Source of the DNA: Candidatus Culexmicrobium thermophilum
GTDB taxonomy: Archaea > Thermoproteota > Methanomethylicia > Culexarchaeales > B10-G16
Direction: 5' to 3'
DNA: 45,688 nucleotides
Assembly (NCBI GenBank): GCA_025061095.1
Contig: JANZKB010000001.1
Coordinates: 67,078-112,765 of the forward strand
The translations under genes and the position numbers were made by a program. Under the pieces are notes generated by a model. That model searched no databases, had not been told where the DNA came from, and was given only the letters and a program-made list of their open reading frames with translations. How positions within the stretch are numbered: the stretch's first letter is position 1; every line of letters begins with the position of its first letter. Positions 1 through 45,688 of the stretch are shown piece by piece.

Positions 1-27
1 TTATGTTTATATCTCTTCCATGAAGAT

Positions 28-495
28 TCAACCTATAACTTTGAACATAACCATTGCGGATTCTCCATTCCTATAATAGTTAGAAATGACGTATGCCTTT
101 TTATAACCAAGTTTAAGATACAGGTTTTGAGCTGCAGAATTGCTCACTCTAACTTCTAGGCGGAGAATTATGCAACCTAAATGTTTTAAACGTTCTTCAG
201 CATTCAGCATTAAGAGGCGGCCTATTCCCCTTCGGCGGAAATTTTCATCCACCGCAATGGATAGGATGTGTCCCAGATAATTGTATCTGACAGTTGAAAT
301 TATATAGCCAACTACTAAATTATCTAATTCGGCCACGAGGAAAGTGTCAGGGGAAGATAACATTAGAAATCTAAGTAATCTTTTGGAGTATGGTTCTAGA
401 AAGGAGCGTGCCTCAATGTCATATATTCTGGGAATATCGGTTTCTAAGGCTCTTCTCACAATTAAATCATTTAGGGACATTGAAGAAGCCTCCAT
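28..495 (-). CDS. rimI: RimI/Ard1-family GNAT N-acetyltransferase
   Basis: GHILSIAVDENFRRRGIGRLLM acetyl-CoA motif, LEVRVSN..AQNLY.KLGY, YYRNGESA.VM. The true start may be the second Met. Confidence 0.9.
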   Translation of the reverse strand: MEASSMSLNDLIVRRALETDIPRIYDIEARSFLEPYSKRLLRFLMLSSPDTFLVAELDNLVVGYIISTVRYNYLGHILSIAVDENFRRRGIGRLLMLNAEERLKHLGCIILRLEVRVSNSAAQNLYLKLGYKKAYVISNYYRNGESAMVMFKVIG

Positions 496-552
496 ACAGC
501 TAATAATAAATAAAAAGTTGCAAAGATATTATTTTATTTGGAGGTTTAAGTT

Positions 553-1218
553 ATGAAGTTGAAATGGTTAAGCCATGCAGGCTTTCTCATCGAAATCGAT
601 GAAAAAAGATTACTGATAGATCCGTGGATTAAAGGAAATCCCCTTGCTAAATGTACTTTGGATGAATTGGATGGGATAGATGCAGTTTTAGTAACCCATG
701 ATCACAGCGACCATATGGGAGATGCCATTGAAATAGCCATAAGAAATAATGCTAAATTTATAGGGATCTATGAGTTAAGCCAATATGCAGCTAAAAAGGG
801 AGTAAAAAATGTTGTAGGTATGAATATAGGTGGAACCATAAATTTGGAGGGGCTAAGCATTATAATGGTCCAGGCATTCCATTCATCCAATATTGGAATG
901 CCCACGGGATATATAATTAGAGAGAGAGAAGGAGTTTACCATGCAGGGGATACGGGGCTATTTTATGATATGAAATTGCTGGCTGAACTTTACAAACCTA
1001 GAGTTGTACTTCTACCAATAGGGGGACATTTCACCATGGGGCTGAGGGAAGCTGCCGAAGCTGTGAAATTGATGGATCCTGAAATTGCCATTCCCATGCA
1101 TTACAACACGTTTCCCCCGATCGTTCAAGATCCCAATAAATTTAGAGAGATAGTTAAGGAGAAAGCTCCCCGCACAAAAGTTATCATAGCAGAGATAAAT
1201 GAGTGGATAGAAATATAG
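553..1218 (+). CDS. Metallo-beta-lactamase-fold metal-dependent hydrolase (UPF0173/UlaG-like)
   Basis: THDHSDH, AFHSS, YHAGDTG, LPIGGHFTMG and PMHYNTFP motifs; GGAGGT Shine-Dalgarno upstream. Confidence 0.9.
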   Translation: MKLKWLSHAGFLIEIDEKRLLIDPWIKGNPLAKCTLDELDGIDAVLVTHDHSDHMGDAIEIAIRNNAKFIGIYELSQYAAKKGVKNVVGMNIGGTINLEGLSIIMVQAFHSSNIGMPTGYIIREREGVYHAGDTGLFYDMKLLAELYKPRVVLLPIGGHFTMGLREAAEAVKLMDPEIAIPMHYNTFPPIVQDPNKFREIVKEKAPRTKVIIAEINEWIEI

Positions 1219-1222
1219 ATGA

Positions 1223-2680
1223 ATGTTAATAGCATCGGTGAGCAAAGCTGAATTGAATATGCCTGAAGAAGAATTAAATGTAAAGGAAATGGAAGTAATT
1301 AAAAACATATATGTAAATAATGGTAGAATTACGGTTAAAGCCCTCTCCCAGATGAGTAAAATCGATTTAAACACGCTTAACTCGATAATTGAAAAACTTC
1401 GGAAACTTGGCATAATTAATAAAAGGGAGATGACGATCAGAAAGGCAAAAATAAGCAGGAAAAGAGGTGGAAATGAATTAGCAGAGAGATTACTGTTCGA
1501 CATGTTGAGTAAGAGAAGAAGGAAGGAGATAACGATTAAAGGTTTAAAGAGAATTCTGGGAGAAGAACTTGCAACAATTGCTATTGGCAAGGGTATTGAT
1601 ATTGGTTTAATTAAGATAGAATCGAATAAAGTAAAGCTGATAAAAAGCAACTTTCCCTATACATTGGAAGAAAAAATTTTGGAGAGAATTGTTGAGGGAG
1701 AAGAGGTCATAGTGGAAAGGTTGAGTAAAAATGTTGAAGAAGCATTGAAAAAATTGGTGGACAGGGGACTTATAAAGTTGAGAGAGGAAAAAGTGAACAG
1801 TATTACTTTAACTGAGAAGGGATTAGAAATTGCGAAGAGGCTGAGAAGAATGGAGATTACTGGAGCTTTAGATGAGAATGATATTGTAGAGGAAAAATGG
1901 AGGAAAAAGAAACTTAAAAAATATGATTTCAAGACGCAGCCACTCCCTGTGAAATTCGGAGAAGAACATTTGGCGATACAATATTTAAGAAGGATAAAAA
2001 CGTTTTTAGAGCTTTATGGATTCGTCGAAGTTGAGAGCGGGGTGATAACAAGTGAGCTTTGGAGCTTCGACATGCTTAACTATAATCAGGAGCATCCTAG
2101 AAGAGCTATAAATAAATTATATTATGTAAAGAACGTCGAGTTGAAGGAGGAAATAAACTTTGAAAAGGTGAAGGAGTACCAGGAGAGTATTTGGGGATAT
2201 AAATGGAGCAGGGAGAGAGCGAAGAGAATTATACTGTCGATCAACCCAGCATCCTTTCTCATTAGAACTTCCAGTGAAAACACTAACTTAAAAAGAGTTT
2301 ATACAGTGTCTAGGGTTCTATTAGAGGGGAGAGGGGAGGATGGAAGACCATTAGAAAAAATATTAATTGGAGCATTAGACTATTCGCCTAATGTAAATCT
2401 CAGCAAACTTTTATATTTATGTAAACTGTTGCTTTCACATTTAGGATTTGAAGAATTTTCAGTATCTCCAATGTATTTACCATATGCTAGACCTGCATTT
2501 AAAGTTGAAGTTCAGGGAAACGGGATAATTGAAGGAGGCTTACTAAGGCAGGAAATATGTGAAGTATTAGAATTGGATGGTGGAATTGTTTTTAACATCG
2601 ACTTAGAGCATATAATCAAATGCAGAGTGAAGAATTTCAAATGTTTCTCAAAGAAGCTTGAAGCCTTAGGAAGAAGGTGA
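1223..2680 (+). CDS. pheS: Archaeal-type phenylalanyl-tRNA synthetase alpha-subunit paralog with degenerate catalytic motifs (probable pseudo-enzyme)
   Basis: N-terminal wHTH-like region, W..K.LKKYD, GF.E...I.SE.WSFDML...QEHP.R and WGYKWS.ERA match archaeal PheS. Motif 2 (RVFR) reads RVLL, FPFTEP reads LPYARP, and motif 3 (GxGxER) reads NIDLEH. Confidence 0.8.
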   Translation: MLIASVSKAELNMPEEELNVKEMEVIKNIYVNNGRITVKALSQMSKIDLNTLNSIIEKLRKLGIINKREMTIRKAKISRKRGGNELAERLLFDMLSKRRRKEITIKGLKRILGEELATIAIGKGIDIGLIKIESNKVKLIKSNFPYTLEEKILERIVEGEEVIVERLSKNVEEALKKLVDRGLIKLREEKVNSITLTEKGLEIAKRLRRMEITGALDENDIVEEKWRKKKLKKYDFKTQPLPVKFGEEHLAIQYLRRIKTFLELYGFVEVESGVITSELWSFDMLNYNQEHPRRAINKLYYVKNVELKEEINFEKVKEYQESIWGYKWSRERAKRIILSINPASFLIRTSSENTNLKRVYTVSRVLLEGRGEDGRPLEKILIGALDYSPNVNLSKLLYLCKLLLSHLGFEEFSVSPMYLPYARPAFKVEVQGNGIIEGGLLRQEICEVLELDGGIVFNIDLEHIIKCRVKNFKCFSKKLEALGRR

Positions 2681-4368
2681 AGGATGTGGTGAAGGTAAGA
2701 GTAAAACTGGAATATTTAAGTGAACTTATAGGAGAGAAGGTTAAAATCAATGAAGCTATAAAACTTCTAAGTTTAATTAGATGTAATGTAATCTCAAAGA
2801 AGAACAATAGACTTTTAGTTGAGGTTCCATATGAAAGAGCAGATTTATACTCAGCGGAGGGAGTTGCAAGAGCATTATTATTTTTGAGAGGAAGAGAGAT
2901 CGACCTTGGCGGAAGAGTGGAAAAAGGCAATTATATGATTTCCGCTAGAGAAGCAGGAAGAGCCGTACAGCCATATATAGGTGGAGCTGTAATAGAGGGG
3001 TGGAGAATCAGCGATGAAAGTAGAATACAGGTTGAACAGTTAATATCTAATCTACAAAAATATTATTGTGGAAAGAGGAGAAGAGCGTTCATAGAAATTC
3101 ATGACTTATCGAATATTCAGTTCCCACTTAGCTATACATTGATGAAAAAGAGGAATATAAAATTCAAACCGCGAAATAAGGGGGAAGAGATGAACGGTGA
3201 GGAGATGCTTAAGGAACTCAGAATGGAGCATTTCTTTGCAGGATTAGAGGAGTATCCGGTGATTATAGATGCTGGAGGCAAATTTATCTCCATGCCGCCT
3301 ATAACAGGTTCCGATGAAACGAAATTACCCTGTGAGAGTAGTGTTCGCCGCTTAAATTTAATGATTATTATGACTGCTGAAACCCGAAAACTTCTCGAAA
3401 GAATATTGAAAGTTGTCTGTGCAAATATGCTTCAAAATGCTGAAAAAGCATTTCAGATGGAAGTGGCCTACAGGGAAAATGTACATTTAACTCCAAATGT
3501 AAATTGCCGGTCGATCAATACAAGTTTCCATGAAATTTTAAAGATTATTGGAAGTAAGATTGATGAAATGATCGTTCTAAATGGTTTACGAAGAGCTGGA
3601 TTTAAAGTAAAAGAACGGGAAGGAGAAATTGAAATAGCTATTCCATTTTATAGAATTGATGCAAGAAATATCTATGATGTTATCGACGATGCTTTGTCGA
3701 TAATGGGATATGATATGTTAATACAAGATGGATTGGAGATTACAGTTTCGAAGATCGGTAGACCGCTAAATAAAGAAGTCATATTAGATAGATTAAGGGA
3801 TTTGATGGTTGGATTCGGTTTCAAAGAGGTTTTAACTAGTCTTTTTTTAAAGGAGAAGAATAGGTTGGGGGGAGAATTAATAGAAATCTCCAATCCATCA
3901 TTGTTAGAATATAGATTTTTACGTAACACTATAATTCCGAATTTATTAGAAGTTTTAAGAGAAAATAGGCATTTAAAGAAGCCTATAAAGATCTTTGAGA
4001 TCGGGGAAACCTATGAGGGAAATCTTCAAAGAGGATATGTTAAAAATTATACTTTAACCGGAGTTTTCATGTATCATAGAACCTGTTTTGAAAGGATACA
4101 TGGAATAGTGGATGTAATCCTTAAACTTTTAAATGTAAAATATAGGCTTAGCAGAATACGTAGCAATTATTTTATGGATGGGAGGGCAGCAGGCATCATC
4201 TATAGAAATAGACGGGTGGGAGTTTTAGGGGAGATAAATCCCGAGATTCTTGTGAAGAATAGATTGACAAGTCCAGTTACAGGGTTTGAAATCCATGTGA
4301 ATAAATTGATGGGGCCGCGGAGATTTGAACTCCGGTCACGGGGACCCATTGGGGGATTAAAGCTCTAA
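2677..4368 (+). CDS. pheT: Archaeal-type phenylalanyl-tRNA synthetase beta-subunit paralog (divergent editing domain)
   Basis: R.DLYSAEGVARAL, PYIGGAVI, SMPPI, YRID....D..DD..GY, SNP....Y..LR..IIPNLLE, KIFEIGE, F.DGRAA, G.LGEI.PE.L. Overlaps pheS by 4 nt (GTGA); the 3' end runs into an antisense tRNA. Confidence 0.88.
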   Translation: MKDVVKVRVKLEYLSELIGEKVKINEAIKLLSLIRCNVISKKNNRLLVEVPYERADLYSAEGVARALLFLRGREIDLGGRVEKGNYMISAREAGRAVQPYIGGAVIEGWRISDESRIQVEQLISNLQKYYCGKRRRAFIEIHDLSNIQFPLSYTLMKKRNIKFKPRNKGEEMNGEEMLKELRMEHFFAGLEEYPVIIDAGGKFISMPPITGSDETKLPCESSVRRLNLMIIMTAETRKLLERILKVVCANMLQNAEKAFQMEVAYRENVHLTPNVNCRSINTSFHEILKIIGSKIDEMIVLNGLRRAGFKVKEREGEIEIAIPFYRIDARNIYDVIDDALSIMGYDMLIQDGLEITVSKIGRPLNKEVILDRLRDLMVGFGFKEVLTSLFLKEKNRLGGELIEISNPSLLEYRFLRNTIIPNLLEVLRENRHLKKPIKIFEIGETYEGNLQRGYVKNYTLTGVFMYHRTCFERIHGIVDVILKLLNVKYRLSRIRSNYFMDGRAAGIIYRNRRVGVLGEINPEILVKNRLTSPVTGFEIHVNKLMGPRRFELRSRGPIGGLKL

Positions 4369-4400
4369 CCCCGCAGCCTTCCAAGCTAGCCTACGGCCCC
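4310..4400 (-). tRNA. tRNA-Pro(UGG) with an 18-nt intron at position 33/34
   Basis: Reverse complement: GGGGCCG acceptor stem, CGGGG/CCCCG anticodon stem, GTTCAAATC T-loop. Removing AGAGCTTTAATCCCCCAA gives the loop TT-TGG-GT. Confidence 0.9.
4349..4366 (-). other. tRNA intron with bulge-helix-bulge (BHB) motif
   Basis: Central helix GGGG(28-31)/CCCC, 3-nt bulges TT|A and AA|T, flanking C27-G35 and GA/TC pairs. Confidence 0.85.
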
Positions 4401-4511
4401 AAATCCGTTAGAAACTAATTAACCGAAATGCTTGAAAAATTTTTCCGCTTATACTGCTAAGATTTTTATGTCTCCAAATAGAAGAGAATTAATGGGGCAT
4501 TAAACTTCACG

Positions 4512-5219
4512 GTGAAATATTTGTCGATTGAAGAGAGAATAGCAAAGAGAATTGCAGGGGAAATAGTGCTTTCAAATAAACCTTGGAAGACTATGCGTAA
4601 GTGGAGGGAGATGTTCAAGATCTCTCAAATCGAAGTTGCATCCAAAATGAACATTTCACCTTCAGTTATAAGTGACTATGAGGGGGGAAGAAGGAAGTCT
4701 CCGGGCTCACGTTTCATAAAGAAATTTGTGGAAACATTGATTGAGATAGATAAGGGGAGGGGTGGACCAACCATTAAGGAATTCGAGAAATTGATTGATC
4801 TCTCCGCAGGGGCAATATTAGATATGAGAGAATACTCTGAGCCTATAAGTGTGAAAGAGCTTTGCAGCATTATTGAAGCCGAGATCATAGCATGTGCACA
4901 TTTAGGGGGTAGGAAGATATTCGGTCACACCGTTGTGGACAGTATAAGATGTATCGAATCCCTATCTGGAATGGAATTTCTAAAACTTATGGGAACCACT
5001 TCGATGAGAGCACTAATCTTCACGAAAGTATCTATAGGAAAATCACCTATGATTGCTGTGAGAGTGCATCCGATAAAACCAGCGGCAGTAATCATGCATG
5101 GTACTGATCATGTTGACCCGTTGGCTATAAGATTGGCGAGAATTGAACAGATACCGTTGGCGCTTTCATATATAGAAAATGTTGATAAGATGATAGATAG
5201 GTTGAGAAGAATAGTTTAG
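4512..5219 (+). CDS. XRE-family HTH transcriptional regulator with C-terminal DRTGG-like domain (COG1709-like)
   Basis: IAGEIVLS.KP..TMRKWRE.F.ISQ.EVA....SPSVISDYEGGRRKSPG, G.TVVDS, RALIFT.VS.GKSPMIAVRV....P..V..HG. Confidence 0.85.
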   Translation: MKYLSIEERIAKRIAGEIVLSNKPWKTMRKWREMFKISQIEVASKMNISPSVISDYEGGRRKSPGSRFIKKFVETLIEIDKGRGGPTIKEFEKLIDLSAGAILDMREYSEPISVKELCSIIEAEIIACAHLGGRKIFGHTVVDSIRCIESLSGMEFLKLMGTTSMRALIFTKVSIGKSPMIAVRVHPIKPAAVIMHGTDHVDPLAIRLARIEQIPLALSYIENVDKMIDRLRRIV

Positions 5220-5270
5220 CTTGAAAGAAAGGATAAAATTTACCTATAATTATAATATTATGATAGGGGA

Positions 5271-7487
5271 GTGTCTACGGATAGAAGAACAACCTCGGAA
5301 AAAATTCTAAATGCAATTTCAAACAGGATAAGAATTGAGATCATTAAAAAATTAAGTAGGGTTGGAGAGTATAGTTTCACCGAACTTATGACGGAGCTGA
5401 ACATGTCGCCGAGAACGGATGCAGGTAAATTTGGGTATCACATAAAGTTATTATCCAATAGCGGTATCATAGCAACAAATCCGAAAAATGGGCGATATAT
5501 ATTAACGGATCTAGGTAAAATGCTTGCAGATTTAATCTGGGAATTAGAGGAGATAACAAGAAAGAAGGAAAAGAAGATACTTGTAAGAACATCGGAGTTA
5601 ATAATGGAGCCTTTTGAACGAAGAAAGATCACGGAAGCTTTAATGCGTGAGGCTAGAGCTCCAAGAAAGATTGCGGAAATCATCGCCAAAGAGGCTGAGG
5701 AAAGAATCTTGCAGAGTAATATAAGTTATCTGACTGCACCTTTAATAAGGGAGTTCGTTAATGCAATATTGCTTGAGCAGGGATTAGAAGATTATAGACA
5801 TAGTTTAACTAGGCTTGGACTACCAGTTTATGATGTTGAAAGGATGCTTGAAATGAGCCGTCCAACTGCCTTGGTTCCGATAGAGATACATGCCAAGGCA
5901 GGTAATGCCGTGATGAGCGAGTATGCACTTATGAAAGAATTGCCCCGCAGAATATCGGAAGCACATATGTCCGGAAGTATACATATAAGTAATATAAGCT
6001 GTTGGGGATTGAAACCAGCTACAATACATCATGATGTTTCATTTTTTCTGAAGCATGGTCTCAAGTTAGGGGAACTTGGATATGTATTTTCAAATAGTAG
6101 AGGAGCAAGAAGCTTCAAGGAGGCTTTAGATATAATTTTGAGACTAGCCTATATTATGCATAGCAGCATCTCGGTTGGACAGGTGGTAGACGATATAAAT
6201 GTGGTTTTAGCTCCATTTATAAGGAACATGAAATATGATGAAATAAAGAGGGAGATAAAGGAACAGTTGATACGAATAAACCAGTTATTCTCCTATGAGG
6301 GAAAACTTTTACCTGTCGCTTTTGGAATGAGCATAAAGGATGAAAGCGAATATTTTGAAGAGGAATTAAGTCTTTTCAGAGCGTTCATGGAAGTTATGTG
6401 TGAAGGAGATCATTTGGGCAGACCTTTCCTGACGCCGCTTCCCATAATCAAATTGAAAGAAAAAGATCTCGATAAATATGAGGAGGAGGTTCAGCTGCTT
6501 TGCAAGTTGATATCCAAATGGTCGACACCATACATAATCAATTTGGATTGGCAAACCAATATGGCGGTAAGCTACTGTTGGGATCTTTCAAGGCTATCTA
6601 AAGGGGAGGGAGATGTTAATAGGTTGAAGCGAACCGGACAGTTAGACAGCGTTTTAATAAATCTTCCGAGAATAGCTTTAGAGGCAAATGGAAATGATGA
6701 AATTTTCTTTTCTAAATTGAATGATGCTATAAGCATAAGTATTGAAGCGTTAAGGGAGAAGATGAGGATTTTAAAGAAGAGGATGAACAATGGGCTTCTA
6801 GCTTTGCTCACAATGAAGGCTGGAGATGACCCCTACTATAATTTGGATGATGCTTATGGAAATATTGGGTATGTAGGTTTGTCTGAAGCAGTTAAGATTC
6901 ATACAGGGGAGGAAATGACGGAAGATGATGATGCTTTAAGATTTGCTGAAAAGATAGTTAATTATATGGTGAGAAAAACCTCTAAAAGAAGAATAAAAGT
7001 GAAGGTTAGCGGAATATCAGTGGAGGATCCTGGTAGAAGACTTTTGAAAACGGATATTGCCAGATTCGGCATTAGAAGTTTGCAGGAGGAGCTTGGCAGA
7101 AATCTGAATAAATACACTTCAGGAACCAATGTTCCCTACGAATTAAAGATACCGTTGAAAACAAGAATAAATATTGAGAGTAAATTTCAAAGAATGACTT
7201 TGGGTGGACATGGACTTAACATCTTCCTTAAAAATCCAATTCCCGAGCCAAATTACCTATTCAAAGTTTTATCGGAGCTTATTGAGAGTAAAAAGTTAGG
7301 GGCATTCACATTTTCAAAGGACTTCACATATTGTAGGAAATGTGGAAGCATGAGTGACGGATTATATGATAAATGTCCAAAATGTGGAAGATCAATTAAC
7401 AATATAGTTAACTACGTTAAGGAGGTGAACATTTATCAACCCGTCAACATTATTGAAGCAAGATACAGAAATAAATATATTATATGA
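5271..7487 (+). CDS. nrdD: ArsR-type wHTH + ATP-cone + class III ribonucleotide reductase (NrdD)-like fusion, apparently catalytically inactive
   Basis: N-terminal RIEIIKKL..YSFTELM..GKFGYHIKLL..Y.LTDLG; ATP cone VRTS..EPFERRKI..LTAPLIREFVNAILLE; TRLGLPVYDV, INLPRIA, GYVGLSE and CxxC..CPxC retained. No RxxGY glycyl-radical loop. Confidence 0.85.
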   Translation: MSTDRRTTSEKILNAISNRIRIEIIKKLSRVGEYSFTELMTELNMSPRTDAGKFGYHIKLLSNSGIIATNPKNGRYILTDLGKMLADLIWELEEITRKKEKKILVRTSELIMEPFERRKITEALMREARAPRKIAEIIAKEAEERILQSNISYLTAPLIREFVNAILLEQGLEDYRHSLTRLGLPVYDVERMLEMSRPTALVPIEIHAKAGNAVMSEYALMKELPRRISEAHMSGSIHISNISCWGLKPATIHHDVSFFLKHGLKLGELGYVFSNSRGARSFKEALDIILRLAYIMHSSISVGQVVDDINVVLAPFIRNMKYDEIKREIKEQLIRINQLFSYEGKLLPVAFGMSIKDESEYFEEELSLFRAFMEVMCEGDHLGRPFLTPLPIIKLKEKDLDKYEEEVQLLCKLISKWSTPYIINLDWQTNMAVSYCWDLSRLSKGEGDVNRLKRTGQLDSVLINLPRIALEANGNDEIFFSKLNDAISISIEALREKMRILKKRMNNGLLALLTMKAGDDPYYNLDDAYGNIGYVGLSEAVKIHTGEEMTEDDDALRFAEKIVNYMVRKTSKRRIKVKVSGISVEDPGRRLLKTDIARFGIRSLQEELGRNLNKYTSGTNVPYELKIPLKTRINIESKFQRMTLGGHGLNIFLKNPIPEPNYLFKVLSELIESKKLGAFTFSKDFTYCRKCGSMSDGLYDKCPKCGRSINNIVNYVKEVNIYQPVNIIEARYRNKYII

Positions 7488-7493
7488 GCAAGT

Positions 7494-8435
<942 letters not shown>

Positions 8436-8502
8436 TTAAAAATATAAAAAGCATTCGAAGATAAGAGGCAAAACATATAAAAAGAGAAGGTAATCTGAAT
8501 AG

Positions 8503-8988
8503 TTGAAGGAAATGTTGGACCTAAAAGAAAAAGAATTAAAGGTACAAAAAATTAAGAATGGAACTGTAATCGACCATATTGCCGCTGGATATGCTTTAAG
8601 CGTACTAAGAATTCTGGGAATAACTGGTAAAGAAGGAATTACAGTTAGTGTAGTAATGAATGTTCCAAGCGAAAAATTAGGGAAAAAAGACATAGTCAAA
8701 GTGGAAGGCAGAGAATTGAAGAAAGAGGAGGTGAATAAGATAGCATTAGTCGCGCCGAAAGCCACAATAAATATAATAAGAAACTACAAAATAATAAGAA
8801 AAGACAGAATACGGTTACCCAATGAAATTGAAGGGATCATATCATGTATAAATCCAAAATGCATAACTAAAGGTGAAAGAGAACCGATAAAACCAAAATT
8901 CACAGTAATATCAGATAAGCCGATAAGGCTTCGATGCAAGTATTGCGGCACAATACTTGAAATAGACGACATAGAAAAACAACTTTAA
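8503..8988 (+). CDS. pyrI: Aspartate carbamoyltransferase regulatory subunit
   Basis: I.NGTVIDHI, NVPS.KLGKKDIVKVE, C.NP.CIT and CKYC zinc site. Likely start is the ATG at 8512. Confidence 0.96.
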   Translation: MKEMLDLKEKELKVQKIKNGTVIDHIAAGYALSVLRILGITGKEGITVSVVMNVPSEKLGKKDIVKVEGRELKKEEVNKIALVAPKATINIIRNYKIIRKDRIRLPNEIEGIISCINPKCITKGEREPIKPKFTVISDKPIRLRCKYCGTILEIDDIEKQL

Positions 8989-9007
8989 GAGATAAGTTTC
9001 ATCATAC

Positions 9008-9020
9008 AAGTTTAAAAATA
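9008..9020 (+). promoter_or_regulatory. Putative BRE/TATA box of tRNA-Pro(CGG)
   Basis: AAG-TTTAAAAA about 26 nt upstream of the tRNA 5' end. Confidence 0.55.
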
Positions 9021-9043
9021 AATCATAAAAGTAGCAGCAACAT

Positions 9044-9117
9044 GGGGCCGTAGTCCAGTTTGGAAGGACGTCGCCCTCGGGCGGCGAAGGCCGTGGGTTC
9101 AAATCCCACCGGCCCCA
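9044..9117 (+). tRNA. tRNA-Pro(CGG), intronless
   Basis: GGGGCCG/CGGCCCC acceptor stem, GTCC/GGAC D-stem, TCGCC-CT-CGG-GC-GGCGA anticodon arm, GTGGG-TTCAAAT-CCCAC T arm, discriminator A, T-rich tail. Confidence 0.96.
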
Positions 9118-9472
9118 CTTTTATCTTCATTTAATTCAAAGTTGCATCACTTTCAAACCTTTACTACGAGTTAACCTTTTCCTTTTTTACTGGTTTTAGT
9201 GGACTATATAAGTTCCACAATCCAAAAATAACTCCGCAAGCACTCAAGTTAAATGGAGGTGAAAACGAGAGCATAAAAAGATAGATGTCATTTAGTTTTG
9301 AACGTAATGCTAGATCCAATATTGGATAAATGATGTATAATATTGACAATATTACAATTAGTTTTTAAACATGTTTTCATATCATCATGTTTCATTCAGT
9401 TTATAAAGCCATTTAAAATCTATCTTAGAGAAATAGTGTAGATTGAATTGTTCGGTGAAATGTAAATGATCT

Positions 9473-10849
9473 TCATGTTACAACTCCTTCTCTTTTGAGA
9501 ATGCTTCTGGCAACTATTATGCCGGTTGCAGCCGCTGTAACTAAGCCTCTTGAGAAGCCTGCACCATCTCCAGCTACATATAATTTGGGGATCGGTGTTT
9601 CTAGATTTTTATTGGTTTCTATCTTGTTTGCTGAGAATTTTACTTCTGGAGCATAGAGAAGGGTTGAGGAGCTTGCTACACCTGGAATTATTTTATCTAA
9701 TATGTCTAGGCCTTCAATTATGTCGGTGAGTATTCTGTGTGGTAATACCATGGCGATGTCTCCTGGAGTTACAGAGGTTAACGTTGGTTTTACATGGCTG
9801 TGGGTTATTCTCCTCCATGTGGATCGTCGACCTAACCGTAGATCACCTAGCCTTTGGATTATGGGTTTTCCTCCACCTAGAATTGTAGCTATTCTCGTTA
9901 TTGATTGACCATATGCAGTTGTATCTTCTATGGGTTCTGTTAGAGAAATTCTTACGAGGAATGCGAAATTCGTGTTGGGGGATTGCTTCTCAACCATTGA
10001 ATGTCCATTTACACCTACAAAGTTGTCGTAGAGTTCTTGTACTACGAAGCCGCGATGATTTACGCAGAAAGTTCTTACGAAATCGTCGTAGGTTTTCGTG
10101 TATATGTGGAATTTTGGGTCGCGGTTGACTTTAATTATCGGTTCCATAACCACTGCTGGCACTTCAACTCTAACACCTATATCTATGGGTTCATGTTTAG
10201 TTGGAATTTTAAGCCTTCTTGCTTCTTGAGCCAACCATTCAGCGCCAACTCTTCCAGGAGCTGCAATGATATATTCTGCTTCCAGCGCTCTTCCATCTTC
10301 TAGGAGTATTGATCCTCTATTTATATGGGCTACCTTAGTGTTCAATAGGAAAGTTACACCCTTAGTTTCTAAATCTCTTTTAAAATTCTTTATTATTTGG
10401 GGAGCTTTATCTGAACCTATATGTCTTTGAGGTATTGGTATGAACTTTGCGCCTGCAGCTGCAGCTTTCCTCTCCAATTCTTCAACAATCTCTCCATCAG
10501 CATGATAGATCTTCTTTGGAGCACCATATTTTAGAAAGACGGAGTCCACATAATTTACAAGTTTCCATGCCTCCTCTTCAGATCCTGTCAGTTTAATTAG
10601 ATTTCCCCCGATGTCGGGCCTTAAATTCAGTAGGCCGCTTGAAAGGGTGCCTGCACCCCCAACACCCGACATTATGTTGCATGGTGTACATTTCTTGCAG
10701 TAGGAGTACTGCTTGGCGGGACATATTCTCTGATCTACATCTTTTCCTTGGTCGATTATTAAGATTGACAGTCTACTTTTATATGCTAGTTCGTGGGCTG
10801 CAAAGAGCCCTGCTGGACCTGCACCTATTATGATTACATCCGGTTTCAA
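9473..10849 (-). CDS. NAD(P)/FAD-dependent oxidoreductase (COG2509-like)
   Basis: IIGAGPAGLFAA, GVGGAGTLS, DIGVRVE, VRTFCVN, VNGHS, NTNFA, LYAPEVKF, AGDGAG.SRGL. Confidence 0.88.
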   Translation of the reverse strand: MKPDVIIIGAGPAGLFAAHELAYKSRLSILIIDQGKDVDQRICPAKQYSYCKKCTPCNIMSGVGGAGTLSSGLLNLRPDIGGNLIKLTGSEEEAWKLVNYVDSVFLKYGAPKKIYHADGEIVEELERKAAAAGAKFIPIPQRHIGSDKAPQIIKNFKRDLETKGVTFLLNTKVAHINRGSILLEDGRALEAEYIIAAPGRVGAEWLAQEARRLKIPTKHEPIDIGVRVEVPAVVMEPIIKVNRDPKFHIYTKTYDDFVRTFCVNHRGFVVQELYDNFVGVNGHSMVEKQSPNTNFAFLVRISLTEPIEDTTAYGQSITRIATILGGGKPIIQRLGDLRLGRRSTWRRITHSHVKPTLTSVTPGDIAMVLPHRILTDIIEGLDILDKIIPGVASSSTLLYAPEVKFSANKIETNKNLETPIPKLYVAGDGAGFSRGLVTAAATGIIVARSILKREGVVT

Positions 10850-10899
10850 GAAACCACCATTCCATTAAGATTGAATTATCAATATAAAAGGATGCTGTT

Positions 10900-11751
10900 T
10901 CATAGATTTTTCAATAAGGAAAGTGTTCCTAGGAAGGTTCCATCTAAAAGATAGATCTCAGTGGAGTTTGGATCGATTATGTTTCTAGTTAATACCGGTC
11001 CGAGCAGGGAGGAAGATCTTAACCTGTTTATCGGTATTCCAGATAGATTTCTGTTGAAGGCTGGCATAACTATGATTCTTGAAGTTTGGGGATTTAGATC
11101 AAATATTTCATTGAATTTTTTAATTGGAGATTTAACTTTTCCACCTTTAATGATCCTTCTATATTTCAAGTAGTGTTCTATTAGATTTTCAGTTGAAACA
11201 TCTATTTTTATCCAGACTGGTTCTATCAGCTTGAAACCCATTTGATCTTTTAATTCTATCATGGGATGTATATGTCCCATTACCAGAGTCTCTGATTCGA
11301 AAAGTTTAGGGGAAGGCCATGCATGTCCATGTATAAGTCCTATACTTTTATTGTTGAGCAGTTTAAGGAGCAATCCTCTCGAGGAGTGTAGGGTTACCTT
11401 TCTAGGTGTTAATGCTTCGAGATTTCCGTCATGATTGCCTATTATAATTTCAATATCTATATTCATAGCCAATAGTTGTGATAGAAATTCGGGAATATCA
11501 TGCCATTCTGCAAGGGAGATCTGTGTAACGTTATGTTTTAAATCGCCTAGAAAGATTAATCGTGAAGGATTATATGAAATTATTAGATTTTTCAGTTCCT
11601 TCAGAAATTTGCTCATTTGAGATGGAATATTTATGCCTTTTGAGGATAGTTCGATTTCGAATCCTAAATGTAGATCTGCAACTACAAGAGCGGAAGATCC
11701 GTCTTCAAGTTTCAGCAGAAGAGCTGGAGTTTCAGGTAGAGGATAGATCAT
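10900..11751 (-). CDS. Calcineurin-like metallophosphoesterase (COG1407-like)
   Basis: ADLHLG, GDLKH, GNHD, HGH, GHIHP, MPAFN. Confidence 0.9.
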   Translation of the reverse strand: MIYPLPETPALLLKLEDGSSALVVADLHLGFEIELSSKGINIPSQMSKFLKELKNLIISYNPSRLIFLGDLKHNVTQISLAEWHDIPEFLSQLLAMNIDIEIIIGNHDGNLEALTPRKVTLHSSRGLLLKLLNNKSIGLIHGHAWPSPKLFESETLVMGHIHPMIELKDQMGFKLIEPVWIKIDVSTENLIEHYLKYRRIIKGGKVKSPIKKFNEIFDLNPQTSRIIVMPAFNRNLSGIPINRLRSSSLLGPVLTRNIIDPNSTEIYLLDGTFLGTLSLLKNL

Positions 11752-11796
11752 AAAACCTCATCGTTAACTTAATTAAAACTGTGTTTTATTATTTTC

Positions 11797-12192
11797 TTGA
11801 GAATGAAGAATTTCTTGGAGGCTTTATATAGAGAGATTTCTACGGGATGCAACTTCACTTCATCTCATAGAGAACTACTTCTAAAACGTTATGGGGATCG
11901 TTATTTGAGAGCCTTAGAACTGGTTGAAAATGGAAAGGTTAAAAAATATGTTTTCAATCCGAGCGGCATTGAGAGATGGACTGTTGAGGGTAGAAGCAGT
12001 GTTTATCTAGTTATTCCCAGAATGTTCTGTCAATGTAACGATTTCTATATATCAGTGGTTATGAAGGGGAGGGTTGATGCATGTTACCATTTAATAGCAC
12101 AATTCATCGCTGAAGCAGATAACAATTATGTGGAGGAAATTTTAAGTGATGGTGAATATGTGGAGTTTATGAGGAAGTTTAGATATTTGTAG
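11797..12192 (+). CDS. SWIM zinc-finger protein (COG5431-like)
   Basis: VKKYVF.PSG...W.V.G, FCQCNDF...CYHLIA (CxC..CxH). Confidence 0.85.
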   Translation: MRMKNFLEALYREISTGCNFTSSHRELLLKRYGDRYLRALELVENGKVKKYVFNPSGIERWTVEGRSSVYLVIPRMFCQCNDFYISVVMKGRVDACYHLIAQFIAEADNNYVEEILSDGEYVEFMRKFRYL

Positions 12193-12194
12193 AT

Positions 12195-12914
12195 TTAGAC
12201 TTCTCTCTTTCTTTTAACGTATCCTCTTATCTCCGTCTTCTCCACTTTGCCGTCTCTTACCCATATTATCCGATTACTTACTTCAACTATTTTATAGTCA
12301 TGGGTTGCACAGAAAATTGTGATACCTTGTTCTTCATTCATTTTTTTAAGGAGTGTAATTATTTCTAGACCTGTGTTTAGGTCGAGGTTTCCTGTCGGCT
12401 CGTCGGCGAGAATTATTGAGGGATTGTTGGCTAATGCTCTTGCTATAGCCACTCTCTGTTGTTGTCCTCCTGAAAGCTCTGAGGGTTTATGGTTTAATCT
12501 GTCGCCTAATCCAACCATTTCAAGCAGTTTTCTAGCTTTTTCCATGCGTATTTTTTTAGGAGTTCCTGCAAATATCATGGGTAATGTGACGTTTTCAATG
12601 GCAGTTAGAACGGGAATCAAGTTGAATGTTTGGAAGATATAGCCGATTTTTCTGCATCTCAGCCATGCAAGCTCATATGCATCTAACTTTGATATATCGA
12701 TGTTATCTATGAAGACTTTGCCTCTGGTAGGTTTATCCAAGCCGCCGATCATGTTGAATAGAGTGGTCTTGCCAGCACCTGACGGACCCATAATTGAAAG
12801 ATATTCGCCTCTGAAGATCTGTAAATTTATTCCGTCGAGAGCTTTGATCGTTGTACCTCCAAGTGTATAATATTTCGCTAAATCTATGGTTTCTACTGCA
12901 TAGTCGGATGACAT
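12195..12914 (-). CDS. ABC transporter ATP-binding protein, LolD/MacB/FtsE type
   Basis: GPSGAGKTT, LSGGQQQRVAIARAL, ILADEPTGNLD, ATHD. Start taken as the ATG at 12914 (MSSDY), just after the permease stop; the track's extension overlaps the permease. Confidence 0.92.
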   Translation of the reverse strand: MSSDYAVETIDLAKYYTLGGTTIKALDGINLQIFRGEYLSIMGPSGAGKTTLFNMIGGLDKPTRGKVFIDNIDISKLDAYELAWLRCRKIGYIFQTFNLIPVLTAIENVTLPMIFAGTPKKIRMEKARKLLEMVGLGDRLNHKPSELSGGQQQRVAIARALANNPSIILADEPTGNLDLNTGLEIITLLKKMNEEQGITIFCATHDYKIVEVSNRIIWVRDGKVEKTEIRGYVKRKREV

Positions 12915-12916
12915 GG

Positions 12917-13534
12917 TTACACCTCGAAACGTAATGCATCTACAGGGTTTATCTTTGAAGCATGATATGCAGGATATATGGTCGCAATTAGGCTGACTAA
13001 TAGAGCTACGGCAAAGGATAAACTCATAACATATAGGTAATTCTGTAGAGGGAGAAGTGTTCCTATTTGGAGAAGGATCATAGGCATAGTTGTGATGAAG
13101 GCTATTGAGAATCCTAGTAGTCCACCTATAAAGCCTATTACAAGTGCTTCGAATATGAATAATTGCAGTATTAGGGAATCTTTTGCACCGAGACATTTCA
13201 TAGTGCCTATCTCTTTATATCTCTCAGTTACAGAGATGAGCATAGAGTTAAAAATGGTTATTACACAGACGGTAAGGGATATTATGGTTACCCATATTTG
13301 ATAATCATTTAAATTTAACAGTTTGAAAACGTTGCCAGTAGTTTTTGGAGTGTAGGAGTAGCTGAGCATTATCATAGATGAAACTAAAGCCACTCCCAAA
13401 AAGACATTGCCAATGGTTAATAGGATTCTGGATCTTCTTTTCCTCATATTTTCGAGAACTATATGTAATAGATCTTTTAGTGAAAGTTTTGCGAAAGCGC
13501 TTTCCATTAAACCACCATCCATATACATATACAT
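12917..13534 (-). CDS. FtsX/MacB-type ABC permease with very short extracellular loop
   Basis: R..R.LLT.....GVAL, NSML.SV.ER..EIGTMK.LGA, YPA..ASK.NPVDALRFE. True start is probably 8 codons downstream (MESAF). Confidence 0.88.
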   Translation of the reverse strand: MYMYMDGGLMESAFAKLSLKDLLHIVLENMRKRRSRILLTIGNVFLGVALVSSMIMLSYSYTPKTTGNVFKLLNLNDYQIWVTIISLTVCVITIFNSMLISVTERYKEIGTMKCLGAKDSLILQLFIFEALVIGFIGGLLGFSIAFITTMPMILLQIGTLLPLQNYLYVMSLSFAVALLVSLIATIYPAYHASKINPVDALRFEV

Positions 13535-13578
13535 AAAAATTTAATATTTAAGATGAATTTAAGGTATGTGGTGGTGAC

Positions 13579-13683
13579 ATGAACTTTGAACTATTGTTGA
13601 ACATGCTTACAGCCATGTCTATAGTGGCGCTGATAATTTCGATAGCATATCAGATTGTCGAGAGGAAAGCAGCCAAACAGTGA
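13579..13683 (+). CDS. Small single-pass membrane protein (34 aa), not in ORF track
   Basis: GGTGGTGA Shine-Dalgarno, then MNFELLLNMLTAMSIVALIISIAYQIVERKAAKQ*: hydrophobic helix plus basic tail. Confidence 0.5.
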   Translation: MNFELLLNMLTAMSIVALIISIAYQIVERKAAKQ

Positions 13684-13757
13684 TGAATATAATTGGTTAG
13701 AAAGTTTAATTAATTTGTATTTTTAAATCCATTTTGAATCAGTTGTTAAGGTGATGG

Positions 13758-14048
13758 ATGAGAATGGGAAAAAAGTATAGGAAGAAGTTGCCGGTTAGGC
13801 CGCCTAAGAAAATTCCTTCAATATTTCCCTGTCCAAACTGTGGGAAGAAAGCTGTGAAAGTTTTTTATGATAGAGGGGAAGGTGAAGCTGTAGTTTCATG
13901 TGGGAATTGTAAAATTTATGTGAAGATTAAGGTTTCCCCGATATTTTCAGCTGTCGATATATATGGAAGATTTGTAGATTTATTTTATGAGGGAAAGATT
14001 GAAACAGGGAGTGGAACTGTTGAAAACGCTCAGAATAGGCAGAGTTGA
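13758..14048 (+). CDS. elf1: Transcription elongation factor Elf1
   Basis: Basic N-terminus MGKKYRKK, FPCPNC..CGNC zinc ribbon, VDIYG.FVD. Confidence 0.88.
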   Translation: MRMGKKYRKKLPVRPPKKIPSIFPCPNCGKKAVKVFYDRGEGEAVVSCGNCKIYVKIKVSPIFSAVDIYGRFVDLFYEGKIETGSGTVENAQNRQS

Positions 14049-14781
14049 AAAATATCTAATTGAAAATATTGAGGAGAAAGGGGCAATACATATAACTTTA
14101 CTTGACCCCGACAAGGATCATTTGAACCTAGTTAATAGGGCTGTTGAAGCAGAGAAGGCGGGAACTTCAGCAATAATGGTTGGAGGATCTATAGGAGTTT
14201 CGGAGAGTATACTTGACGATGTGATAATTTCACTTAAAGAAAAAGTTGAAATTCCAATAATCTTATTTCCGGGAAATATTTCAGGTGTAAGTAGACATGC
14301 TGACGCCATATGGTTTATGTCTTTATTAAATTCGGCAACCACATATTATTTGGTAGATGCACAAGCGCAGGGATCATTAATAATCAAAAAATACGGTATT
14401 GAAGCTATTCCAATGGGTTATATTATAGTGGGGGAGGGAGAGGCGGCAGGGTTTATTGGGCAGGCAAGAATCATACCATATACACATCCAGAGCTGGCCG
14501 CAATATATGCTTTGGCAGGGGAACTGTTAGGTATGCGATTCATATATCTTGAGGCAGGTTCAGGGGCAAAGCAACCTGTACCTGAAAGTATGGTTAGAAC
14601 TGTTAGGAGAACCATCTCGACATATATGATAGTTGGAGGAGGAATTAAAACTGCTGAGCAAGCTAAAAGGATAGTTAGGTCGGGGGCAAACATAATAGTT
14701 ACAGGAACTGTTGTAGAGGAGAAGAATGTGGAAAGGAGAATCGGAGAGATTGTCAGGGCTGTTGAAGAGGGTGCTAATTGA
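13987..14781 (+). CDS. Geranylgeranylglyceryl phosphate (GGGP) synthase, group II
   Basis: LLDPDK, IMVGGS, ILFPG, ADAIWFMSLLNS, YLEAGSGA, IVGGGIKT, VTGT. Real start is probably the TTG at 14020. Confidence 0.93.
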   Translation: MRERLKQGVELLKTLRIGRVEKYLIENIEEKGAIHITLLDPDKDHLNLVNRAVEAEKAGTSAIMVGGSIGVSESILDDVIISLKEKVEIPIILFPGNISGVSRHADAIWFMSLLNSATTYYLVDAQAQGSLIIKKYGIEAIPMGYIIVGEGEAAGFIGQARIIPYTHPELAAIYALAGELLGMRFIYLEAGSGAKQPVPESMVRTVRRTISTYMIVGGGIKTAEQAKRIVRSGANIIVTGTVVEEKNVERRIGEIVRAVEEGAN

Positions 14782-15371
14782 ACAGTGCTTCCAAAATTAG
14801 ACGAGAACTTTTAAGGAAGACTTTACATATATTTGGTGTTTCAATTTATCTAACATATTTGAAATTTGGAGTTGAAGGTTCATTCTTGTATCTACTGGTC
14901 TGTTTCTCAATCTCACTGTTATTTGAGATTACTAGATTAAAGGCTTATAGATACTTCCCATTCAAATTTATAATTAGAAAGGTTGTAAGAGATGAGGAAC
15001 GTTGGAAATTTGGAGCACATATATACTTTTTCATCGGTTCCATTTTAGCATTTATAATATCTTTTTTCAATGAAAATGCGATAATTGGAATTATGTGTAT
15101 GGTGTTTTCGGATGCAGCTGGAGCTATCGTCGGTGTAACTGTTGGAAAACACAGGATTTCGAGGAGGGGAAGAAAAACTGTTGAGGGTGCTGTGGCTGGT
15201 GGAGCTGTAGCTTTTTTAACAGTATATATTATGATGAAAAACCTTGTAGCCAGCATAGTTTTAGCAACCGTTTATATTATAGTCGATTCTCTAAACATTA
15301 ATATTAATGATAATCTGCTACTTCCCGTCTGTTTCACTCTTGCATTAAACATTTTAGTTTTTTTGAGATAA
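14778..15371 (+). CDS. CTP-dependent polyprenol/dolichol (phytol) kinase family membrane protein
   Basis: E..RK.LH, DAAGAIVG..GKH, KTVEG...G, DNLLLP; multi-pass hydrophobic. Confidence 0.8.
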   Translation: MNSASKIRRELLRKTLHIFGVSIYLTYLKFGVEGSFLYLLVCFSISLLFEITRLKAYRYFPFKFIIRKVVRDEERWKFGAHIYFFIGSILAFIISFFNENAIIGIMCMVFSDAAGAIVGVTVGKHRISRRGRKTVEGAVAGGAVAFLTVYIMMKNLVASIVLATVYIIVDSLNININDNLLLPVCFTLALNILVFLR

Positions 15372-15389
15372 ACTATATCGGCGAAGTTA

Positions 15390-18300
15390 ATGGAGCTTAC
15401 TGGAGGGGAAATATCAGATTATTTTAAGCGGATAAAGAGAGAAGTTGAAAAAATATATGAAGTAGCGTGCCAAGCCAAACTGGGAGCATTCGATCCCAGT
15501 GACACTCCAGAAATTTTTCTTGCAAATGATTTAGCAGAAAGAGTGGAGGGGTTATTGAGGCAATATGGGATTTTTAAAATTGCTGATAGAATTCGAGAAT
15601 TAAATGAAAAGAATAGTAGAGAAGTGGTTGCCCTAAAAATAGCTGAGGAGATTGTCTATGGAAGATATGGGAATTTTTCGGAGGAGAAGCGGGCGGAGAT
15701 AGCTATAAGGGCAGCATTAGCAATATTGACTGAAGGAATAACAGCAGCACCTTTACAGGGAATAGATAGAGTGAAGATTAAGAGAAATCCAGATGGAAGC
15801 AAATATTTGGCAGTTTATTATGCTGGGCCGATAAGATCTGCAGGGGGAACCGAACAGGCACTAACAGTTTTGGTTGGAGATTATGTTAGACAACTACTGC
15901 ACTTAGACAAGTATAAGCCGACAGAGGAGGAAGTTAAACGATATATTGAAGAGATAAGGCTATATGAGAGAAATGTAGGTAGATTTCAATACCACAATAC
16001 AGATAGGGAGATTGAAAGAGCAGTTAAGAGGATACCTATAGAAGTTACAGGTGTACCGACAACCCAGATCGAAGTGAGTATTCATAGGGATTTGCCGAGA
16101 ATAGAAACTAATAAGTTGAGGGGCGGTGCATGCAGGGTTATAAATGATGGAGTAATAGGTAAGGCAAAAAAATTGATGAAGATAGCTGAAGATGTAGGAA
16201 TCGACGGTTGGGATTGGTTGATGGAGCTTTCCAAGAGCAGTGTAAAGGAAGAGGAAAGTGTAAAAGTAAAGCCAAGCGAAAAGTATTTGGAAGATATTGT
16301 GGCTGGAAGACCCATTTTTGCACATCCATCTAGAACTGGCGGTTTCAGACTCAGATATGGTAGAAGTAGGAATACTGGTTTAGCGGCTATTGGACTTAAT
16401 CCCGCAACAATGCTGATTTTAGGAGAATTCCTCGCGATAGGAACTCAGGTTAGAACTGAAAGGCCAGGTAAGAGCAGCATTATTATGCCTGTAACTTCAA
16501 TAGAGGGGCCTATTGTGAAATTGGAGGATGAAAGTGTAATTCAGGTTAACTCGTTGATTGAGGCTCAGAAAATACTGGATAAAATTAAGGAGATATTGTT
16601 TTTAGGGGATATTCTCATTGCTTATGGAGAATTCTTAGAGAATAATCATCCCTTGCTGCCCTCAGGATATGTGGAGGAATGGTGGGTTCAGGAGGTTCTG
16701 AAAGCTTTAAAAGAAAAATATGAAGGGGATTTAAAGAAATTTGGTGAGAAGACTGGAATTTCAGAGTTCAGATTGAGGGAGTTTATCTTCAACTATGTTG
16801 AAAGTAAGCCTAAAGCTTCGGAAGCCATAAAGATTTCTGAAGAGTTAGAAGTTCCATTGCACCCTAGATATACTTATTATTGGAATGGTATAAGTGCAGG
16901 TGATATTAAAATTCTTGCTGACTGGATTAGGGAGCAGAATGGGATAGATGTAGATAATAATGGAACATTCGTTAAAAAACCATATGATCATAGGGTGAAG
17001 AGAATACTGGAGGATTTATGGATAACACATAAATTAGACAAGGATAGACTGTATCTCTGGATAGATAAGGAAGATCTGAAGATTTTGGAGCGCTGTATAG
17101 CTGGATTTAAGAGCAATCTAGATCTTCCTGAGAATGGTTTAGAAGCAATAAATAGCATTTCTAGAATTAAAATACGGAGTAAAGCACCCACCTTTATAGG
17201 TCTTAGAATGGGGAGGCCTGAAAAAGCTAAGGAGAGAAAGATGAAGCCGCCGGTGCATGTATTATTTCCTGTTGGAATCGAGGGGGGAAGCAGTAGAAAT
17301 GTAATTGAAGCTGCAACATATAAGACTATTAAAGTGGAGAATTCATTGAAAATATGCTTGAAATGTAAGGAGAGAACGTTTTATGAGAAATGTCCAAAAT
17401 GTGGAGAGAGAACTGTTCAACTTAGAAGGTGTCCAAAATGTGGCAGAATAACTTTAGATTTGAAATGTAAGTTTTGTAATGTTAATACGAAACTTGCATT
17501 CGAACAGAATATGAATATCTCTGAAGAGCTAAGGAGAGCATGCGTTAACCTGAATATAACTGCACCGCCAAAGATCGTTAAAGGGGTTAGAGGATTGACA
17601 AATCCGGAGAAGATTCCGGAACCTTTAGAGAAGGGAGTGTTAAGGGCAAGACATAATGTTTACGTCTACAAGGATGGAACCATTAGATTTGATATGACAA
17701 ATGCTCCATTGACTCACTTTACGCCTAGAGAGATCCATACAAGCATTAGAAAACTCATTGAACTTGGATATACCAAGGATATCTATGGAAAGCCTCTTGA
17801 AAATGAAGAGCAACTGATTGAATTGAAAGTTCAAGACATAGTGATACCCCTTGAGGCAGCAGACTATTTAATTAGGGTTGCAAAGTTTGTGGATGAACTT
17901 TTAGTTAGATATTATAAAGTTAAACCTTTCTATCAAGTTAATAGAAGGGAAGATTTAATCGGACATGTAGTGATCGGGATAGCGCCACATACATCGGCAG
18001 GAGTTATAGGGAGGATAATTGGCTTTACTAATGCAAAAGTCTGTTTTGCTCATCCTTATTGGCATGCTGCAAAGAGGAGAAACTGTGATGGAGATGAGGA
18101 TGCTATAATATTGGGGTTGGATGCCTTTCTGAACTTTTCTAAGAAATATCTTCCTGAGAGAAGGGGGGGATTGATGGATGCACCGTTAGTTGTAACGTTA
18201 ATGATAGACCCAAACGAAGTGGATGATGAAGTTTTCAACATGGAAACATGTAACAAATATCCATTAGAATTTTATGAAAAAACCTTGAAATATTGTGATC

Positions 18301-18848
18301 CTAAGAAGCTTAGCGACATCATTGAAAAAGTGGAGAATAGGCTTGGAAGAATGGAACAGTATAGAGGATTAATGTTTACACATTCAACGAAAGCCATAGA
18401 TCTGGGACCTAAAGTATCAATATATAAGAAGATGAGAACTATGGATGAGAAGGTACATGCACAGATGAGATTAGCAGACAAAATAAGGGCTGTAGACAAA
18501 AAGGATGTTGCGCAAAGATTATTGATACATCATTTCCTACCGGATTTAATAGGAAATTTAAGGGCATTCACCACGCAAAGTATGAGATGTACAAAATGTG
18601 GCAGAAAATATGATAGGCCGCCTTTATCGGGTAGATGTAGGGAGTGCGGTGGCAAATTAATTTTAACCGTACACAAGAAGAACATAGAGAAGTATATGAG
18701 ATTTGCAAAGACGCTAATTCAAAAATATAAGTTAGGGGTTTACTATAGGCAACGCTTAGATTTAATAGAGAAAGAATTAAATTTGCTATTTGAGAAGGAT
18801 GAGGAAGGTAAACAATCAAAAATAATCGATTTTTGGAAGAAGATGTGA
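15390..18848 (+). CDS. polC: DNA polymerase D large subunit (DP2), no intein
   Basis: YAGPIRSAGGT, GGFRLRYGRSRNTG, RMGRPEKAK.RKM.PP, KDGTIRFD, HAAKRRNCDGDED catalytic motif, C-terminal CxxC pairs. Confidence 0.98.
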   Translation: MELTGGEISDYFKRIKREVEKIYEVACQAKLGAFDPSDTPEIFLANDLAERVEGLLRQYGIFKIADRIRELNEKNSREVVALKIAEEIVYGRYGNFSEEKRAEIAIRAALAILTEGITAAPLQGIDRVKIKRNPDGSKYLAVYYAGPIRSAGGTEQALTVLVGDYVRQLLHLDKYKPTEEEVKRYIEEIRLYERNVGRFQYHNTDREIERAVKRIPIEVTGVPTTQIEVSIHRDLPRIETNKLRGGACRVINDGVIGKAKKLMKIAEDVGIDGWDWLMELSKSSVKEEESVKVKPSEKYLEDIVAGRPIFAHPSRTGGFRLRYGRSRNTGLAAIGLNPATMLILGEFLAIGTQVRTERPGKSSIIMPVTSIEGPIVKLEDESVIQVNSLIEAQKILDKIKEILFLGDILIAYGEFLENNHPLLPSGYVEEWWVQEVLKALKEKYEGDLKKFGEKTGISEFRLREFIFNYVESKPKASEAIKISEELEVPLHPRYTYYWNGISAGDIKILADWIREQNGIDVDNNGTFVKKPYDHRVKRILEDLWITHKLDKDRLYLWIDKEDLKILERCIAGFKSNLDLPENGLEAINSISRIKIRSKAPTFIGLRMGRPEKAKERKMKPPVHVLFPVGIEGGSSRNVIEAATYKTIKVENSLKICLKCKERTFYEKCPKCGERTVQLRRCPKCGRITLDLKCKFCNVNTKLAFEQNMNISEELRRACVNLNITAPPKIVKGVRGLTNPEKIPEPLEKGVLRARHNVYVYKDGTIRFDMTNAPLTHFTPREIHTSIRKLIELGYTKDIYGKPLENEEQLIELKVQDIVIPLEAADYLIRVAKFVDELLVRYYKVKPFYQVNRREDLIGHVVIGIAPHTSAGVIGRIIGFTNAKVCFAHPYWHAAKRRNCDGDEDAIILGLDAFLNFSKKYLPERRGGLMDAPLVVTLMIDPNEVDDEVFNMETCNKYPLEFYEKTLKYCDPKKLSDIIEKVENRLGRMEQYRGLMFTHSTKAIDLGPKVSIYKKMRTMDEKVHAQMRLADKIRAVDKKDVAQRLLIHHFLPDLIGNLRAFTTQSMRCTKCGRKYDRPPLSGRCRECGGKLILTVHKKNIEKYMRFAKTLIQKYKLGVYYRQRLDLIEKELNLLFEKDEEGKQSKIIDFWKKM

Positions 18849-19120
18849 AGTTTATGGAGAGGAATTATGAGGCATTAGCTATATTGAGGAGAATTAAAAA
18901 TACGAGGAAAGGGATTGAGATACGTAGCAAAATAATAAGGACGCTCAGGCATCGACTGGCCACGATATCGGAGCTTTCAAAATTGGTTAACAGAAGCTAT
19001 TCAACGATAAGATATCATGTAAAGAACATGGAGAAAGAAGGCATTGTCATGAGATTTAATAATAAGTGGAGGCTTACAGGAAAGGGACAACAGAGTATGG
19101 AGGCCTTTTTATTGAAATAG
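18833..19120 (+). CDS. Small ArsR/HTH_20-like winged-helix protein
   Basis: RSKII..L....TISELS....SYSTIRYH...MEKEGIV...W.LTG.GQ. Start may be the ATG at 18854. Confidence 0.75.
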   Translation: MEEDVKFMERNYEALAILRRIKNTRKGIEIRSKIIRTLRHRLATISELSKLVNRSYSTIRYHVKNMEKEGIVMRFNNKWRLTGKGQQSMEAFLLK

Positions 19121-19984
19121 AGCTTTAAGGAGATCTCTGTCGTTGATCATACCTATTAATTCACCTTTTGCATCTAGAACTGGAAGTTGATCTATATTGT
19201 AGAGTTTCATTTTCTTCGCGCAAAGATTGATTGGGGTCTGTTCAACCACTGTAATCACCTTTTTCACCATGATTTCATTTACGGGTTTTTCGGGCAGTGT
19301 AAGTTCCTTGCTACTTATATATAGAACGGTTACTGAATCCCAATTCCAATCTTGACCTTCAGTGGCCGCTCTAATGGAAGAAGTATGCTCTTTTACTATA
19401 ATCTCTGCAAATGATATAATATCTGATATTGATACTATTCCAGCCAATTTACCTTGAGAATTGATCACTGGAAGAGCCTGCATCTTCGATAATTGCATGA
19501 TCTTATAGGTTGCAGGTAAAGGCGTCTTCTCCCATACTGCAGTAATTTTTCTTTCAACTAGATCTCTTATCGGCTGGGTAAGTTGACGATTAATAGCTAT
19601 CACTTTATGTACAATATCAGCAACTGTGATTATACCTACGAGTTCACCATTCAAGACTACAGGCAATCTTCTGATATCATTTTTTAGAAAAATTTTTGCA
19701 GCATCAATTACATCTGCTTCAGGATTTATGGTTATGGGATTCCTGGTCATTAGAAGAGCAATTTGATCTTCTGAAGGGTTGTTCATCAAGTCCGTTCTAG
19801 TTATTATTCCAATAACCCTTCTCGTTCCTTTTTTCACAACTGGAAGCCCCATAACTTTATGTTTTAACATCAATTGTAGAACATCTTTTCTCGTTCCAGG
19901 AACTTCTGCAAAGATAACATTAGTTGACATTATATTCTTCACTTTCAAATTGTTCAACCTCCAAAATAAATTATAAAAAGCCAT
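19109..19984 (-). CDS. CBS-domain protein (two Bateman modules)
   Basis: Four CBS repeats: LPVV..GIITRTDL, RRLPVV..GIITVADI, LPVI..GIVSISDI, QLPVL..GMINDRDLL. Confidence 0.9.
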   Translation of the reverse strand: MAFYNLFWRLNNLKVKNIMSTNVIFAEVPGTRKDVLQLMLKHKVMGLPVVKKGTRRVIGIITRTDLMNNPSEDQIALLMTRNPITINPEADVIDAAKIFLKNDIRRLPVVLNGELVGIITVADIVHKVIAINRQLTQPIRDLVERKITAVWEKTPLPATYKIMQLSKMQALPVINSQGKLAGIVSISDIISFAEIIVKEHTSSIRAATEGQDWNWDSVTVLYISSKELTLPEKPVNEIMVKKVITVVEQTPINLCAKKMKLYNIDQLPVLDAKGELIGMINDRDLLKALFQ

Positions 19985-20027
19985 TTAAACATACTGTCTT
20001 GGGAAATATTTATTTTTTCCTAATTAT

Positions 20028-20067
20028 ACCTTTATAGAGTTAAAAAGTACACCTTTATAGAGTTAAA
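20028..20067. repeat. Tandem 17-bp direct repeat ACCTTTATAGAGTTAAA (period 23 bp)
   Basis: Exact copies at 20028-20044 and 20051-20067, between the MazG stop and the CBS gene start. Confidence 0.9.
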
Positions 20068-20070
20068 GGA

Positions 20071-20367
20071 TTATCTCATCGGACATGTGCACGGAGAATT
20101 TCCGCAACGCGGACATTTATGATCATATTTAGAGAGAAAAGCGTTTTCCACATCTATGTTTAGAATATTTGCCAATGATAAAAACCATGCTAAAACATCT
20201 GCGAATTCACTCACCATCAACTCATGATCCCTGCTTTTTATGGCATTTGCAAGCTCACCTACTTCTTCGACAAACCACATAAAGGTTTTTTCCACACCTC
20301 TTATTCGATCTCTTTCATAGTAGATGTCTTTAAGCATCATCTGTAGATTTTTAAGGGAATATGCCAT
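20071..20367 (-). CDS. MazG-like nucleotide pyrophosphohydrolase with C-terminal Cys cluster
   Basis: W..EEVGELA.A, EFADVLAW..SLAN, KY...CPRCG..PC.C. Confidence 0.88.
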   Translation of the reverse strand: MAYSLKNLQMMLKDIYYERDRIRGVEKTFMWFVEEVGELANAIKSRDHELMVSEFADVLAWFLSLANILNIDVENAFLSKYDHKCPRCGNSPCTCPMR

Positions 20368-20454
20368 TTCTAGGCCTCCACAAACCTGTGTATAGGGCGT
20401 GTATAACCTAAATAATTATTAGTATGAAAATTTTACTGATATTAGGGGATCTAA

Positions 20455-20640
20455 ATGTCGAGGAGAAAGAAAAGAAGAGATGAAGGGTTTATGCCCATTA
20501 CTGGTGCCGGCCTCGTCAGATTCTTCGAAGAAGAAGTTAAAGGTATAAAAGTGAGTCCAATTCACGTTATAATTATGGCGTCGGCACTAATAGTGTTCGC
20601 AATATTAGGGAATATGGGAATACTCCAGTTTATAAGATAA
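20455..20640 (+). CDS. secG: Preprotein translocase subunit Sec61-beta (archaeal SecG)
   Basis: AGLVRFFEEE...IKVSP followed by a single TM helix. Confidence 0.92.
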   Translation: MSRRKKRRDEGFMPITGAGLVRFFEEEVKGIKVSPIHVIIMASALIVFAILGNMGILQFIR

Positions 20641-20665
20641 AGTAAAGTTGTTTTCAGGTTCCGAT

Positions 20666-21190
20666 TTAAAATTCGATATCATTATACGAGATTATTTTGC
20701 TTATCCCCATAGGATCCTCTATGATCAGAGTGAAGGAAAGCTCACCTTTAATGGCCCTTTCACATTTTTCTAATGCTTCAACACATTTTTCTTTTATACT
20801 GGCCGAATTTGACAACACCATAATTCTCTTTATGGCATTTTTCACCCTTTGAAGAACACCTTCCACATTGGTTATGAAGCTTTGGGCGGCCGGCCCAGGT
20901 TCAATAACTACACCAAGTTCAGGGATTAATATTATACCTGTACTTGATCTAACCACCTTGGCATATAAATCCTTCTTGGAAGAAACTTTTAAAACATGTT
21001 TAAAACTAGAAGTCTGCGATAAGGGTATAGTTTCAGCATATTTGTAGCCACAGTTGCTGCAGATCCATGAGATTATGAGAGTATCTCCAAAATGAGGAAT
21101 AGTCTTTACCATTTCCTTTAAATTTAACGTTTTCTTTCCACATACCGGGCAGGTAGCCGTTCTGATGAACTTCGGAATATCACTGTTCAT
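20666..21190 (-). CDS. ZPR1-type zinc-finger protein
   Basis: CPVC..IPHFG..CSNCGYK, VVRSS.G.I.IPELG..IEPGP, ITNVEGVL, FTLIIEDP.G.S.I. Confidence 0.9.
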   Translation of the reverse strand: MNSDIPKFIRTATCPVCGKKTLNLKEMVKTIPHFGDTLIISWICSNCGYKYAETIPLSQTSSFKHVLKVSSKKDLYAKVVRSSTGIILIPELGVVIEPGPAAQSFITNVEGVLQRVKNAIKRIMVLSNSASIKEKCVEALEKCERAIKGELSFTLIIEDPMGISKIISYNDIEF

Positions 21191-21242
21191 ATTTCTCCTC
21201 CAAGATATAGTTAAATAGACAAACTTAAAAGAGATTCTCGAA

Positions 21243-23057
21243 ATGGTGAGAAGCTTGGAAGCAACAGAAGAGATATCTGCTAGATATAAATTTTTATTTA
21301 CCCTGCCAAGCTATAGGGGGATAATTTATCTCATAATTATTTTGAGCTTACTTTTTGGAGGTTTAACTACTTATGGATTATTTGTACCTTTAAATGTAGC
21401 GTCTCCCCTAAATTCTTTCTTGGCAACGTATTTTATGTACTTCTTCTCGGCGATAGCCGCCATCTTCTTAACCAATAGAATCGTCGAACCTAAGATCTTA
21501 ACTATGCGGCGACTGGCAGGATTATCGTTATTTGGATTGCTATACGCGGGAATGTTACATGTCACAGCGTCTTCTATTTTTCTCATATTCAGAAACCTGA
21601 GGGCATCATTGACGACTATGTTGATAGGTTTCGGAGCTAGCTGTGCAATAAGATATTTAGTGTTGAGAAGCATGGAGGGAAGGAGGGGTAGATCTATAAT
21701 AGGGGCGTTAACTCAACCGGTTATAGGGATTTTTTTCTATGAATTGATGATACGGGATATGCAAATACCTTTAGAAATGGAAATTTTAAGGGTGTTTTAT
21801 GTTCTGGGTTCATTTACCATAGTTTCATGGTTCCTATTGGAAGCAATAGACGTATATTTAAAGAAAACTTACGGGTTTGATGGATTAAAGTTTTTCCAGG
21901 CATTTTTAAAAAATTGGCTGTTAGGAGAAGCCGAGGATTTAGAAAAAATGCTATATGAAAGATCAGAGGAAGATGATGTGGAAATTTACATTGTTGAATT
22001 TTTATCGAAGAATAATAAAAGATATGCATTTATCATACCGAAAATCCATTTCGGACCTTTTAGAAATGTGGGAAGCAGTGAATTACCAGCAAAAATAATT
22101 AAAAGATTAAGGGAAAGAGGAATCATTGGTGTTGTCTTTCATTATGCAACTACACATGAAAAAGATTTAGCTACAAGCAAAGATAACGAGAAAATTTTAG
22201 AGGAGATCATCCGAGAATTGGAAAATAAAAGCAAAAAGATTTATGATAAGGCGACACCCATCCTTGAGAATAAACATGGAAATACAAGGGTCTATTGCCA
22301 AATATTGGGGGAGACTGCTCTAATAATAGTCACGAGAGCTCCTAGAACAACAGATGATTTACCAATATGGGTTGAGAAAGCAATTACAGCTAAAGCTCAA
22401 GAGAAGGGATTTAAAGAAGCCATACTTATTGATGCACATAATAGTTTAAATGTTGATAAACCTGGGGAGGAAGATTTCCTCGAAGTAATAAAGTCTGTGG
22501 AGAAGGCATTTGATAAAACGTTAAAGCTTAAGAGGGAAAGTTTGTTTTTAAACATTTCTCAAATAATAACATCGAAAAAGATGTTGCGAATGGGATTAGG
22601 GGAGGGGGGGATATCTTCGATAACGATTCGAATCGGTAGTGATGAAAAAACATTCATAGTGTTCGATGGAAATAACATGTTGCCTGAATTTAGAGAAGAA
22701 TTACTAAAGAGATTAGAAATGAAAGGATTTAAGAGTTGTGAGCTTCTCACCACGGACACACATAGCGTTAACGCATTAACTACGAATATGAGAGGATATT
22801 CTTTGATAGGGGAAAAGGAGAATTATGAGATCGCATTGGAATACGCCGAAAAGACTGCAATGGAATCTAAAAGAGAATTGGCGAAAGTGAATTACAGTGT
22901 GAGAAAAATTGTAATTAGAGGAGTGAGAGTGCTGGGTAAAAGCATTCTTGATGAATTGGCGAAAGCGATTAACACTTCTCTTAAACGAGCCAAGAAATAT
23001 GCGATTGTGGGATATTCCATCGCATTCATTAGTTCATTTCTTTTAGGAGTAATCTGA
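21243..23057 (+). CDS. DUF2070 (COG3356) membrane protein, predicted metal-dependent hydrolase domain
   Basis: About 6 N-terminal TM helices, then HFGPF..GSS.LP, H....HE.D, DAHN, DGNNM, TTDTH, and a C-terminal TM. Confidence 0.85.
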   Translation: MVRSLEATEEISARYKFLFTLPSYRGIIYLIIILSLLFGGLTTYGLFVPLNVASPLNSFLATYFMYFFSAIAAIFLTNRIVEPKILTMRRLAGLSLFGLLYAGMLHVTASSIFLIFRNLRASLTTMLIGFGASCAIRYLVLRSMEGRRGRSIIGALTQPVIGIFFYELMIRDMQIPLEMEILRVFYVLGSFTIVSWFLLEAIDVYLKKTYGFDGLKFFQAFLKNWLLGEAEDLEKMLYERSEEDDVEIYIVEFLSKNNKRYAFIIPKIHFGPFRNVGSSELPAKIIKRLRERGIIGVVFHYATTHEKDLATSKDNEKILEEIIRELENKSKKIYDKATPILENKHGNTRVYCQILGETALIIVTRAPRTTDDLPIWVEKAITAKAQEKGFKEAILIDAHNSLNVDKPGEEDFLEVIKSVEKAFDKTLKLKRESLFLNISQIITSKKMLRMGLGEGGISSITIRIGSDEKTFIVFDGNNMLPEFREELLKRLEMKGFKSCELLTTDTHSVNALTTNMRGYSLIGEKENYEIALEYAEKTAMESKRELAKVNYSVRKIVIRGVRVLGKSILDELAKAINTSLKRAKKYAIVGYSIAFISSFLLGVI

Positions 23058-23366
23058 ATGAATTCTCTTGTGAAAATCTCATCAAAACTAGGTTAAGCAA
23101 GAAGTGCAGTGGGTGGACATAAATTCATAGTGCCCTATGGAAGCATGTAAGAAACCCAGTTTTAACATAAAGACCGATGAAAATATGAAAATAGAGGGTT
23201 AACGGACGGTAAGTAGGATAATTTTTCAGGTCACAACTATAAATTTTAGCGTTCTTGAGGCAGAATTCAGGGAGCATCAAAGGGGCAGATTTGGAGAGAA
23301 TAATCTTCAACTCATGATAAATTAAACTAATTTTTCCGTGATTTTGTGACGCAATGTCACGTGAAA

Positions 23367-25694
23367 TCACATCACATTTAATAGAGAGTAATAGCATTGA
23401 CCTAAAGACAGCCCGCCATCACCTGGAGGCACAGTTACATGTCTAATTAGATTAAAACCTCTTTCTTCAACAATTTTTTTTATTGAGGAAACTAAGAACT
23501 CATTTACAGCAGCACCTCCTGAAACACCAATGTTACTGGCATTTAATCTTTCAGCTACTTTAGTGGCAACTTCAGCTAAGCTTTTACCTAGAGCTATATG
23601 GACGGATTTTGCAAGAAGCTCCAATGAATATTTTTTAGAATTCATCAACTCAATAATTTGCTTTAACAATTCAGTTGTAAGTATAAGATATTCACCATTC
23701 TCCCACTTTATTGGAACAGTTATGTCTAGAGGAGACTTATTATGGGCCTTCCATGCAAAGGATTCAAATTTCATTGCAGGTTCACCTTCATATGTGCGAT
23801 GATAACATATTCCGAACAGCGCTGAAAAAGCATCGAGAATTCGCCCCATACTTGATGTATAAGTTATGTTGAATTTCCTTTCAAGTTGTTCAAGAGCTAA
23901 GAGAATACCTTTCTCACCATGTTTGAAACCAGCTATAACGTTTTTTGTGAGAAAGTTGAAAACAAAATCCTTTGAGTAAACCTTTGTCAGCATACCTGCT
24001 AAAATGTAGGCAGGATACTTAGTTGCGAGATCCCCTCCAAGTAAAGGCACATATTCTAAATGGCCAACTCTGAAGAATTTTTTATTTTTATATGCTAATA
24101 TTTCTCCACCCCATGCTTGCCCATCTAAACCATATCCATAACCATCAATAACGATACAGACCGAAGGTTCATTTACGGGTATTTTTGAATCCGCCATTAA
24201 GGAGGCAAAATGCCCGATGTGATGTTGAACTGGAATTAGCTCTGCACTAAATTTCTTACAATATTTAGCTGCAAGCCTCCTTGAAGAGAACATTGGATGT
24301 AGATCGCATGAAACATAATGAATTTCTGATGTTCTAGTAATCTTAATTATAAAGTTCAAGGCAGATTCAAGAAATGTCAAGGTGGTTAATCTATCAGTGT
24401 CACCGATATGCTGAGTTATATAACATTTATTTTCCTTCAATAAAGCGCCTGTTACAAATTCTTCTCCACCCATTGCAAGTATATTCAGTTTGTTTCCTAG
24501 TGGTAACTTAACGGGAACAGGTACATAGCCCCTTGATCTTCGAATCATAACAGGCAATTTTGACGTCACACGCAATACTGAATCATCACATCTATTTATT
24601 ATGCGTCTATTGTGAATAAGTAGATAATCAACTATGTTTTCAAGTTTTTTAAAAGCTTCACTATTGCTAATGACCATAGGTTCACCTGGAAGGTTACCAC
24701 TAGTCATTATTAAAGCAGGTTCCCTTGAAAAGGATAGTAGAAGTAAATGGATACCAGTGTACGGAAGCATGACACCGATCGTATGCAATCCTGGAGAGAT
24801 CCATTTAGATAAGAAGTAATTATCAGACTTCTGCAATAATATAATTGGACGAATATAAGATGTTAGAAGCTTTTCTTCTATAGGGGATATAACTGCAAAG
24901 GTTTTAACGGTATCAATATTAGGAGACATAACTGCGAAAGGTTGGGAAGGACGTTTTCTTCTCCTTCTTAGTTTAAGGACTACATCATCGTCCGTAGTTT
25001 TAGAAGCAATATGAAAACCGCCGAGACCTTTCACACCTATAATAAACCCTTCTCTAAGCAGTTTGGCAGCCTCAAATATTGGATCTGAGGTATTAACTAA
25101 TTCCCCATCAATAGAGTAGAGAAAAATTTTTGGGCCGCAATTAGGGCAACATATTCCTTGAGCATGATATCTACGATCATTTGGATCTTGATACTCTTTT
25201 AAACAATCATTACATAATGGAAAGTCAACCATAGATGTGCGGTCACGATCATAAGGCAAATCACAAATCACAGTGAATCGAGGGCCGCACACTGAGCAAT
25301 TTGTAAAAGGATATAGATAGTATCTACTGGAGGGATTCAGAATATCCCTGACACATTCATCACATATACCAACATCTGGGGGAATTATAGACATTTCACC
25401 CTTCGCGATTTTTGAACTCCGCCTTATAGAGAAAGTTGAAAACCTACCTTTATAGGGGAACCATTGGACAATTACATCTTCGATATAAGAGGTTGGAGGT
25501 TTCTGATCATGTAGAAGGTTCAAAAAGGATTTTATTTTCTCTTCCTCACCTTCAATAAAGATTTCTACGCCAGCATCGCCGAGATTTATCACATAGCCAG
25601 TAAGGTTGAGAGATGTAGCCAACTTATATACGAAAGGTCTAAAGCCAACACCTTGCACAATTCCTGAAACATGTACTCTAGCGCTACGGAGCAT
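23367..25694 (-). CDS. hypF: Hydrogenase maturation carbamoyltransferase HypF
   Basis: GIVQGVGFRPFVY, PPD..IC..C, YPFTNC..CGPRF, RRYHAQ, KGLGGFH, TSGN, HH.GH, DG.GYG.DG, TSSMGR, PPGDGGLSLGQ. Confidence 0.97.
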   Translation of the reverse strand: MLRSARVHVSGIVQGVGFRPFVYKLATSLNLTGYVINLGDAGVEIFIEGEEEKIKSFLNLLHDQKPPTSYIEDVIVQWFPYKGRFSTFSIRRSSKIAKGEMSIIPPDVGICDECVRDILNPSSRYYLYPFTNCSVCGPRFTVICDLPYDRDRTSMVDFPLCNDCLKEYQDPNDRRYHAQGICCPNCGPKIFLYSIDGELVNTSDPIFEAAKLLREGFIIGVKGLGGFHIASKTTDDDVVLKLRRRRKRPSQPFAVMSPNIDTVKTFAVISPIEEKLLTSYIRPIILLQKSDNYFLSKWISPGLHTIGVMLPYTGIHLLLLSFSREPALIMTSGNLPGEPMVISNSEAFKKLENIVDYLLIHNRRIINRCDDSVLRVTSKLPVMIRRSRGYVPVPVKLPLGNKLNILAMGGEEFVTGALLKENKCYITQHIGDTDRLTTLTFLESALNFIIKITRTSEIHYVSCDLHPMFSSRRLAAKYCKKFSAELIPVQHHIGHFASLMADSKIPVNEPSVCIVIDGYGYGLDGQAWGGEILAYKNKKFFRVGHLEYVPLLGGDLATKYPAYILAGMLTKVYSKDFVFNFLTKNVIAGFKHGEKGILLALEQLERKFNITYTSSMGRILDAFSALFGICYHRTYEGEPAMKFESFAWKAHNKSPLDITVPIKWENGEYLILTTELLKQIIELMNSKKYSLELLAKSVHIALGKSLAEVATKVAERLNASNIGVSGGAAVNEFLVSSIKKIVEERGFNLIRHVTVPPGDGGLSLGQCYYSLLNVM

Positions 25695-25991
25695 ATAATC
25701 ACGCCTTTTGGAAACCTAAAAGAAACCATGAATTTAAAGCTTTGTGATATGTGATCATTATCCAAATTTGTGATTATGTTACATTTACAATAGTCACACT
25801 CTACCAATAGATGATGGAGATTAAAAGGGAATTCAAAAGAGGAAAGATTATAAAACTTAATATAGATGATGTTAAAAGAGACTAAAGTTTTCAGTAAATA
25901 GTATGAAAGTGATGTGATACAACAACATATCCAAAAGAGCTTTAAGTGAGAAGTTACATATTATGACATAACAAATCAAAGGTATGAGAAT

Positions 25992-26675
25992 ATGAGTCTT
26001 CGCACGAGGGAGGATGCATCTAGAGAACTACAAGAATTTAGGAGAGATGTGACGGAGTATTTTGACCTCATAATCAGAAGACTTGCAAGACTTCGATTAA
26101 TTGAAGAAAGGTTAGATGTTATTGAAGAATATATTACGGACCTTAGAAGTAGGTTAAGAAGATTGGAGACCACAATAAAAGAGTACATTGCAGAACAACC
26201 GCAGCCCAAAACTTCCATTACCTTAAGGGAGAGAAAAATTGAACGAAAACCTATAACGATACCGTCAATAAAACCCGCAATAGAGGTTGCATCCCAAAAA
26301 GCTGAAGAAGAATCTTCAAGGAAATTAGTACAGATACCTTTCACTAAAACCCAAAAAAGGTTAGAAGGAAAAACAGTGACTGAAAGGCTGGCCGTCACAT
26401 CACAGATCACAGATGATGATCTGGTTAGTAAACTGAATCGTCTGACAATAACGGAAAAGGAAATAATCAAAGTGTTAATTAAATATCCAGAATTAAGAGG
26501 AGGAACAGCAATTGCCAGGAGGATTGGTAAGGCTAGGGAACATACAAGCAGGCTTCTTAAAAAATTAGCTGATGAAGGAATTTTAATAAGAGATGAATCA
26601 GTTTGGCCTTATAAATATCAAGTTCCCGAAAAAGTAAAACAGATAATAATGCTAAGAGAACAATTAAGTACATGA
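25992..26675 (+). CDS. Uncharacterised N-terminal coiled-coil / C-terminal winged-helix DNA-binding protein
   Basis: Heptad pattern (LARLRLIEERLDVIEEYITDLRSRLRRLE), Pro-rich linker, LT.TEKEII..L..IARRIGKAREHTSRLLKKL..EGILIR..PYKY wHTH. Confidence 0.8.
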   Translation: MSLRTREDASRELQEFRRDVTEYFDLIIRRLARLRLIEERLDVIEEYITDLRSRLRRLETTIKEYIAEQPQPKTSITLRERKIERKPITIPSIKPAIEVASQKAEEESSRKLVQIPFTKTQKRLEGKTVTERLAVTSQITDDDLVSKLNRLTITEKEIIKVLIKYPELRGGTAIARRIGKAREHTSRLLKKLADEGILIRDESVWPYKYQVPEKVKQIIMLREQLST

Positions 26676-26694
26676 ATTTAATTATATGAAAATC

Positions 26695-27120
26695 TTAAAG
26701 TTCATTGGTGATTTTAGGGGAGATTGTGTACTGTCTTCTTGCACGTGTCCCTCTCCTCAATAAAATCCCACGATAGTAAAACCTTGAAAGATAGGTGGAT
26801 ATAACGTTTTCTGGGATAATTTCAGAGTATTCATCATAGAAAGCCGCTGCAACATCTTTACTCGTAAACCAACGATTATGAAAACGTTTGTTAAGCAGAA
26901 GAAGTATCCTTTCCTTTAACCCTTTAGTTTTGGTTTGTTTCGTGATGTTACTTGTGACATTGTGACTTAAAGAATACTCAGAGGAAGTTGAAGTCGCAAA
27001 GATCTCTAATAAATCTAGAAATTGCTTTATTTTATTATTGTTAAAAGTCCCTTCTAAAGTAATTGTTATCTTCTCGCCAAGGGGAGAGACGTACTCAACA
27101 CGCCACTTAGGCTTCTTCAT
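26695..27120 (-). CDS. Uncharacterised protein: small N-terminal beta/alpha domain, Ser/Thr linker, C-terminal winged helix
   Basis: WFTSKDV...F...Y.E.I....ISTYLSR....GIL.RRG....RQY. GGGGT SD precedes the ATG at 27120; the longer track ORF (to 27345) runs through non-coding A-rich DNA. Confidence 0.75.
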   Translation of the reverse strand: MKKPKWRVEYVSPLGEKITITLEGTFNNNKIKQFLDLLEIFATSTSSEYSLSHNVTSNITKQTKTKGLKERILLLLNKRFHNRWFTSKDVAAAFYDEYSEIIPENVISTYLSRFYYRGILLRRGTRARRQYTISPKITNEL

Positions 27121-27340
27121 TAAGATAACCCCAACCATTCCAGTTGTGTGAATTATATTATAACAGAAATATAATAGCTTTTCGGCCAAAAATATAAGTT
27201 GATAACAAAATAGAAAAAATAAAAAAGAAAAATTTTGGCCAAAAAGGGCAAAAAAAGGATTTATACAAACATTTCTTCCAAAAAATCTAAAAGAGAAGAA
27301 AAAATAAAGAATCAAGCGTAAATCAGGTTTTTCGGGAGGA

Positions 27341-27360
27341 TCCACTGGAAATAAAGGGGT
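27341..27360 (+). promoter_or_regulatory. Origin recognition box (ORB) 1
   Basis: TCCACTGGAAATAAAGGGGT matches the archaeal ORB consensus TCCAnTGGAAAnnAAGGGGT including the G-string. Confidence 0.8.
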
Positions 27361-27380
27361 AAACAGTTGTCAACTGTTTA
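27360..27380. repeat. Perfect 10-bp inverted repeat abutting ORB1
   Basis: TAAACAGTTG-T-CAACTGTTTA. Confidence 0.85.
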
Positions 27381-27886
27381 TTATGATAACATCTTGCAAG
27401 ATAAAAGGTTAAATAAAACCTCTACAAATATGGTAGAATAGAGTAGCAAGGCCAGCGGAATACCAATTTAACCAACAAAAAGACAAAAAACTCTTGTATA
27501 CTGAGAAGTAAACTATAAAAAACAAGAGAACAATATTCCAACTAAAAATACCTTGACTTTTTTAGATAAAATATTGGAAAGTCGATGATCTCAAACATCT
27601 TTAAAAAGAGCTGTATTGGCAAAATTGATGATCTCATGATAGAAAGATTTAAATATAAAAATTGAAGCATTCGTGAAGGTTACAATCATAGTACACCATA
27701 TATGATACTAATTAAACCAATAAAAAAGCATTTTTCGAGGTTTTTGAATCCTTATGGAACCATCAAACACGAGAAAAATAGCCGTTAGAAAAGTCTAAAA
27801 CAAGACGAAAAGCTTCGGATTCATAGTTCCGAACGGAACCATAAAGGCATAAAAACGCCGCATAACACTAGCAAAAACAACACACA

Positions 27887-27908
27887 ACCCCCTCATTTTC
27901 TATTGGAA
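27887..27908 (-). promoter_or_regulatory. ORB-like element 2 (inverted relative to ORB1)
   Basis: Reverse complement TTCCAATAGAAAATGAGGGGGT. Confidence 0.6.
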
Positions 27909-28037
27909 AATCAAAAAATAGATAACAATAAATATATAAAATATATTTCGATAAAAATAGATAAAATTATAAATAATATTAGATAAAAATACTTAAATAC
28001 TCAACCTCACACATACTAGTGGGGTATTTTCATATAA

Positions 28038-28403
28038 ATGAAATACAATAATGAAACCTTTAAGAGGGTATTTTCCACAGGAATTATAGGGGTCTGTGTG
28101 TCCTATATAGATGATGAGCGGGCTTTAGCGTTAGCTAGTTTTGTTCCGAAAAATGAGCGTCTAAAACTGCTTAAAATAGTATTTGAAGCTTGTGGTGAGA
28201 ATATTTCTAGAACTGCTAAAGAGATCAAAATTACTAGAGCACAACTTTATCGTTATCTAGGTAGAGCTGAAAGAGTTGATATTCCTTCAGATGAGATCTT
28301 AGCAAGAATTATAAAGGCGGCCTATAAGTTGAGACCTGTTAAAACTCGTGATTTCTTTAGATTTCTTCTAAGACAATTTAGAGTTCTCATAACTAGACTA
28401 TAA
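28038..28403 (+). CDS. Small helix-turn-helix protein
   Basis: R.KLL.I.....ENISRTAKEIKITRAQLYRYL....IPSDEILARII. Start is either ATG 28038 or GTG 28098. Confidence 0.75.
   Translation: MKYNNETFKRVFSTGIIGVCVSYIDDERALALASFVPKNERLKLLKIVFEACGENISRTAKEIKITRAQLYRYLGRAERVDIPSDEILARIIKAAYKLRPVKTRDFFRFLLRQFRVLITRL
28073..28093 (+). promoter_or_regulatory. ORB-like element 3 overlapping the 5' region of the HTH gene
   Basis: TTCCACAGGAATTATAGGGGT; the G-string may double as a Shine-Dalgarno sequence. Confidence 0.55.
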
Positions 28404-28449
28404 TCTAGATGATTAACTAATAATCAAAAGATTAGGGAGGGTATTAAAA

Positions 28450-29226
28450 CTGTTAAGAGAAATTTGCTTCATAGATGTTCATTGCCATATTGAAGATGAA
28501 TTATTCAATGAGGATAGAGATTCTGTTTTGAAGCGGGCTAAAGATTCCAATGTTTGTGCTGTAATCTCTTCAGCCTTATCCTTTGATGATGCTTCCTTTT
28601 TGCTTAACTTCTCTAATAAGTATCCAAGATTTGTCTTTGTTTCTTTAGGCTGGGATCCAGCTGATCTGAGCATTATAAAACTATTTGATGAGTATTGTAA
28701 TTTTGTAAAAGAACATAAAAATGAAATAGTTGGTTTAGGAGAAGTCGGCTTAGACTTCTACTATATACGGGAGAATGTTCTCCGCGAGACTCAAATAAAG
28801 CTTTTCAGAAGATGGATCCAATTTTCTAAGGATCTTAATCTTCCACTTATTGTTCATTCGAGAAGCGCTGGAAAATATGCCGTCAAAATTCTCATGGAAG
28901 AAGATGCTGAAAGAGTTGTCTTACATGCTTATGATGGACGTCCAGGCTGGGCTTTAAAGGGAGTTGAACATGGCTATTTCTTCTCAATTCCAACTTCAGT
29001 GTGGCATTCAATTCAAAAGCAAAAATTGGTGAGATTAATCCCCTTAGATAACATGCTCTTGGAAACCGATTCGCCGGTTCTTTCTCCATTTAAAGGTAGG
29101 CGTAACGAGCCTGCAAACATTATTTATGCTGCCAGAAAGATAGCTGAAATCAAGAAGATCACTGTTGAAAAAGTAGCTGAAATTACCACGAAAAACGCTC
29201 TTTCTCTTTTCAATTTGTCACTTTAG
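28450..29226 (+). CDS. tatD: TatD-family nuclease, probable CTG start
   Basis: In-frame IDVHCH motif upstream of the track start, GEVGLDF, VHSRSA, LHAY, LLETDSP, RNEPANI; GGGAGGG SD 8 nt before CTG. Confidence 0.9.
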   Translation: MLREICFIDVHCHIEDELFNEDRDSVLKRAKDSNVCAVISSALSFDDASFLLNFSNKYPRFVFVSLGWDPADLSIIKLFDEYCNFVKEHKNEIVGLGEVGLDFYYIRENVLRETQIKLFRRWIQFSKDLNLPLIVHSRSAGKYAVKILMEEDAERVVLHAYDGRPGWALKGVEHGYFFSIPTSVWHSIQKQKLVRLIPLDNMLLETDSPVLSPFKGRRNEPANIIYAARKIAEIKKITVEKVAEITTKNALSLFNLSL

Positions 29227-29242
29227 CTCCTCTTCAATTGTT

Positions 29243-29563
29243 TCATTGTCTGATCAGTATACTTACTATTTGGGCTGTGTTGTATGCTGAAGCTATCCAT
29301 GGTATAGATATTATAATATACGTTAAAATTTCATAATTTCTCGTAAATATATGTGCTGTGATGAAGGCAAAGAAGCAGGTTAATGCTGTTTCTATGGGCG
29401 GCCAAAAGATTAATGCTCTTTCACCATATCTCTCCAATAATCTCCTTAGAATTGGATTTTGTTCTTCGCCAATGGATATCCTCAAAAGTATGTATGTCGT
29501 AAAGGCATCTACAATGGAGCCTAAAAATATGCATATGATTATTTTTTCATTCACGTTTGTCAC
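29243..29563 (-). CDS. Small membrane protein (DUF5658-like)
   Basis: D..TTY..L...G.E.NP pattern plus 3 hydrophobic helices. Confidence 0.6.
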   Translation of the reverse strand: MTNVNEKIIICIFLGSIVDAFTTYILLRISIGEEQNPILRRLLERYGERALIFWPPIETALTCFFAFITAHIFTRNYEILTYIIISIPWIASAYNTAQIVSILIRQ

Positions 29564-29573
29564 CTGAAAATTC

Positions 29574-29607
29574 TTAAAGGGAATTTACTGGGGATTATTC
29601 CCTTTAA
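29574..29607. repeat. 11-bp inverted repeat (putative operator or hairpin) upstream of the DUF5658-like gene
   Basis: TTAAAGGGAAT-N12-ATTCCCTTTAA. Confidence 0.7.
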
Positions 29608-29809
29608 TGTTTACCTTTCTTCTTCAAAATATAATTTTTACTTACATATCTATCTGAGACTTTATTATGATTACTTTTGCAATATATTCACAGTATTTGC
29701 GGAAAATATTTTCAAACCATTATCGATTTATGAAGATTCTCTCAACTAACTTTTTCCTTCTTTTATGACAAAAATAAAAGTGATGAAAATCAAGCGTTAG
29801 CATATCTCA

Positions 29810-30634
29810 TTAGACTGGTATGTGCATCCATGAAAATACTCCGATCATTTTTAAAGCCATATAGATCATCACTGCTATGAATAGGTATTTTAGCTTCTTT
29901 GCTGGAAGTCTATGGGCAACTCTAACTCCAATCTGTGCCATGGGTACACTTGTACCGGCCAGAAGAATCCATTGTAGAAGATTGACATATCCAATGGAGT
30001 ACTGGGGTAACCCGCTCACTCCCAAACCTTCAATCATGTAAGAGACTGCCCCTCCAATTGATGTGAAAATCATCATAGCTGTCGATGTACCAACAGCTGA
30101 ATGCATCTTAAATTTTAGAAGCGTAGTCATAACTGGAATCATTAAAACTCCTCCCCCAATACCGATTAAACCACATGCAAATCCCAATGGCACACCCCAG
30201 AAAATATATGTGGACACTTTCTCTGACGGTTTCTCCTCAATCTTCATCGGTTTCGCTGTCAACATTCTCATAGCTCCTCCAAGAATAGCTAAGCCAAAGA
30301 TCATGGTTAACCATTTTCCTGGAAGGTGAGATGCTATAAATGCTCCTAGAGCTGAGGCTAATGCTCCCGTAACACCCAATACTATTCCAGCTTTCCAGAT
30401 GACTGCCCCTTTCTTATGGTGGCCGAGAGCACCGCTAATGGCTGTTGGTAAAACCACTAGGAGATTTGTTCCGAAGGCTGTTCTTATTGCAATACTTGGA
30501 TCTATACCTGATGCTGTTAGAATCCAATATTGAACAGGAACCATTATGAAGCATCCGCCTACACCTAGTAATCCAGATGCGAAACCTACACCTATTCCAG
30601 TTATTAACAGTACATATATGAATAAGTGATTCAT
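29810..30634 (-). CDS. TSUP (TauE/SafE sulfite exporter) family membrane protein
   Basis: G..SGLLGVGG...VP, A.GT.L, G...GLIGIGGG..MIP, AVGTS. Confidence 0.92.
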   Translation of the reverse strand: MNHLFIYVLLITGIGVGFASGLLGVGGCFIMVPVQYWILTASGIDPSIAIRTAFGTNLLVVLPTAISGALGHHKKGAVIWKAGIVLGVTGALASALGAFIASHLPGKWLTMIFGLAILGGAMRMLTAKPMKIEEKPSEKVSTYIFWGVPLGFACGLIGIGGGVLMIPVMTTLLKFKMHSAVGTSTAMMIFTSIGGAVSYMIEGLGVSGLPQYSIGYVNLLQWILLAGTSVPMAQIGVRVAHRLPAKKLKYLFIAVMIYMALKMIGVFSWMHIPV

Positions 30635-31187
30635 GGGCTTCCTCTCCGCTTAATATGATCTGCGGTGACTTTAAATATTAACCTAAAAATAAATTTTTTG
30701 ATTAGAAAATAAACAAAGATCAGAAAATATACTGGTAAAGATCTATGGGTGCAAATCTTAATGAAAGAGAAAGAACTAGCAAATTATCCTAAACCAGAGA
30801 ACATACTTTTCAATGAGAAGTTCACTCTTCAATTCCCCCGTAACGTCTGATATGCTATTTGTACTGCCAACACTTCTAATAGCGGCCTAAAAGATGCATT
30901 TCTCACAAATACACTTTGAAGCATAGCTTGCATAGCTATTCAAATTGACAGTATAATTATTTTCACATCGACATAAATCTTCCTAACATAGATGTGAAAG
31001 AATAGCAAGTAAAATAAGGCAACCATAAAATGTAGTCAAAACAATTATAAAAGTGAACTTGAAGTGTTGCGCCATACAGCTTTAATAATAAATTAACATT
31101 CACAGTGAGACTTAACGGTTAATAGGAAATCTAAACTCGTTATAGTTTAATATTCTCAGCATATACTTAATTGATGGTGCTCCTATA

Positions 31188-32144
31188 ATGGTTTTGGCCA
31201 GAATTATTGGAACTAGAAATGCCGGAGAGATGCTCCATATTGGAGCTGAAATTTTAAGGAATGGTGGTTCAGCCATAGATGCAGTAGAAGCCACAGTTAA
31301 TGCTGTTGAAAATAATCCTCTAGATCAAACTGTTGGTTATGGAGGTATACCAAACCTCCTAGGTGAAGTGGAATTGGATGCATCAATCATGGATGGAAGA
31401 ACATTGAAGGCCGGTGCAGTGGCTGGAATAAAACACTTTAAAAACCCAATATCCATAGCTAGAAAGGTTATGGAAAATACGCCACACGTCCTATTAATCG
31501 GTGACGGTGCAGAACTCTTCGCAGAAGTCATGGGATTTGAGAAATGCGAATTACTAAGTGAACGTGCACGCATAATATACGATGCATTTCTAAGAGATAC
31601 AATCCAAGAATTAGATGAAAGCTTTGATAGATATAAGAAATACCTAGCACAATACATTAAGAACTTTAAATTAAGAGAATGGTATGAAAAACTAGCTGTA
31701 AAGCAGCATGGAACAGTAAATGTAATTGCAATTGACATGCAAGGCAACATATGCGTAGGAGTTTCAACAAGCGGAATAGCACTGAAACTACCAGGAAGAG
31801 TAGGAGACTCAGCTATAATTGGAGCTGGCAACTATGCAGACAATAGATATGGAGGAGCGGCATGCACTGGTAGAGGAGAATTAACCATTAGACTTTCAAC
31901 GGCAAAAAGCATAGTCAACTACATGAAAAACGGGCTAAGCGTAAAAGAAGCATGCATACAAGCCATAAAAGACATAAACTCATTAGGAGAGAAGGGTGGG
32001 GTAAATTGCATAGCTATAGACAGCAAAGGAAACCCATGGGCCGCCTCAAATAGAAGAATACCAATCTACTATTACATGGACATAGAAATGGAGAAACCGA
32101 AAGAACTTAAAGGAACACTAATACAACCCACAATAACATCATAA
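31188..32144 (+). CDS. Ntn-hydrolase type 2 asparaginase / isoaspartyl peptidase / glycosylasparaginase family
   Basis: VGYGG.PN..GEVELDASIMDG, PISIARKVME.TPH, HG/TV autocleavage Thr, STSG...KLPGRVGDS.IIGAG.YAD, TGRGE. Confidence 0.92.
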   Translation: MVLARIIGTRNAGEMLHIGAEILRNGGSAIDAVEATVNAVENNPLDQTVGYGGIPNLLGEVELDASIMDGRTLKAGAVAGIKHFKNPISIARKVMENTPHVLLIGDGAELFAEVMGFEKCELLSERARIIYDAFLRDTIQELDESFDRYKKYLAQYIKNFKLREWYEKLAVKQHGTVNVIAIDMQGNICVGVSTSGIALKLPGRVGDSAIIGAGNYADNRYGGAACTGRGELTIRLSTAKSIVNYMKNGLSVKEACIQAIKDINSLGEKGGVNCIAIDSKGNPWAASNRRIPIYYYMDIEMEKPKELKGTLIQPTITS

Positions 32145-32209
32145 CCAATTTATTTAACAACATAAATTTAATTTAAATTATATTCACACAATCACTAGAA
32201 TGAGGTTGT

Positions 32210-32508
32210 ATGGTAAATATAACAGCCATCCTCCTAATAGGAACACTATCAATGTTCTTTGCAGAAATACTGTCAGGAGCATCACACCTATGGTTCTTCG
32301 ATCCATAGGGGCTAATAATAACCATGTCCCTTATATCTATTCCACCGAGACAAGTATTACACGTTGGAAATGATTTTGAGGCAGACTATCTAGGAGCAAA
32401 TCAGCTGGAATGAAAAGCATTCTGACCAATAGAGAAAACAAATATGAAAACAATCGGTGCACAAGAATAATGAAACTTACCGAACTAATAAATCTATTAA
32501 GAAGCTAA
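32210..32508 (+). pseudogene. Chimeric remnant: membrane-protein N-terminus fused to a HAD-hydrolase C-terminus
   Basis: MVNITAILLIGTLSMFFAEILSGASHLWFFDP*GLII (TAG at 32306), then HVGND...DYLGA, a frameshift, then SAGMKSIL.NR (HAD motif IV region). Confidence 0.7.
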
Positions 32509-32652
32509 ATTAGCGGCTAAGTCAAATGAAAGATCTCCTTTAATAAGGACGATGAATTTAGGTTCAGGACTTATCTCAGGTTCTTCAGCATAAGCTTGAA
32601 TTATAGATGCGTTTTTCAACAATATTAGCCTCGATACAACAATTTCAGAAAA
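32497..32652 (-). pseudogene. C-terminal fragment resembling an ACT-domain amino-acid-metabolism regulator (COG2150-like)
   Basis: SIIQAYAEEPEISPEPKFIVLIKGDLSFDL resembles the family's SI.Q...EDPE...EPKL.I.....I..DL; the N-terminal part of the family is absent. Confidence 0.45.
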
Positions 32653-32730
32653 CTCGTTAAACCCGCTTTAAACGGGTTATAAAACGGGGGCATTCTCCAA
32701 GCTTTTTCGGCGAATAAGGCCTGGAAAAGA

Positions 32731-32808
32731 TGGTAGCGGGGGGTGGATTTGAACCACCGACCTCGGGGTTATGAGCCCCGCGGCATACCCTGGCTAGCCC
32801 ACCCCGCT
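32731..32808 (-). tRNA. Initiator tRNA-Met(CAU), CCA encoded
   Basis: AGCGGGG/CCCCGCT acceptor stem (A1-U72), CGGGG-CT-CAT-AA-CCCCG with consecutive G-C pairs, GGTTCAAATCC, ACCA end. Confidence 0.96.
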
Positions 32809-32864
32809 TTTACTTTTATTTTGTATAATGTTCTTTTAGGCAATAAGTTTTACTCTTAAATGCT

Positions 32865-34196
32865 TTAATTTATTTTTTCGCTCCAATACCATTTTTCGAT
32901 GAGTTTCCCCACCATATATTTTTTTTCTCTTCCGTATCTACACATCGGTTTTGTTAGATGTCTATGTGCTTTTGGAGGTGGAATGAACAGTCCTTCGGAG
33001 ATTTTCCTTGGAACCATCACTTTTATTTTTGTCATATTTGCTTTTTTCTTACATTTTGGACATTTGAATCCTTTATTTTTTCCATTGGATTTCATTGTTG
33101 CTCCACAGATGGGGCATTTCGGATTTTTCTCTACAATTTTTAATGCTGGTTTTATCATCGCTATTTTCTCAACGTTTATTGTTAATCCCCTTTTTTCTTT
33201 AGGTTTCACTCCTCCATAGATTTCTACAAGATCTCCTTTAATCATTTTTTTCGCGATCTCTGTAAGTATTTCTGTGGGTTTGTAAACTGCGCAGTCGATA
33301 ATGTTTTCTCCATCCGTTATTTTTATTATTACATGTCCTCCTTTAATAGTTCTAGGTTGTTCCTCAATGTATCCTCTAATTATTATGGAGTCGTAGGGTT
33401 TAATCTCCCTTATCCGTTTTATTCTTCTGAAGTGCATATCTGTTCCTTGATTTGTTCTGTAAATCATCCATCTCTCTATTGGTTCTTCTAGCTTGATAAG
33501 CTCTAACGCCTTTAAAAGGATTTTCGGATCTTCCCCTCTTACACCGAAGAGTACGGGGTCTGCTCCTCTAGGATATATTAGTACTCTCCCACTTTCATAA
33601 TCAATATTGTTAAATGTTGCTGGTTGGGTGTACTTATCCATTTCGTAGACGCTGTTCTCATCTATTCTTCTCAATGTTCCCCAGTTTTCCGGTTTTCTAT
33701 ACGCTATCAACTCGAATGTATAATCCTTCTTCAATGTTGCCCCTATCGCGCTTACCGCCCCTATAATTCCTCTTCCCCCTTTTATTTTCACCAGTTTAAT
33801 TCTATTTCTTTTAGCTATCCTCTCAGCTTCTTCTATAGTTATAAGCCTCCTCATGGCTTTCACTGCAAATCTTTCAAGTTCTCTGCTCACATCTCCCATG
33901 AGAAATGCTATTCCAGGCTGAGTTTTCTCACATTCTAGGTCAGCATTCTCAGCAACCGTATCTATAATAATCCTTTCTATCTCGTCTATTTTCTCCTCCT
34001 CTATGTTGATCCTCAATGCTATAGCTCCATTTCCTCTAGTCTTCCATGGTATGTTTGGGTTTAACCTGATCAAATTTGGATAATCGTTAAACTCTACATT
34101 TTCCATTAACAGCTTTTCAACTATCAATGCACCTATATATGTGGTGCATCCCTGCCTTGTTGAATCCGTATCATCTACACCTATATGGAGTCTCAT
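32865..34196 (-). CDS. tiaS: tRNA(Ile2) 2-agmatinylcytidine synthetase
   Basis: IGVDDTDS..GCTTY, LIRLNPNIPWKTRGNGA, GRGIIGA, P.G.DPVLFG.RG, TNQGTD.H, GGHV, NP.CP.CG, RHLTKP. Confidence 0.96.
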   Translation of the reverse strand: MRLHIGVDDTDSTRQGCTTYIGALIVEKLLMENVEFNDYPNLIRLNPNIPWKTRGNGAIALRINIEEEKIDEIERIIIDTVAENADLECEKTQPGIAFLMGDVSRELERFAVKAMRRLITIEEAERIAKRNRIKLVKIKGGRGIIGAVSAIGATLKKDYTFELIAYRKPENWGTLRRIDENSVYEMDKYTQPATFNNIDYESGRVLIYPRGADPVLFGVRGEDPKILLKALELIKLEEPIERWMIYRTNQGTDMHFRRIKRIREIKPYDSIIIRGYIEEQPRTIKGGHVIIKITDGENIIDCAVYKPTEILTEIAKKMIKGDLVEIYGGVKPKEKRGLTINVEKIAMIKPALKIVEKNPKCPICGATMKSNGKNKGFKCPKCKKKANMTKIKVMVPRKISEGLFIPPPKAHRHLTKPMCRYGREKKYMVGKLIEKWYWSEKIN

Positions 34197-34238
34197 GTTT
34201 ATCCTACTTTCATCTAGACGATAAAAATTTAGATTAAT

Positions 34239-34499
34239 TTATGTTTTCTTTTTGCCCTCAACAACGATCATTGTAAGCGTCGATCTAACCTTTTCTAAGC
34301 GTCTGATCTTCCAAGTTATTATCTCCTTCAGCTTTTCAAGGCTTTCAGCTCTAACCTTCGCTATCACATCGTATACTCCATATACTATGTATGCTTCCTC
34401 CACACCCTCAAGCTTCATAATTTCTTTTATAACCTCCTCCTCCGATCCTATCTCTGCATTTATAAGTACAAATGCAAGCGTCAATTTTTCACTCTCCAT
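34239..34499 (-). CDS. Stand-alone Lrp/AsnC ligand-binding (RAM) domain protein
   Basis: AFVLIN.E.G.E..V...I..L.GV.EAY.VYG.YD.IAKV......L...I..KIR.L..VRSTLTMIV. Confidence 0.9.
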   Translation of the reverse strand: MESEKLTLAFVLINAEIGSEEEVIKEIMKLEGVEEAYIVYGVYDVIAKVRAESLEKLKEIITWKIRRLEKVRSTLTMIVVEGKKKT

Positions 34500-34563
34500 T
34501 AATTTTAACGTTACAAGCACTTTTAAGGATTAGGCTTCTAGAATAGTTTGGAGGAGATTTAAC

Positions 34564-35094
34564 CTGTCCACCCCTAAGCTATACGTCGTACATCTTCATC
34601 AATGTGACCCGAAAAAATGTACCTCAATTAAACTTAAAAAGTTCGGCTATGTAAAGTTCATTCATTCAGTAAAGTATATTCCACGTGGATCTATAATTTT
34701 AAATCCATATGCAAGGCAACTTTTAAGCATCGAAGATAAACCCCTAGTTGAAAGACATGGTTTAACAGCCATCGACTGTTCTTGGAAGAACTGCAATATA
34801 CTTGAAAGAATAAGCTTTAAACATCAAGGAAGAAGGCTTCCACTCCTCTTCGCAGCCAATCCCATAAACTATGCTGTTCCATTCAAATTGAGCACTCTTG
34901 AAGCCTTCTCGGCAGCCCTCATAATCCTAGGATACAATCAATTGGCCGAAGAGATACTATCCCTATTCAAATGGGGAACATCATTTTTAAAACTGAATGA
35001 AACTATACTGAAAGAATACTCCGCTGCGAAGAATAGATATGAACTCCTAACCATTGAACGACAATTCTACCACAAATTCTCCGAAAACATATAA
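34564..35094 (+). CDS. tsr3: 16S rRNA aminocarboxypropyltransferase Tsr3 (DUF367), probable CTG start
   Basis: Open frame from 34564: QCDPKKCTS.KL, LNPYA...LS.ED, IDCSW, RRLPLL.AANP.NY..P.KLSTLEA, FKWG..FL.LN; GGAGGAG SD before CTG. Confidence 0.93.
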   Translation: MSTPKLYVVHLHQCDPKKCTSIKLKKFGYVKFIHSVKYIPRGSIILNPYARQLLSIEDKPLVERHGLTAIDCSWKNCNILERISFKHQGRRLPLLFAANPINYAVPFKLSTLEAFSAALIILGYNQLAEEILSLFKWGTSFLKLNETILKEYSAAKNRYELLTIERQFYHKFSENI

Positions 35095-35096
35095 AT

Positions 35097-35444
35097 GGGG
35101 CATGTGGGCGTAGCTCACCTTCTGTTTCTGCGGGATTCAGCTAAGCGGCCTACCCGGCCTCATGCGGTCCTCATAGGCCATACTTGGCCTTACCCCCATA
35201 GGCTGGCCGTTGCATCCATTCTCCCAGCCTCGTCGACGGGTTATCTCGATGCCCATTGCTGGGCATCTTCTCGGCCTAGAAGCCTCAGCCGCCTCCTCCT
35301 CATCCAGCTGGGAGAGGTCTCGTTTCTATGCCAGAGCCAGGGCTCTCGCCCTGCCCCTCACGGGGCTATGGCTCCGCATGGGGGTGAGCTTCCTCAGGCA
35401 TCCCGTTTCCGAAGATGCCCGAAGCCCGCTCGCCCACTTGCCCC
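35097..35444 (-). ncRNA. rnpB: RNase P RNA (archaeal type A)
   Basis: P1 GGGGCA.GTGGGCG/CGCCCAC.TGCCCC; P4 GAGGAAGCTCACC with ACAGAAGGTGAGCTA; P6 CATGCGG/CCGCATG; P8 and P9 hairpins; AGAAACG and TGCAACGG conserved regions. Confidence 0.93.
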
Positions 35445-35466
35445 AAATAATCCTCCTAAAAGTTTC

Positions 35467-35482
35467 AATAAAAATTTTCTTA
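35467..35482 (-). promoter_or_regulatory. Putative BRE/TATA for rnpB
   Basis: AAGAAAA-TTTTTATT about 25 nt upstream of the RNase P RNA 5' end. Confidence 0.5.
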
Positions 35483-35486
35483 AACT

Positions 35487-35523
35487 GCCATGCACAGGCC
35501 ATGAATTTTCGCCTGGATGTGGT
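35487..35523 (-). other. 3' arm of the 23S rRNA processing stem with BHB
   Basis: Pairs with 38609-38645; central helix TCGC/GCGA, bulges TCA and AAA. Confidence 0.9.
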
Positions 35524-35526
35524 TGT

Positions 35527-38606
<3,080 letters not shown>

Positions 38607-38608
38607 TT

Positions 38609-38645
38609 ACCACACCCAGTGAGCGATTCACGGCCTGTGCATGGC
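38609..38645 (-). other. 5' arm of the 23S rRNA processing stem with BHB
   Basis: GCCATGCACAGGCCGTGAA-TCGC-TCA-CTGGGTGTGGT complementary to 35487-35523. Confidence 0.9.
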
Positions 38646-38712
38646 GATCATAAGAGTAAAACACTCTTCTCGCCCTTTATCTGGAGGCTAAGCCTCCAGA
38701 CTGCATCTCACG

Positions 38713-38754
38713 AAGCCTGAAGGAAGCCCAAATCCTTTCCGTGGCTCCCCGCAG
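38713..38754 (-). other. 3' arm of the 16S rRNA processing stem with BHB
   Basis: Pairs with 40295-40337; central helix CGTG/CACG, bulges AGT and GAA. Confidence 0.9.
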
Positions 38755-38768
38755 CAATTGATATTTTA

Positions 38769-40270
<1,502 letters not shown>

Positions 40271-40294
40271 TCGTACGGCCGCTGGCCATACGAT

Positions 40295-40337
40295 CTGCGG
40301 GGTTGCACTCACGAGGATTTGGGCTTCCTTCAGACTT
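40295..40337 (-). other. 5' arm of the 16S rRNA processing stem
   Basis: AAGTCTGAAGGAAGCCCAAATCCT-CGTG-AGT-GC..CCCCGCAG complementary to 38713-38754. Confidence 0.9.
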
Positions 40338-40571
40338 AAACGTGCCGGTTTTCACCGGCTTGTTTAAGTCTACATTTATTTTCCCACAGTTGGAGGCCGA
40401 CTTTTCATCCTCGGAGCTATGCTCCGTGTCTAGTCGACGCCGCCTTTACGACTGTGGGTTCATTAAATCTTAGTTACACGCGTAAATATATTTGTTGCTC
40501 TCGCCATATTTTATTGTTTATTGTAATTTCTAAATTGGTTTGCTCTCTGTTATTTCATTTTTCTGTTAACT

Positions 40572-41276
40572 TCAATGGACTATAATAGTTGTTCCTACAT
40601 CTTCCCCTTCAATCGCCCTTATTATGTTACGTTCATCGAATCCGTTCAACACTTTCACAGGTATTTTTGCCCGTTCTATTATTCTTAATGCATGTGGATC
40701 TATCAGCCTATATGTTCCAGCTTTGAATTCTCCTTCTCCCAGTATTCTTCTGAGATCTTTAACTGTGACTTTTCTCAACATCTTTGCATCTGGATTTTTC
40801 TTTGGATCTTTATCGTATATTCCATCTACATCTGTAGCGTTTATAATTAAATTTGCTCTTAAAGCTTCGGCAACCATTGCCGCAACTGTCATGGTTGATT
40901 GCCCTGGAACAAGTCCACCGCAGATCACTACTTTATCCTTATTCTCAGCAGCCTCCATTATTTCATCGATGTTTCTAGGTATAGGTTTATATGCTATTTC
41001 GCCTAATGCTGTTGCAAAGAGGAAAGCATTTCCATGCGTTATGAGAATTCCTAAATAGTCTTTTTCAAATTCGCTGGCTTTCATATGGTCTGCTGCTTCA
41101 ATATATTTTCTTGCATAGCTGCCTCCTCCAACCACTATTACCATTCTTTCTCCTCTTCTATGCAGCTCCCTTATAATTTCGCTATATCTACTTATTAAAT
41201 CCACATTTATCTTATTAGAGAAGAATATGTGTCCACCGAGCTTTATCACAAGCCTCCTCATATCTATCACTTTCAT
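40572..41276 (-). CDS. pyrH: UMP kinase (archaeal)
   Basis: VIKLGG, VVGGG..AR.YI, GGLVPGQST..VAA, ATDVDGIYDKDP, AGTY.LID, GT.I. Confidence 0.93.
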   Translation of the reverse strand: MKVIDMRRLVIKLGGHIFFSNKINVDLISRYSEIIRELHRRGERMVIVVGGGSYARKYIEAADHMKASEFEKDYLGILITHGNAFLFATALGEIAYKPIPRNIDEIMEAAENKDKVVICGGLVPGQSTMTVAAMVAEALRANLIINATDVDGIYDKDPKKNPDAKMLRKVTVKDLRRILGEGEFKAGTYRLIDPHALRIIERAKIPVKVLNGFDERNIIRAIEGEDVGTTIIVH

Positions 41277-41356
41277 GATTGAAAATAATATTTATAAAGA
41301 TTTACCATATTATTCTGTTAGCTTCTCTTCTCATAATTGTTCATCGGTGAAATAGG

Positions 41357-42607
41357 ATGAGCTTATCGTCGAATGGTTCTATTGAAAAATATAAACTTGA
41401 AAGGTTGATCAAAGAGTTGGATAAGAAGGAGGGGCGGGGAACAGAACTTATCAGTCTCTATATTCCTCCAGGTAGACAGCTCTCAGACGTTATGAGCGTG
41501 TTGAGACAGGAATATTCTCAAGCGGGAAACATAAAGGATAGGACGACAAGGCATCACGTACAAGATGCTCTTACCTCTTGTATGCAAAGGTTGAAGCTCT
41601 TCAAAAGTGTACCTAAAAATGGCCTTGTAATCTTCTGCGGCTATGTTTCGAGAGGTGTTCCAGGAGACGAAAAACTAGAGGTTCACATAGTAATTCCACC
41701 AGAACCCATAAAGATTTACCTATATCGCTGTGACAGCAAATTCCATCTAGATCCATTAAAGGAATTAATCGTCGAGAAAGAATTTTACGGATTGATTGTA
41801 ATGGATAGAAATGATGCAACATTCGCAATACTTAAAGGAAGACGGCTTGAAATCCTTGAACAGATAACTTCAGGAGTTCCTGGAAAACATGATGCTGGAG
41901 GTCAATCGCAAAGAAGATTTGAAAGGATAATAGAGCAGATGGCCCATGAATTCTATAAGCGTGTAGCAGAACATGCGAGAAAATTCTTTTTACAGCAGAA
42001 TATAAATCTAAGCGGTATAATAATTGGAGGTCCAGGTCCCACGAAAAACGAATTTGTCGAGAAAGAATATCTACACTATCAACTTCAACAGAAGGTAATA
42101 GGCGTCGTGGATACTGGCTATACGGGAGAGGCGGGAATCTATGAGCTCATAAAGAGAAGTAGACATCTATTGGAAAAGGTAAGATATATTAAGGAGAAGA
42201 ATTTAATGCAGCGATTTCTCCAGCAGCTCGTCAAAGACAGCTCAATGGTTGCATATGGTTTAGAAGAGGTTAAAAAACTTCTGGAACAAGGTGCAGTAAA
42301 CCTTCTCCTAATCTCCACAAGTTTAGATCTTGAAAAAGTTGATGTTATCTGTCCAAACTGCTCCTATGAACGTATCAAAATAATCTCAAGTAAAGATGAA
42401 GATAAATTTCTAAGTGAAAAATGCCCTAAATGTGGTTCCCAACTATTATTAAAAAATAGAAAAAGCCTAATAGATGAACTGGTCGAAAAGGCAAAAGAGA
42501 CTGGAACAAAAGTTGAATTGATCTCCACAGAGACTGAAGAGGGAGAGGAGCTGAGGAAATCATTTGGAGGAATAGTTGCAATATTAAGATATAAAAAACA
42601 GGAGTAG
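41357..42607 (+). CDS. prf1: Peptide chain release factor aRF1
   Basis: GRGTELISLYIPP, NIKD (NIKS-equivalent), YRCDSKF, PGKHDAGGQSQRRFER, GGPG, CxxC..CPxC insert, FGGIVAILRY. Confidence 0.97.
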   Translation: MSLSSNGSIEKYKLERLIKELDKKEGRGTELISLYIPPGRQLSDVMSVLRQEYSQAGNIKDRTTRHHVQDALTSCMQRLKLFKSVPKNGLVIFCGYVSRGVPGDEKLEVHIVIPPEPIKIYLYRCDSKFHLDPLKELIVEKEFYGLIVMDRNDATFAILKGRRLEILEQITSGVPGKHDAGGQSQRRFERIIEQMAHEFYKRVAEHARKFFLQQNINLSGIIIGGPGPTKNEFVEKEYLHYQLQQKVIGVVDTGYTGEAGIYELIKRSRHLLEKVRYIKEKNLMQRFLQQLVKDSSMVAYGLEEVKKLLEQGAVNLLLISTSLDLEKVDVICPNCSYERIKIISSKDEDKFLSEKCPKCGSQLLLKNRKSLIDELVEKAKETGTKVELISTETEEGEELRKSFGGIVAILRYKKQE

Positions 42608-42613
42608 CTCATT

Positions 42614-45085
42614 TTAAACTTTTATATCCACTCTAATCTCAGGATAATCCCTTACAGTCCTCCCTAATCCTTCAGCTATGGATAAAACTCTAACCCTTTT
42701 CGCCTTGATAACTCTCCCTATTATTTCTAAATGCTCCTCAAGAAGCTTTTTCACATTCTCCGAAGCATATATTACAGCTTCCTCCACTGATCTAGATAAT
42801 GCAATTCTCCTCTCAGCCTTTATCCTTCTAAGCTCAGCTATAACTGCAATTATCATGTCGCCGACGGCTTCCAATTTTTCATTAATCCTACCCTCATCTA
42901 CTTTAGGCCATGAAGATTTATGAATGCTCAGAAAACCCTTATCCTCAGCATAGATGTTTTGATAGATCTCCTCTACAATGTGCGGTGTAAATGGAGCTAA
43001 AAGCTGAAGAATCCTGAATAATGCTTCATAAAGAGTGTACTGAGCAGCTCTCTTACTCTCATCTTCCCCTCCATATAACCTATACTTTACAGCTTCAATG
43101 TAATGATCGCAGAAGACATGCCAGAAAAATCTCCTAATAGCATCCAATGCAACGTTAAATTGAAACTTGCTTAAAGCTTCATCTACTTTAAACGTCAATT
43201 TTTCAAGTTTGCTTAGAAGCCATTTATCTATCAGTTCAAGGCTTCCAGCACCACTTATCCCATCATAATTCTTAACATGTAAACTTACAAATCTAGATGC
43301 ATTCCAAAGCTTCAATAGAAATCTCCAACCATAATCTACATCTTCCCATCTGAAGGGAATATCGGATCCCGTTCCTCCACCTGTCAAAGCCCATTGCCTT
43401 AAAGCGTCAGCTCCATATTTCTCTATCGCTTCATCAGCTCCAACATAGTTTCCATATGATTTATGCATCATTCTCCCATCAGTCCCTCTAACCATTCCAT
43501 TGATTAAGGCTGTCTTGAATTGCGGCATTCCGAAGAGCATAAGTCCCCTAACAATCAAATAATAATCCCAAGTTCTAATAATATCATAGCCATTTGGCTG
43601 CAGATCGGCTGGAAACAGCCTCTTGAACACTTCAGGCTTGTCAGGCCAACCAGCATGAACAGCACATGTAATAGAAGAATCCATCCAAGTATCCATTACA
43701 TCTCTCTCCCCTTCAAAATCTTCTCCGCCACATCTTGGGCATCGATTAATTCTCGGTTTATCTCTCCTAGGATCTACTGGAAGCCACTCTTCCTCTGCAA
43801 CTATAATTTTACCGCACTTTTTACAATACCAAACCGGTATAGGTGTTGCAAAGATTCTCTGCCTAGATATAACCCAATCCCAATCTAAAGCTTTAACCCA
43901 ATCTATAAGTCTCTTCTCAGCCCATTTTGGAATCCACTTAATTCTACCAGCCCAATTGATAACGTCCTCTGCAAGCTCTCTAGTTTTAATGAACCATTGC
44001 TCCTTAGCTAGAATCTCCACTGGCGTATGGCATCTCCAGCAGGTTCCAACGCTCTGTTTAATATGTTCTTCTCTAACTATATATCCCTCCTCCCTCAACT
44101 TTAACACAATCTTCTCCCTGCAATTCTCAATAGTTAACCCTTTAAATTCCCCAGCAGCATCGGTCATAACTCCTCTTTCATCAATCGCCTTGATTATTGG
44201 CAAGTTAAACTTTTTCTGCCATCTAACATCAGTTTTATCTCCAAAAGTACAGATCATAACTACTCCTGTACCGAAAGTTGGATCCACCTCTCTATCCGCA
44301 TAGACTTTAACTTCTCTCTCAAATATTGGTGTAATCAAAACTTTCCCAATTAGGTCTCTGTATCTTTCATCATCTGGATTTACTAAAACTCCGACACATG
44401 CAGGTATAAGTTCAGGTCTAGTGGTTGCAACAATCACTTCTCCACTTCCACTTCTTCTAAACTTCACATAGTATAACTTAGTCTCCCTCTCAACATATTC
44501 CACCTCCGCTTCCGCAATTGCAGTTTCACATCTTGGACACCATAACACTGGATGCTCAGCCCTGTAAACTAGACCTTTACGATAGAGTATTATAAAGGAT
44601 AGCTGCGTCCTCCTCCAATAATCGGGATCCATAGTTCTATATTCCAATGACCAATCTATGGAGTATCCCATCCTCCTCATAGTCTTCTTCATCTGCTCAA
44701 TCCATTTCTCAGTGAGTTCAAAACATATTCTCCTAAACTTCTCGTAGTCAACCTCTCTCTTATTAACATTCATAGTTCTCTCAGCTCTAACCTCCGTGGG
44801 CAAACCATGGCAATCCCAACCCTGGGGAAAGTGAACATTGTAACCTTTCATCCTCATATATCGTGCTGCCGCATCGATATATGTCCAGTTAAGCGCATTC
44901 CCCATGTGGAATTCACCGCTAGGATATGGTGGAGGAGTGTCGATGGCATAGGTCGGCTTCTCAAAATCTTCCCAATCGAAACTATATATACTCCACTCTT
45001 CCCATTTACGTTGCCATTTAACCTCAACTTTTCTGAAATCATAGTCTCTTGGAAGTATCATTCTAGCCAAATCTAAAACCTCCAA
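42614..45085 (-). CDS. valS: Valyl-tRNA synthetase (archaeal type)
   Basis: IDTPPPYPSGEFHMGN, GWDCHGLPTE, ATTRPEL, FGTGVVMICTFGD, WDWVISRQR, DTWMDSS, MMHKS. Real start is probably the TTG at 45070. Confidence 0.96.
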   Translation of the reverse strand: MEVLDLARMILPRDYDFRKVEVKWQRKWEEWSIYSFDWEDFEKPTYAIDTPPPYPSGEFHMGNALNWTYIDAAARYMRMKGYNVHFPQGWDCHGLPTEVRAERTMNVNKREVDYEKFRRICFELTEKWIEQMKKTMRRMGYSIDWSLEYRTMDPDYWRRTQLSFIILYRKGLVYRAEHPVLWCPRCETAIAEAEVEYVERETKLYYVKFRRSGSGEVIVATTRPELIPACVGVLVNPDDERYRDLIGKVLITPIFEREVKVYADREVDPTFGTGVVMICTFGDKTDVRWQKKFNLPIIKAIDERGVMTDAAGEFKGLTIENCREKIVLKLREEGYIVREEHIKQSVGTCWRCHTPVEILAKEQWFIKTRELAEDVINWAGRIKWIPKWAEKRLIDWVKALDWDWVISRQRIFATPIPVWYCKKCGKIIVAEEEWLPVDPRRDKPRINRCPRCGGEDFEGERDVMDTWMDSSITCAVHAGWPDKPEVFKRLFPADLQPNGYDIIRTWDYYLIVRGLMLFGMPQFKTALINGMVRGTDGRMMHKSYGNYVGADEAIEKYGADALRQWALTGGGTGSDIPFRWEDVDYGWRFLLKLWNASRFVSLHVKNYDGISGAGSLELIDKWLLSKLEKLTFKVDEALSKFQFNVALDAIRRFFWHVFCDHYIEAVKYRLYGGEDESKRAAQYTLYEALFRILQLLAPFTPHIVEEIYQNIYAEDKGFLSIHKSSWPKVDEGRINEKLEAVGDMIIAVIAELRRIKAERRIALSRSVEEAVIYASENVKKLLEEHLEIIGRVIKAKRVRVLSIAEGLGRTVRDYPEIRVDIKV

Positions 45086-45318
45086 AACAGTCTTGTAGCA
45101 TTAAACAATCTGCCTTCTGAAGTTTTTGCAGAAAAGTTAAAATATACTTTAAGGCTTTCGCACTTGGCACATAGCCAACTCCCAAAACCCTATATGCAAT
45201 ATGTCTTAAAAGCGTTACGTACCTTAAATCTCGATGAAACGCTTTTCTCAAAAAATGAAACATCCTTCCCGAAGAATCCCTTAATAGTCTAGAAAACCAT
45301 TCTAATCTGGGATGCGAA

Positions 45319-45688
45319 ATGAGAAGTAAAGCTGTAGCCACAATTCTAGTTTCAATCCTTTGGATAATAGCTTCACTAGCCACATTCTCAGTAACCTCAA
45401 CAGCGGAAAATCCGGAGCAAAGAAGAATTTTAAAATCTATACAATTGATTGAAAAGACAGTTGAAAGGTTAAATAATTGGATTAAAGCGATAAAAGCTAA
45501 TGAAACATTGATCAGCCAAATAAATGAAACTGCACTTAACAATATTCAAGCCCGATTAGAAAATATAAATCAGACACTTCAAAACTTAGAAAATAGTATA
45601 CTCTCCGGCAATTACAATTATGATGACATAAAAATTGATGTTGAACAGCTGTTTAACAATTTAAGAGCAACAGCCAGAGAACTTCAAG
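45319..45688 (+). CDS. Secreted or surface protein, partial (runs off the window end)
   Basis: MRSKAVATILVSILWIIASLATFSVTSTA signal-peptide-like start, open to the window end, N-x-T sequons (NET, NET, NQT). Confidence 0.7.
   Translation, partial: MRSKAVATILVSILWIIASLATFSVTSTAENPEQRRILKSIQLIEKTVERLNNWIKAIKANETLISQINETALNNIQARLENINQTLQNLENSILSGNYNYDDIKIDVEQLFNNLRATARELQ

Follow-up and report, generated by a model that had tools for sequence, protein, structure and literature searches.

Comparison of the predicted proteins indicates that the adjacent genes parA and parB of Candidatus Culexmicrobium thermophilum very probably encode a pseudo-PheRS pair that has lost the residues for activation and editing and is retained under selection. 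The pair shows the features of a pseudo-synthetase: homology to a synthetase, loss of the catalytic residues, coexistence with a canonical enzyme and purifying selection. Because the active-site residues have been lost, yet the genes are kept intact by selection, the two proteins probably have some other role. A preliminary description of this DNA had proposed a dead PheRS paralog pair; with a canonical pair present elsewhere in the genome and intact orthologs under selection, that reading stands.

Both genes lie in the window, which is the 45,688-nucleotide stretch of DNA that was analyzed (Table 1). The contig also bears an rRNA operon, and the GC content of the paralog is similar to that of its flanks. 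The host is a hot-vent archaeon. Both ORFs are open and free of frameshifts, and the GTGA overlap said to join them is present in the sequence. Alternative in-frame GTG start codons for parB are located at 2686 and 2689, downstream of a GGTGA Shine-Dalgarno-like site. These codons match the N termini of the orthologs better than the overlapping start, so one of the two is likely to be the true parB start, perhaps 9–12 nt past the overlap; the two genes are tightly coupled whichever start holds.

Table 1. Features of the parA/parB locus. Positions are those of the window.
Feature	Position	Strand	Details
MBL-fold metal-dependent hydrolase (PRK00685-type)	553..1218	+	Pfam Lactamase_B_2, 97 bits; NCBIfam NF001911, 265 bits (cut-off 144)
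parA, PheRS alpha-like pseudo-subunit	1223..2680	+	485 aa; ATG start; no internal stops; basic N-terminal region of winged-helix domains (aa 1–230) and class II core-like domain (aa 231–485)
parA motif 1 core, GFVEVE	2018..2035	+	G266, F267 and E269 invariant in 7 paralogs and 51 canonical PheS (58 sequences)
parA LSINPA for canonical LRSQTT	2234..2251	+	aa 338–343; alignment to canonical PheS
parA degenerate motif 2, SRVLLEGRGEDGRPLEKILIGA for canonical DRNYRPDRIDATHLPEFNQCEG	2309..2374	+	aa 363–384; alignment to canonical PheS
parA LPYARP for Phe-pocket loop FPFTEP	2477..2494	+	aa 419–424; alignment to canonical PheS
parA degenerate motif 3, NIDLEH for GIDRLA	2594..2611	+	aa 458–463; Arg to Leu
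parB, PheRS beta-like pseudo-subunit	2677..4368	+	563 aa; GTG start; no internal stops; B1, B3/4, B5 and catalytic-like module (CLM)
parB PPITGS, editing-site Asn to Gly	3295..3312	+	Asn equivalent to human beta N238 and P. horikoshii N217
parB B5 motif YRIDARNIYDVIDDA, retained	3649..3693	+	alignment to canonical beta
tRNA-Pro gene, 18-nt intron	4308..4401	-	antisense to the last 20 codons of parB (4308–4368)

A gene for an MBL-fold hydrolase lies on the same strand 4 nt upstream of parA, which makes co-transcription probable; parA and parB would share one transcript, which probably also includes the hydrolase gene. The hydrolase gene adjoins parA in all six paralog-bearing genomes and is located elsewhere in the paralog-free family. 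The tRNA-Pro gene that overlaps the 3' end of parB most likely has the anticodon UGG, the other tRNA-Pro genes in the host genome being Pro GGG and Pro CGG only. In paralog-free relatives, the same tRNA-Pro gene is located beside the HTH gene.

ParA scored 198.3 bits against NF003210 (PRK04172) and 103.4 bits against TIGR00468, in both cases under the cut-off (350 and 237.45 bits, respectively), and is 28% identical to the host's own canonical PheS. Domain matches were obtained for PF01409 at residues 233–446 (53.5 bits) and for HTH_24 at the N terminus (29.6 bits), where MarR and TrmB also matched below their cut-offs. An Atlas model of ParA has a pLDDT of 0.77 and is structurally closest to PheRS alpha clusters, with TM scores of 0.46–0.52. 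The alpha fold and domain order, a winged-helix N terminus followed by a class II core, are thus retained.

Motifs were compared by alignment of ParA to the host's canonical PheS and across a set of seven paralog alphas. Motif 1, the subunit-interface motif of class II synthetases, has kept its core. In motif 2, the Arg is replaced by Leu, ATH by GRP and the amino-acid-binding Q..E by I..G. The arginines of motifs 2 and 3 are essential in class II synthetases, a premise from which the preliminary description had argued that the alpha residues needed for chemistry were replaced; its substitutions in the R.HT region, motif 2, FPFTEP and motif 3 are all seen in the alignment. The replacement residues vary among orthologs, which argues that no new conserved site has formed.

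ParB is closer to its family model, with a score of 296.8 bits against TIGR00471 that is marginally over the cut-off of 282.65. It matched PF17759 (112.5 bits) and PF03484 (58.8 bits), the B1 model reached 14 bits, below its cut-off, and the protein aligned end to end with 3l4g_B (human PheRS beta, residues 48–542) and 2cxi_A. At the sites of canonical MQEAL, AIG, PPIIN and IELTG, ParB reads QLISN, FIE, PPITG and IIMTA, and its B5 acidic motif is present, as had been claimed from the sequence before. The editing role of the Asn replaced in PPITGS is described, for human beta N238 and P. horikoshii N217, in passages of PMC3275996. This position is G, E, C, M and N in the five paralog betas and N in canonical betas, and the equivalents of the editing-site Asn, Asp and Thr vary freely among the paralogs. 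Motifs such as P.K.FEIG and GR.A are retained in paralog betas.

Retention of fold and domain order would also be expected if the pair were still an enzyme, be it a trans-editing factor acting on its own or a highly divergent synthetase or ligase that uses Phe or some other substrate. Two of the seven alphas have an Arg where motif 2 aligns, and one beta has the editing Asn. However, none of the seven alphas has the motif 3 Arg, the His of motif 2, the Q/E residues that bind the amino group or the leading Phe of FPFTEP, and the editing residues drift as described above. Since the replacements are not conserved among orthologs, no alternative active site is under selection, and we consider a surviving enzyme highly improbable. 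The pair could instead be a Phe-sensing regulatory subunit of a metabolic enzyme, for which the dead HisRS paralog HisZ, the regulator of HisG, sets a precedent, but the Phe-pocket residues are lost in every ortholog and the conserved neighborhood has no gene for aromatic amino acid biosynthesis; such a sensor is extremely unlikely.

The search for a canonical pheS/pheT pair, which had been set as a test of the dead-paralog reading, found one with every motif present on another contig (C38) of the host assembly. The canonical PheS scored 562.1 bits (NF003210) and the canonical PheT 522.9 bits (TIGR00471). The host genome has one tRNA-Phe gene, and from the gene content tRNA-Phe is charged by this separate canonical pair. 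The host genome is a 130-contig MAG with an estimated contamination of 3.57%, and binning or assembly could in principle have brought together two PheRS pairs from different organisms. This is barely conceivable, because the paralog sits on the rRNA-operon contig with a GC content like its flanks, both pairs also occur in five other genomes (in one case on contigs of 843 kb and 531 kb) and the host's canonical copy branches next to the sister family, as expected for the organism.

Six of the 12 genomes in the order (Culexarchaeia-like) carry the pair, comprising the only genome of the host family and 5/5 of the sister family; it is missing from all six genomes of the third family, where it is either dispensable or was never present. 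No second full-length PheS was found in 60 other Thermoproteota sampled, in which PheS scores ranged from 366 to 609. In a search of 1.84 billion representatives, the best 150 of 2274 matches included at least six protein clusters of the paralog kind. The six carrier genomes share the gene order GNAT / MBL / parA / parB / HTH / NrdD-like / pyrB / pyrI, with identities of 51–75% for the flanking genes and 24–31% for parA and parB. Wherever the genes are fully assembled, the frames are intact (5/5 alphas and 5/5 betas), and a contig end alone truncates the sixth alpha; open frames are also present in two additional metagenomic clusters (484 aa and 474–504 aa). The parA and parB starts overlap or stand near each other across the carrier genomes. 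The pair is vertically inherited and older than the split of the two archaeal families.

The locus was also compared with a 98.9%-identical metagenome contig, which has no indels relative to it. Within the species, parA has 11 nonsynonymous and nine synonymous differences (pN/pS 0.31), and parB has 10 and 13, respectively (pN/pS 0.21). The pooled value for the two genes is approximately 0.25 (binomial test versus neutrality, p = 9.7e-6), an estimate based on one second haplotype and 43 substitutions; the pooled value for neighboring genes is approximately 0.13. The second haplotype recurs, at 39 of 40 listed positions, in the one other sequencing run with long cover. In a comparison of two congeneric genomes, parA dN is 0.217 versus 0.05–0.15 in flanking genes, and dS exceeds 1.3 and is saturated. 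The preliminary description had named frameshifted orthologs and near-neutral substitution as signs of simple decay; instead, the orthologs in relatives have no frameshifts, both within-species ratios are low and dN is far below dS. On these substitution patterns, the pair is under relaxed purifying selection.

The paralogs form one clade (SH-aLRT 98–100) with branches approximately 7–10 times longer than the canonical ones. Divergence is uniform over the domains (mean pairwise identity 28–37%), no paralog-specific conserved surface was detected among the compared paralogs, and whatever selection acts on appears to be loosely constrained. These properties would also suit a neutral relic, that is, a functionless duplicate or displaced original nearing loss, whose frames are intact by luck. 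Its absence from the third family and the divergence between congeners, in which parA/parB are 33–36% identical and flanking genes 60–89%, fit such a relic too. We nevertheless regard it as very unlikely, because every fully assembled copy has its frames (1.5 and 1.7 kb) open, the two metagenomic clusters have open frames as well, the pooled pN/pS departs from neutrality and the start-codon coupling of the two genes has been retained. In an AT-rich genome, with synonymous sites saturated between lineages, preservation of these frames by chance is unlikely.

With retention under selection as the preferred reading, the origin of the pair can be considered. ParA matched canonical PheS from other families of its class at 94–136 bits and those of its own order at 47–87 bits; states such as KC and YC are also found in both ParA and the other families. 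A tree constrained to group the paralogs with other families of the class was 12 log-likelihood units better than one that grouped them with the order's canonical clade, but neither placement was rejected (p-AU 0.565 and 0.37), and the long branches make any placement unsafe. The pair might be the lineage's original PheRS, displaced when a second pheST assumed the charging role in the order's ancestor, although we think this rather improbable. The displaced enzyme would then have lost both active sites and persisted as an RNA-binding particle that evolves fast and is more basic, a snapshot of a heteromeric synthetase turning into a new non-catalytic RNA-binding complex.

The net charge of the paralog beta (+3 to +22) is higher than that of the canonical beta of the same genome (−11 to +3) in 5/5 genomes, and the beta B1 domain, acidic in the canonical protein, is neutral or basic in the paralog in all five. 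The N-terminal region of alpha carries a charge of +14 to +25 in 7/7 paralogs. The host's canonical alpha is as basic as ParA, and high positive charge is common among proteins of AT-rich thermophiles. The GF.E core of motif 1 and the CLM motifs of beta are the best-kept parts, so a PheRS-like alpha-beta particle probably still assembles. We tentatively suggest that this particle binds nucleic acid without catalysis, tRNA or another structured RNA being the most plausible ligand. Binding would take place via the strongly basic winged-helix domains at the alpha N terminus and through the beta subunit, in which B1 and CLM have become basic, and the particle would then serve in binding, holding or scaffolding. 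The (alpha-beta)2 assembly and the tRNA- or nucleic-acid-binding role put forward in the preliminary description would also find indirect support in the translational coupling of the two genes and the high positive charge.

The same charge, together with the match of the ParA N terminus to winged-helix families and the description of B1 and B5 as DNA-binding-like folds in passages of PMC3275996, could instead indicate DNA binding, for example as an accessory factor of transcription or replication in the manner of PolG2. This is improbable, given that every canonical archaeal PheRS has the same folds, which there serve tRNA binding, and that no conserved link to replication or transcription was seen beyond neighbors that are also syntenic in paralog-free relatives. 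The proteins could also act on the canonical enzyme itself, one or both entering mixed tetramers with its subunits and tuning or inhibiting PheRS in a dominant-negative or regulatory way. Pseudoenzymes often regulate their active relatives, and the best-kept positions are interface-type motifs common to the canonical subunits (GF.E, P.K.FEIG and GR.A..G..GE). However, both subunits are always kept jointly and coupled, which fits a self-contained pair better than a lone decoy, and we judge a modulator of PheRS to be unlikely. An anti-phage defense or toxin-antitoxin system was also considered, but no known family of either kind was matched: with PADLOC, the MBL protein and ParB had no match and the matches obtained were weak and of winged-helix type (best E 3.1e-4), and relatives of the pair were not found among viral contigs.

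If the pair binds tRNA or other RNA without charging it, the role that we tentatively favor for ParA/ParB, it would represent a new type of tRNA-handling factor among hyperthermophilic archaea and a natural experiment on the parts of PheRS needed for assembly and RNA binding alone. In public records, the paralog genes are labeled "hypothetical protein" or "phenylalanine--tRNA ligase subunit alpha", so genome annotation and marker-gene counts in this lineage can be misled.

The closest known system is the canonical archaeal/eukaryotic (alpha-beta)2 PheRS (NF003210 / TIGR00471; 3L4G), in which both subunits have the same domain order as here, including three N-terminal winged-helix-type domains and a class II core in alpha, and the genes are likewise adjacent and coupled. 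ParA/ParB differ in the absence of the motif 2/3 catalytic residues, the Phe pocket and the editing Asn, in a beta subunit that is basic rather than acidic or neutral, in a 7–10 times faster rate of evolution and in leaving charging to a second, canonical pair. Parts of PheRS have been reused elsewhere. ParB matches LRRC47 (PDB: 6zxd_k; E 7.6e-11), which, like CtdA, employs the B3/4 module of PheRS beta outside the synthetase, as a single domain or a fusion, whereas ParB has the whole beta architecture and has lost the editing residues. CtdA is reported to be a free-standing B3/4-domain deacylase (PMC12449066 and PMC12268091) and is catalytically active. An aminoacylation-independent activity of Drosophila and human alpha-PheRS is attributed to the N-terminal domain in PMC9094542; that is moonlighting by an active subunit in animals, whereas ParA is a separate, dead paralog. 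Duplicates of a PheRS subunit in a eukaryote also have a role outside aminoacylation, but they involve one subunit only and are toxins of toxin-antidote elements with F-box antidotes, whereas ParA/ParB show no signs of toxicity or of an antidote.

Among dead synthetase paralogs, HisZ, the PolG2 accessory subunit and the HisRS-like domain of GCN2 are likewise class II homologs without catalytic residues that are retained under selection beside an active enzyme. To our knowledge, all dead paralogs that have been repurposed as regulators or accessory factors are single chains, and a literature search found no described case of dead paralogs for both PheRS subunits, in agreement with the preliminary description. 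HisZ, PolG2 and the GCN2 domain have a known partner or ligand, and, unlike them, ParA does not retain the amino acid pocket. In the present case, both chains of a heteromeric synthetase were copied, and the whole two-gene unit, with its synthetic and editing sites lost, has been kept together as a coupled pair over two archaeal families.

The window carries a real feature, a pseudo-synthetase pair made up of a PheRS alpha-like gene (parA) and a PheRS beta-like gene (parB). The preliminary description had read them as a doubly inactivated PheRS paralog, and this reading proved correct when judged by motif losses, the presence of a canonical pair and selection. The host genome is an archaeal MAG of 1.43 Mb in 130 contigs, 93% complete with 3.57% contamination. 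Both frames were confirmed to be open from end to end.

Features of the window, with strand and the main properties of each
Feature	Coordinates	Strand	Properties
parA	1223-2680	+ (same strand as parB)	485 aa, no internal stops
parB	2677-4368	+ (same strand as parA)	563 aa, no internal stops
tRNA-Pro, 18-nt intron	4308-4401	-	ARAGORN anticodon AGG; UGG with shifted intron
HTH protein, Xre-type	4512-5219	+	235 aa; no NCBIfam family
NrdD-like protein	5271-7487	+	N-terminal ArsR-type winged helix; ATP-cone
16S-23S rRNA operon	35100-40270	-	RNase P RNA gene (35100-35441) directly downstream of 23S

In the parA protein, residues 233-446 correspond to PF01409, the PheRS alpha class II core (53.5 bits), and the N terminus matched winged-helix families. 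The protein scored well below the cut-offs of the archaeal PheS model (198.3 against 350 bits) and of TIGR00468 (103.4 against 237.45 bits). A model of it in the ESM Atlas has a mean pLDDT of 0.77, and the structures closest to this model were PheRS alpha clusters (TM 0.46-0.52). The parB protein contains the PheRS beta catalytic-like module (CLM; 112.5 bits) and B5 domain (58.8 bits), passes TIGR00471 by a narrow margin (296.8 bits, cut-off 282.65), aligns over residues 48-542 with human PheRS beta (3l4g_B) and also aligns with 2cxi_A, an editing-domain structure from P. horikoshii. The proposed GTGA overlap at the start of parB does exist in the sequence, but the orthologous N termini are better fitted by in-frame GTG codons at 2686 and 2689, which stand behind a GGTGA site. 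Whichever start is used, parA and parB are closely coupled.

Residue replacements in both subunits had been claimed from the sequence, and alignment with the canonical proteins of the same genome bore them out. ParA is 28% identical to the canonical PheS; LRSQTT has become LSINPA, motif 2 has changed from DRNYRPDRIDATHLPEFNQCEG to SRVLLEGRGEDGRPLEKILIGA, the Phe-pocket FPFTEP reads LPYARP and motif 3 has changed from GIDRLA to NIDLEH. ParB is 30% identical to the canonical beta subunit and has QLISN, FIE, PPITG and IIMTA in its B3/4 domain in place of MQEAL, AIG, PPIIN and IELTG. The B5 acidic motif, YRIDARNIYDVIDDA, is retained, as had been noted. The Asn of PPIIN is human beta N238 or P. horikoshii N217, as counted from structure alignment, and a review locates it in the editing site, at the scissile ester (PMC3275996).

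The same losses run through the paralog group. The catalytic set is gone from all paralog alphas, and the substitutes vary between sequences: where motif 3 should have its Arg, the seven sequences have L, D, K, L, E, K and S (Arg in none), the ATH His and the first Phe of FPFTEP are missing from all seven, and an Arg stands at the aligned motif 2 position in two of them. Where canonical beta has the editing Asn, five paralog betas have G, E, C, M and N. ParA lies outside the functional PheRS alpha family because it fails on cut-off score, catalytic motifs and Phe pocket alike; parB fails the editing-residue test. We therefore consider it very improbable that the pair is a still-active enzyme.

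A search for canonical pheS and pheT elsewhere in the genome, proposed in the preliminary description, found them adjacent on another contig (562.1 and 522.9 bits, respectively) with every motif complete. The genome has one tRNA-Phe gene, tRNA-Phe(GAA), by ARAGORN; a second ARAGORN call of this type, on contig C4, was rejected because it is an 88-nt class II tRNA whose anticodon, read as GAG with an intron, makes it a tRNA-Leu. Two PheRS pairs in one MAG could come from different organisms through a binning or assembly artefact, but the chance of this is close to negligible, since the paralog lies on an rRNA-bearing contig and has the same GC content as its flanks, both pairs occur in five other genomes (one with contigs of 843 kb and 531 kb), and the canonical copy branches beside the sister family, as expected.

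The surroundings of the pair are conserved. In all six carriers the gene order is a GNAT acetyltransferase (opposite strand), an MBL-fold hydrolase, parA, parB, the HTH gene, the NrdD-like gene, pyrB (opposite strand) and pyrI. Flanking proteins in the window are 51-75% identical to those of the sister family, compared with 27-30% for parA and 24-31% for parB; within one sister-family genus the figures are 60-89% for flanks, 33% for parA and 36% for parB. Divergence is even across domains, with mean pairwise identities of 0.30 in each of two regions of the alpha paralogs and of 0.32, 0.28, 0.33 and 0.37 for B1, B3/4, B5 and CLM of the beta paralogs. In trees of alpha, beta, alpha and beta joined, and alpha with 71 rows, the paralogs formed a single group (SH-aLRT 98-100), and their terminal branches of 1.1-3.3 changes per site were approximately 7-10 times longer than those of the canonical copies from the same genomes (0.1-0.35).

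Such rapid change raises the question of whether the pair is a neutral relic. Over 12.5 kb of the locus, a metagenome contig (L046) aligns gap-free at 98.9% identity. Measured against this one second haplotype, parA has 11 nonsynonymous and 9 synonymous changes (pN/pS 0.31) and parB has 10 and 13 (pN/pS 0.21), whereas seven flanking genes pooled gave approximately 0.13 and a spurious antisense ORF at 1012-1650 gave 1.0. For the pair pooled, 22 of 43 changes are synonymous where synonymous sites make up 20.7% (p = 9.7e-6, again from the single second haplotype). DNA sequencing run X16 showed 49 differences and no gaps over 1-4339, but it represents the L046 haplotype (39 of 40 listed positions) and therefore adds no independent polymorphism; cover of the locus in three other DNA runs was patchy, and among the runs listed as containing the locus none was an RNA run. 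Between two congeners, dN was 0.217 for parA and 0.05-0.15 for the flanks; dS exceeded 1.3 and was saturated, or undefined in places, so ratios between species are unreliable and only the dN ratios are usable. Open frames of 1.5 and 1.7 kb maintained in an AT-rich genome, across lineages with saturated silent sites, are strong evidence against neutral decay. Thus, the frameshifted and neutrally evolving orthologs that the preliminary description associated with simple decay were not what we found, as far as one second haplotype can show; the orthologs are intact, and purifying selection acts on the pair, though less strictly than on neighboring genes. Given the open frames and the pooled p value, a neutral relic is improbable.

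On the minus strand, the MBL gene, parA and parB are overlapped by antisense ORFs of 85-212 aa (1012-1650, 1657-1932, 2637-2930 and 3672-3929). They are most likely not genes because the longest is the ORF with a pN/pS of 1.0.

Within the order, which is Culexarchaeia-like and comprises three families, the paralog was found in 6 of 12 genomes: the only genome of the window's own family and all five of the sister family. It was absent from all six genomes of the third family, five of which have the canonical gene only and one of which, 74% complete, lacks any PheS. No second full-length PheS was detected among 28 further genomes of the class or among 60 other Thermoproteota genomes that were at least 90% complete. 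G015, which belongs to a different family of the class, gave a second PheS-like match that was weak (C17:794-1126, 26.8 bits, 111 residues) and covered residues 323-432 of parA. A six-sequence parA profile produced 2274 matches at E ≤ 0.001 among 1.84 billion representative proteins. The best 150 of these included six full-length proteins without the catalytic arginines: four were query sequences, one (474 aa) was close to the fifth query, and one was new (cluster P0007, 484 aa, 37% identity to parA). Four more of the best 150 were flagged solely through gapped motif 3 columns, three being fragments (291-459 aa) and one a 508-aa protein with motif 2 intact. NCBI names the paralog proteins either "hypothetical protein" or "phenylalanine--tRNA ligase subunit alpha", and the source of one paralog cluster is named Candidatus Culexmicrobium cathedralense. 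Searching with the parA protein for related loci returned none in genome contigs and one near-identical contig in metagenomes. No relatives were found in viral contigs, and a viral origin was rejected on that ground. The pair is confined to a small uncultured archaeal clade.

Trees of the canonical genes group the two carrier families together to the exclusion of the third (support 91 and 95), so a single origin in their common ancestor is most economical. Neither four trees nor two AU tests placed the paralog clade, which joined at an unresolved node. Holding the paralogs with the canonical clade of the order changed the log-likelihood by -10.4 units (p-AU 0.37), and holding them with the other Methanomethylicia-type clade scored 1.9 units above the free search (p-AU 0.565); long branches affect both results, and the groups were chosen after the trees had been inspected. 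ParA scores higher against canonical PheS from other families in the class than against the canonical PheS of its order. The canonical PheRS of G014 (locus L030), a 2.8-Mb genome assigned to a different family of the class (5% contamination, no paralog), nests within the canonical clade of the order; the genome could be misplaced or its bin mixed. In the paralog-free family, the tRNA, HTH and NrdD-like genes adjoin one another with no MBL-parA-parB alongside, and a search for parA or parB remnants beside the tRNA-HTH or MBL genes of this family returned a match to the tRNA alone. The idea of an ancestral locus was also discarded, as canonical pheST loci of relatives, over the short flanks examined, had none of the window's neighbors.

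In its final 20 codons, parB overlaps the tRNA gene in antisense, and its C-terminal GPRRFELRSRGP tail recurs in one ortholog (genome G003). This tRNA was considered as a tRNA-Phe and identified as Pro; UGG is the one Pro anticodon not found elsewhere in the genome. Intron-mode ARAGORN also produced one "tRNA-Stop(tta)" call, again with an 18-nt intron; intron-mode calls in this genome need manual checking. The tRNA-Pro adjoins the HTH gene in paralog-free relatives too; the HTH protein is 64-69% identical across families, the paralog-free one included, and its gene is always beside tRNA-Pro and the NrdD-like gene. The NrdD-like gene is syntenic across the order (51-54% identity). Its product falls under every NrdD cut-off (for TIGR02487, 233.8 bits where 326.35 are required) and has zinc-ribbon cysteines at the C-terminal end, where a glycyl-radical motif was not obvious by eye; it could be a further non-standard enzyme homolog. 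The rRNA has a GC content of approximately 62%, against 36% for the genome, which points to a hyperthermophilic host.

The two paralog proteins probably still assemble together. Motif 1 residues G266, F267 and E269 do not vary among 7 paralogs and 51 canonical sequences, the best-kept parts of the paralog betas are CLM motifs common to canonical beta, and branch lengths of alpha and beta rise in parallel. The net charge of the paralog betas was +3 to +22, compared with -11 to +3 for canonical beta of the same genomes, and was higher in all five comparisons. B1 shifted from between -4 and -11 in canonical proteins to between 0 and +5 in paralogs (five of five genomes), and CLM was more basic in the paralog in four of five. 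The alpha N-terminal region carries +14 to +25 in all seven paralogs; the canonical alpha of this genome is similar, at +14. In canonical archaeal and eukaryotic PheRS, tRNA binding has been attributed to the B1, CLM and alpha N-terminal modules (PMC3275996). The predicted charges would weakly favor nucleic-acid binding, and we tentatively suggest that the pair could be a non-catalytic particle that binds tRNA or other RNA. A role in DNA binding, which the same charges might also accommodate, seems rather unlikely, and modulation of the canonical PheRS encoded in the same genome is only slightly less doubtful. A HisZ-like sensor is less credible even than a still-active enzyme, and part of the probability goes to none of these readings. 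A defense system was rejected as a candidate, with no match to PADLOC defense families.

Parts of PheRS have been reused elsewhere. Toxins of C. tropicalis are reported to derive from fars-3 (PMC12680543), CtdA is described as a free B3/4 deacylase, LRRC47, recovered as a PDB match to parB, is another reuse of a PheRS part, and animal alpha-PheRS is credited with an aminoacylation-independent activity (PMC9094542). The preliminary description knew of no example involving both subunits, and our literature search likewise found no published account of a dead alpha and beta PheRS pair in archaea, although supplements may list gene content. The main text of the paper describing Culexarchaeia (PMC9723716) contains no occurrence of phenylalan-, aminoacyl, paralog or pheS, and its supplements may hold gene lists. 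None of these four cases, the nearest that were found in print, has both subunits and none is archaeal, whereas the pair described here has both and is archaeal; at best, its mode of action would resemble that of other dead synthetase paralogs.

Follow-up and report, generated by a model that had tools for sequence, protein, structure and literature searches.

A winged helix-turn-helix fused to an apparently inactivated class III ribonucleotide reductase as a candidate nucleotide-sensing transcription regulator in archaea

The analysis of a 45,688-nucleotide stretch of DNA from Candidatus Culexmicrobium thermophilum (the whole of which is referred to here as the window) identified a gene in which an ArsR-type winged helix-turn-helix (wHTH) precedes an ATP-cone and the body of an anaerobic (class III) ribonucleotide reductase (RNR), NrdD, that is predicted to be catalytically dead. 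The gene probably encodes a transcription regulator that derives from an RNR and senses nucleotides, as an archaeal counterpart of the bacterial repressor NrdR; an earlier note made from the sequence had proposed this, and we place the probability of this reading at about 0.65. Because the dead reductase bears a predicted DNA-binding domain and its relatives adjoin working reductase genes, the family probably controls the genes for DNA building blocks. The family thus offers a concrete candidate, present in many archaea, for the transcriptional control that matches dNTP synthesis to need, and, if the reading is true, an essential radical enzyme has been recycled as sensor and regulator. Cultured ammonia oxidisers carry the family, which makes binding assays feasible. 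No published description of the family, or of such a case involving the RNR fold, was found, although the subclass tables of RNR phylogenies might list the sequences.

The positions of the gene, its domains, the remnants of its catalytic motifs and the neighbouring features are given in Table 1. Pfam identified the N-terminal domain as DUF7347 (residues 11-87; 28.8 bits, cut-off 27.6) and as HTH_5/ArsR (residues 20-66; 25.9 bits, cut-off 22), the profile match spanning the helix-turn-helix and the wing. A profile built from 20 N-termini of the family matched the structures of HlyU, CadC, CzrA and ArsR (best E-value 3.5e-4), with E-values of 3.5e-4 to 0.02 for HlyU, CadC and CzrA. All of these matches are modest in strength. 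The presumed recognition helix is DAGKFGYHIKLL, in which G52, F54 and H57 are invariant in the family alignment. The likeness to the ArsR/SmtB regulators HlyU, CadC and CzrA covers the N-terminal 90 residues, including the recognition-helix region; unlike them, the family has a four-residue insertion ahead of the recognition helix and continues into the cone and the RNR body instead of a C-terminal dimerisation helix.

Table 1. Coordinates of the gene, its domains and motif remnants, and adjacent features (positions are those of the window).
Feature	Position	Strand	Remarks
Whole reading frame: wHTH, ATP-cone, predicted dead NrdD body, zinc ribbon	5271..7487	+	738 aa, GTG start
ArsR/SmtB-type wHTH (DUF7347), residues 11-95	5301..5555	+	Pfam and family profile
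ATP-cone-like domain and linker LTRLGLPVYDV, residues 103-190	5577..5840	+	Pfam ATP-cone
Class III RNR (NrdD) barrel homologue, apparently catalytically eroded, residues 207-680	5889..7310	+	Pfam NRDD, TIGR02487, PDB
HxHD substrate-triphosphate motif remnant HISN, residues 238-241	5982..5993	+	Alignment
Site of the beta-1 Cys of the radical mechanism (PcNrdD Cys171), occupied by T251	6021..6023	+	Alignment
Finger-loop remnant SYCWDLSRL, residues 434-442	6570..6596	+	True enzymes: (M)GCR or CCR
Zinc ribbon CRKC..CPKC, kept (C688, C691, C702, C705)	7332..7385	+	Invariant in alignment A1
Glycyl-radical loop remnant YVKEVNIY, residues 715-722, N720 at the Gly position	7413..7436	+	Alignment
25-nt near-palindrome CCTAT..ATAGG, candidate operator (lead only)	5243..5267		20/25 positions self-complementary
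pyrB	7494-8414	-	Starts 6 nt past the stop codon of the family gene; convergent
pyrI	8503-8988	+	

The ATP-cone (PF03477) was a narrow pass, with 29.3 bits at residues 112-175 against a gathering threshold of 25.8, and the match covered profile positions 10-75 only. Canonical ATP-cones carry V-x-K-R, with a K-R pair; the N-terminal strand of this cone reads VRTS and lacks the pair, such that the family cone appears divergent from the canonical form. The VRTS type is also present in true archaeal NrdDs. No solved ATP-cone among the PDB sequences was matched by either the cone region alone or the family profile. Across 36 sequences, the cone region had a mean identity to the query of 0.69, with 26 of 88 columns invariant, compared to 0.34 and 10 of 490 columns for the NrdD body; in the wHTH, 7 of 86 columns were invariant. 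No other part of the protein is as well conserved as the cone. Its description in the earlier note as a well-conserved ATP cone stands inside the family, but not in relation to canonical cones.

The body matched Pfam NRDD with 272.8 bits over residues 207-736 and, among the PDB sequences, 8p23, 4coi and 4u3e. The score against the NCBIfam NrdD equivalog TIGR02487 was 233.8 bits, under the cut-off of 326.35. The Pfam domains and the four cysteines of the zinc site confirm that an ArsR-like wHTH is fused to an ATP cone and a full NrdD body, as had been described from the letters.

The catalytic positions were placed by sequence alignment with solved NrdDs and with the family. The glycyl loop of the T. 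maritima enzyme (YMRIVGYLVPV) aligned with YVKEVNIYQPV, which places N720 at the radical Gly, and the loop of the window's protein (KEVNIY) has no R-x-x-G-Y motif, the G-Y being present in 11/11 true enzymes. The reference for the thiyl-radical Cys was Cys416 of the P. copri enzyme (PcNrdD), at the tip of the finger loop; this loop (tmGCRtrv) fell opposite a gap in the alignment with the window's protein, and C436 of the remnant is replaced by Gly in the close relatives P0004-P0009. The P. copri segment IHIHD..sltC aligned with IHISN..kpat; the roles of the HxHD motif and of the beta-1 Cys in NrdD are described in the available part of PMC11226230. The absence of a Gly from the radical loop, the unrecognisable MGCR motif (SYCWDL) and the replacement of HIHDL..PNC by HISNI..PAT had all been noticed previously and agree with these alignments, and the residue numbers (HISNI 238-242, PAT 249-251, SYCWDL 434-439, YVKEVNIY 715-722) proved exact.

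Evidence for the apparent loss of catalysis comes from five separate motifs, and the loss extends across the clade, beyond this one gene. Among 171 wHTH-bearing members of the family, the beta-1 Cys was present in none, the second His of HxHD in two and the NxN flap in five, whereas each was present in all 11 true NrdDs aligned. A canonical [RK]xxG[YF] motif was found in one of the 171, off position. The residues at the Gly column of the glycyl loop included A (63 members), G (37) and N (19), and Tyr, which follows the radical Gly in 11/11 true enzymes, was not among the seven commonest residues of the family at its column. Since Gly still stands at the aligned column in 37 members and GC[RK] survives in 27, the erosion is uneven across the family; no member has both the Gly and the finger-loop Cys motifs. 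The zinc cysteines were Cys in 163-164 of the 171 members. The 11 true NrdDs of the alignment carry the glycyl motif, the finger-loop Cys motif and the zinc cysteines as well.

The strain variants of the window's gene, taken from the contigs of four other runs, comprised 29 synonymous and 11 non-synonymous changes among the 40 listed, with zero indels. These variants and the invariant columns show that the family gene is under purifying selection. The probability that the gene is a decaying pseudogene or an annotation artefact is negligible; the score under the equivalog cut-off would be consistent with decay, but the 738-aa frame is intact here and in the four other runs, the variants are free of indels and mostly synonymous, and full-length homologues are present in hundreds of species.

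Purifying selection on a full-length barrel and zinc site could also be read as the mark of a working enzyme that relies on different residues, whether a divergent reductase or some other enzyme of nucleotide modification, and the Gly found at the radical column of some members would fit with this. We consider it very unlikely, as the five motifs are gone together, the two radical residues are combined in no member and the beta-1 Cys is kept by none, and the columns of the catalytic site vary freely among close relatives. Furthermore, the family is kept by aerobic ammonia oxidisers, some copies of which stop before the zinc ribbon or immediately behind it and lack a glycyl domain, and NrdG was below the cut-off throughout the source genome (93% complete).

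Of the genomes sampled, at least 189 of the 301 from Thermoproteota and at least 39 of the 151 from Asgard archaea carry the fusion. The gene is a member of a single clade of dead NrdD paralogues: in the tree, 30 dead rows grouped together with an SH-aLRT support of 100, inside a set of 19 true NrdDs. The archaeal family is judged to be old and, on this phylogeny, of single origin and branching from within the true archaeal NrdDs. A search for stand-alone wHTH-cone proteins returned 37 matches; as most of them were partial or on short contigs, such a form is not established. Database entries name the fusions simply as NrdD, as the earlier note had correctly stated. Under the regulatory reading, hundreds of entries for 'anaerobic ribonucleoside-triphosphate reductase' would be misannotated, and misnamed entries can make aerobes and other genomes falsely seem to possess a class III RNR.

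No radical-SAM or NrdG protein was detected among the window's open reading frames in a Pfam scan, in line with the earlier observation that no nrdG activase lies nearby, and none exceeded the cut-off in the whole source genome (NrdG2, best score 56.6, cut-off 131; NrdG, best score 28.1, cut-off 126). A true nrdD-nrdG pair was found elsewhere in the genome in 5/5 relatives of the same order, with nrdG linked to the true nrdD. As the source genome is 93% complete and these five relatives carry the pair, the organism may still possess a class III RNR. The class II (B12-type) RNR gene of the source genome is split over two contig ends. In the genomes of family f9, the fusion was present in 43/43, amoA in 5/5 tested, and the best NrdD was at about E 1e-22 among the matches listed. 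The fusion family persists without a class III RNR, including in aerobic ammonia oxidisers. NrdR scored over the cut-off in 16 of the 301 sampled Thermoproteota genomes and is therefore almost absent from the phylum, and NrdR (TIGR00244) gave no match in the source genome. NrdR and the fusion are not strictly complementary, since family f19 carries both.

The gene context supports the tie to RNR regulation that had been suggested for this gene, with nrdD as the neighbour in Bathyarchaeia and a class I/II-type RNR in ammonia oxidisers. Of 81 loci, 22 have a true nrdD immediately downstream of the family gene and in the same orientation; in 11 of them a glutaredoxin gene separates the two. The adjacency was also seen by coordinates in 10 further genomes. 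The downstream nrdD genes in Bathyarchaeia are of three different N-terminal types. In the ammonia oxidisers, a PF02867 (class I/II-type) RNR gene adjoins the family gene in all 16 genomes for which both searches gave coordinates (15 downstream in the same orientation, one divergent), and such a gene is also adjacent in the two family f10 loci that were fetched. No RNR gene lies beside the family gene in the source genome, in the five same-order relatives or in 13 Methanomethylicales loci. A BLAST search of the open reading frames of 80 loci with class II RNR found no adjacent nrdJ; the only matches were to four true nrdDs, at the level of the cone.

Pseudoenzyme partners of active paralogues are common, true NrdDs are dimeric, and the barrel is retained in the dead copy, whose gene often adjoins a live nrdD. 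The protein could accordingly be pictured as a non-catalytic partner that binds a functional RNR, or further enzymes of replication or nucleotide metabolism, and regulates it at the protein level, with the wHTH serving for protein contacts or localisation instead of promoter control. This is distinctly unlikely, however, because ammonia oxidisers and other lineages without a true NrdD still retain the family, and its wHTH shows the ArsR recognition-helix pattern with invariant residues. The neighbour in the ammonia oxidisers is, moreover, a class I/II-type enzyme, with a dimer interface that differs from that of class III, as described in the available part of PMC9531940.

The abutment on pyrB and pyrI reported previously is present in the window (Table 1). 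pyrB adjoins the family gene in 27 of the 81 loci, the window included, and pyrI in 19; in one locus (L098), pyrB and the family gene diverge from a 137-nt spacer. These counts, and the arrangement in L098, would be compatible with a regulator that responds to nucleotides but acts chiefly on pyrimidine synthesis (pyrBI), or on a broader set of replication and nucleotide genes, rather than on the RNR genes. We regard this as unlikely. In the window and in most other loci pyrB is convergent, and the two genes therefore share no promoter; the pyrBI adjacency belongs to a conserved housekeeping block (NAC, PUA, PAN, Trm56, TFE, A-ATPase and mevalonate genes), whereas the RNR adjacency recurs with two RNR classes. 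With the convergent arrangement and the housekeeping synteny, the pyr adjacency is weaker evidence than the RNR adjacency.

Among known systems, NrdR is a bacterial RNR repressor composed of a zinc ribbon and an ATP-cone, often encoded beside RNR genes, occurring with any RNR class and probably autoregulated (available part of PMC9110341). The family shares the fusion of a DNA-binding module, here a predicted one, with an ATP-cone, the frequent position beside RNR genes, the occurrence with any RNR class and, probably, the autoregulation; in contrast to NrdR, it has an ArsR-type wHTH in place of the zinc ribbon, a cone of the VRTS type and an additional dead RNR body of ~500 residues. By its architecture, the window's protein is not a member of NrdR, but by analogy it may work in an NrdR-like manner. 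With NrdD of P. copri (8p23) and T. maritima (4coi/4u3e), the family shares a homologous ATP-cone, barrel and C-terminal zinc ribbon; unlike them, it is without the Gly radical site, the thiyl Cys, the beta-1 Cys, HxHD and the NxN flap, carries an extra wHTH, and is found in aerobes and apparently without NrdG. PutA, BirA and NadR are examples of enzymes that double as transcription regulators or of pseudoenzyme regulators. In the family, as in these proteins, an enzyme fold would form the ligand-sensing part of a predicted DNA-binding protein; the differences are that catalysis is apparently fully lost and that the fold is that of an RNR.

The family has retained its ATP-cone, its zinc ribbon and its barrel, the last being the dimer scaffold in true NrdDs. 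Under the regulatory reading, the wHTH would bind an operator in or close to the promoters of the RNR genes and of its own gene, while the cone, and possibly also the remaining RNR allosteric sites, would bind nucleotide, with ATP and dATP as the alternatives at the cone. Binding would change how the protein oligomerises or where the wHTH sits and thereby set promoter occupancy, such that RNR transcription tracks the (d)NTP pool. The protein would then work like bacterial NrdR, through a DNA-binding part unrelated to that of NrdR. The likely targets in this organism are the class II RNR gene and any class III locus that the unassembled 7% of the genome may hold; the protein probably also acts on the promoter of its own gene, and pyrBI is a possible target. 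A broader proposal, which we put forward tentatively and regard as doubtful, is that the family acts as the chief transcriptional control on dNTP supply in the TACK and Asgard archaea, inherited from before their split, with the cone sensing ATP/dATP and the body sensing dNTP effectors at the old specificity site, and with action on RNR promoters, its own promoter and perhaps pyrimidine promoters. A single protein would then respond to the entire (d)NTP pool, beyond ATP and dATP, and translate its balance into the occupancy of these promoters.

A near-palindrome was identified upstream of the gene (Table 1), ending 3 nt before the start codon and inside the 51-nt gap that follows the upstream gene. 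Its score was reached by only nine 25-nt segments across the 45.7-kb window; inspection by eye of the window and the closest relatives found neither the near-palindrome nor any shared upstream element to be conserved. Of 30 matches to a 16-nt Bathyarchaeia element in 986 kb, those in 24 loci fall 7-46 nt ahead of the family gene; the element is essentially unique in each of five genomes. A scan of these five genomes, with ≤1 mismatch, found the element at the family promoter and at two other sites only (one by an ADP-ribosylglycohydrolase gene and one by a hypothetical gene), with no site at the RNR genes. Element scans of the ammonia-oxidiser and Bathyarchaeia genomes found no motif common to the family promoter and the RNR promoters. 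The pattern TGATC-N14-19-GATCA was rejected as a regulon marker, as it was too loose (11-20 matches compared to 4-17 for the control in five ammonia-oxidiser genomes). In six ammonia-oxidiser loci, GATC occurred 53 times in 3778 bp of the spacers flanking the family gene, compared to 25 times in 8304 bp of other spacers.

Sequence alignment of the window's wHTH, ATP-cone and class III RNR fusion to solved NrdDs supported the earlier note's claim that its catalytic residues are lost, and the motif coordinates given there were exact. The T. maritima loop YMRIVGYLVPV pairs with YVKEVNIYQPV, so that the radical glycine is replaced by N720. A gap in the window protein lies opposite the P. copri GCR finger loop, and its IHISN..T stands opposite the P. 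copri IHIHD..C. In the P. copri NrdD (PcNrdD) study, the radical site is Gly711, the radical initiator Cys416 and the second mechanistic cysteine Cys171, with HxHD 157-160 recognising the substrate triphosphate and an NxN flap covering the substrate (PMC11226230). None of these five features is present in the window protein, which scored 233.8 bits against the NCBIfam NrdD equivalog, under the cut-off of 326.35.

Features of the fusion gene and of the split RNR in the window's genome
Feature	Position	Strand	Evidence or remark
Whole ORF, 738 aa, GTG start	window 5271-7487	+	ORF call
DUF7347 (ArsR-type winged helix)	residues 11-87	+	Pfam, 28.8 bits
HTH_5 (ArsR-type winged helix)	residues 20-66	+	Pfam, 25.9 bits
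ATP-cone	residues 112-175	+	Pfam, 29.3 bits; cut-off 25.8, narrowly cleared
NRDD, class III RNR family	residues 207-736	+	Pfam, 272.8 bits
HISNI..PAT	residues 238-251	+	alignment
SYCWDL	residues 434-439	+	alignment
Zinc cysteines	C688, C691, C702, C705	+	sequence
YVKEVNIY, glycyl-radical loop position	residues 715-722, nt 7413-7436	+	alignment
25-nt near-palindrome, candidate	window 5243-5267		stops 3 nt short of the start codon
RNR N part, canonical ATP-cone (..VVKRSGELQDFDPERI..)	L002, G000:C130:1-2106
RNR C part, terminating in zinc ribbon	L003, G000:C30:1-2131

A word-index protein search returned 480 matches. Nearly all of the best 120 were 710-780 aa long with DUF7347, ATP-cone and NRDD and, where a source was named, came from Methanomethylicia, Bathyarchaeia, Nitrososphaeria and Asgard groups. 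The named entries among them read 'anaerobic ribonucleoside-triphosphate reductase', in line with the earlier note's remark that such fusions in other TACK lineages are labelled NrdD. An exhaustive search at E <= 0.001 identified 2132 representatives, of which 358 reached E <= 1e-30. Motifs were counted in an alignment of 224 sequences of 560-830 aa, excluding fragments and longer intein-bearing sequences; 171 carried the wHTH signature and form the family set, and 11 were clear true NrdDs.

Catalytic and zinc-site motifs in true NrdDs and in the family
Motif	True NrdDs	Family
HxHD second His	11/11	2/171
Beta-1 Cys	11/11	0/171
NxN flap	11/11	5/171
Gly column	G 11/11	A 63, G 37, N 19 (n=171)
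Tyr after Gly	11/11	outside the seven commonest residues at the column
Canonical [RK]xxG[YF]	11/11	1/171, off position
GC[RK] finger loop	6/11, rest CCR	27/171
Both radical motifs together		0/171
Zinc cysteines	11/11	163-164/171

In a 36-sequence alignment, invariant columns numbered 26/88 in the cone (mean identity to the query 0.69), 7/86 in the wHTH (0.44), 10/490 in the NrdD body (0.34) and 0 in the C-terminal tail (0.20). Together with the motif counts, this conservation indicates that selection maintains the wHTH, cone and zinc site but leaves the catalytic chemistry unprotected; judged from these alignments, catalysis has been lost across the family. Contigs from four other metagenome runs span the window ORF with 0 indels, and the 40 strain differences listed, out of 47 in total, comprise 29 synonymous and 11 non-synonymous changes. 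The window gene is thus still working. Among feature-similar ESM Atlas clusters are archaeal proteins of 493-635 aa that combine DUF7347 with HTH_5, some with and some without a cone; one Nanobdellota cluster (606 aa) joins HTH_24 to NRDD. As leads, they point to possible other forms of reduced size or of separate fusion origin.

The family protein is not NrdR, as it has neither the N-terminal zinc ribbon nor a TIGR00244 match, and it fails the tests that define a catalytic NrdD; it is an ArsR-type wHTH joined to an RNR fossil. The only Pfam entry for this wHTH is DUF7347, and the database name of the proteins is anaerobic RNR. No description of the family was found in full-text literature searches or in passages of RNR and NrdR papers. 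The family would belong with the ATP-cone-based RNR regulators, a known kind of system.

A rapid maximum-likelihood analysis (49 rows, LG+G4, wHTH columns retained, rooted by our choice on two canonical-cone NrdDs) grouped the 30 dead rows as a single clade (SH-aLRT 100) that lies within the 19 true NrdDs. The subclades of this group correspond roughly to Asgard, to Methanomethylicia including the window, and to Bathyarchaeia with ammonia oxidisers. A 189-position wHTH and cone profile was run on 301 genomes sampled from the window's phylum. At E <= 1e-10, a threshold that also lets in cone-only matches to true NrdDs, it matched 223/301; by our count, the best match was at E <= 1e-40 in at least 189/301. 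Among the matches listed with coordinates, 149/150 cover profile positions <=7 to >=187. In the Asgard phylum, we counted full-length matches in 39 of 151 sampled genomes.

True NrdD (TIGR02487) was above cut-off in 153/301 genomes, and NrdR (TIGR00244) in 16/301, all of genome family f19. The f19 genomes carry the fusion besides NrdR and would offer a natural test of redundancy between the two. In these genomes, for example at G148:C2:113579-116100, the bacterial-type NrdR gene adjoins a true nrdD. Genome family f9 has the fusion in 43/43 genomes; its NrdD matches were only 8, weak (near E 1e-21), and were the fusion itself. Archaeal amoA was present in 5/5 f9 genomes tested, which identifies f9 as a group that oxidises ammonia aerobically. 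Copies of the fusion in f9 measure 670-700 aa and retain the wHTH and cone; in some the protein stops where the zinc ribbon ends, and one copy is without the ribbon as well. The family is widespread, can be studied in organisms available in culture, and is relevant to how archaea adjust dNTP synthesis through transcription.

Gene context provides the main functional evidence. ORFs were called and clustered in 81 loci, the window and 80 others. In 22/81 loci, all from Bathyarchaeia, the family gene is followed directly on its own strand by a full-length true nrdD or, in 11/22, by a ~102-aa glutaredoxin gene and then the nrdD. These nrdD genes have the glycyl motif WSRVTGYYQ or YSRVVGYLRPV, NRDD scores of 488-643 bits and three different N-terminal types. 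Match coordinates placed the family gene in the same position relative to nrdD in 10 more genomes (genome families f35, f38 and f41). In ammonia oxidisers, the neighbour is a ~885-aa gene with ATP-cone, Ribonuc_red_lgN and lgC domains, adjacent in 16/16 genomes with coordinates from both profile searches (downstream on the same strand in 15, divergent in 1). Two f10 loci have a class II RNR gene (PF02867) directly downstream, with TSCPD in the complete copy. The family gene is thus linked to RNR genes of two classes, and the dead paralogue accompanies the RNR in use in each lineage. As counter-evidence, it has no RNR gene beside it in the window itself, in any of 5 same-order relatives or in 13 Methanomethylicales loci.

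The search for the genome's real RNR, proposed in the earlier note, identified a class I/II-type enzyme whose two parts lie at the ends of separate contigs. The canonical cone of this enzyme reads in frame 5' of the first ATG/GTG/TTG, which leaves the true start either uncertain or non-canonical. Downstream of the C-terminal part is a 199-aa P-loop ORF. The window's dead-NrdD gene was the sole PF13597 match, and no NrdG was above cut-off in this 93% complete genome. As nrdD and nrdG occur as a linked pair at another genomic site in 5/5 same-order relatives, the absence of class III RNR from the organism is unproven.

The wHTH would bind promoter DNA, with nucleotide binding to the cone, perhaps also to the relic RNR sites, governing that binding. 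The cone's ability to bind nucleotides is predicted and is the weakest step. Such control would parallel NrdR and the domain repositioning by cones described for true NrdDs in PMC11226230.

A 16-nt element of Bathyarchaeia (core TTTAA-TTTT-TTAAA, <=2 mismatches) had 30 occurrences in 986 kb; in 24/30 it sits 7-46 nt ahead of the family gene, and in 1 it precedes a true nrdD. At <=1 mismatch it was unique in 5 Bathyarchaeia genomes, save two unrelated sites. It may be an auto-operator overlapping the TATA region, or merely a very conserved promoter. At 6 ammonia-oxidiser loci, GATC was ~4.7x denser in the two spacers beside the family gene than in other spacers. In 5/5 ammonia-oxidiser genera, an inverted TGATC..GATCA pair closely precedes a TATA-like box at the family gene or next to it; genome-wide, the pattern was hardly above control. 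The window's near-palindrome showed no conservation in relatives by eye. Ammonia-oxidiser loci L092 and L094-L097 have a conserved ~55-60-aa small ORF with two CxxC pairs just upstream of the family gene (~300 nt), and L097 has tandem copies of a GATC-bearing repeat in the same region.

The family gene adjoins pyrB in 27/81 loci and pyrI in 19/81. The pyrB gene is convergent in the window and most other loci; at L098 (G018:C7, 8755-11633) it is divergent, across a 137-nt spacer. The pair sits within a conserved housekeeping block (NAC, PUA, PAN, Trm56, TFE, A-ATPase, mevalonate thiolase/HMGCS/DUF35). A history that would fit is an ancestral order of regulator, (grx), nrdD, pyrB and pyrI, persisting in Bathyarchaeia, with the true nrdD moved off or lost in the window's lineage and the regulator left abutting pyrB. 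A gene for a 235-aa HTH_3 (XRE-type) protein at window 4512-5219(+) lies 51 nt upstream on the same strand and may be co-transcribed. Its cluster occurs in 18/81 loci, directly upstream or with mevalonate-pathway genes between.

ARAGORN called a 94-nt 'tRNA-???' at window 4308-4401(-), overlapping the PheRS beta gene at its 3' end; Rfam at gathering score found no tRNA there. The 16S-23S rRNA operon at window 35100-40270(-) has ~61-63% G+C against ~37% for the genome, which suggests a thermophile, and RNase P RNA directly follows the 23S gene. At window 15390-20367, the gene for the PolD large subunit DP2 is followed by an overlapping 95-aa ArsR-type wHTH gene, with a four-CBS-domain protein and a MazG-type nucleotide pyrophosphohydrolase on the opposite strand; this is another nucleotide- and replication-related neighbourhood.

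Follow-up and report, generated by a model that had tools for sequence, protein, structure and literature searches.

The region between 27.14 and 28.10 kb of the window is very probably the Orc1-type replication origin of its chromosome. The window is the whole 45,688-nucleotide stretch of DNA that was analysed, and its host is a hot-vent archaeon of the Culexarchaeales/Methanomethylicia group. The reading that best explains the whole, and that we consider likely, is an Orc1-type origin served in trans by the initiator Orc1-A and bordered by three HTH genes (ccHTH, p147, and sHTH) as an old origin-flanking set for which roles can be proposed. The same genes were newly found in other classes of the phylum, where they flank the origin with cdc6 alongside.

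The Ori-Finder 2 paper, the Ori-Finder-Arch preprint, the Culexarchaeia paper, PMC4010727, PMC2643942, PMC11005403, and PMC4595724 are cited from the portions available.

The probable origin core

The core is composed of three ORB elements and an AT-rich spacer.

27341..27359, plus strand: ORB1, a genome-wide pattern match
Core 27889-27907 in arm 27880..27911, minus strand: ORB2, extended by GTTGTGTGT; pattern match and inverted repeat
27912..28069, no strand: predicted AT-rich duplex-unwinding element (DUE), 80.4% A+T, between the inverted ORB2 and ORB3
Core 28074-28092 in arm 28070..28101, plus strand: ORB3, extended by TCTGTGTGT; pattern match and inverted repeat, 6 nt before the sHTH start codon

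The pattern TCCA-N3-GAA-N5-GGGG, built from the three window sites themselves, has three matches on both strands of the 1,425,202-base (1.43 Mb) assembly, all within 27341-28092. Chance expectation is ~0.2 per genome by our own composition estimate, and the reversed pattern, used as a control, has 0 matches. A sequence-only reading of the window had described an origin-type ORB cluster with elements at 27341, 27887, and 28073. The first position is exact, the other two become 27889 and 28074, and the cluster is the only one in the assembly. The pattern fits the published consensus, which is 'TCCA-GAAAC' with a G-string (Ori-Finder 2 paper).

The arms of a 32-nt inverted repeat (27880-27911 and 28070-28101) are provided by ORB2 and ORB3 and enclose a spacer of 158 nt. 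This spacer falls in the top 0.08% of 158-nt genome windows for A+T, and its own core, 27912-28000, reaches 89.9%. Judged from sequence, the inverted pair and its spacer make up a canonical ORB(-)/DUE/ORB(+) origin core, the minimal archaeal origin pattern (Ori-Finder-Arch preprint; PMC12141716, Introduction). Two features of an Orc1/Cdc6-type oriC are thus present, i.e., repeated ORBs with dyad and G-string, and an inverted ORB pair flanking an AT-rich element. The feature that is absent, in the window and in 20/20 loci of the class, is an initiator gene directly alongside. Such adjacency is typical of this type of oriC but not obligatory, and Hyperthermus butylicus is a published exception.

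Initiator genes and other genes of the window

Pfam searches of the 30 window ORFs found no Orc1/Cdc6, and tblastn with eight Cdc6 proteins gave no match in the window at E<=1e-3, in agreement with the sequence-only reading. The 93%-complete assembly contains one divergent Orc1/Cdc6 copy only, on another contig, and the two canonical paralogs were not found in it. In class relatives, the orc1/cdc6 genes are 47-274 kb from the ORB locus, and Orc1 must therefore act in trans. The earlier proposal of Orc1 in trans is borne out in this way by the relatives; for the window's own genome, with the canonical paralogs missing from its assembly, we infer it from them. Cdc6 genes are retained in 60/60 relatives searched. 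In the 99%-complete genome G002, neither cdc6 has an ORB cluster alongside, and a single mini-ORB is located 61 bp upstream of cdc6-A.

No ParA/SegA/CbiA-type ATPase was found by Pfam among the 30 window ORFs. The sole P-loop match in the window is an ABC transporter ATPase (12195-13196). The gene for PolD DP2 is located 9 kb from the origin.

The three flanking HTH genes

25992..26675, plus strand: ccHTH gene (ORF), 227 aa, with an N-terminal coiled coil, a variable linker, and a C-terminal winged HTH; convergent with p147
26695..27138, minus strand: p147 gene, 147 aa (or 141 aa from ATG 27120), placed by alignment of homologs; divergent from ORB1
28098..28403, plus strand: sHTH gene, 101 aa from GTG 28098, start inferred from relatives; six-helix HTH protein

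ccHTH has a weak HTH_Crp_2 match (E 2e-4) that is below the Pfam cut-off. Searches of PDB profiles return coiled-coil entries only, and the resemblance to ParB is insignificant (E 0.11). In the atlas, ccHTH falls with MarR/TrmB-like clusters at 0.91, which serves as a lead only.

p147 was placed within an over-extended ORF (26695-27345), as its homologs begin at positions corresponding to 27138 or 27120. Originally read as a two-domain winged-HTH protein, p147 is modeled with a small N-terminal beta-beta-alpha unit, a disordered linker, and one C-terminal winged HTH (pLDDT 78 overall, >90 across the winged helix). Its structure matches are generic PadR/MarR/Fur-type only (best E 1.3e-3), and no Pfam or NCBIfam family was found for it. 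The family is single-copy and present in 199/301 genomes of the phylum.

The start of sHTH is most likely GTG 28098 rather than ATG 28038 because the reading frame in relatives opens only 1-12 codons earlier. ORB3 would therefore cover the promoter and 5' end, with 6 nt separating it from the downstream start codon, and would not be part of the coding sequence; this replaces the overlap of gene and ORB3 first described. The sHTH model (pLDDT 94.5) has generic XRE/Cro/controller-protein fold matches only (Z<=7.0), and the HTH_7 and HTH_8 matches are sub-threshold. All homologs are unnamed or 'hypothetical'. A complex prediction of Orc1-A from G002 with sHTH scored 0.00, which counts neither for nor against binding.

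Structure searches of the three proteins against WhiP/Cdt1, SegB, and AspA had also been named as a check. Sequence and structure searches gave no specific likeness to these, and returned generic HTH and winged-helix matches only. No WhiP or Cdt1 entry is among the fold and profile matches listed for p147, an absence that leaves kinship possible.

Conserved elements outside the ORBs

27167..27185, minus strand: promoter-like block AAATATAATAGCTTTTCGG (as the plus strand reads) upstream of p147, conserved in relatives
27261..27270, plus strand: exact match to the 10-mer TTATACAAAC, quoted as the Sulfolobus origin 'ucm'; candidate ucm
27361..27379, no strand: perfect 9+1+9 palindrome AAACAGTTGTCAACTGTTT, abutting ORB1
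27578..27636, plus strand: two direct repeats containing GATGATCTCA (copies 27578-27593 and 27621-27636; repeat family D12)
27641..27700, plus strand: TATA-like block AAAGATTTAAATATA and conserved downstream sequence in the ORB1-ORB2 spacer, from a four-way spacer alignment
27749..27845, plus strand: two direct repeats containing GGAACCAT (copies 27749-27766 and 27828-27845; repeat family D9)

The AAATATAATAGCTTTTCGG block is kept at an equal distance from the p147 start in loci L037, L032, L035, and L043, and may be a TATA/BRE element. The ucm 10-mer, in the form quoted by the Ori-Finder-Arch preprint, occurs twice in the assembly, once at the origin, and a related motif occupies the equivalent place in L037 and L035. 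The palindrome is unique in the assembly, with up to 2 mismatches allowed, and in the window. A CTGTTGACA-type palindrome comes after ORB1 in same-order relatives, and the element may be the binding site of a dimeric HTH protein.

L037 and L032 retain both GATGATCTCA copies, and L035 retains them in part. Inspection found no D boxes in these repeats, and a C/D-box sRNA reading was rejected. The GGAACCAT pair is partly conserved in L037, L035, and L032. The block at 27641..27700 contains no ORF of at least 50 aa and no Rfam family, and a transcript could possibly start there. An Rfam search of the origin likewise found no family.

Conservation within Methanomethylicia

The class comparison covers 20 loci, among them that of the window. 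ORBs adjoin an sHTH homolog in all 20. Within loci of about ±8 kb, a regex ORB is present in 19/20, ccHTH in 18/20, p147 in 15/20, and cdc6 in 0/20, so the missing adjacency that was first noticed in the window is class-wide. The locus without a regex ORB (L049) does carry an ORB variant. An ORB or ORB variant is located 150-260 bp upstream of p147 in 14/14 relatives examined, and the ORB(-)/spacer/ORB(+) layout, with a spacer of ~160 nt, is also seen in same-order relatives. In family f3, inversion of the block of ORB pair, sHTH, and TatD has left sHTH abutting the ORB pair and p147 facing ORB1. The housekeeping genes HypF, DUF2070, CBS, TiaS, and DP2 are likewise syntenic around the locus.

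Strict ORB matches are concentrated at the locus in G011 (3/3), G005 (2/2), and G002 (3/5, with 0 beside cdc6). G013 and G016 are GC-rich, and the strict pattern, with 1 and 3 matches, does not exceed its reversed control in them (5 and 4); the case there rests on position and synteny.

Strand skew and gene orientation

G013 is a complete genome of the class with an ORB at 796,959 and sHTH at 797,214-797,501. Its detrended cumulative GC skew has its maximum at 796,942 and its AT and purine skews at 797,619, which places the global GC, AT, and purine (RY) maxima all within 1 kb of the ORB locus. A position at an extreme of the disparity curves is a further feature of an Orc1/Cdc6-type oriC. The minima, at ~9.3-9.7 kb, lie about half the circle away. 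In the window's own contig, a local maximum of cumulative GC skew at 96 kb is close to the ORBs at 94.4-95.2 kb. G002, for which the curves cover the first 500 kb of the contig, has a broad switch zone around its ORBs at 341.5-343.3 kb (AT maximum 312.6 kb, MK maximum 382.6 kb, GC minimum 395 kb). AT-skew polarity is alike in G013, G002, and the window's own contig.

If the ORB locus of G013 is the origin, its GC-skew polarity is opposite to the bacterial/Pyrococcus convention, and the top strand is G- and A-rich leftward. Transcription of the rRNA operon (35.1-40.3 kb) runs in the direction of the ORBs and would therefore be head-on to a fork leaving them. In G013, 56% of 494 mapped genes point the same way as forks starting at the ORB locus; homology-mapped genes were used for this count because ORF calls are unreliable at 55% GC. 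The G013 polarity, the broad G002 zone, the head-on rRNA operon, and the 56% co-directionality are counted against the origin reading. The ORB frequency in G013 and G016, the distance of p147 in G083 (below), and the missing canonical Orc1 genes are counted against it as well.

Sister lineages and other classes

Outside Methanomethylicia, the flanking genes are found together with cdc6. Locus L081 has the order Cdc6, sHTH, ORB, ORB, p147, ccHTH, and L083 and L084 have the order DP2 ... Cdc6, sHTH, ORB, ccHTH. Family f10, which we suspect to be ammonia-oxidising Nitrososphaeria, has in 4/4 complete genomes an ORB-bearing intergenic stretch of ~400 bp, bordered by ccHTH and p147 at one end and by cdc6 at the other. 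Linkage of the genes to ORBs, a check named beforehand in the sequence-only reading, holds within the class, in L081, L083, and L084, and in f10 for ccHTH and p147. It persists at ~30-40% protein identity between classes, a level at which most archaeal gene order is lost.

Matched to G002 cdc6-A and to the cdc6 at 986 kb in G013, the origin-adjacent Cdc6 proteins of L081, L083, and L084 score 410-465 bits, versus <=174 bits with other paralogs. They are orthologs of the relocated Cdc6 of Methanomethylicia, and separation of cdc6 from the origin is a derived trait of that class. Since the same genes flank cdc6-bearing origins in sister lineages, the trio is not an Orc1 replacement, and the earlier view of it as a feature of initiator-less origins or a WhiP-like substitute is not upheld.

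The linkage has exceptions. In G083 (family f18), p147 is 504 kb from the cdc6/ORB pair and so is not always origin-linked. No p147 was found in families f4 and f11, although both retain sHTH and the ORBs, and sHTH was not found in families f7 or f10. Weak sHTH-like matches in f12, f27, f30, and f37 (E 1e-5 to 1e-8) were treated as unrelated HTH paralogs. These genes have a nearby ORB-like site in 0/10 loci, bar one chance-like match inside L090, and were counted neither as linked nor as unlinked family members. A weak sHTH match in G018 (E 5.9e-5), just after the Cdc6 C-terminus, was disregarded because the profile search found sHTH in 0/6 of family f7. TGTTAACA was considered as a p147 site in f10 (45 sites genome-wide in G099, two in the origin) and is suggestive only; no claim is made because the reversed control is more frequent.

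Proposed mechanism and alternative explanations

The initiator would be the Orc1/Cdc6 paralog Orc1-A, whose gene is beside the origin in sister classes, 47-190 kb away in Methanomethylicia, and missing from the window's own assembly. Orc1-A would bind the ORBs in trans and load MCM on the ORB2-ORB3 spacer. Expression of sHTH may be tied to Orc1 occupancy of ORB3 because that element covers the sHTH promoter and 5' end. p147, ccHTH, and possibly sHTH may bind the palindrome by ORB1, the GATGATCTCA pair, and the GGAACCAT pair, though the DNA targets proposed for each protein are guesses. Such binding could modulate firing or origin handling, as accessory proteins do at bacterial oriC or UBP does at Sulfolobus oriC1. 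The three genes are an old origin-flanking set, with ccHTH and p147 on the ORB1 side and sHTH against ORB3, in positions kept through inversions and across classes. On gene order and sequence, they are candidate origin-handling factors, and the role in initiation control or segregation first suggested for them is a putative one. The further proposal, that p147, ccHTH, and in some lineages sHTH are accessory origin-binding factors widespread in Thermoproteota that read non-ORB repeats and control firing or positioning, is tentative.

Somewhat doubtful is the explanation that the locus is the origin but the trio are ordinary transcription factors with promoters that by chance fall in a large, slowly rearranging intergenic region, linked to it by autoregulation, conserved gene order, or origin-proximal dosage and not by action in replication or segregation. 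Their generic folds, with no replication-specific domain found, agree with it, as does the synteny of housekeeping genes such as HypF, DUF2070, CBS, TiaS, and DP2. The distance of p147 in G083 and its absence from the f4 and f11 results, like that of sHTH from f7 and f10, point the same way. However, the linkage outlasts local inversions and class-level divergence, each gene retains its own side and its own ORB, and the conserved non-ORB repeats are of the type bound by dimeric HTH proteins. A WhiP-like, non-Orc initiator among the HTH proteins, replacing Orc1 here, is very improbable. Sulfolobus oriC3 proves that a winged-helix initiator is possible (PMC4010727), no orc1 is adjacent, and the assembly has a divergent Cdc6 only. 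Yet canonical ORBs with G-strings are the Orc1 recognition site, in place of WhiP-type TACTAC inverted repeats; the trio genes coexist with adjacent cdc6 in sister lineages; Cdc6 persists in every relative searched; and p147 has one winged helix.

The ORB cluster could also be a relic or dormant origin, or Orc1 operator sites for the flanking genes, with replication starting elsewhere (e.g., beside cdc6) or by recombination. Some archaea grow without origins and dormant origins exist (PMC11005403, PMC4595724), and the unlinked initiator gene, head-on rRNA operon, and unexpected G013 GC-skew polarity suit this explanation. It is improbable, given that the global skew extremes of the complete G013 fall within 1 kb of the locus, that neither cdc6 gene of G002 has an ORB cluster next to it (only the one mini-ORB upstream of cdc6-A), and that the full ORB(-)/DUE/ORB(+) core is retained across the class. 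That the locus is a replication terminus or another strand-switch landmark is hardly credible. A GC-skew maximum, as seen in G013 and the window's own contig, would mark a terminus under the bacterial convention, but ORB(-)/DUE/ORB(+) is an origin hallmark and sister lineages have cdc6 in this region. The Ori-Finder 2 report on the mapped Pyrococcus origin, which in its available portion names no particular extreme, agrees with the AT-skew polarity and with the MK peak of G002 close to the locus.

Significance

Archaeal origin regulation beyond Orc1 is poorly known. UBP is the first accessory archaeal origin protein and was described only in 2025 (PMC12141716). In the literature outside subscription papers, no prior description of this origin or gene set was found, and none linking Methanomethylicia with a replication origin. 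The available portion of the Culexarchaeia paper contains no mention of Cdc6 or Orc1, and its single mention of 'replication' concerns PolD.

Two or three small, single-copy, unannotated DNA-binding families hold their place by oriC across classes, some with complete genomes. The trio therefore offers concrete candidates for experimental study of origin proteins, and some relatives (Methanosuratincola, Methanomethylicus, and Bathyarchaeia are among the source names) are presumably in culture. If the accessory-factor reading is true, Methanomethylicia is a natural experiment in which the initiator gene moved tens to hundreds of kb and the factors stayed, and the cis-linkage of the factors to the origin would therefore be more strongly constrained than the initiator's. 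That a whole class has its cognate initiator gene unlinked from the replicator bears on the view of a 'replicator-initiator pair' (PMC4010727) and is of consequence for origin-prediction programs that look for an adjacent initiator gene.

Comparison with known systems

Sulfolobus oriC1 has three ORBs, with ORB2 and ORB3 inverted around an AT-rich unwinding element (PMC12141716), and its ORBs consist of dyad and G-string (Ori-Finder-Arch preprint). The window is alike in both respects. In Sulfolobus, cdc6-1 is directly beside the origin (PMC4010727), whereas the initiator gene is absent there in the window. The ucm-like 10-mer of the window is located between p147 and ORB1, outside the unwinding element, unlike that of oriC1. 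UBP is a saddle-shaped beta-hairpin protein and the trio are HTH proteins.

The main oriC of H. butylicus has the ORB(-)/DUE/ORB(+) layout with no adjacent initiator gene, as in the window (Ori-Finder-Arch preprint). The same preprint defines a 'Type III, structure-match' oriC as an intergenic region with at least three ORBs and ORB(-)/DUE/ORB(+); the initiator-less ORB origin is therefore an already recognised category. Conserved flanking HTH genes are not mentioned in the available portions of these accounts. Replication islands are described around other archaeal origins, and DP2, 9 kb away, is a likeness here (PMC2643942).

Sulfolobus oriC3 has the small winged-helix gene WhiP beside it (PMC4010727), and the window likewise has a winged-helix gene by its origin. 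A WhiP-type origin has 12-bp TACTACTACTAC inverted repeats flanking ucm (Ori-Finder-Arch preprint), which the window origin lacks: there is no match in 27139-28097, and three matches (2 mismatches) elsewhere in the window versus 1.97 expected. WhiP has two winged helices and is Cdt1-related, and the p147 model has one.

Small DNA-binding proteins act at or near other origins, e.g., SeqA at bacterial oriC, ParB-parS, and archaeal SegAB and AspA-ParBA. Fis and IHF are cited at E. coli oriC (PMC12141716). The trio may be likened in function to all of these, as a proposed analogy. SegAB and ParABS pair an ATPase with a DNA-binding gene, whereas the window has no ParA/SegA-type ATPase gene and no standout fold match.

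Origins of f10, in complete genomes of ~1.6 Mb from the same phylum, abut cdc6 itself with their last ORB, where the window has sHTH; a homolog of sHTH was not found in the four f10 loci. They share with the window the GTGTGTG-type extension of the ORB tail and the order ccHTH, p147, ORBs, inverted ORB, AT-rich stretch, and an ORB abutting the next start codon.

Architecture of the probable origin

The assembly of Candidatus Culexmicrobium thermophilum (G000), an archaeon of the Culexarchaeales/Methanomethylicia group within the Thermoproteota, is metagenome-derived and is made up of 130 contigs totalling 1.43 Mb, at 93% completeness. The window has a G+C content of ~37%. Its features that bear on the origin are the following.

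15390-18848, gene for the PolD large subunit (DP2)
25992-26675 (+), ccHTH, with a coiled coil at its N-terminus and a winged helix-turn-helix (HTH) at its C-terminus
26695-27138 (-), p147, in which a disordered linker joins a beta-beta-alpha unit to a single winged HTH
28098 (GTG start), sHTH, a 101-aa six-helix HTH protein with a confident structure model
35100-40270 (35.1-40.3 kb) (-), GC-rich rRNA operon (16S, 23S); the RNase P RNA gene follows immediately 3' of the 23S gene

No ORF of at least 50 aa is present between 27139 and 28097. A search of both strands of the entire assembly with the origin recognition-type (ORB) pattern TCCA-N3-GAA-N5-GGGG gives three matches, at 27341 (+, ORB1), 27889 (-, ORB2), and 28074 (+, ORB3), and the reversed control pattern has no match in the assembly. 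The ORB cluster reported by the sequence-only reading is thus confirmed, with every match of the assembly falling at this locus. A 32-nt inverted repeat has ORB2 and ORB3 as its two arms, which lie 158 nt apart. Their spacer, the putative unwinding element (DUE), has an A+T content of 80.4% (89.9% in its core) and ranks in the top 0.08% of the genome's 158-nt windows. In the Ori-Finder-Arch preprint, such an ORB(-)/DUE/ORB(+) core is described as the smallest functional form of an archaeal origin. This locus is very probably the replication origin of the chromosome.

The rRNA operon is located 7 kb from the origin and is transcribed toward it, and would therefore be head-on to a fork leaving the origin. 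Elsewhere in the window, a 197-aa ORF without a known family (14778-15371, +) lies between PcrB and PolD DP2, and its pairing with PcrB is kept in relatives of family f4 (L040-L042, L045). A 94-nt ARAGORN 'tRNA-???' call at 4308-4401 (-) has a two-base anticodon call, overlaps the end of the PheRS beta gene, and has no Rfam match; it probably represents either a spurious prediction or a tRNA gene with an intron.

Strand composition

Skew was analyzed using detrended cumulative curves in the complete genome of G013 (1,521,743 bp), a member of the same class, Methanomethylicia. The GC skew maximum is at 796,942 and the AT and purine skew maxima are at 797,619, next to an ORB at 796,959 and sHTH at 797,214-797,501. 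The minima, at ~9.3-9.7 kb, are roughly opposite on the circle. A strong purine (RY) skew extends across the whole genome and is maximal at the ORB locus. It is not explained by gene orientation: coding strands are purine-rich, yet the arc left of the locus, with 161 mapped genes on the minus strand vs 90 on the plus strand, has a purine-rich top strand.

The contig that contains the window has its cumulative GC skew maximum at 96 kb, and the ORBs lie at 94.4-95.2 kb. In the 500 kb analyzed of G002, a relative, the switch is a broad zone (261-395 kb) with the ORBs inside it at 341.5-343.3 kb. AT polarity is the same in all three, and in G013 the GC polarity runs against the bacterial convention. 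The MK peak of G002 is consistent with Pyrococcus as described in the Ori-Finder 2 paper.

Other conserved elements

A perfect 19-bp palindrome adjoins ORB1 and has no other copy in the genome; its counterpart in relatives is a CTGTTGACA-type palindrome. Between ORB1 and ORB2, the closest relatives conserve two GATGATCTCA repeats, a TATA-like block, and two GGAACCAT repeats. The ucm 10-mer, as quoted for Sulfolobus, has an exact copy at 27261-27270, one of two in the assembly. The palindrome, both repeat types, and the ucm-like 10-mer are plausible candidate targets of the HTH proteins.

Within the non-coding ORB1-ORB2 spacer, 27641-27870 carries the conserved TATA-like block and conserved sequence downstream of it. 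A short transcript may run from here toward ORB2 and the unwinding element; Rfam has no match in this interval.

The three HTH genes

None of ccHTH, p147, and sHTH reaches a Pfam or NCBIfam cut-off or has a significant relative in a PDB profile search. The sHTH start is placed at GTG 28098 on the basis of where the reading frames of relatives open. Its structural neighbors are generic XRE/Cro-like proteins only (Z<=7). Database homologs of the three are annotated as 'hypothetical', occasionally with an automatic 'BlaI/MecI/CopY' label, and come from sources that include Methanosuratincola, Methanomethylicaceae, Verstraetearchaeota, and Nezhaarchaeota. Winged-HTH domains are also found elsewhere in the window, at the N-terminus of the PheRS alpha subunit (1223-2680, +) and, together with an ATP-cone, in the anaerobic ribonucleotide reductase NrdD (5271-7487, +; N-terminal HTH_5/DUF7347).

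Of the 61 genomes that were searched, with G000 among them, 34 have an sHTH homolog. At all 20 loci, which comprise the window's own, the sHTH gene has an ORB no more than 1.5 kb away. In the 20 larger class loci, the regex ORB is found in 19 (the exception, L049, carries an ORB variant), ccHTH in 18, and p147 in 15, with p147 missing from one truncated contig and from family f4. The linkage of HTH genes to ORBs, proposed earlier as a test, therefore holds. In family f3, the block of ORB pair, sHTH, and TatD is inverted relative to p147-ORB1, and each gene retains its own ORB. In three relatives (G002, G011, G005), matches to the strict ORB pattern are concentrated here, with none beside any cdc6 gene; for G013 and G016, this pattern does not outperform the reversed control.

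The HTH genes form a set that has long flanked the origin. They may plausibly act there, a tentative reading that at most approaches an even chance.

The initiator gene

No Cdc6/Orc1 domain occurs in the 30 window ORFs, and tblastn with eight Cdc6 proteins has no match in the window, in agreement with the initial reading that it lacks the initiator gene. cdc6 is likewise found in none of the 20 larger class loci. Its distance from sHTH is 47-274 kb in the 10 genomes with both matches on the same contig, a range that leaves out a 105-aa fragment (G008) and a weak match (G018). The lack of cdc6 beside the origin is genuine and represents a derived character of this class. In G002, a lone mini-ORB, TCCAATAGAAATATAGG, without the G-string, lies at G002:C1:224291 (in L183), 61 bp upstream of the relocated canonical paralog cdc6-A, and may be an autoregulatory Orc1 site.

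The assembly's single Cdc6 (G000:C35:1956-3017; L001 1390-2538, -) adjoins radA. It scores 34 bits on Cdc6_C, where the best copies in same-order relatives reach 107-118 bits, and almost every relative carries two strong ones. The C35 copy shares 31-36% identity with both canonical G002 paralogs, scores at most 189 bits against the two canonical groups, and belongs to a separate third group; the two canonical paralogs are thus missing from the assembly. An assembly gap is more likely than loss, since all 60 relatives searched have Cdc6. Besides radA, the neighbors of the C35 gene are a 96-aa winged-HTH ORF and a 172-aa ORF without a known family. Comparable weak third copies are present in G005, G007, G009, G020, and G030.

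Origins elsewhere in the phylum

The sHTH profile has strong relatives in two other families of Thermoproteota, f42 and f11, where the gene order is Cdc6, sHTH, ORB(s), and p147 and/or ccHTH. This origin-adjacent Cdc6 is orthologous to G002 cdc6-A and to the cdc6 located at 986 kb in G013. p147 is a single-copy family present in 199 of 301 Thermoproteota genomes and absent, in that search, from f12, f19, f27, and f31. All four complete f10 genomes carry ccHTH and p147, then a ~400-bp ORB-bearing intergenic region, with cdc6 on the opposite side. In f10, one ORB abuts the cdc6 start codon, much as ORB3 abuts sHTH in the window. A counter-example is G083 (f18), with p147 504 kb from the cdc6/ORB pair. 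The p147-to-ORB interval of f10 (L198-L201) also has many repeats of GTTAAC-containing motifs (TGTTAACA and variants), which recall the TGTTGACA-type palindrome beside ORB1 in the window's order.

In the simplest history, the ancestral block would have been composed of ccHTH, p147, ORBs, (sHTH), and cdc6, and cdc6 would then have moved away from it in Methanomethylicia.

Comparison with known origins

Aeropyrum and Pyrobaculum have origins without an adjacent initiator gene. The initiator-less origin here is not new in kind, since such origins form a recognized minority that includes Hyperthermus butylicus and the 'Type III' class of the Ori-Finder-Arch preprint. Within the openly accessible literature, no prior description was found of a class-wide unlinking or of a conserved HTH set beside oriC. 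The three-ORB arrangement of Sulfolobus oriC1, as described in the Introduction of PMC12141716, is matched here with ORB1 as the more distant element.
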